Origin: a virus
Taxonomy: Duplodnaviria > Heunggongvirae > Uroviricota > Caudoviricetes
DNA: 6,182 nucleotides
Virus record (IMG/VR): IMGVR_UViG_2744054976_000007
Coordinates: 1-6,182 of that record
Direction: 5' to 3' (one strand)
In this document: positions 1 through 6,182 of the stretch, in pieces
How positions within the stretch are numbered: position 1 is the stretch's first letter
How the letters are laid out: each line of letters begins with the position of its first letter
Position numbers and translations under genes: made by a program
The notes under the pieces: generated by a model
The model's input: the letters and a program-made list of their open reading frames with translations, nothing else
What the model was told of the DNA's origin: nothing
The model's database searches: none

Positions 1-560
1 AGCGCAGCTTCCTCGGCAACAGCGGCAGGAAATTCCGCGAAGGCGGCAAAAACGTCCGAGACGAACGCTAAGTCTTCTGAAACAGCAGCGGGACAGAGCG
101 CCTCAGCTGCGGCAGGTTCAAAAACAGCGGCTGCGTCGTCTGCCAGTGCTGCGTCAACAAGTGCCGGGCAGGCCTCAGCCAGTGCCACCGCTGCCGGAAA
201 ATCGGCAGAAAGCGCCGCATCATCCGCTTCAACAGCCACAACGAAGGCTGGCAGCCACTGAGCAAGCCACTGCAGCAGCGAGGTCTGCTTCTGCAGCAAA
301 AACCTCTGAAACAAATGCAAAGACTTCAGCAGACAATGCTGCTTCCTCTAAGGCGGCAGCCGCATCGTCCGCTGGTTCAGCGGCGTCATCGGCATCATCT
401 GCGTCTGCTTCAAAAGATGAGGCGACCAGACAAGCGTCAGCAGCGAAAGGTAGTGCCACGACAGCAACAACGAAAGCATCAGAGGCGGCAGGCAGTGCGA
501 CGGCTGCATCTCAGAGCAAAGTTGCTGCTGAATCCGCGGCAACGCGTGCCGAAACAGCGG
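1..560 (+). repeat. Quasi-repetitive Ala/Ser/Thr-rich coding repeats (KTSETNAK-type) of the tail-fibre shaft
   Basis: Reiterated gcngcn/tcngcn codons give repeated AAKTSETNAK and SASAA motifs in the translation. This low-complexity region also explains the spurious overlapping ORFs on both strands (68..265, 229..459, 348..563, 315..701). Confidence 0.5.
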
Positions 561-2062
561 CAAAACGGGCAGAGGATATTGCTGATGCCGTATCTCTGGA
601 AGATGCGAGTACGACGAAAAAAGGTGTGGTTCAGCTCAGTAGCGCCACTAACAGCCCGTCTGAAACGCTGGCTGCGACACCAAAAGCGGTTAAGGCGGTA
701 ATGGATGAAACGAACAAGAAAGCGCCCTTAAATAGTCCTGCACTGACCGGAACGCCAACAACGCCAACTGCGCCAAAAGGTACTAATAATACTCAGATCG
801 CAAGTACGGCTTATGTGATGGCCGCGATTGCCGCCCTTGTAGACTCGTCGCCTGACGCACTGAATACGCTGAACGAGTTAGCGGCGGCGCTGGGCAACGA
901 CCCGAATTTTGCGACCACCATGACTAACGCGCTTGCGGGTAAGCAACCGAAAGATGCCACCCTGACGGCGCTGGCCGGTCTTGCTACTGCGGCAGACAGG
1001 TTTCCGTATTTTACGGGGAATGATGTCGCCAGCCTGGCAACCCTGACAAAAGTCGGGCGGGATATTCTTGCGAAATCGACCGTTGCTGCCGTTATCGAAT
1101 ACCTCGGTTTACAGGAAACGGTAAATCAGGCTTCTGGCGCATTACAGAAAAACCAGAACGGCGCAGATATTCCGGGAAAAGATACCTTCACCAAAAACAT
1201 TGGTGCCTGCCGCGCATATAGCGCATGGCTGAATATTGGTGGCGATAGTCAGGTCTGGACAACTGCGCAATTTATTTCGTGGCTGGAGAGTCAGGGGGCA
1301 TTTAACCATCCTTACTGGATGTGCAAAGGCTCATGGGCTTATGCAAATAATAAGGTTATTACAGATACAGGTTGCGGAAATATTTGTCTTGCAGGTGCTG
1401 TGGTGGAAGTTATTGGCACTCGCGGCGCAATGACCATACGCGTTACTACGCCGAGCACGTCCAGCGGTGGCGGAATTACTAACGCTCAATTCACTTATAT
1501 TAATCATGGTGATGCTTACGCTCCTGGCTGGCGACGAGACTACAACACGAAAAACCAGCAGCCTGCATTTGCTTTAGGGCAAACAGGACGCAGGGTCGCA
1601 AATGATAAAGCTGTTGGCTGGAACTGGAATAGCGGTGTTTATGATGCAGATATCAGTGGTGCATCGACATTAATCCTCCACTTCAATATGAATGCGGGGA
1701 GTTGCCCTGCTGTACAGTTCCGCGTGAATTACAGGAACGGCGGTATTTTTTATCGTTCAGCGCGTGATGGTTATGGCTTTGAAGCTAACTGGTCAGAGTT
1801 TTACACCACAACACGCAAACCCTCTGCGGGGGATGTTGGTGCATATACGCAGGCAGAATGTAACTCAAGGTTTATTACAGGTATTCGCCTTGGCGGTCTG
1901 TCATCTGTTCAGACATGGAAAGGCCCCGGCTGGTCTGACAGGTCAGGTTATGTCGTTACGGGTTCAGTTAACGGAAACCGTGATGAATTAATTGATACAA
2001 CTCAGGCAAGGCCAATTCAGTATTGCATTAATGGGACGTGGTATAACGCGGGGAGTATTTAA
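1..2062 (+). CDS. Side tail-fibre protein (constant region plus variable C-terminus Sv); 5'-partial at the window edge and interrupted by an apparent 1-nt frameshift near 250-261
   Basis: Frame +1 from nt 1 reads SAASSATAAGNSAKAAKTSETNAKSSETAAGQSASAAAG...STATTKAGSH and stops at 259-261. Frame +2 (the 146..2062 ORF in the track) continues with the same motif type (EQATAAARSASAAKTSETNAKTSADNAASS...) and is open to the stop at 2060-2062. The frame +2 translation upstream of ~250 is Pro/Gln/Arg-rich and unlike a fibre, so the true gene changes frame there. Downstream are a conserved fibre domain (KKGVVQLSSATNSPSETLAATPKAVKAV...AAVIEYLGLQETVN) and a variable C-terminus ending PIQYCINGTWYNAGSI. Family assignment is from recalled lambda Stf / Mu S / P1 S / e14 Stf proteins. 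Confidence 0.85.
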   Translation, partial: AQLPRQQRQEIPRRRQKRPRRTLSLLKQQRDRAPQLRQVQKQRLRRLPVLRQQVPGRPQPVPPLPENRQKAPHHPLQQPQRRLAATEQATAAARSASAAKTSETNAKTSADNAASSKAAAASSAGSAASSASSASASKDEATRQASAAKGSATTATTKASEAAGSATAASQSKVAAESAATRAETAAKRAEDIADAVSLEDASTTKKGVVQLSSATNSPSETLAATPKAVKAVMDETNKKAPLNSPALTGTPTTPTAPKGTNNTQIASTAYVMAAIAALVDSSPDALNTLNELAAALGNDPNFATTMTNALAGKQPKDATLTALAGLATAADRFPYFTGNDVASLATLTKVGRDILAKSTVAAVIEYLGLQETVNQASGALQKNQNGADIPGKDTFTKNIGACRAYSAWLNIGGDSQVWTTAQFISWLESQGAFNHPYWMCKGSWAYANNKVITDTGCGNICLAGAVVEVIGTRGAMTIRVTTPSTSSGGGITNAQFTYINHGDAYAPGWRRDYNTKNQQPAFALGQTGRRVANDKAVGWNWNSGVYDADISGASTLILHFNMNAGSCPAVQFRVNYRNGGIFYRSARDGYGFEANWSEFYTTTRKPSAGDVGAYTQAECNSRFITGIRLGGLSSVQTWKGPGWSDRSGYVVTGSVNGNRDELIDTTQARPIQYCINGTWYNAGSI
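1092..1117. other. Left crossover site of the Din-type invertible segment (gix/pix-like 26-bp site) inside stf
   Basis: TTATCGAATACCTCGGTTTACAGGAA at 1092-1117 matches the recalled gix/hix/pix-type site. The reverse complement of 4145-4170 is TTATCTAAAACCTCGGTTTACAGGAA, a 24/26 match. Extended inverted repeat 1092-1131 versus 4131-4170 is 35/40 identical with a perfect 25-bp core (1101-1125 / 4137-4161). The site encodes VIEYLGLQE at the constant/variable boundary; the predicted exchange point is the central dinucleotide 1104-1105. Confidence 0.75.
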
Positions 2063-2064
2063 CG

Positions 2065-2598
2065 ATGATGCACTTAAAAAACATTACTGCTGGCAACCCT
2101 AAAACAAAAGAGCAATACCAGCTAACAAAGCAATTTAACATCAAATGGCTTTATTCAGATGATGGAAAAAACTGGTATGAGGAACAAAAGAATTTCCAGC
2201 CAGACACTTTGAAAATGGTCTATGACCATAACGGCGTTATTATTTGTATTGAAAAGGATGTTTCAGCAATTAATCCAGAGGGTGCAAGCGTCGTTGAATT
2301 ACCTGATATTACAGCAAATCGCCGGGCTGATATTTCGGGGAAATGGATGTTCAAAGATGGCGTAGTGATAAAGCGAACTTATACCGAGGAAGAGCAGAGG
2401 CAACAAGCGGAAAATGAAAAGCAAAGCCTGTTGCAACTTGTCAGGGATAAAACCCAGCTATGGGACTCACAGCTACGGCTGGGCATCATTTCCGACGAGA
2501 ATAAACAAAAATTAACCGAGTGGATGCTCTATGCGCAGAAAGTCGAATCTACAGACACTTCCGGCCTGCCAGTAACGTTTCCCGAACAACCAGAATGA
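2065..2598 (+). CDS. Tail-fibre assembly protein (Tfa chaperone) for the Sv fibre tip
   Basis: 177-aa ORF beginning 3 nt after the stf stop, with GGAG about 8 nt upstream. N-terminus [40 protein letters not shown] is typical of the phage Tfa/U family and about 70% identical over ~120 aa to the convergent ORF at 2627..3154. Confidence 0.9.
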   Translation: MMHLKNITAGNPKTKEQYQLTKQFNIKWLYSDDGKNWYEEQKNFQPDTLKMVYDHNGVIICIEKDVSAINPEGASVVELPDITANRRADISGKWMFKDGVVIKRTYTEEEQRQQAENEKQSLLQLVRDKTQLWDSQLRLGIISDENKQKLTEWMLYAQKVESTDTSGLPVTFPEQPE

Positions 2599-2602
2599 GA
2601 GA

Positions 2603-2629
2603 AGGCCCGCTATCGGGCCTTAATTTTTA
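2603..2629. terminator. Putative bidirectional rho-independent terminator between the convergent tfa genes
   Basis: AGGCCCG-CTAT-CGGGCCT (2603-2620) forms a 7-bp GC-rich stem with a 4-nt loop, followed by TAATTTTTA on the + strand and a pyrimidine-rich stretch on the - strand. It lies in the 28-bp gap between the two tfa stop codons. Confidence 0.5.
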
Positions 2630-3154
2630 CTCTGGTTTTTGTGGCCATTCAGGATTTGCCGTATCCACACGGCTGGCCAGAACACTGTAGCGTTCCCATG
2701 CTTCCAGTCGTGTGCGTTCCTCGTCTGTTGCCATATTCAGCCTGACAGCGCGTTCCAGCGGTTGGATGACTGATTCAGCTTCGGAAAGCAATGCGGCCTT
2801 TTGTGATTCGGCCTGTTGTTGTTGCTCGTCTGCCGTATAAATCCGTTTAACCACAGCTCCGTCCCTAAACATCCACTTACCGGAATCATCAGCGCAGCGG
2901 TTGGCTGTAATATCTGGAACCTCAACGACGCTATAACCTTCAGGGTTAAGCGTGGAGGCATCTTTGGTGATGGCGACAATAATATTATTTGCATCGTAAA
3001 CAATCTTTATTGTGTCTGGCTGAAAGTTTTTCACTTCCTCATACCAGTTTTTTCCGTCTTCGGACCATAACCAGATAACATCAAAATTCTTTGTTAGCTG
3101 ATATTGTTCTTTTGTTTTTGGATTTCCAGACTTAATATTTTTTAAATGCTGCAT
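2627..3154 (-). CDS. tfaE: Tail-fibre assembly protein (Tfa') paired with the alternative fibre tip Sv'
   Basis: 175-aa [57 protein letters not shown]...; matches my recollection of E. coli e14 TfaE. Position and orientation (immediately downstream of Sv' on the - strand) fit the Mu U' / e14 tfaE arrangement. Symbol is from memory, not a search. Confidence 0.9.
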
Positions 3155-3157
3155 AAA

Positions 3158-4120
3158 TTACACCTGTACGACGTTATACCATGTGCCATTGATGTATTTT
3201 TGTATTGGTCTGAATACTGCCGGATCATCGCCATCAACTGCACCGATAATGCCAAGCCCCGTAATTGCATGACCTGATTTCTCATACATCACGCCTTTTT
3301 GCATAGTCTGAACAACACGTGTACCAAGTCGGACATCTCTCACATAACGTGAGTCAAAATTACCATAATTGCCGGGAATAACTTGCGCACCGCAAAGCCA
3401 GTTGCCATTGTTGTCCATGTACGCCTGACCATCGGTGCCATTGGCTGTCCTTGAGTTATTAATCATGTAGATGCCAAATTGCTTATTCCCCAGTCCACCA
3501 ATCATAAATTTGCGATCAGCGTGGTCCTGACGAAGTAATGCCTGCGCACCATCGGTGGATACCGCATTGCGTCCCAAAATAACATTCTGGTCACGCATAT
3601 GAATCCACATGCCGGTACTACTGTTAATTGCAAAACGGTTTGCAAATATATCCCCTGTAACATCAAGACCATGCCCCATGCTTATCCGACCAGTTCTGAG
3701 ATTAAGCGTAAAGGGGCGTAGTGGCCCTATATCACCATTTTCTCCCTCATTCTCTCGTGTAGGGATGATATGCAGGCATTCTTCAGAACGACGAAAAATA
3801 GCACCAAAAGATGAATTAAATATCCTCAGTGCATTGACTGTCGATATTTTTACTTCACTGCTGAAAAGGGCTTTAACAAGGACAGACAAAGCATCCCATT
3901 TAAGAGTCATCAGGTCTTTTGTTGTGGTGCTCTGGCGGCTTCTCCATTTGAAATATTCATTGCCGTTGTCGCCTGTTTCAAACCACATGTATGAATCAGT
4001 GTCGCTGTCGGCATTATTTTTAAAACCAATCTTTGCCCAGTCAGTATTTCTAATCCAGGCAAGGATTGAGTCGTTTTCAAAAGTAAGCCCACCGGACAAG
4101 GTATCGCCATTCTTTTGCAC
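3158..4120 (-). CDS. Alternative tail-fibre C-terminal segment (Sv'), start-less and expressed only after inversion fuses it to the stf constant region
   Basis: Open frame on the - strand from the in-frame stop at 4163-4165 down to the stop at 3158-3160; the track starts it at a GTG (4118-4120). After the crossover site it reads LGLQETVNRARNAVQKNGDTLSGGLTFEND..., sharing LGLQETVN with the + strand fibre, and ends PIQKYINGTWYNVVQV (compare PIQYCINGTWYNAGSI). No SD or start of its own; the real coding extent probably begins at the crossover (~4157). Confidence 0.8.
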   Translation of the reverse strand: MQKNGDTLSGGLTFENDSILAWIRNTDWAKIGFKNNADSDTDSYMWFETGDNGNEYFKWRSRQSTTTKDLMTLKWDALSVLVKALFSSEVKISTVNALRIFNSSFGAIFRRSEECLHIIPTRENEGENGDIGPLRPFTLNLRTGRISMGHGLDVTGDIFANRFAINSSTGMWIHMRDQNVILGRNAVSTDGAQALLRQDHADRKFMIGGLGNKQFGIYMINNSRTANGTDGQAYMDNNGNWLCGAQVIPGNYGNFDSRYVRDVRLGTRVVQTMQKGVMYEKSGHAITGLGIIGAVDGDDPAVFRPIQKYINGTWYNVVQV

Positions 4121-4144
4121 GGCGTTCCTGGCCCTGTTTACCGT

Positions 4145-4170
4145 TTCCTGTAAACCGAGGTTTTAGATAA
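4145..4170. other. Right crossover site of the invertible segment (gix/pix-like), inverted relative to 1092-1117
   Basis: TTCCTGTAAACCGAGGTTTTAGATAA; see left site. The two mismatches lie in the outer half-site, and an in-frame TAA sits in that outer half on the - strand reading. Confidence 0.75.
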
Positions 4171-4224
4171 TGGCGGTTTCTGGCCTGCATGGCATGATTT
4201 GTGCTTTTGGACGGGAGATTCAGC

Positions 4225-4515
4225 GTGCTGATTGGCTATGTAAGGGTATCAACAAATGACCAGAATACAGACCTGCAACGAAACGCTCTTGTTTGTGCAG
4301 GATGTGAACAAATATTTGAAGATAAATTAAGCGGAATAAGGACAGGCCGACCTGGATTAAAACGTGCTTTAAAGCGCCTTCAAAAAGGTGACGCACTGGT
4401 TGTCTGGAAACTGGACTGACTGGGTCACTGTATGCGGCATCTTGTCGTGCTGGTGGTGGAAGCCTGGAAGAAGTATCGGGTGTTGCTGAACCGTGTTGAT
4501 ACGTCAACTGCACAG
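4225..4515 (+). pseudogene. pin: Din-family DNA invertase (Pin/Gin/Hin-like serine recombinase) remnant: premature stop after codon 65, 3' part decayed and deleted
   Basis: From GTG 4225: LIGYVRVSTNDQNTDLQRNALVCAGCEQIFEDKLSGIRTGRPGLKRALKRLQKGDALVVWKLD then TGA (4417-4419). Recalled Gin/Pin proteins continue WKLDRLGRSM...; here the Arg codon position is TGA. The next ~30 codons still read [15 protein letters not shown]...NRVDTSTAQ (compare LGRSMKHLISLVGEL...TDSIDTSSP) before homology stops near 4515. The track's 4201 start is an upstream in-frame GTG. Confidence 0.8.
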
Positions 4516-4639
4516 GATATTGAATGGCCAGCACTGCCGTAGGGTAAAACATATAAATTCTATAATTAGATGTATCTTTCCATTTACGGCAAGGAAGGGG
4601 GCTTGGAAGACGTAAAGCATCTCACACTGAGATTATTTT

Positions 4640-5230
4640 TTATATGTCAGGTGTCTGAAGTTTTGCTTTGGCTCTTAAAATGGTTTGCCGCGAGGTTTTG
4701 AATTCCCGGGCAATGGCACTTATACTTACACCTGACTTAATTCGTTCGAATACCACCTGTTTCTGTTCTTCATTTAACACAGGTAGTCGACCAAAACGTT
4801 TCCCTGCGCCGCGGGCTCTTACTATCCCGGAATGAGTGCGTTCAAGTAAAAGGTCTCGTTCAAATTCAGCGACTGCTGAAATTACTTGCATCATCATTTT
4901 TCCTGTTGGACTGGTCAGGTCAATGCCAGCCAATGCTAAGCAATGCACTCTGATACCTGTTTCGGTCAGTTGTTCCACTGTTTTCCTGATATCCATTGCA
5001 TTACAACCAAGGCGATCCAGTTTTGTCACAATCAATTGATCACCACATTTCAGGCGAGCAAGCAACCGGTTAAAACCAGGACGCTCACTGGTTGCTGCTG
5101 AGCCGCTAATGTGTTCTTCGATTATTTGCTGAGGTTTGATTTTAAAACCTGCACTTTCGATTTCCCGGCGTTGATTTTCGGTGGTCTGATCCAGCGTTGA
5201 TATCCGACAGTAAGCAAAAATTCGAGACAT
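4640..5230 (-). CDS. Small serine recombinase (resolvase/invertase family), intact, not the cognate Din invertase
   Basis: 196-aa [25 protein letters not shown]... with the catalytic-serine motif (RISTLDQ), the KLDRLG motif and a C-terminal resolvase-type HTH ([23 protein letters not shown]). Only distantly similar to the pin remnant. Weak SD (GAG about 9 nt upstream). Confidence 0.9.
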
Positions 5231-5351
5231 AGTGAGACTCTATACGAAATTGGTGTTCATATCATAATGCATCTCAGAAAATAATTATGATTATTTTTGT
5301 GCATATTTGTATGTACACGTTCGAAAATAAACGAATGCGTATGCAACCCCG

Positions 5352-5390
5352 TAATTTTGGTGAGACCCAAAATCGATTTTGTGAAAAATG
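5352..5390. promoter_or_regulatory. Palindrome cluster upstream of the recombinase gene: candidate operator or recombination (res-like) site
   Basis: Perfect 14-bp palindrome CAAAATCGATTTTG (5368-5381), overlapping the inverted repeat ATTTTGG-N6-CCAAAAT (5354-5373) and followed by ATTTTGTGAAAAAT. Resolvase-family res sites typically sit just upstream of the recombinase gene; functional assignment is inference only. Confidence 0.25.
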
Positions 5391-5546
5391 GCTTTAACTC
5401 GGTTTGTTTTTCGAGTTCCGGGCGGACTCAAGGAAGAAGAATAGTGTTGCGTGTTATTTTAACCAGATTTCAAGTTGTTTGGTCGTGGAAAAGTGGAGCA
5501 AAATGTTGTTAAAGTGGAAAAATGATAAAAAAGTAAGTTTATTATA

Positions 5547-5780
5547 TTACATTTTACCATTTAAATTTTGGTTGTCTTTAAGAACTGATATCGCTGTTTG
5601 TAATAATTCTTTGTTATCCAGCCATGATTTTTTCTTTATGTTTCCTTCAATGTAATCAAGCAATGTTCTGGTATTGATAGGTCTTCCCTGTTTTGCTACT
5701 TCCACTACAGCATTCCCTAGGATAATTCTTACTTCAGGAAGCTGCGCAGGGAACCACTTTAGGGTGTCTTTTGATTTCAT
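5547..5780 (-). CDS. Hypothetical small protein (77 aa from the SD-supported ATG; 88 aa if the upstream ATG at 5813 is used)
   Basis: ORF MKSKDTLKWFPAQLPEVRIILGNAVVEVAKQGRPINTRTLLDYIEGNIKKKSWLDNKELLQTAISVLKDNQNLNGKM. AAGGAA lies 7-8 nt upstream of the ATG at 5780, whereas the ATG at 5813 has no SD. Same strand as, and 316 bp upstream of, the recombinase gene. No family recognised. Confidence 0.5.
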   Translation of the reverse strand: MKSKDTLKWFPAQLPEVRIILGNAVVEVAKQGRPINTRTLLDYIEGNIKKKSWLDNKELLQTAISVLKDNQNLNGKM

Positions 5781-6182
5781 GAAGATATTCCTTAAAATAT
5801 TATTGATTTTCATTGCGATATTGTATGTCTGATTCAGGATATGTTGACTTATACATCGGTTTTGTCTGGGTTATTGGATATGCCAATCCCTAATTTTATT
5901 AGGGCATAACTAAAAATGCTGAATATGATAAGGAGAGATGTGATTATCAGTATGCTGTTCATATAGCCTCGAATTAGTAATGTGTTATATATGATATAGT
6001 TGACAATTTTTATCTTGGGTGTTCTTAAAGTTCGTAGATAAACATTGTCGTTTCAGGTATACAGGAATGCTAACAGGTGGCAGCAAAAATCAGGCGGTTT
6101 ATGGCGCAAGCTGAAGCGGCAACTGCAAACTATCTTATGCAGAGACTCTACACAGATTGGGTTTAAAAGTATACATAGATAA

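Follow-up and report, generated by a model that had tools for sequence, protein, structure and literature searches.

A private two-nucleotide deletion splits the tail-fibre gene stf in the record of a lambdoid prophage placed at the Rac site

Phage lambda PaPa carries a frameshift in stf relative to Ur-lambda, a difference credited to Hendrix & Duda (1992) in PMC12617516, where lambda particles with the frameshifted stf are described as devoid of side fibres and still able to infect through gpJ. Invertible segments of the Din family, i.e., those of Mu (G/Gin), P1 (C/Cin) and e14 (P/Pin), join a constant 5' part of the fibre gene to one of two alternative C-terminal cassettes. With regard to the reading of DNA sequences, the motif pair d(GCGAAGC)/d(GCGAAAGC) is known for band compression in electrophoretic sequencing (Hirao and co-workers; PMC13037366). 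According to the latter source, a review from 2026, mini-hairpins of the GCGAAGC type remain folded in 7 M urea and make Sanger bands overlap by two bases, an effect that is not cured by 7-deaza-dGTP but is cured by dITP or by running the gel at 70 °C; similar trouble is mentioned for capillary instruments on the basis of the review authors' unpublished data (PMC13037366).

As judged from its relatives, in which the gene order is ydaY, tape measure, L, K, I, J, lom, stf, tfa ... pinR, ydfK, ynaM, uspF, ompN, the window analyzed here (the whole stretch of 6,182 nt of the Caudoviricetes record IMGVR_UViG_2744054976_000007) represents the distal portion of a lambdoid prophage residing at the Rac site. 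It contains stf-tfa, an invertible tfa'/stf' cassette, a truncated pin and pinR-ydfK-ynaM in this order, with lom preceding stf in the relatives, and comprises the following features:

1-261, plus strand: 3' part of the truncated stf N-terminal frame (frame 1), ending with ...TKAGSH; the open reading frame starts upstream of the window
246-256, plus strand: deletion site, GGCTGGC/AGCC lacking GA; all relatives read GGCTGGCGAAGCC
253-2062, plus strand: remainder of stf (frame 2), constant region to about position 1105, then the joined variable C-terminal cassette
1088-1125, plus strand: left crossover site, arm of a 38-nt inverted repeat (92% complementary), containing TTATCGAATACCTCGGTTTACAGGAA
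2065-2598, plus strand: tfa, tail-fibre assembly protein (Caudo_TAP), paired with the joined cassette
2627-3154, minus strand: alternative tfa' (Caudo_TAP) of the inverted cassette
3158-4120, minus strand: alternative, currently unjoined Stf C-terminal cassette (Gp34_trimer-like)
4137-4174, minus strand: right crossover site, second arm of the 38-nt inverted repeat
4201-4419, plus strand: truncated serine invertase of 72 aa, covering resolvase profile positions 2-73 of 145 only
4640-5230, minus strand: pinR, full-length serine invertase (Resolvase + HTH_7) of the resident Rac remnant

The inverted crossover sites, which we take to resemble gix, flank alternative C-terminal cassettes with cognate tfa genes. 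Between the 38-nt arms lies an invertible segment of about 3.1 kb, and the locus as a whole offers two C-terminal cassettes and two Caudo_TAP genes. Both orientations of the segment are present among public genomes (loci L006-L015), where they give rise to an Stf of either 945 aa or 959 aa. In all copies seen, the invertase belonging to the element is truncated, and inversion presumably depends on a Pin protein acting in trans, a role that could fall to pinR, located about 220 nt downstream of the remnant. In the original prediction, the dead invertase had been taken as a sign of a decaying prophage. This argument did not hold up, as the same truncated invertase is found in relatives with intact stf and an intact pinR is located nearby. 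The stretch from 4201 to 4640 consists of the 72-aa invertase remnant and a short tfa fragment, followed by the full pinR on the opposite strand, and looks like a recombination scar left where an incoming lambdoid tail module was joined to the resident Rac remnant. Other strains have the same pair of remnants at attB-lambda, on the bioA side, where similarity to the window stops at position 4533.

Frame 1 of positions 1-261 translates to SAASSATAAGNSAKAAKTSETNAK...STATTKAGSH*, an uninterrupted Ala/Ser-rich protein of the Stf type that ends with ...SASTATTKAGSH just before the TGA at 259-261. Frame 2 is open between position 2 and its stop codon at 2060-2062; from about position 250 onward it reads ...ATEQATAAARSASAAKTSETNAKTSA..., followed by the tail-fibre C-terminal part of 600 residues. 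A switch from frame 1, up to the TGA at 259-261, to frame 2 from about 250 is exactly what had been predicted, and it is more than a chance arrangement since the DNA on both sides of the junction between positions 252 and 253 is identical to the intact 945-aa stf of close relatives, from which it differs within positions 181-330 by a 2-nt gap alone. In an alignment of positions 181-330 with strain 63-2, this gap constitutes the single difference, strain 63-2 reading GGCTGGCGAAGCCACTGAG and the window GGCTGGC--AGCCACTGAG. The missing bases are GA (GGCTGGC(GA)AGCC in the relatives) and belong to codon 343 (GAA) of stf, such that the 2-nt deletion results in a net +1 shift. A 1-nt frameshift, as originally proposed, is therefore not what the alignment to the relatives reveals. 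Removal of one base in AGCCAC (253-258) does yield a continuous frame, and the arithmetic of that proposal was correct, but the reading that it produces, TKAGSTEQ, is not the ancestral one: intact stf reads TKAGEATEQATAAAR (...TKAGEATEQ...) across the site, and the homologues, which had been expected to carry one base fewer, carry two bases more (GA). Neither did the site turn out to be the low-complexity repeat it had been taken for, because neither a homopolymer nor a slipped repeat unit is involved and the lost bases map to the loop of a TGGC-GAA-GCCA mini-hairpin. The assignment to a tail-fibre constant region split by a frameshift, on the other hand, was borne out: the gene is a lambda-type stf, and the lesion is located about 835 nt upstream of the left crossover site (1088-1125) and thus in the constant region, where it would inactivate whichever cassette is joined. 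The protein derived from 253-2062 is identical to residues 345-945 of the intact relative. The indel is not a multiple of three, is not compensated nearby and is the only one in 6182 nt. The 2-nt deletion and the frame structure are established at the level of the record, as is the uniqueness of the allele in the collections covered.

Megablast of positions 1-700 against 5,426 complete Escherichia coli genomes revealed the segment in 3,487 of them, and the best matches (99.7% identity) all extended over 702 nt versus the 700 nt of the query. Over the whole window, the nearest genomes are those of E. coli TUM9868 (NZ_CP128923) and 2017.02.04CC (NZ_AP027754), each of which differs by two substitutions and the 2-nt gap over 6182 nt. 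One substitution, at position 979 (T in the window, G in the others), is common to both comparisons, and one further site is specific to each relative. Within ynaM (5849-5962), the nearest relatives have one private substitution each, at positions 5888 and 5908, and the accessions of their YnaM proteins differ; over this part the window is 100% identical to strains Combat13F7 and PSJ-23. In 63-2, TUM9868 and 2017.02.04CC, stf is one intact open reading frame of 945 aa that reads ...STATTKAGEATEQATAAARSASAAKTSETNAK..., and the Stf of TUM9868 features the prophage tail fibre N-terminal domain PF08400 at residues 1-134 (E value 1e-71), a domain that the source stf probably shares, its position falling upstream of the window.

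When an 81-nt query across the junction was used, full-length matches were obtained in 2,184 complete E. coli genomes with a best identity of 97.6%, which corresponds to two gap columns. Evenly sampled matches all comprised 83 nt versus 81, and the sole match with at least 99% identity was a partial one of 37 nt not spanning the junction. Hence, all 2,184 complete E. coli genomes that hold the segment possess the two extra bases, and the GA deletion is absent from each of them. The exact junction 30-mer likewise had no match in species-representative genomes, IMG/VR or JGI metagenomes, the deletion was absent from all 11 fetched loci covering the site, and a look-up based on tfa led to ten places, none of them with the GA deletion. 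On the protein level, the predicted 344-aa fragment, in two upstream variants, was without exact match among about 15 billion catalogued proteins, and exact look-up of the C-terminal open reading frames beginning at 146, 161 and 182 gave nothing. Gene conversion from a paralogous stf was considered and discarded for want of a donor, the junction sequence being absent from the complete E. coli genomes. The exchange at position 979 is private as well: it is a synonymous change from GGG to GGT (Gly) in GGCCGG(T)CTTGC, not one of 900 complete E. coli genomes with the segment has 979T, and the surrounding 30-mer has no match in species-representative genomes, IMG/VR or JGI metagenomes.

Some public gene calls on intact stf truncate it to 'hypothetical proteins' of 478 aa or 453 aa, and in both contigs examined an antisense open reading frame of about 200 aa is called instead (e.g., 2097-2711 of locus L004). 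Such split calls mimic a frameshift yet are artefacts of the gene caller; products of 478 aa (start 626) and 453 aa (start 701) are on record but were rejected as evidence for a frameshift, since the genomes they stem from have an undamaged stf. Several frames on both strands are open in the GCN-rich Ala/Ser shaft region, with minus-strand open reading frames at 68-265 and 229-459, and the lambda annotation carries a similar antisense open reading frame, orf206b (648-1268 of the fetched lambda locus L016).

Intact homologues with the same frame structure and a demonstrated function for it had been named in the original prediction as the observation that would count against an inactivating lesion. 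They were looked for, and the homologues show a single continuous frame, so that the split is a lesion or an error and not a designed feature. A functional split, with full-length Stf being recovered by programmed +1/-2 ribosomal frameshifting or with a fibre built from two pieces, consequently appears extremely improbable. Upstream of the TGA, frame 2 indeed contains no stop over about 700 nt, as deduced from the upstream sequence of the relative, and any +1 shift would thus give a long fusion. However, the two-frame arrangement exists in no homologue, the nearest relatives included, all of which possess one open reading frame, and AGC CAC TGA G is devoid of a slippery or prfB-like context, of a Shine-Dalgarno-like element and of a homopolymer that would allow transcriptional slippage; inspection of GCT GGC AGC CAC TGA GCA revealed no X XXY YYZ heptamer, CUU UGA-type site or upstream Shine-Dalgarno-like element. 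The nearest in-frame starts (GTG at 146, 161 and 182) lack a ribosome-binding site, while a product initiated at GTG 626 or ATG 701 would be a C-terminal piece that lacks the tail-attachment domain. Programmed frameshifting, and with it the two-piece fibre, was ruled out on the grounds that the split is not conserved among homologues and that neither a slippery site nor a stimulatory element is present. We infer, with a probability of about 0.5, that the strain itself carries the deletion in its DNA, as a real loss-of-function mutation of very recent origin. The window contains no further indel, not even at runs of five or six A residues, which argues against a generally error-prone assembly, and the private 979T suggests a separate natural lineage in which about one private change has accumulated per 6 kb, a level also seen in the two relatives. 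Frameshift knockouts of this gene are known to be viable, as lambda PaPa shows, and this lends further support to a real mutation. On the other side, the allele was encountered in no other record of the collections searched. The GA deletion has no flanking microhomology and lies outside any repeat; in indel spectra of E. coli, 2-nt deletions of this kind are uncommon as spontaneous events. In addition, it falls into the single GCGAAGC of the region, i.e., into a motif for which a two-base sequencing artefact is documented.

The latter circumstance is central to an alternative that has to be taken seriously even if it is held at somewhat below even odds, namely that the deletion is confined to the record. 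On this view the correct sequence would be TGGCGAAGCCA, with GGCGAAGCC in place of 250-256, forming a very stable mini-hairpin with a GAA loop, and stf would really be intact; fragments ending just past the mini-hairpin would have run too fast in Sanger or capillary sequencing so that two bases were lost, some other structure-dependent consensus error being a possible variant. In agreement with this, the deleted GA is part of the loop of TGGC-GAA-GCCA, which contains d(GCGAAGC), this heptamer occurs nowhere else on either strand of the 6,184 nt of the intact relatives, the two bases lost in the window's only indel come from the loop of precisely this element, and no collection searched contains a second copy of the allele. 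The discrepant site thus combines a GCGNAGC/GCGNNAGC motif with the loss of about two bases, a coincidence that a random deletion would reach at about 6/6183 positions or about once in a thousand. This value of about 0.1% is, however, a post hoc one, as the motif was noticed after the deletion had been seen. Moreover, few bacterial assemblies rest on electrophoretic reads, standard dye-terminator chemistry uses dITP, coverage of both strands normally resolves compressions, and thousands of assemblies from current platforms read the site correctly. The rest of the window is without error signature, and the private synonymous substitution suggests ordinary natural divergence. As a sub-case of genuine mutation, the deletion may be real and caused by local secondary structure, either by stalling of the polymerase at the mini-hairpin or by a quasi-palindrome template switch that would turn GGCTG-GCGAAGCC into the perfect inverted repeat GGCTG-G-CAGCC; we consider this unlikely. 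The deletion does yield a perfect 5-1-5 inverted repeat at 246-256, and a templated switch would account for a 2-nt deletion without microhomology. In yeast, small stable hairpins cause polymerases to pause and are hotspots of mutation (PMC3874155), which also favours such an origin. Nevertheless, 11% of all possible 2-nt deletions in the region produce junction-spanning arms of at least 5 nt, and the perfecting of a quasi-palindrome was for this reason dismissed as a significant signature; a loop of 1 nt cannot fold intramolecularly, and the lack of recurrence at the site in 2,184 genomes speaks against a strong hotspot. Nearest-neighbour folding of the DNA at the site is unremarkable (z of about -0.5), with parameters that may omit the special stability of the GAA loop, and therefore tells little. 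Whether by way of an in vivo hotspot that switches off the side fibres or by way of an artefact that creates a false pseudogene, a causal role of the GCGAAGC mini-hairpin is a tentative and rather doubtful proposition.

If the deletion is a genuine mutation, it would have hit the constant Ala/Ser-rich shaft region of stf in this strain alone. Translation from the normal stf start would shift frame after Gly342, add Ser-His and stop at the TGA at 259-261, and the predicted product would be a fragment of 344 aa, provided that the upstream part outside of the window matches that of the relatives. Such a fragment would keep the N-terminal tail-attachment domain and lose the distal shaft as well as the receptor-binding tip. 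Both alternative C-terminal cassettes would be silenced because the lesion is situated upstream of the crossover site. Particles, should the prophage still form any, would probably be devoid of side fibres and reliant on the central gpJ fibre, a phenotype proposed here by analogy with lambda PaPa. The Rac-site prophage of the strain would then make only particles without side fibres in either orientation of the switch and would provide a natural counterpart of the lambda PaPa lesion. Were the deletion an artefact, an intact host-range gene would have been annotated as a pseudogene, and the case would serve as a reminder that exactly two bases can go missing from a record at mini-hairpins of the GCGAAGC type. 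In either case the finding is ordinary, be it a frameshift pseudogene of a familiar type or a mistake in the record; neither outcome alters the understanding of tail fibres or frameshifting, and its significance is mostly practical. What is mildly instructive is the coincidence of the deletion with a mini-hairpin motif.

In comparison with the published cases of band compression, the intact site shares the motif, here within the extended stem TGGC-GAA-GCCA, and the discrepancy in the window likewise amounts to exactly two bases at the hairpin, whereas the published demonstrations relied on test fragments with GAAA loops on slab gels (PMC13037366).

The resemblance to lambda stf extends over the protein as well as its surroundings. 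A tblastn search of lambda with the intact homologue gave identities of 84% for residues 1-326 and 76-80% for residues 417-631. The order lom-stf-tfa is also that of lambda, tfa following directly after stf in the window and lom preceding stf in the relatives. In lambda PaPa, too, a frameshift divides one stf open reading frame, the pieces being orf-401 (N-terminal) and orf-314 (C-terminal). The lesions themselves are distinct: the frame switch of lambda PaPa lies at about residue 499 of the 945-aa homologue (KA/PL), equivalent to about position 720 of the window, and the 2-nt deletion at codon 343 is thus located about 470 nt upstream of it. Hendrix and Duda reportedly traced the lambda PaPa lesion to a 1-nt deletion. 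It has been verified experimentally, whereas that of the window is a reading of the recorded sequence. Furthermore, stf of the window has an invertible C-terminal region, which lambda is lacking.

In this last respect, the locus resembles the Din-family segments of Mu, P1 and e14, with which it shares the constant 5' part joined to one of two C-terminal cassettes, a separate tfa for each cassette and the flanking inverted crossover sites. It deviates from them in that its own invertase is cut to 72 aa, leaving pinR of the neighbouring Rac remnant as the only candidate enzyme. The frameshift is not part of the Din-type switch but resides upstream of it, a position from which it would disable both outputs.

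Follow-up and report, generated by a model that had tools for sequence, protein, structure and literature searches.

Organization of the locus

The stretch of DNA analysed here (6,182 bp, hereafter the window) comes from a lambdoid prophage that occupies the Rac site of E. coli, and carries a 3.05-kb segment between two inverted 26-bp sites, within which a fibre tip and an assembly chaperone gene (Sv and tfa) lie on one strand, and a second such pair (tfa' and Sv') on the other. The features of the window are as follows.

1-1104, plus strand: Sc, constant region (3' part) of a side-tail-fibre gene of lambdoid type (Pfam Phage_fiber_2), the start of which lies upstream of the window
1092-1117, minus strand: left crossover site, reading TTCCTGTAAACC GA GGTATTCGATAA on the minus strand; identical to bixL; core dinucleotide at 1104-1105
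1105-2062, plus strand: Sv, the variable tip that follows the constant region in the present orientation; homologous to the G(-) tip of Mu, S' (96% amino acid identity)
2065-2598, plus strand: tfa, encoding a chaperone for tail-fibre assembly, Mu U' type (Caudo_TAP, E=2e-36; 97% amino acid identity to Mu U')
2602-2621, no strand assigned: predicted terminator-like GC-rich hairpin between the convergent tfa genes, with an 8-bp stem containing 6 GC pairs and then a T-run (consensus scan, pattern match only)
2627-3154, minus strand: tfa', the silent counterpart of tfa, encoding a chaperone of Mu U type (Caudo_TAP, E=4e-37; 93% amino acid identity to Mu U)
3158-4157, minus strand: Sv', the silent alternative tip; homologue of the variable part of Mu S, the G(+) tip (70% amino acid identity, mosaic)
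4145-4170, plus strand: right crossover site, reading TTCCTGTAAACC GA GGTTTTAGATAA; same sequence as bixR and as one gix of SfMu; core dinucleotide at 4157-4158
4225-4462, plus strand: what remains of the cognate invertase gene (Din family, gin/pinB type)
4243-4314, no strand assigned: predicted equivalent of the recombinational (Fis) enhancer, inside the invertase remnant
4447-4542, plus strand: 3' fragment of a tfa gene of the Rac type, joined in frame to what is left of the invertase gene (recombination or deletion scar)
4640-5230, minus strand: pinR, encoding an intact serine recombinase of 196 aa (Pfam Resolvase and HTH_7; annotated as pinR)

A repeat finder placed the inverted arms at 1088-1125 and 4137-4174 (38 nt, 92% complementary), which bears out at exact coordinates the first-pass annotation of two inverted 26-bp sites bounding a segment of ~3.05 kb; the gene content it had assigned to the two strands, Sv + tfa against tfa' + Sv', was likewise recovered. 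With the right-hand 26-mer as the query and up to 3 mismatches allowed, only two matches were found, at 1092-1117 and 4145-4170, compared with none in 200 shuffles. Even at 7 mismatches the window contains no third crossover site, and a multi-site system with overlapping segments, such as the Min-like cluster of p15B, was ruled out on the same count of two. It had been proposed that the sites be aligned with known Din sites as a check, and this comparison turned out in their favour: in the published consensus and table of such sites, which includes bixL, bixR and pix (Table 3, PMC3241671), the left and right sites are 26/26 identical to bixL and bixR, respectively, and they are within 1-2 mismatches of gix. 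Both have a GA core, as in gix, and face each other in inverted orientation, as Din-family sites do.

The reading frame of the constant region plus Sv ends with ...PIQYCINGTWYNAGSI at 2062. The two tips begin alike with the residues LGLQETVN, as had been noted. Sv' lacks a start codon. On the minus strand, the sequence ATC TAA AAC makes up part of the right site's outer half, and since this TAA is in frame at 4163-4165, no upstream reading frame leads into Sv'. The earlier claim that this TAA allows Sv' to be translated only after inversion is therefore sustained, and the underlying logic, that one tip is expressed while the other stays silent until inversion, is right. When the segment was inverted in silico, the constant region became fused in frame to Sv' and remained open to the Sv' stop. 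Natural alleles encode a full-length fibre both ways, of 947 aa in the window's orientation and 961 aa in the inverted one. In TUM9868, the nearest genome (99.9% identical), the 947-aa fibre ORF starts ~780 bp upstream of window base 1.

The fibre gene of the window itself, on the other hand, has a 2-bp deletion near 252, which shifts the frame and leads to a stop at 259-261. The gap is seen against all five related loci, and was found in none of the 5,426 complete genomes searched; it is thus private to the window, and may be an assembly error. If it is real, neither tip would be made as a full-length fibre from this sequence. Accordingly, the earlier statement that the expressed fibre consists of the constant region and Sv is right as to architecture, but is doubtful here because of the stop in the fibre frame.

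Relationship to known invertible segments

Judging by the homology of its genes and sites, the cassette is an invertible host-range element of the Mu G / Shigella B type grafted onto a lambdoid side-tail-fibre gene, and e14 P is more distant from it than its nearest relatives, Mu G and Shigella B. The DNA at 1092-4170 is 92-94% identical to the G segments of Mu, D108 and SfMu and to the P2-like phage P88 (92.5% to Mu G), and the S/U and S'/U' pairs lie between gix sites in the same order, S'-U' / U-S, as in Mu, where the mechanism and the host-range logic are also the same. By this correspondence the window is in a state like G(-) of Mu: the constant region continues into the S'-type tip, and the tip of the S type is silent. 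The window differs from Mu in that its constant region is that of a lambdoid side-tail-fibre gene instead of Mu Sc, the similarity to Mu running from 1092 on; furthermore, its Sv' is a mosaic with 70% identity to Mu S, and its gin is truncated. The genomic context is not that of Mu either: in TUM9868 we found neither Mu Sc upstream nor gin-com-mom downstream, but a fibre gene (annotated "prophage tail fiber N-terminal domain") that comes after the lambdoid genes J and lom, and, on the downstream side, the tfa fragment, pinR and ydfK, in that order.

The B segment of Shigella boydii with its invertase gene pinB (Tominaga et al. 1991, GenBank D00660) is also of the Mu G type and ~3 kb long, and agrees with the window at 26/26 positions of both sites, including the GA core. 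Because bixL has its outer half within the constant region, it is implied that the B segment and the window join that region by a junction of the same type. The likeness between the two rests on the sites and on the homology that both have to Mu and P1; according to the P1 record, D00660 is 89-93% identical to parts of the C segment. The window differs in that its invertase gene has a stop at codon 65 and the tfa fragment in place of its 3' half. The C segment of P1 and P7, which is inverted by Cin, has tips and chaperones homologous to those of the window (89-93% DNA identity over 1134-4152), the same inversion logic, and an enhancer within the invertase gene. However, the C segment is 4.2 kb long, its cix sites lie farther out and have an AA core, and cin is on the other side of the segment, reading towards it.

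The P segment of e14 with pinE belongs to the same family, works on the same principle, and is likewise a copy in a cryptic prophage of E. coli. A segment of the e14 P type was nevertheless rejected, because the best e14 site (pix) differs from the window's site at 8/26 positions and has an AA instead of a GA core, and because the P segment measures 1.8 kb versus 3.05 kb here; pinE shows 74% DNA identity to the window's invertase remnant over most of its length. The Mu G / P1 C / e14 P architecture proposed in the first-pass annotation thus holds for Mu G and for P1/P7 C (89-94% DNA identity), with e14 P not the closest.

The cognate invertase gene is truncated and its enhancer sequence is preserved

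The 72-aa ORF to the right of the segment is a truncated invertase, as recognized by the Pfam Resolvase profile, by BLASTP against Gin, and by DNA alignment. The gene starts with GTG, and its 64 codons up to a TGA at 4417-4419 (codon 65) show 95% identity to Gin, after which ~14 more pin/cin-like codons follow before the end-point of the deletion; when aligned with Mu gin, SfMu gin and e14 pinE, the homology stops near 4462. The Resolvase match covers only profile positions 2-73 of 145, i.e. the N-terminal half, and no intact cognate invertase with a catalytic domain, E-helix and HTH adjoins the segment, the HTH being absent and the 3' half of the gene lost. With only a pseudogene left of its invertase, the element is unable to invert by its own means, and its earlier description as a "complete" switch has to be withdrawn. 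In both TUM9868 and 13C1065T, the tfa fragment fused to the remnant is labelled by PGAP as 'tail fiber assembly protein, incomplete, missing N-terminus'. A defective Din invertase gene, pinF, has reportedly been found in Shigella flexneri, and would be a precedent for such decay in an enterobacterial chromosome.

The predicted enhancer at 4243-4314 is the counterpart of the Cin enhancer annotated at cin nt 19-90 in the P1 record, and is identical to Mu gin at all 72 positions. It lies 85-157 bp from the site centre, a position in keeping with Din systems, in which the enhancer is ~100 bp from a crossover site (PMC3798978) and, for gin, the Fis sites are inside the coding region (cited in PMC3378877). 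The interval contains two 15-mers that resemble the Fis consensus, at 4246-4260 and 4295-4309, and would presumably be bound by Fis. The spacing of the Fis sites in Hin is 48 bp, and because the two 15-mers are 49 bp apart, their exact register is uncertain.

Both orientations occur in natural genomes

At least 155 complete E. coli genomes harbour the scar-bearing cassette, at two prophage sites (the Rac site and attLambda), each with both orientations. The scar-bearing loci comprise 97 in the window's orientation and 58 in the inverted one, and across genomes the junction of the constant region with Sv' was spanned in 356 and that with Sv in 126. Scar-bearing alleles of opposite orientation differ solely by a precise inversion between the sites. 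The breakpoints fall inside the repeat, where they can be placed only within 1101-1125, a stretch of 25 identical bp. As in the Din family, the segment is found across genomes in either orientation, the breakpoints being in the sites. In particular, the in-silico inverted window is 99.94% identical to strain 1217KP over all 6182 bp, with the same differences that the uninverted TUM9868 shows, and TUM9868 and 1217KP encode the identical truncated invertase protein WP_306299112.1. As a control of the method, two E. coli W assemblies were seen to carry a copy with intact gin in opposite orientations. Since the same scar is present in both orientations, and 1217KP corresponds to the inverted window, the segment has been flipped after the loss of its invertase. 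By extension from these genomes, flipping may also have taken place in the window's own isolate.

Candidate enzymes for inversion

The most likely agent of flipping after the truncation is a Din-family invertase acting in trans. According to the standard Din mechanism, invertase dimers would bind both sites and synapse at the Fis-bound enhancer, and cleavage at the 2-bp core would be followed by a rotation of 180 degrees. The enzyme would be supplied by another Din-family invertase in the same cell, possibly e14 PinE, which is a plausible candidate for this cassette, or the invertase of a Mu-, P1- or P2-like prophage; in a cell lacking such an enzyme the segment would be frozen. Cross-complementation within the family is documented, as Mu G can be inverted by PinE (PMC12529663, discussion). 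We gauged the availability of such enzymes indirectly, by the number of match places per record. Extending the query by the 3' halves of gin, pinE and cin gave extra matches in about half of the carriers checked (TUM9868 going from 2 to 4, and 1217KP from 2 to 3), these being counts of match places and not of intact genes. In the other half or so, which includes both orientation classes, no second Din-type invertase was detected at megablast sensitivity (e.g. ET76, ES1, S1-INA-02-A, SCZE5 and PSS-13); in these carriers, the flip would be older, or be due to an enzyme that has been lost or is divergent, or else be the work of another recombinase. Taken as a whole, a Mu G / Shigella B cassette with a dead invertase, served in trans by a Din-family enzyme, is in our judgement a probable explanation of the locus.

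Within this explanation, there is some chance, though we would not expect it, that the element is at present inactive in this isolate, a frozen relic with no invertase in trans and a frameshifted fibre gene. The truncated invertase and the private 2-bp frameshift speak for such a state, as does the failure to detect a second Din invertase in about half of the related carriers, and the view of the isolate's genome is limited to the window. However, TUM9868, its nearest relative at 99.9% identity, has two extra Din-type matches, the deletion in the fibre gene may stem from the assembly, and the cis elements are intact.

The intact pinR gene, ~470 bp from the right crossover site, offers another source of enzyme. 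PinR is probably not the cognate enzyme of the segment and is unlikely to catalyse the flipping, and we regard its having taken over the orphaned cassette as improbable. Over-production of PinQ, which is 99% identical to PinR, has been reported to raise inversion of the e14 P segment from ~30% to 88% (Kirigo et al. 2025), and some carriers in both orientation classes have no detectable second Din-type invertase, both of which would be in line with such a takeover. In the same report, however, a pinE mutant with intact pinQ and pinR was locked in one orientation. Moreover, PinR is only 36% identical to Gin and 38% to PinE, whereas Gin and PinE are 78% identical to each other. Invertases that depend on Fis and the enhancer conserve Lys47, basic residues at 48 and 51, Gln151, Arg154 and Leu155 (McLean et al. 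2013, PMC3798978). At these positions (Hin numbering), PinR has N, R, A, V, E and R, and thus lacks five of the six contact residues (K47N, K51A, Q151V, R154E and L155R), whereas Gin, Cin and PinE keep 6/6, in an alignment with the Gin, Cin and PinE rows taken from sequence records. Furthermore, copies of the same cassette and scar at attLambda have no adjoining pinR, and yet occur in both orientations. The order of the tfa fragment and pinR is the same in the Rac prophage of K-12, which has no invertible segment; the adjacency of pinR to the cassette therefore looks like an accident of recombination.

A bolder version, suggested by the 2025 report on PinQ and e14, is that PinR, a non-Din enzyme, flips the adjoining cassette, and that orphan cassettes are kept by the host as a recombinase-switched device for masking receptors against phages, and not as a phage host-range switch. 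We consider this even a little less probable than the takeover by PinR; if true, PinR would gain in the Rac-site prophages a native substrate, which is wanting in K-12.

Rare recombination events between the 38-bp inverted repeats, whether RecA-dependent or illegitimate, would leave breakpoints that could not be told apart from those of an invertase, as these are fixed only to 1101-1125, where the identity is exact over 25 bp. Such events are very improbable as the source of the polymorphism, since a perfect match of this length is barely long enough for homologous recombination, the two orientations are both frequent (97 versus 58), occur at two chromosomal sites and split alleles that are otherwise identical over 6.2 kb, and the repeats are bona fide Din crossover sites with a perfectly conserved enhancer adjoining them.

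Significance

Invertible tail-fibre segments are a textbook case of phage host-range switching via site-specific inversion, and the element described here is a real switch of this well-known kind, with little novelty in its biology. What it adds is modest, and lies in the population picture: the invertase has been lost, both sites and the predicted enhancer have been kept, and the cassette is widespread in E. coli in both orientations. It would thus be a natural example of cis elements that are maintained and worked by the enzymes of other prophages. The locus also bears on the recent claim about PinR and PinQ, as Rac-site prophages outside K-12 hold an invertible segment adjoining pinR, and hence a substrate for a direct test.

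For annotation, the structure of the locus explains some labels given by pipelines, such as that of Sv' as an 'incomplete' tail protein and that of the invertase stub as a 'recombinase family protein'. Three items go beyond the first-pass annotation, namely the identity of the 72-aa ORF, the frameshift near 252, and the presence of an intact, distantly related pinR.

Genomic setting and organization of the invertible segment

The sequence comes from E. coli and is 99.9% identical to the nearest genome, that of strain TUM9868, whose Rac site is occupied by a lambdoid prophage that has this sequence as its right end, with the gene order J, lom, tail fibre, invertible segment, pinR, ydfK and ynaM, followed by uspF and ompN. 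The ydfK gene (cold-shock-like) and the ynaM-type small gene occupy positions 5547-6182, downstream of pinR, as in the Rac and Qin prophages of K-12. Our analysis confirmed that the window carries a real Din-type invertible tail-fibre cassette, which is not a complete self-sufficient switch; such cassettes are already known, being established biology of the 1980s and 1990s.

Features of the window

1092-1117, left 26-bp crossover site, TTATCGAATACCTCGGTTTACAGGAA, identical to bixL in reverse complement (26/26)
4145-4170, right 26-bp crossover site, TTCCTGTAAACCGAGGTTTTAGATAA, identical to bixR (26/26)
ending at 2062, + strand, ORF of the constant region joined to the fibre tip Sv
2065-2598, + strand, ORF of the chaperone gene tfa (Caudo_TAP)
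2602-2621, predicted terminator-like hairpin between the convergent chaperone genes
2627-3154, - strand, ORF of the chaperone gene tfa' (Caudo_TAP)
3158-4157, - strand, ORF of the tip Sv'
4201-4419, 72-aa ORF whose Resolvase-domain match is confined to the N-terminal half
4640-5230, - strand, pinR, intact serine recombinase gene directly beside the invertible segment

A repeat finder located inverted arms of 38 nt in the window (1088-1125 and 4137-4174, 92% complementary), and a search with the right-hand 26-mer at up to 3 mismatches returned only the two sites, with no match in any of 200 shuffled sequences; the exact positions proposed for them in the first-pass annotation were thus borne out. 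That annotation had also called for a comparison with known Din-family sites. In the published table of these sites (PMC3241671), the Shigella boydii B segment is flanked by bixL (TTCCTGTAAACC GA GGTATTCGATAA) and bixR (TTCCTGTAAACC GA GGTTTTAGATAA), whose GA core is shared with the window sites and with gix, and the match of 26/26 in each case settles the identity of our sites, at the level of sequence, as bixL and bixR. Since the outer half of bixL falls in the constant region, a lambdoid-type junction of this kind is probably present in the Shigella element too. A third crossover site was absent from the window even at 7 mismatches, and no sign of a Min-like multi-site system was found there.

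The predicted gene layout, with Sv and tfa on one strand and tfa' and Sv' on the other, agrees with the ORFs, and the LGLQETVN start common to both tips and the in-frame TAA in the right site are both present. Read on the minus strand, the right site has ATC-TAA-AAC as its outer half, which closes Sv' upstream; when the segment was inverted in silico, the constant region joined Sv' in frame. No match to Rfam families was found anywhere in the window, and a promoter scan of it gave no more hits than shuffled sequence.

Relative to each of the five related E. coli loci used for comparison (L001-L005), 2 bp are missing from the window near position 252 (window 250-262), and the resulting frameshift places a stop codon at 259-261. 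A search of 5,426 complete E. coli genomes found no other case of this deletion, the best matches (99.3%) spanning 273 nt against 271 nt of the query. Either the mutation is private and recent, or the assembly is in error here. As the sequence stands, its fibre gene is probably not expressible, so the proposal that the constant region and Sv form the expressed fibre is doubtful here.

Truncated invertase and retained enhancer

From a GTG at 4225, 64 codons are 95% identical to Gin, the invertase of Mu, and a TGA then stands in place of Gin Arg65. Beyond the TGA, about 14 codons resemble e14 pin before the homology ends near 4462, after which the same frame continues through the terminal ~26 codons of a tfa gene of the Rac type, with a stop at 4540-4542. 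Because the homology ends so early, the remnant has none of the catalytic-domain C-terminus, the E-helix or the DNA-binding domain, and the cognate invertase is, as judged from its reading frame, broken. The region 4225-4542 looks like the scar of a recombination that joined a B-pinB-type cassette to a K-12-Rac-like stfR-tfaR-pinR arrangement. It is also a mosaic, gin-like to about 4415 and e14-pin/cin-like to about 4462. While the observation behind the first-pass annotation was confirmed, its interpretation holds only in part: the Din-type cassette stands, but the switch is not complete, since the truncated invertase leaves an element that is not self-sufficient, and an expressible fibre is probably wanting in this sequence.

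In the P1 record, the Cin enhancer is annotated at cin nt 19-90. The homologous interval in the window, 4243-4314, is identical to Mu gin at 72/72 positions; its distance of 85-157 bp from the right site, measured to the site centre, fits both the native enhancer spacing for Hin, roughly 100 bp (PMC3798978), and the Fis sites reported within gin (PMC3378877). The enhancer thus appears to have survived the loss of the invertase. Several G-N13-C 15-mers match in a Fis consensus scan; therefore, the enhancer call is based on the 72/72 identity to Mu gin and not on any particular 15-mer. One pair, spaced by 48 bp and situated 119.5 and 167.5 bp from the centre of the site, lies partly outside the interval homologous to the P1 enhancer; the pair homologous to the Hin Fis sites is presumably the one 49 bp apart.

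Both orientations occur in E. coli genomes

We built both junctions in silico and searched them against complete E. coli genomes, in which the junction of the constant region with Sv' was spanned in 356 genomes and that with Sv in 126. The right-hand junction queries can be spanned only by loci in which a truncated invertase is fused to a tfa fragment; such scar-bearing loci were found in the window's orientation in 97 genomes and in the opposite one in 58. The method was checked on two E. coli W assemblies with a Mu-like prophage encoding an intact gin, and these showed opposite orientations at the same coordinates, which is direct evidence of active G-segment flipping in that strain. The assemblies compared were NC_017635.1 (293844-294692) and NC_017664.1.

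Strain 1217KP carries the inverted allele in a Rac-site context identical to that of TUM9868, with an identical truncated protein (WP_306299112.1), and matches the in-silico inverted window at 99.94% over all 6182 bp. Its differences from the inverted window are exactly those of TUM9868 from the uninverted one; therefore, the two alleles differ by a precise inversion alone, with breakpoints inside the repeat, the resolution being limited by the shared inner repeat (1101-1125). Natural full-length fibre ORFs exist in each orientation (947 aa and 961 aa). Both orientation classes carry an identical scar, so flipping postdates the loss of the invertase. Among the hallmarks of Din-type inversion, the sites, segment, enhancer and two orientations were all found, but an intact cognate invertase was not. 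What this adds to the known biology is small: an orphaned cassette that retains its enhancer is widespread, and its orientation is still variable.

A prophage at the attLambda site also harbours this cassette with its scar, again in both orientations; the occurrence at two chromosomal sites implies that resident prophages exchanged sequence once the scar had formed. The sequence shared between the attLambda-site loci (L002-L004) and the Rac-site loci (L001 and L005), i.e. window 1-4533, ends at about 4530-4533. At ~5422-8301 of L003-L005, PGAP called the fusion of the constant region and Sv' 'incomplete, missing C-terminus' and left it partly unannotated, even though its 961-aa ORF is intact; in the other orientation Sv' is annotated as an incomplete tail protein. 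Such labels are annotation artefacts typical of invertible segments.

Source of the invertase activity

The best-supported reading is that a Din-family invertase encoded elsewhere in the cell would flip the segment in trans; members of the family can stand in for each other, e.g. PinE inverts Mu G (cited in PMC12529663). As a proxy for a second invertase gene, the junction queries were extended by the part missing from the remnant (3' halves from gin, pinE and cin), and matching places per genome were compared with the baseline; the proxy covers genes at least about 85% identical to these three, and counts matches whether the gene is intact or not. The places rose from 2 to 4 in TUM9868, 1 to 3 in 2017.02.04CC, 2 to 3 in 1217KP and 2 to 4 in XH993, and at this sensitivity no gain was seen in ET76, ES1, S1-INA-02-A, SCZE5 and PSS-13. 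By this similarity proxy, a second Din-type gene is detectable in about half of the carriers of each orientation class, so that an enzyme acting in trans is plausible, though not universal.

It is improbable that the adjacent PinR operates the cassette. Inversion of the e14 P segment is reported to rise when PinQ, a protein 99% identical to PinR, is over-produced (Kirigo et al. 2025), but in the same study a pinE mutant with intact pinQ and pinR was locked in one orientation. Furthermore, PinR is only 36-38% identical to Gin and PinE, against 78% between those two; of the six residues that Fis/enhancer-dependent invertases conserve, five are missing from it; and no pinR lies next to the attLambda copies, which flip all the same. 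Homologous recombination between the repeats, whose exact identity extends over 25 bp, seems too infrequent to be the source of so common a polymorphism. With K-12 prophage sequences (rac, Qin) as queries, inversions were reported only in e14 (Kirigo et al. 2025); a further small addition is that non-K-12 Rac-site prophages have an invertible segment immediately beside pinR.

Relationship to known invertible segments

From site to site, the DNA shares 92-94% identity with the Mu, D108 and SfMu G segments and with the P2-like phage P88, and 89-93% with the P1 and P7 C segments, which indicates homology to Mu G beyond shared architecture. The closest known systems are the Shigella B segment (PinB/B), with identical sites, and Mu G, although in comparison with Mu the constant region here is lambdoid and the genomic context is different. 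The working mode would be that of Gin/G, Cin/C and PinB/B. The architecture had been likened to Mu G, P1 C and the e14 P segment; homology to the first two holds, and the third is not what the window has. As closest relative, e14 P was rejected, because 8 of the 26 site positions differ and the DNA identity of the remnant to pinE is only 74%.

At the protein level, Sv is 96% identical to the variable part of Mu S', Tfa 97% to U', Tfa' 93% to U, and Sv', a mosaic, 70% to the variable part of S. With Sv/Tfa of the S'/U' type and Sv'/Tfa' of the S/U type, the state of the window is equivalent to Mu G(-); G(+) particles of Mu infect E. coli K-12, and G(-) particles other hosts (PMC4406740). The similarity to Mu-like (Mu, D108, SfMu) and P2-like (P88, PhiR68_1) phages is bounded by the inverted repeats (window 1088-1092 and 4170-4174), and thus the tip-and-chaperone cassette travels between unrelated phage types as a site-bounded module.

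Follow-up and report, generated by a model that had tools for sequence, protein, structure and literature searches.

Invertase pseudogenes are common, and the members of the Din family can in general replace one another, as seen in the cross-complementation of Gin, Cin, Pin and Hin. The described systems closest to the locus considered here are the G segment of phage Mu with its invertase Gin, the P segment of the Escherichia coli cryptic prophage e14 with PinE, and the H segment of Salmonella with Hin. In Gin, Ser9 is the linking serine (PMC3575834), and three Fis sites lie within the coding region of Mu gin (PMC3378877). The enhancer of the Hin system is 65 bp in length and is located ~100 bp from the hix site, the nearest crossover site, and the Fis- and enhancer-contact residues K47, R48 and K51 as well as Q151, R154 and L155 of Hin have been described as unique to the Fis-dependent invertases (PMC3798978). 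With K-12 prophage sequences as queries, inversions were reported only in e14, and the P segment served by PinE was also reported to be inverted in trans by PinQ/PinR (PMC12529663). Instances of interchangeability cited in the same work are Fin, and the activity of PinE on the H and G segments (PMC12529663).

The DNA analysed here, hereafter the window (the whole stretch of 6182 bases), comes from a Rac-type lambdoid prophage of E. coli, of which it covers the tail-fibre end. Among complete genomes, those of TUM9868 and 2017.02.04CC are closest to it, each matching its full length at 99.9% identity, and in TUM9868 the locus is flanked by tail genes (tape measure, gpJ and lom) on one side and by pinR-ydfK-ynaM-uspF-ompN on the other. 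The features of the window, with the basis on which each was placed, are listed below; in the layout given by open reading frames and Pfam matches, ydfK lies beyond pinR.

1–1091, plus strand: constant N-terminal part of stf, the lambdoid side tail-fibre gene, whose start is upstream of the window (Pfam Phage_fiber_2)
1092–1117, no strand: left gix-like crossover site, TTATCGAATACC TC GGTTTACAGGAA (left arm of the inverted repeat)
1104–4158, no strand: invertible segment of ~3.05 kb, containing Sv, tfa, tfa′ and Sv′
up to 2062 (end of stf), plus strand: Sv, C-terminal exon of the fibre (open reading frames, Pfam)
2065–2598, plus strand: tfa (open reading frame; Pfam Caudo_TAP)
2627–3154, minus strand: tfa′, the second tfa (open reading frame; Pfam Caudo_TAP)
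3158–4144 (end approximate), minus strand: Sv′, alternative fibre exon (open reading frame, Pfam)
4145–4170, no strand: right gix-like crossover site, TTCCTGTAAACC GA GGTTTTAGATAA (right arm of the inverted repeat)
4225–4419, plus strand: gin-type invertase stub, 64 codons and TGA (Pfam Resolvase; identity to Mu gin)
4245–4312, no strand: predicted Fis-dependent recombinational enhancer (sis) inside the stub (from position and identity to Mu gin)
4420–4456, plus strand: post-stop invertase remnant of the e14-pinE type, 12 residues (82% to pinE)
4454–4461, no strand: invertase/tfaR fusion junction with TGG-rich microhomology (three-way alignment, with which the Megablast boundaries agree)
4457–4542, plus strand: 3′ remnant of a tfaR-type tail-fibre assembly gene, 27 codons and TAG at 4540–4542 (Pfam Caudo_TAP)
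4543–4639, no strand: native tfaR-pinR intergenic spacer (one mismatch to K-12-type Rac over 4543–4642)
4640–5230, minus strand: pinR, intact, encoding a 196-aa serine recombinase of the Rac/Qin type (Pfam Resolvase and HTH_7, full length)

The segment between the crossover sites yielded Pfam matches to Caudo_TAP (twice), gp37_C and Gp34_trimer. An inverted repeat of 38 nt (1088–1125 and 4137–4174; 92% complementary) encloses it, and each arm contains a 26-bp site; the two sites are inverted relative to each other and have matching central dinucleotides (TC and GA), and the right-hand site differs by one mismatch from the Mu gix site TTCCTGTAAACCGAGGTTTTGGATAA. The alternative C-terminal exons and their assembly genes are opposed, each in frame with one constant part, and when 1104–4158 was flipped in silico, the constant N-terminal part of Stf became fused in frame to the alternative exon. 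By this arrangement, the locus is to be regarded as a G-segment-type tail-fibre switch.

Relative to the TUM9868 locus (L010), in which the stf CDS is intact (2838 nt), the window lacks two nucleotides (GA) at 252/253, which leads to a frameshift in stf and a TGA at 259–261. Should this deletion be genuine, the switch would in this strain serve a fibre gene that is broken in either orientation; the deletion could instead be a sequence error. The 5′ ends of the two opposed tfa genes form another inverted repeat, of 161 nt (2065–2225 and 2994–3154; 75% complementary), which would be expected for paralogous assembly genes and is a possible substrate for internal homologous rearrangement.

The invertase gene beside the segment is represented by a stub only. 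Its frame begins with GTG at 4225 and runs through 64 invertase codons (VLIGYVRVSTNDQ...VVWKLD) to a TGA at 4417–4419; an initial reading made from the letters and their open reading frames (the sequence-only reading) had correctly recognized the intact N-terminus up to WKLD and a TGA at the position of an Arg codon, but had placed the stop after codon 65, whereas the stop itself is codon 65. A column-by-column alignment with Mu gin gave 186 identities in 191 nt (97%) over 4225–4415 and complete identity over 4225–4336, and the 64 residues match positions 2–73 of the 145 positions of Pfam Resolvase (E = 3.5e-18). The N-terminal motif of the serine recombinases, GYVRVSTNDQ, is present together with the nucleophile Ser9 (Gin numbering). 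The catalytic DRLGRS motif is broken and reads D-stop-L-G-H-C. Where the TGA stands, the intact relatives have an Arg codon (CGC in Mu gin, CGG in e14 pinE, and AGG and AGA in two others), and three residues of the motif are altered within 15 nt (R to stop, R to H and S to C), the codons after the stop specifying G-H-C where every invertase has G-R-S. The E-helix and the C-terminal helix-turn-helix domain are absent, the homology ending at ~4456–4460 (~codon 78) as against a full length of ~185–193 aa. Thus, a nonsense codon at a catalytic Arg, two further substitutions in the motif and the replacement of the 3′ part by tfaR support the view, already put forward in the sequence-only reading, that the cognate invertase gene is dead. 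RefSeq labels the stub as a “recombinase family protein” of 64 or 72 aa, and the 72-aa annotated ORF was rejected as a functional protein, because the catalytic Arg residues are missing from it, along with the E-helix and the DNA-binding domain.

The dead gene may have kept a cis-acting role. Two candidate 15-mers of the G..C form can be read from the sequence at 4246–4260 and 4295–4309, and the centre of the first is ~96 bp from the centre of the crossover site. The predicted position fits the published geometry of such enhancers, and the region belongs to the part of the stub that is fully identical to Mu gin; an enhancer is accordingly predicted there and may be retained within the stub.

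The DNA after the stop proved to differ from its initial description as ~30 codons of fading invertase similarity, followed by a deletion junction and unrelated AT-rich DNA. The similarity extends over ~13 codons (4420 to ~4456–4460) and is of the pinE type: from 4416 onward, the identity to gin falls to 51%, and that to e14 pinE and to the invertase of phage vB_EcoM-606R2 rises from ~70% to 82%, with 4431–4456 identical to K-12 pinE. Decay of gin was rejected as the source of the fading homology, since the stretch from 4416 to 4460 is pinE-type and decay within it is limited to four substitutions at 4417–4431; the dead gene is best described as a gin/pinE mosaic and not as a gin gene decaying to noise. 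Relative to pinE-type genes, the four substitutions are AGA/CGG to TGA, GGG to GGT, CGC to CAC and AGT to TGT, and the next 26 nt are those of K-12 pinE; so tight a cluster suggests one multi-base event and not a gradual decay.

The junction itself is real. Alignment to gin and pinE, which the sequence-only reading had proposed as a check, placed the TGA on the Arg codon and the end-point of the invertase at 4456–4460, and in the three-way alignment the matches to tfaR start at 4454–4457. The DNA beyond the junction, which had been taken as unrelated, consists of the 3′ end of tfaR and the native tfaR-pinR spacer. The region 4457–4542 matches positions 104–131 of the 131 positions of Caudo_TAP (E = 4.6e-12), in the same frame as the N-terminal match to Resolvase, and this remnant, the last 27 codons of tfaR, is ~97% identical to K-12-type tfaR; the spacer is 97–100% identical to that of K-12-type Rac. 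The tfa remnant ends differently in three prophage contexts (…EWPALP and a stop, …EWPTGPIIE and a stop, and …EWPTNPV…; L009/ET76 9449–9553 and L002 6353–6436), and in ET76 and L002 its homology to the window stops at ~4530, which suggests later recombination inside the short remnant. K-12-type Rac shares with the window only 1–693 (86% identity, to stfR) and 4454–6182 (99% identity, covering the tfaR 3′ end, the spacer, pinR and ydfK); therefore, 694–4453 is a graft that replaces the C-terminal part of stfR and most of tfaR.

The scar is widespread. When complete E. coli genomes were searched with the 121-nt junction (4380–4500) at a coverage of at least 80%, it was found in 538 of 5426, such that ~10% of them carry the exact scar, and it occupies at least three prophage sites, namely Rac, the lambda attachment site at bio-ybhB (ybhB-bioA) and the ompW-trp region (beside trpA). 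The trp-linked copy (L002) is 96% identical and shares with the window the TGA, both missense substitutions (H and C) and the junction; it also has two extra stop codons, which would fit a pseudogene drifting without coding constraint. The scar is to be considered old and not an artefact. The sequence-only reading had itself raised the case of an intact invertase whose stop is an error of sequencing or assembly; here the truncation is included in this case. Nothing speaks for this directly, although the private 2-nt deletion at 252/253 makes small errors in the window conceivable, and its probability is negligible: an identical TGA and junction recur in the 538 independently assembled genomes and in the 96%-identical copy, and the DNA downstream is tfaR and not invertase, so that a single-base correction could not give a 185-aa ORF. 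The case was accordingly ruled out. The current RefSeq labels, a short “recombinase family protein” and a partial tail-fibre assembly gene, hide the nature of the scar. The relic itself is ordinary prophage decay; the new elements are how the scar is built in detail, as a gin/pinE mosaic joined to tfaR, how common it is, and the evidence from populations that an orphaned switch still flips.

This last evidence was obtained by searching complete genomes with a query that combines the right-hand junction expected from inversion with the dead stub of the window. The flipped junction with the dead stub was found at full length and 98–100% identity in 59 genomes, and the window orientation in 97 (these are counts of assemblies, in which kinship is ignored and some strains are entered twice). 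At the Rac locus, 19 genomes have the structure, 9 of them flipped and 10 unflipped. When flipped in silico, the window aligned with the genome of strain 1217KP in one HSP comprising all 6182 nt at 99.94% identity, and the flipped TUM9868 locus aligned with the same genome without gaps and with 4 mismatches in 12,534 nt, chromosomal flanks included. The segment thus occurs in both orientations. Because the dead stub and the junction are common to the two, inversion must have come after the death of the invertase, and these comparisons lend no support to the suggestion of the sequence-only reading that the present orientation is probably locked. A switch that is really locked could still appear in two orientations through homologous exchange with prophages that have a live invertase, or through rare RecA recombination across the repeat. 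The constant part of stf and the flanks from the gix site to the stub are common to many prophages, which makes replacement of the segment possible, and the repeat arms share 25 identical nt with all mismatches outside them, for which reason the position of the crossover within the repeat gives no discrimination between RecA-mediated and site-specific events. However, 25 bp is at the lower limit for RecA-mediated exchange, the splits are near even at two independent loci (9:10 and ~50:87), and TUM9868 and 1217KP differ by a clean inversion and 4 SNPs across 12.5 kb with chromosomal flanks. A locked switch is therefore improbable.

Which enzyme inverts the segment is a separate matter; the likeliest driver is a trans-acting invertase of the Din family, ahead of PinR. 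The sequence-only reading had admitted such an enzyme as an exception to locking, and this exception now appears the best explanation, for which genome content provides a candidate: TUM9868 carries at icd an e14-like prophage with an intact 184-aa pinE. The tail-fibre P segment of that e14-like prophage is cut by IS1 (L012, 28311–31226), and TUM9868 thus holds an invertase that lacks a complete substrate of its own together with a window-type switch that lacks an invertase of its own. At the icd/e14 site, where the presence of a Din invertase was checked in two genomes (TUM9868 and 1217KP), the attachment site of the flipped 1217KP is empty, which weighs against this reading. Across the 5426 genomes, pinE-type 3′ halves occur in 1148–1607.

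The sequence-only reading had missed pinR, which is intact and located ~100 bp from the relic. It is conceivable, albeit at rather low probability, that this adjacent PinR or its paralogue PinQ took over, in which case the switch would not be orphaned and would have been re-partnered with a distantly related serine recombinase. Besides the intactness and proximity of the gene, this alternative can draw on the near-even split at the Rac locus and on the flipped state of 1217KP, which is without e14 at icd. Moreover, inversion at a Din-type segment has been reported for overproduced PinQ, which raised inversion of the e14 P segment from ~30% to 88%; according to the authors, it is inverted as well by PinR, whose identity to PinQ is 99%. 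In the same study, however, deletion of pinE locked the P segment despite the presence of pinQ and pinR (PMC12529663).

The protein itself also argues against a takeover. PinR is only 36–38% identical to Gin and PinE, its recognition helix is unlike the Din type, and at the six positions at which Hin has K/R/K and Q/R/L it has N/R/A and V/E/R, so that equivalents of Hin K47, K51, Q151, R154 and L155 are lacking. Its catalytic set is incomplete as well: the sequence KLDRLGCN has a Cys in place of the second Arg of DRLGR, at the position of R71 in gamma-delta resolvase and R68 in Gin. This residue, PinR-76, is Cys in the PinR/PinQ of E. coli Rac and Qin and Arg in Gin, PinE and gamma-delta resolvase, and Arg is also kept in PinR-family proteins that are 77–83% identical, on plasmids and in other genera. 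On sequence, Cys76 of PinR/PinQ sits oddly with the published claim of a highly active PinQ. The PinR of this Rac lineage (WP_000086518.1) further differs from the K-12 type by G101A and P149L, the latter of which turns the conserved GRPP arm, directly ahead of the helix-turn-helix domain, into GRLP; this change, too, weighs against PinR as the driver.

The population data point in the same direction. In the bio-ybhB context, queries containing pinR sequence have one matching place only, and both orientations are present there; because of this, PinR is apparently not required. Among the genomes with this context, the unflipped ET76 and ES1 have no pinR/Q match to the whole window, and the flipped ES6 has no second tfaR-pinR junction. 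A further variant of the PinR alternative is regarded as unlikely: the stub would have been kept for its Fis enhancer and the switch handed to a non-canonical PinR, with Cys at the catalytic-Arg position and without the Fis-contact residues, to give a hybrid, phage-inducible switch of alternative or decoy tail fibres for anti-phage defence. If true, such a hybrid would parallel the defence role reported for PinQ and StfE2 of e14.

The preferred reading, to which a probability of about 0.8 may be given, is that of a recombination scar beside an orphan switch that is inverted in trans, most likely by a Din-family enzyme. In the proposed course of events, a Rac-type lambdoid prophage received, as a graft, a cassette of the Mu G-segment type, in which a gin/pinE-mosaic invertase gene accompanied two gix sites and a pair of alternative fibre tips, both with an assembly gene of their own. 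The right-hand joint lies within two genes, in the invertase gene at ~codon 78 and in tfaR at 27 codons from the stop. Since the joint lies inside the invertase gene, the stub is non-functional, and it carries in addition the TGA and the two missense changes in DRLGRS. What the switch needs in cis seems to have been kept, namely both 26-bp sites, with GA and TC as matching cores, and ~190 nt from the start of gin, the part that holds the Fis enhancer in Mu; as these elements survive, the 3.05-kb segment would stay a competent substrate. Its inversion would then continue in natural populations through a recombinase of other origin, most likely a canonical Din-family invertase (of the PinE, Gin or Cin type) of a co-resident prophage or plasmid.

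The locus would thus represent a natural and widespread case of an invertible segment that has been orphaned and must rely on a recombinase gene at another place, and its state would tie Rac-type and other lambdoid prophages to the other prophages or plasmids of the cell. It may also serve as a natural test bed for the action of PinR/PinQ on Din-type sites and for selection that keeps the enhancer-bearing 5′ end of an invertase gene.

In comparison with the known systems, the likeness to the Mu G segment and Gin lies in the right-hand site, which is 1 nt off Mu gix, in the ~3-kb segment with two alternative fibre tips, each with an assembly gene, and in the first 191 nt of the invertase gene. 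By contrast, the host element here is lambdoid (Rac-type) and not Mu, the fibre exons are not those of Mu S/U, the DNA similarity to Mu beginning only near 4133, and the invertase is a mosaic that is cut and fused to tfaR. K-12 Rac, whose stfR-tfaR-pinR module matches the two ends of the window, contains neither an invertible segment nor a gin stub. In the case of the H segment of Salmonella, the segment is likewise served by an invertase encoded elsewhere, Fin of the prophage Fels-2 being the example (PMC12529663), but hin is intact there; the cognate gene is gone here, and trans action would therefore be obligatory. The P segment of e14 is also a tail-fibre switch of a cryptic prophage in E. 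coli, found in both orientations among sequenced genomes; its pinE is identical to the window over 4431–4456 in K-12, and a pinR/Q-type gene occurs in the same genome. Unlike the present locus, the P segment is 1.8 kb in length, has pix sites with AA cores and is adjacent to an intact pinE, whereas the adjacent Din gene here is dead and a pinR-type gene lies next door. Judged by these comparisons, the switch resembles the Mu G segment in its sites and in the 5′ end of gin, and the e14 P segment as a cryptic-prophage switch seen in both states.

Follow-up and report, generated by a model that had tools for sequence, protein, structure and literature searches.

The truncated gin-type invertase gene of this prophage, the recombinational enhancer sequence that it still carries and two gix-like crossover sites probably form a complete set of cis elements for DNA inversion, on which an invertase supplied in trans, most likely a Fis-activated member of the Din family, would act; we give this reading a probability of about 0.78. 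In the proposed mechanism, the 5′ stump of a Mu/P2-type gin gene would retain, as a sequence-identical copy, a Fis-dependent enhancer which, with the sites at 1092-1117 and 4145-4170, would provide the full cis elements for a G-segment-type inversion of the adjoining tail-fibre cassette. As the cognate enzyme is dead, catalysis would have to come in trans, most likely from a gin-, pin- or cin-type enzyme encoded by a co-resident prophage or plasmid; this enzyme would bind to both sites, and Fis bound in cis at the enhancer of the stump would activate it.

The window, i.e., the whole stretch of 6,182 nucleotides that was analysed, is the tail-fibre end of an E. coli Rac/Qin-like cryptic prophage (Table 1). 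In genomes with the same sequence, the RefSeq gene order runs trkG ... stf, tfa, tfa′, stf′, a small ‘recombinase family protein’, a tfa fragment, pinR, ydfK, ynaM, uspF, ompN. The invertible cassette is 3.05 kb long and has a Sv-U / U′-Sv′ layout; the alternative C-terminus Sv′ lacks its own start and would be expected to be expressed solely after inversion. In the window, stf differs from the copy of strain ES1 and from other intact copies by a 2-bp deletion (GA absent between 252 and 253, in the area 244-262), and in the alignment to ES1 the incoming frame stops at 259-261; judged from this alignment, stf is a pseudogene in the window. As the gene is frameshifted, flipping of this particular copy may yield no protein change. 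At the other end of the window, an 88-aa open reading frame at 5547-5813 (minus strand), for which a Pfam match is absent, corresponds to the cold-shock-like ydfK/ynaE gene, the RefSeq product of which is shorter (77 aa).

Table 1. Features of the window (coordinates are those of the window).
Feature	Position	Strand	Remarks
Lambdoid side tail-fibre gene stf, constant N-terminal/shaft part	1..1091	+	Pfam Phage_fiber_2; RefSeq ‘prophage tail fiber N-terminal domain-containing protein’; open at the left window edge
Left crossover site, gixL-like, TTATCGAATACCTCGGTTTACAGGAA	1092..1117		26-bp core; central TC at 1104-1105; ES1/ES6 and E1433/E8 inversion breakpoints inside
Variable tail-fibre C-terminus Sv	1118..2062	+	ORF 146-2062; gp37_C match; joined to the constant part in the window orientation
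Tail-fibre assembly gene, U-like, partner of Sv	2065..2598	+	Pfam Caudo_TAP, E = 2.2e-36
Alternative tail-fibre assembly gene, U′-like	2627..3154	-	Pfam Caudo_TAP, E = 3.6e-37
Alternative tail-fibre C-terminus Sv′	3158..4144	-	ORF 3158-4120; Gp34_trimer match; RefSeq ‘phage tail protein, missing N-terminus’
Right crossover site, gixR-like, TTCCTGTAAACCGAGGTTTTAGATAA	4145..4170		26-bp core; central GA at 4157-4158; one base off Mu gixR
Gin-type invertase remnant	4225..4419	+	GTG start, 64 sense codons, TGA at codon 65
Stretch homologous to the recombinational enhancer (sis)	4243..4314		Codons 7-30 = nt 19-90; collinear with the P1 cin and P7 features
Proximal Fis 15-bp core (predicted), TATCAACAAATGACC	4247..4261		Y-R steps at -4/-3 and +3/+4, C at +7; register validated on hin
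Distal Fis 15-bp core (predicted), GTGCAGGATGTGAAC	4295..4309		Fits GNNYRNNWNNYRNNC; centre 48 bp from the proximal centre
Same-frame tail of the remnant: pinE-like invertase piece (to ~4457), then the last ~27 codons and stop of a tfaR/tfaQ-type gene	4420..4542	+	Caudo_TAP, E = 4.6e-12; RefSeq tail-fibre assembly annotation
PinR/PinQ-type serine recombinase, intact, 196 aa	4640..5230	-	Resolvase and HTH_7 domains; annotated pinR; 220 bp from the stub

The cassette is bracketed by inverted-repeat arms of 38 nt (1088-1125 and 4137-4174) that are 92% complementary and have an identical core of 22 bp in common. Two inverted 26-bp sites with complementary central TC/GA dinucleotides thus surround alternative C-termini and assembly genes, which is the arrangement of a Din-type segment. 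The right site is the same in the intact P2-like prophage locus of strain MSI001 (L095).

The invertase remnant that follows the right site is a Resolvase N-terminal domain (PF00239, E = 3.5e-18) whose GTG start is native, Mu gin likewise beginning with GTG. Its protein is 93.8% identical to residues 1-64 of Mu Gin and its DNA 96.9% identical to nt 1-192 of Mu gin, with 100% identity over the first 112 nt; more broadly, the interval 4130-4415 shows 93-96% nucleotide identity to the gin regions of Mu, D108, SfMu and related phages and P2-like prophages, and this homology ends at 4415. An origin from an e14 pinE-type gene was ruled out, pinE being just 76% identical over the enhancer stretch. 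Codon 65 is an Arg codon in intact genes and TGA in the stub. The ~13 invertase codons past this TGA (4420 to ~4457) are 84% identical to pinE versus 52% to Mu, and the matches to tfaQ/tfaR begin at window position ~4451-4458. On its 4417-4542 side, the stub is therefore a three-part mosaic made of gin-type sequence to 4415 plus the TGA, pinE-like sequence to ~4457 and a tfa 3′ end. The junction at ~4451-4460 falls within a TGGTGG/TGGAAG-rich stretch, which suggests short-homology joining, and the TGA and the tfa fusion are common to all copies examined, which indicates that these copies descend from one event. The segment thus has no intact cognate invertase beside it, the gene being stopped at codon 65 and its remainder replaced by the tfa 3′ end. 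The closest intact E. coli relatives of the stub are the invertases of P2-like prophages and not Mu gin (strain MSI001, L095 4827-5414); they flank a closely similar Sv-U / U′-Sv′ cassette, and their 3′ third is unlike that of Mu gin.

The position of the enhancer within such genes is known from annotated phages. In the GenBank record of P1 (AF234172), the enhancer of Cin inversion is annotated at cin nt 19-90 (31678-31749), and the P7 record has the equivalent feature at nt 19-86; for Mu, the enhancer is reported within the invertase gene (Kahmann 1985, as cited in PMC3798978). The enhancer of the window was placed by gapless alignment of the invertase genes over this region to the P1 feature. 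The stretch so delimited (4243-4314) is identical at 72 of 72 positions to Mu gin and also to the gene of the intact 195-aa P2-like prophage invertase of E. coli MSI001; identity amounts to 76% with P1 cin, 76% with e14 pinE and 68% with a Salmonella hin. Between the right crossover site and the enhancer, there are zero indels relative to Mu.

High-affinity Fis sites are characterised by pyrimidine-purine steps at +/-3-4 (PMC4784862). The register of the two predicted Fis cores was chosen for these steps and checked on the hin gene of S. enterica subsp. diarizonae, in which, with the chosen register, the proximal core begins 99.5 bp from the centre of hixL and the core centres are 48 bp apart; the published values for hin are a native hix-enhancer spacing of 99 bp and a distance of 47 bp between Fis-site centres (PMC3798978). 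With an earlier register that placed the proximal core at G22-C36 of the gene, the centres were 49 bp apart; it was abandoned for the one lying one base rightward, which fits both the pyrimidine-purine steps and the published hin numbers. In the window, the proximal core begins 89.5 bp away from the centre of gixR; this is exactly 10 bp, or one helical turn, less than in hin and the same as in Mu. Three Fis sites are described in the cin enhancer. A third loose match to the Fis consensus, GACCAGAATACAGAC, lies at 4258-4272 in the window, between the two cores and overlapping the end of the proximal one. The degenerate two-site Fis pattern occurs once in the window against 0.18 expected, a count of one being reached by 28 of 200 shuffles, and single-site matches show no excess over chance (8 in the window versus 11 expected). 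The degenerate motif is thus weak when taken alone, and the case for the enhancer rests on identity to Mu, homology and spacing. A 5′ coding location ~90-100 bp from a crossover site, two predicted Fis sites 48 bp apart and homology to a mapped enhancer are the attributes of a Din enhancer, and Fis would be expected to bind here. Such an enhancer is also bent by Fis and promotes inversion in cis; for a role of this kind at the stub, the precise inversions in stub-carrying lineages speak indirectly.

The preliminary description of this DNA had proposed that the first ~195 bp of a pin gene were intact and that the Fis-dependent enhancer might survive in this 5′ coding region, to be recognised by a pair of Fis sites at the conserved spacing. 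The 5′ remnant at 4225-4419 is real, albeit of gin and not of pin type, and it is not simply cut at codon 65: a TGA stands there, and ~13 pinE-like codons and then the tfa 3′ end continue in frame beyond it. Alignment of 4225-4419 to Mu gin and Salmonella hin bears out the remainder: the enhancer of P1 cin, at nt 19-90, maps well 5′ of codon 65, its equivalent in the window is the same as Mu at 72 of 72 positions, and the two predicted cores are present at the spacing found in hin.

A cis-acting function can leave a trace at synonymous positions. In codons 7-30 of 62 unique Hin-like genes drawn from many Enterobacterales, the synonymous entropy of four- and six-fold degenerate codons is 1.24 bits, as compared with 1.74 elsewhere (one-sided Mann-Whitney p = 0.016); this reduction is most marked at the proximal site, where the synonymous codons of Ser9 (0.21 bits) and Thr10 (0.32 bits) are near-fixed. 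This family-wide dip lends independent support to a candidate cis element at this location. The stub variants of other genomes carry substitutions within the 72 bp at 4260, 4272, 4285, 4304 and 4305, at a density approximating that of the rest of the stub; among these variants, there is no signal of purifying selection on the enhancer, in a comparison of low power, and hence no sign of selection keeping it.

Evidence on whether the segment inverts comes from its distribution across E. coli. The search covered 5,426 complete genomes and used orientation-specific queries spanning the stub/tfa fusion; loci with an intact gene cover only 79% of the query and were excluded from the junction counts. 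The right junction, stub/tfa fusion included, was recovered from 97 genomes in the orientation of the window and from 58 in the flipped one, and the stub module is present in at least 155 complete E. coli genomes. With a query for the whole structure (1 kb of constant stf, the cassette and the stub), both orientations are again found, at 98.5% identity or more; in the best 60 rows, the records that run through the stub number at least 41 in the window orientation and at least 33 in the flipped one. At least four chromosomal contexts harbour the module, each in both orientations: the Rac prophage with pinR (TUM9868 versus 1217KP), the bioA side (ES1 versus ES6), the vicinity of potB (E8 and E1739 versus E1433 and E1620) and an ompW-side prophage (S9 versus GN04171). 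The recurrence of the stub/tfa fusion in these contexts indicates that recombination has carried the module from one lambdoid prophage to another.

ES1 and ES6 differ by an inversion with breakpoints within the repeat arms; they were set aside as a clonal pair on account of scattered SNPs, E1433 and E8 being cleaner. In the latter two strains, the flanks are 100.000% identical with zero mismatches over 4,618 bp upstream and 10,392 bp downstream, and the 3.1-kb segment between them is inverted. The inverted block contains four mismatches, all of them at outer half-site positions that stay in place, as predicted for exchange at the centres of the sites; there is no other difference over more than 18 kb, and the enhancer is the same as that of the window. 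The inverted loci all carry the same dead gene, which implies that inversion postdates the loss of the enzyme and that an enzyme acted in trans. Wild-type Din invertases require the enhancer in cis (PMC3798978); an enhancer in cis is thus the expected requirement in these inversions as well, hyperactive variants or RecA-dependent exchange at the 22-bp repeat cores being possible ways around it. Some copies have undergone further rearrangement. In SCZE5 (L006 3533-5009), the cassette was flipped and later half deleted, so that trkG is directly followed by tfa(-), Sv(-), the right site and the stub; this copy has lost the constant part of stf, the left site, Sv′ and tfa′. In another copy of the stub locus, IS1 interrupts the cassette.

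Candidates for the trans-acting enzyme are found in several carriers. MSI001 and UID2404240038 contain the stub locus together with an intact gin-type P2-like locus, and the right crossover site and the enhancer of the intact MSI001 locus are the same as those of the window. When the 3′ halves of pinE, gin and cin were added to the query and the matching places compared (at megablast sensitivity, on the chromosome record only), their number rose from 4 to 6 in E1433, from 2 to 4 in E1620 and from 2 to 3 in 1217KP, and other genomes behaved likewise. At this sensitivity, no extra pinE-, gin- or cin-type 3′ sequence was detected on the chromosomes of ES6, PEC1003, PSS-13 and cM2a, all of which are flipped; in these strains, either an enzyme not detected in this search acts or the orientation was inherited. 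The lack of any other detectable Din invertase on some flipped chromosomes would suit a different enzyme, namely the neighbouring PinR/PinQ-type recombinase, which could flip the segment whether or not it uses the gin enhancer; in that case, one invertase would have been exchanged for another and the term orphan would not apply to the locus. We regard this as unlikely. PinR is intact and close to the stub, and its near relative PinQ (99% identical), when overproduced, is reported to invert the e14 P segment in trans (2025; PMC12529663). Against these points, PinR is just 34% identical to Hin and has a divergent DNA-binding domain. Invertases that depend on Fis and the enhancer uniquely conserve Gln151, Arg154 and Leu155 of Hin and basic residues at positions 47, 48 and 51 (PMC3798978). 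Gin, Cin and PinE retain these signature residues; in the alignment, PinR has Val, Glu and Arg at the first three positions and Asn, Arg and Ala at the others, where a single helix-B position out of three is basic. A PinR devoid of Fis-contact residues sits uneasily with the reported inversion of the e14 P segment by PinQ/PinR (PMC12529663). Furthermore, stub loci without an adjacent pinR (bioA side, potB and ompW side) are also found in both orientations, and a pinE deletion mutant is locked in spite of the presence of pinQ and pinR (PMC12529663). The latter point has to be read with care: the enhancer-equivalent stretch corresponds to codons 7-30 of pinE (K-12 e14, pinE 3186-3740), and deletion of the whole gene thus removes the enhancer too, so that a locked P segment does not by itself show which enzyme is needed. 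The enzyme favoured here would be a canonical Din invertase from another prophage or a plasmid, with PinR as a minority rival. The notion of a trans-complementable orphan switch, complete in cis and lacking its enzyme, as advanced in the preliminary description, is supported but calls for a qualification. Both gix-like sites and the enhancer sequence are present next to a dead cognate gene, the stub flanks the segment in either orientation and E1433/E8 document a precise inversion; the word ‘orphan’, however, leaves out of account the intact PinR (4640-5230) and the Din invertases that some carriers hold elsewhere in their genomes.

Slightly less probable than a role of PinR is that the enhancer is a passive relic of the deletion endpoint and had no part in the origin of the two orientations; these could have come from RecA-dependent exchange between the 38-bp repeats, for instance, or from a cassette swapped in from a co-resident P2-like prophage. 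Substitutions in the enhancer are not depleted among the stub variants, intact P2-like prophages hold a closely similar cassette (92-96% nucleotide identity) and are possible donors, and the 22-bp identical core of the repeat arms could in principle allow homologous exchange. An identity of 22 bp is, however, at the lower limit for RecA-dependent exchange, which counts against this explanation, as does the recurrence of inversion in at least four contexts with breakpoints always within the 26-bp sites and outer half-sites unmoved. The sameness of E1433 and E8 over more than 18 kb outside the inversion argues against the import of foreign DNA, and the requirement of wild-type Din invertases for an enhancer in cis also speaks against an idle relic. 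A quite different view, about as improbable as the passive relic, would have the stub kept as a supplier of the enhancer in a phase-variable locus domesticated at the level of the host, which would have spread through cryptic lambdoid prophages and be driven by any resident invertase, possibly including PinR/PinQ. If this were true, the output of the locus could be receptor-masking tail-fibre chimeras, which have recently been linked to phage defence.

None of the components of the preferred reading, inversion in trans on an enhancer retained by a gin stump, amounts to a new mechanism: it is already known that the enhancer lies within the 5′ part of the invertase gene, that the two Fis sites have a fixed spacing and that invertases of this kind can complement one another. 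What is new is modest and consists of a naturally truncated gene that persists as an enhancer-bearing stub, is spread over several prophage contexts and adjoins a segment that has recently inverted in near-clonal strains. Gene callers tag such a stub as a small “recombinase family protein” or as a pseudogene, while its real content would be a cis-regulatory element, and the 3-kb cassette of these cryptic prophages still looks flippable by enzymes encoded elsewhere. Catalogues of invertible DNA that rely on a nearby invertase would overlook such loci. In invertase knock-outs, deletion of the whole gene takes the enhancer with it, which affects the interpretation of such mutants. These considerations also bear on recent claims that inversions of prophage tail-fibre genes protect cells from phage.

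Among known systems, the G segment of Mu is the closest in its right crossover site (bar one base), in the spacing between site and gene, in nt 1-112 of the gene and in its Sv-U / U′-Sv′ logic. It differs in that the invertase of the window ends at codon 65 and is fused to a tfa 3′ end, in that the cassette sits here on the lambdoid side tail-fibre gene of cryptic prophages (Rac and others) and in that the constant part of this tail fibre is unrelated to Mu S. The C segment of P1/P7 and its cin gene have the enhancer at nt 19-90, gapless and collinear with that of the window at 76% identity; by comparison with the window and Mu, where the enhancer is ~90 bp from the site, that of P1 lies at the end of the gene away from the adjacent cixL, and the enzyme is intact. 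The Salmonella hin gene, with its 65-bp enhancer, resembles the stub in having two Fis cores 48 bp apart in the 5′ coding region, ~100 bp from the nearest crossover site, at 68% identity; the distance between site and enhancer is 10 bp shorter here, Hin flips a promoter and not tail-fibre ends, and its gene is intact. The enzymes Gin, Cin, Hin, Pin and Fin are well known to complement one another: Fin of Fels-2 acts on the H segment, and Pin complements both Gin and Hin. The trans-acting Din invertases Fin, Pin and PinQ (for PinQ, see PMC12529663) thus provide the nearest functional parallel, in which an enzyme from elsewhere flips a segment equipped with its own sites and an enhancer in cis. 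In those systems, the segment has an intact invertase gene of its own or lost it at the hands of the experimenter; at the locus described here, the gene has been truncated naturally, and the truncated form is found in several prophage contexts.

Follow-up and report, generated by a model that had tools for sequence, protein, structure and literature searches.

The closest described relatives of the tail-fibre cassette analyzed here are the G segment of phage Mu, with its invertase gene gin, and the corresponding region of P2-like prophages, for instance that of UTI89. Like the present locus, both have two inverted 26-bp sites and paired S/U and S'/U' gene sets, and both are found in two orientations. 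The present locus differs from them in that its invertase gene breaks off after codon 77 and has a stop at codon 65, and inversion in trans would be required; in addition, the cassette lies in a lambdoid tail-fibre gene, not in a Mu or P2 genome. The e14 P segment and PinE are likewise an invertible tail-fibre switch adjoining a Pin-family gene. There, however, an intact PinE is encoded, the 1.8-kb P segment has other sites and genes, and the DNA over the pin 5' end is 74% identical.

Two further systems are relevant to the right part of the locus. The Rac prophage of K-12 ends in tfaR-pinR-ynaE-ynaM (b1373-b1375, b4744), with the same gene order, strands and uspF/ompN/nifJ neighbours as here, and Qin has a paralogue of this end, tfaQ-pinQ-ydfK. 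In K-12 Rac the last 28 tfa codons are preceded by the rest of tfaR and by stfR, whereas here they are preceded by a Mu G-type cassette and a dead invertase gene. The TnpR/Res resolvases of Tn3-family transposons and plasmids resemble PinR in protein sequence (57-84% identity), in a colinear res-like region in the 110 bp upstream and in a conserved recognition helix. Unlike theirs, the PinR gene lies in a phage accessory region, lacks adjacent transposase or partition genes, has lost three of five half-site cores upstream and encodes Cys in place of Arg71.

The stretch of DNA analyzed here (the window, 6,182 nucleotides) is, in the explanation that best fits it as a whole and that we consider highly probable, the right end of an Escherichia coli Rac-family lambdoid prophage. 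Its left part (about 600-4456) is, to judge from its sequence, an invertible tail-fibre cassette of the Mu G/P2 type, with the following features:

1-2062, plus strand: 3' part of a chimeric side tail-fibre gene, stf (RefSeq "prophage tail fiber N-terminal domain-containing protein")
1092-1117, no strand: left 26-bp crossover site of the gix/pix type, TTATCGAATACCTCGGTTTACAGGAA
2065-2598, plus strand: tail-fibre assembly gene, Mu U-like, inside the segment (Caudo_TAP, E = 2e-36)
2627-3154, minus strand: alternative tail-fibre assembly gene, Mu U'-like (Caudo_TAP, E = 4e-37)
3158-4144, minus strand: alternative tail-fibre C-terminal segment, Mu S'v-like (open reading frame 3158-4120, Pfam Gp34_trimer)
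4145-4170, no strand: right 26-bp crossover site, TTCCTGTAAACCGAGGTTTTAGATAA, one position off the Mu site in the alignment

The stf gene is StfR-like and lambdoid up to about 693 (86% to K-12 stfR over 1-693) and resembles P2 H and Mu S from about 618 (92% to the UTI89 P2-like tail fibre over 618-1112). Its constant part stops at the left crossover site, and its variable C-terminus occupies 1118-2062. Both crossover sites lie inside a 38-nt inverted repeat (1088-1125 and 4137-4174, 92% complementary), which provides the two inverted 26-bp sites expected of a segment of the Mu G, P1 C or e14 P type. Between them, two opposed sets of fibre C-terminus and assembly gene are present, as identified by the Caudo_TAP and Gp34_trimer matches and by 87.5% identity to the Mu G segment over 1089-4170. 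The alternative C-terminal segment is annotated in RefSeq as a phage tail protein, without an N-terminus, and after inversion it would be fused to the constant part of stf. P2-like prophages in which an intact invertase gene is followed by tail genes are 96-98% identical to the cassette.

To the right of the segment, the invertase gene is interrupted:

4225-4456, plus strand: pin' remnant, codons 1-77 of a gene for a Gin-type DNA invertase; pseudogene
4454-4460, no strand: pin'::'tfa junction, in frame, placed by alignment within the microhomology TGGTGGA
4457-4542, plus strand: 'tfa remnant, 3'-terminal 28 codons and stop codon of a lambdoid tfa of the Rac tfaR type, ending in DIEWPALP

A full-length Gin or Pin protein has about 185-200 residues, including an E-helix and a helix-turn-helix domain, whereas the pin' fragment covers only positions 2-73 of the 145 in Pfam Resolvase before joining tfa after codon 77, with a TGA at 4417-4419 (codon 65). 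Its first 112 nt (4225-4336) show 0 differences from Mu gin, and codons 66-77 align more closely with e14 pinE than with gin. The sequence at 4457-4542 matches positions 105-130 of 131 in PF02413 (Caudo_TAP; E = 2e-12), is identical to K-12 tfaR and is continuous with K-12 tfaR-pinR, at 99% from 4454; matches to tfaR or tfaQ begin at window positions 4451-4458 in thousands of genomes. As these alignments have it, the 3' end of pin is replaced by 86 bp of tfa. An in-frame fusion protein was considered and rejected, since the shared TGA lies upstream of the junction.

A probe spanning the junction detected pin'::'tfa in 536 of 5426 complete E. coli genomes (about 10%), and the possibility of an assembly artefact was rejected because these are independent complete genomes. 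Of the 50,697 records of a phage collection, 0 span the junction; Mu- and P2-like matches there cover only 4100-4415, and Rac-like ones only 4454-4640. In every carrier examined, pin' is a truncated pseudogene, and no functional invertase gene lies next to the segment. Strain ET76 has the identical junction at the bio/ybhB site beside a diguanylate cyclase gene, with 99.8% identity to window 1-4533, and WGS1363 has it at the trp site, where a methyltransferase gene and then trpA come next. Neither has pinR downstream. Other prophages are similarly alike over window 1-4533 and divergent from about 4533.

The remainder of the window consists of the following:

4640-5230, minus strand: pinR, an intact 196-aa small serine recombinase gene (Pfam Resolvase and HTH_7)
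5241-5343, minus strand: degenerate res-like array and probable pinR promoter, from colinear alignment with relatives
5241-5262, 5272-5303 and 5318-5343, minus strand: site III-like, site II-like and site I-like subsites of this array, from alignment
5547-5780, minus strand: ydfK/ynaE, 77 aa (RefSeq "cold shock protein YdfK")
5849-5962, minus strand: ynaM, a 37-aa small protein gene (PF23676, NF041477)

An initial annotation had correctly recognized an intact 196-aa recombinase of the resolvase/invertase family on the opposite strand and a 77-aa open reading frame upstream of it on the same strand. Comparison with K-12 identifies them as PinR (194 of 196 residues identical to b1374) and YnaE (75 of 77), both standard, already annotated genes of the Rac end. 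In this reading, the resident accessory ("b") region of Rac/Qin-type phages comprises, in order, the final 28 tfa codons, pinR convergent to them together with its decayed res-like region, ydfK/ynaE and ynaM. From 4454 to 6182, the window is 99.0% identical in DNA to the tfaR end, pinR, ynaE and ynaM of K-12 Rac; its identity to the intact phage HannyBb is 98.7%. A search of 5426 complete E. coli genomes found 80% or more of window 4100-6182 in 2672 of them, the majority without pin there, and the largest class of matches starts at 4454 and is annotated as tfaR. The order tfa 3' end, convergent pinR, ynaE/ydfK, ynaM, attR and uspF recurs in the annotated regions of K-12, TUM9868 and E89; the block stops about 330 bp before attR and uspF, and the chromosomal flanks (uspF, ompN, nifJ) are those of K-12.

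The same annotation had taken the pinR/ydfK DNA for an AT-rich island that was inserted into a once-intact pin, or replaced its 3' end. GC content does drop, from 48.2% over 1-4542 to 38.0% over 4543-6182, although pinR itself is still at 44.5% and only the spacers, ydfK and ynaM are truly AT-rich (28-37%). The drop had been placed at about 4540, "exactly where pin homology ends", but pin homology stops at 4454-4460. The composition step instead coincides with the tfa stop codon (4540-4542), because 4457-4542 is tfa, contiguous with K-12 tfaR-pinR. There is a real mosaic joint nearby, as the divergence at about 4533 among prophages that share 1-4533 indicates a module boundary near there, but it was not the island that cut pin. 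The 86 bp of tfa separate the two; the same tfa 3' end precedes the island, behind an intact tfaR, in K-12 Rac and in about 2670 genomes, most of them without pin; tfa-pinR is carried by Rac-like phages; and the same truncation of pin, with the same tfa remnant, occurs at the bio and trp sites in ET76 and WGS1363 without any island. Displacement of pin by the pinR block is contradicted by the identity of the junction across 536 genomes and at these other sites, and we regard it as very improbable. A comparison with what follows an intact pin in related genomes had also been suggested. None of the intact-pin relatives found is lambdoid, so that this comparison does not apply literally; they are P2-like or Mu-like, with tail genes or com/mom after pin.

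A different history would account for the mosaic. In the order and number of recombination events that we infer, a Mu G/P2-type invertible cassette, comprising part of stf, the two crossover sites, two opposed fibre/assembly sets and 77 gin-type codons, would have been joined once to a lambdoid tfa 3' end, by illegitimate recombination at the 7-bp microhomology, with loss of the C-terminal 60% of the invertase. The chimeric host-range module may then have spread among lambdoid prophages by homologous recombination, anchored in the common 5' part of stf and in some 80 bp at the 3' end of tfa, and one such exchange would have placed it beside the Rac pinR block.

The open reading frame over ydfK/ynaE extends mechanically to 5813 (88 aa), and Pfam has no family for its protein; YnaM scores 92.6 bits against PF23676 (curated cut-off 27) and 62.2 bits against NF041477 (curated cut-off 35). 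An Rfam search with E up to 1 gave only sub-threshold matches (IS009, 45 bits where the gathering score is 117, and isrG), and nothing in these matches supports an RNA element. Over 4100-6182, a scan found nine promoter-like sites where 5.2 were expected, which is uninformative, and 0 terminator-like sites. A repeat search around pinR returned short, weak repeats only; one 20-nt pair (4793/5741, 80% complementary) looks like chance and was set aside.

Orientation was counted with synthetic probes for each orientation, extended through the junction and requiring at least 80% coverage. One orientation was found in 142 genomes and the other in 130; among the 130 are some in which the match is to a P2-like prophage whose invertase is intact, and such matches extend no further than 4415. 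At the Rac site, the listed genomes divide 9 to 9 between the orientations, at 99.7-100% identity. In strain 1217KP the inversion breakpoints fall inside 1088-1130 and 4133-4174, so that both orientations occur with breakpoints at the sites, as in segments of the Mu G type. Since the cassette's own invertase gene is dead, yet both orientations stand behind one junction, the cassette would have been flipped in trans. The orientations strongly support the conclusion that it still inverts at its 26-bp sites by means of an invertase supplied in trans.

In principle, the orientation differences could come from homologous exchange with intact-pin phages instead of inversion. The segment would then be frozen, with the two orientations an ancient polymorphism or the product of such exchange. 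The invertase is dead in all 536 of 536 carriers, and common P2-like phages with 96-98% identical segments could donate either orientation. Nonetheless, a single junction and a single Rac flank, at 99.7-100% identity, accompany both orientations, the breakpoints lie inside the 38-42-bp repeats that hold the crossover sites, and exchange would have to involve, every time, crossovers no more than about 300 bp from pin'. A frozen segment is accordingly judged quite unlikely.

If inversion in trans continues, the helper is most likely a Gin/Pin-type invertase of a co-resident P2-like, Mu-like, P1-like or e14 element. In one carrier, 2017.02.04CC, e14 is absent at icd and there is no second gin-type pin 5' region, so that no canonical helper invertase is evident in it. 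The recombinational enhancer of such systems is bound by Fis and lies within the invertase gene in Mu, and in Salmonella some 100 bp away from a hix site. Because 4225-4336 is 100% identical to Mu gin, an enhancer of the Mu type would be kept there, and the retained gin 5' end probably supplies a Fis-dependent enhancer in cis, for which 4225-4336 is the candidate location. A scan for the Fis consensus GNNYAWWWWWTRNNC with at most one mismatch gave seven matches where 7.0 are expected by chance; one of these, at 4318-4332, lies in the region, a chance frequency that is of no use as evidence for an enhancer.

The presence of pinR beside the segment raises the question of whether PinR could be the helper. 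PinR is a small serine recombinase by its domains (PF00239, E = 4e-36; PF02796, E = 5e-10), and its best matches in the PDB are Gin and gamma-delta resolvase. It had been described as unrelated to Pin and as possibly belonging to another element with its own target sites, and both points are borne out in substance. PinR is only distantly related to e14 Pin (38% identity). At 57-84% identity it is matched by resolvases of plasmids and of the Tn3 family whose genes are preceded by a three-subsite res array; among them are an IncI/K plasmid resolvase encoded near parM (84%) and a Shewanella protein (76%) whose divergent gene adjoins a Tn3 transposase gene (DDE_Tnp_Tn3, E = 1e-148). DNA homology to the plasmid module extends over 4595-5286. 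The region 5241-5343 aligns without gaps and colinearly with the three-subsite arrays upstream of five plasmid and transposon relatives, with two of five CGAAA/TTTCG cores kept. A search of the window for the half-site TGTMCGAAA gave two matches against 2.65 expected, so that there is no intact set of PinR-type sites elsewhere in the window. The window has no TnpA match, and the neighbours of pinR are tfa and ydfK, not transposase or plasmid-maintenance genes. On these comparisons PinR belongs to the plasmid/Tn3 resolvase lineage, and its gene and upstream array would be a stranded plasmid/Tn3-type resolvase module.

In Tn3 resolvase, Y6, R8, S10, D36, R68 and R71 are crucial for catalysis, and mutation of R71 abolishes recombination (PMC2794168). 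PinR keeps four of these (Y7, R9, S11 and R73) and, like its whole clade, has Glu in place of D36. At the R71 position, both a motif table and PDB alignments place Cys (codon 76, 5003-5005). This Cys is found in 9 of 9 Escherichia, Shigella and phage PinR/PinQ sequences examined, while Arg occupies the position in all 12 relatives with the motif intact, as well as in Gin and gamma-delta resolvase. Invertases that depend on Fis and the enhancer have, in helix B, K47 and Lys or Arg at 48 and 51 (Hin numbering), and in Hin Fis contacts Gln151, Arg154 and Leu155 in helix 1 of the DNA-binding domain (PMC3798978). Gin, PinE, UTI89 Pin and the pin' fragment of the window have K, R/K and K/R at the first three positions, where PinR has N54, R55 and A58; Gin, PinE and UTI89 Pin retain Q..RL at the second three, where PinR has V, E and R. 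Simple decay of pinR is argued against by a dN/dS of 0.14 relative to the plasmid homologue and by an intact open reading frame in thousands of genomes and in a functional phage. PinR probably catalyses poorly and is probably not the enzyme that serves the adjacent segment.

A recent report (PMC12529663, 2025) bears on this question from another side. It states that inversion of the e14 P segment rises from 30% to 88% when PinQ, which is 99% identical to PinR, is over-produced, and it concludes that PinQ and PinR are active invertases on Pin-type sites. If that is correct, PinR could flip the neighbouring segment, contrary to our own inference. PinR may on this account be a working invertase of the orphan segment that took over after the cis invertase died, as a tail-fibre or defence switch. 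Besides the reported inversion of the P segment in trans by over-produced PinQ/PinR, such a role is favoured by the flipping of the segment after pin was truncated, the position of pinR 470 bp from the right crossover site, and the one carrier that lacks both e14 and a second gin-type pin. However, Cys replaces the catalytic Arg71, both signatures of Fis/enhancer-dependent invertases are absent, and the recognition helix of PinR, TSRQTILR, matches that of resolvases using upstream half-sites of the TGTCCGAAA type, not gix-type sites. Nor does pinR regularly accompany a segment flanked by 26-bp sites: more than 2600 genomes, and Rac-like phages, have pinR without an invertible segment, a segment lies beside pinR in about 18 of the genomes listed, and in hundreds of carriers the cassette is elsewhere, with pinR not adjacent. 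In that report, the over-production assay is described in a pinE+ host, deletion of pinE locks the P segment despite the presence of pinQ and pinR, and the sections considered describe no PinQ over-production in a pinE-deleted host. It seems unlikely, then, that PinR is the working invertase of this segment. We consider it a similarly long shot that PinR keeps orphan Gin-type segments flipping, either through unorthodox catalysis or by activating another recombinase; if it were true, pinR and the cassette with its dead pin would together form a functioning, cross-wired switch for host range or against phages, as has been claimed for PinQ and the e14 P segment.

The genes that first drew attention to this locus are standard annotated parts of one of the best-known cryptic prophages, and finding them adds little, although some by-products could matter to specialists. 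PinR and PinQ, recently reported as active anti-phage invertases, are of the resolvase lineage, with a degenerate res region and Cys at an essential arginine, and this ancestry and substitution call for a direct biochemical test of the claim made in PMC12529663. One fossil junction is present in about 10% of complete E. coli genomes and, with it, a Mu G-type switch without its own invertase, the orientation of which is still changing. It may be regarded as a natural case of trans-dependent phase variation, and the kept gin 5' end suggests that an enhancer in cis makes such trans-dependent flipping possible.

The features of the window are as follows.

up to 2062, side tail-fibre gene, 3' part
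2065-2598, plus strand, tail-fibre assembly gene
2627-3154, minus strand, second tail-fibre assembly gene
3158-4144, minus strand, alternative tail-fibre C-terminal segment
starting at 4225, short recombinase-like ORF (pin')
4640-5230, minus strand, intact 196-aa recombinase (pinR)
5547-5780, minus strand, 77-aa ORF (ydfK/ynaE)
5849-5962, minus strand, 37-aa ORF (ynaM)

The 196-aa and 77-aa ORFs described in the initial annotation are thus real, as is the step in composition, from 48.2% GC over 1-4542 to 38.0% over 4543-6182 (pinR alone is at 44.5%). However, this step near 4540 falls at the tfa stop codon and not, as had been proposed, exactly where pin homology ends, which is at 4454-4460. 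The spacer between ydfK and pinR contains a direct repeat (GTGGAAAAGTG / GTGGAAAAATG, 5485-5495 and 5514-5524, 29 bp start to start).

The AT-rich island is an annotated and very common piece of the Rac prophage. The 196-aa protein is PinR, which matches K-12 PinR at 194 of 196 positions but shares only 38% identity with Pin, the e14 invertase; the 77-aa ORF encodes YdfK/YnaE (75 of 77 residues as in K-12 YnaE), and the 37-aa protein is YnaM, with scores exceeding the curated Pfam and NCBIfam cut-offs. The stretch 4454-6182 is 99.0% identical to K-12 Rac (tfaR end, pinR, ynaE, ynaM), whose annotated right boundary, ttcC, would lie about 330 bp past the window end, and uspF, ompN and nifJ come next in window-matching genomes, as in K-12. 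Of 5426 complete E. coli genomes, 2672 contain at least 80% of 4100-6182; matches of the main class begin at 4454 and carry the annotation tfaR-pinR-ydfK-ynaM. This block also lies between the tail-fibre genes and int/xis in functional Rac-like phages (HannyBb, mEp460, Tritos and others).

The 3' end of pin was replaced by 86 bp of tfa and not, as first suggested, by the pinR island. In a six-way alignment (A1), invertase homology ends ...GTGCTGGTGG(T)GGA and tfa homology starts ...TGG(T)GGAAGCCTGGAAGAAGTATCGG, which places the junction at 4454-4460, in frame and inside a 7-bp microhomology. Positions 4459-4539 match positions 105-130 of the 131 in Pfam Caudo_TAP (E = 2e-12), the remnant ends ...DIEWPALP* as does K-12 TfaR, and tfaR/tfaQ matches start at 4451-4458 in thousands of genomes. 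At 4417-4419 the pin fragment reads TGA, against CGC or CGG in intact genes. It is also a mosaic: as far as 4415 it shares 93-95% identity with gin of Mu and of P2-like elements, while codons 66-77 of pin' (4416-4456) are much nearer to e14 pinE (36/41 nt) than to gin (23/41). A sub-threshold Rfam IS009 match (4429-4508; 45 bits, with a gathering score of 117) extends over the junction, and is probably just tfa 3'-end sequence contained in the seed of that model.

The pin'::'tfa junction is old, arose once and does not depend on pinR. A 204-bp probe across it was matched, at a coverage of at least 80%, in 536 of the 5426 genomes. Prophages at the bio/ybhB site contain window 1-4533 at 99.8% identity (e.g. 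ET76, with a diguanylate cyclase gene after the tfa remnant), and a diverged copy at the trp site of WGS1363 is followed by a methyltransferase gene. No record in the phage collection crosses the junction; the matches to Mu-like and P2-like phages are confined to 4100-4415, and those to Rac-like lambdoid phages to 4454-4640. The relatives that keep an intact invertase beside a 96-98% identical segment are P2-like prophages, where convergent tail genes come after pin. In Mu, com and mom come after gin, and an intact pin did not turn up in any lambdoid relative. In HannyBb (phage coordinates 7670-7830, aligned with window 4400-4560), a different, independent junction lies about 30 nt away and joins the same tfa remnant. 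This tfa end has thus been the right-hand joint of tail-fibre module replacement on at least two occasions, and the separate junction points to the tfa 3' end and pinR as a stable right-hand anchor for such exchange. HannyBb is an intact Rac-like phage in which tfa is likewise reduced to a 3' remnant before pinR, with an upstream gene other than that of the window.

To the left of pin', the cassette aligns with the whole Mu G segment at 87.5% identity over window 1089-4170, and it is bounded by 26-bp sites (1092-1117 and 4145-4170) within a 38-nt inverted repeat. Probes for each orientation, extended through the pin'::'tfa junction, matched at least 80% in 142 genomes for the window orientation and 130 for the inverted one, the latter count taking in some intact-pin P2-like prophages whose matches end at 4415. 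At the Rac site with a Rac-type tfa end, the orientations are found in 9 and 9 genomes, at 99.7-100% identity. In strain 1217KP the inverted block corresponds to 1088-4174, with breakpoints inside 38-42-bp repeats. In several Rac-site carriers (E89, PK8568, SZQ1 and CFSAN064036) the left part of the cassette is lost; in E89 (10093-12060 of its locus) a truncated ynaK precedes inverted tfa' and stf' pieces. Such orphan segments, with a single crossover site, cannot invert.

No working invertase adjoins the Mu-G-type segment (1088-4174), yet both orientations lie behind one unique junction. Since that junction is a single rare event, the two orientations imply that the segment flipped later than the loss of its own invertase, and from this distribution of orientations, rather than from any inversion directly observed, we infer inversion in trans. 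It is established that Gin, Cin, Pin and Hin cross-complement one another, as also described in PMC12529663. One carrier, strain 2017.02.04CC, was found to have neither e14 at icd nor a second gin-type pin, and this leaves some room for PinR acting on the neighbouring segment, which we nevertheless consider quite improbable.

Inversion in trans may draw on what is left of gin. Over its first 112 nt (4225-4336) the remnant does not differ from Mu gin, against an identity to Mu of only 87.5% for the G-like segment as a whole, as would fit a conserved cis element (a Fis enhancer) that overlaps the coding sequence. The Mu stimulating site lies inside the invertase gene, according to the title of Kahmann et al. 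1985 (cited in PMC3798978), and the Hin enhancer is described as an element of 65 bp, roughly 100 bp away from a hix site (PMC3798978). By analogy with these placements, the remnant would probably still supply the enhancer.

PinR itself probably is a poor recombinase. Every Escherichia (including E. coli and E. ruysiae), Shigella and phage PinR/PinQ examined reads KLDRLGC, where 12 plasmid and transposon relatives read KLDRLGR. In HMMER alignments to Gin and gamma-delta resolvase, this Cys76 (codon at 5003-5005, a single C-to-T change from the plasmid homologue) falls at the catalytic Arg that both possess (R71 of Tn3 resolvase), one of six residues in Tn3 resolvase at which mutations eliminate recombination and make cleavage about 1000-fold slower (PMC2794168). 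Two features described as marks of Fis-dependent invertases (PMC3798978), the helix-B Lys/Arg pattern and the Gln151/Arg154/Leu155 patch, are also missing from PinR (alignment A3), which is probably not the natural partner of gix-type sites. A dN/dS of 0.14 against the plasmid homologue indicates that the pinR ORF was constrained for much of its history.

Cys76 sits oddly with a 2025 report of PinQ/PinR as active invertases (Kirigo et al., PMC12529663), in which over-produced PinQ, 99% identical to PinR, drives inversion of the e14 P segment and blocks T2 adsorption. As described there, the inversion assays ran in pinE+ cells and the P segment was locked by a pinE deletion. Such a deletion would also take out any enhancer inside pinE. 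For the Keio pinE deletion (e14 locus of K-12, 5686-6240), loss of PinE and loss of a cis-enhancer are inseparable, which weakens inferences on the relative roles of PinE and PinQ.

The closest PinR relative outside Escherichia/Shigella is an IncI/K plasmid gene near parM (84% identity), and others (57-77%) occur in Erwinia, Shewanella, Budvicia, Photorhabdus and more. The Shewanella relative is divergent from an adjoining Tn3-family transposase (Pfam DDE_Tnp_Tn3, E = 1e-148), two further relatives are beside transposase fragments, and no tail-fibre or YdfK homologues were found next to any of these genes. Erwinia oleae (1268-2652 of its locus) has two paralogous PinR-like resolvase genes back to back, 71% and 77% identical to PinR, with mirror-image res-like arrays that have one central site in common, an unusual arrangement for a resolvase module. 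All these relatives have an upstream three-subsite array of TGTCCGAAA / TTTCGTACA half-sites (alignments A5 and A6). DNA homology with the plasmid module extends over 4595-5286 (82.8%), and the pinR upstream region, 5241-5343, is colinear and gapless with the plasmid and Tn3-family arrays; two of the five CGAAA/TTTCG half-site cores are kept there and three are mutated, and K-12 is identical. The initial proposal that the recombinase comes from a different type of element and has sites of its own is partly right. On our reading, PinR would be a resolvase module that was left stranded when it came to lie in the accessory region of Rac/Qin-type phages.
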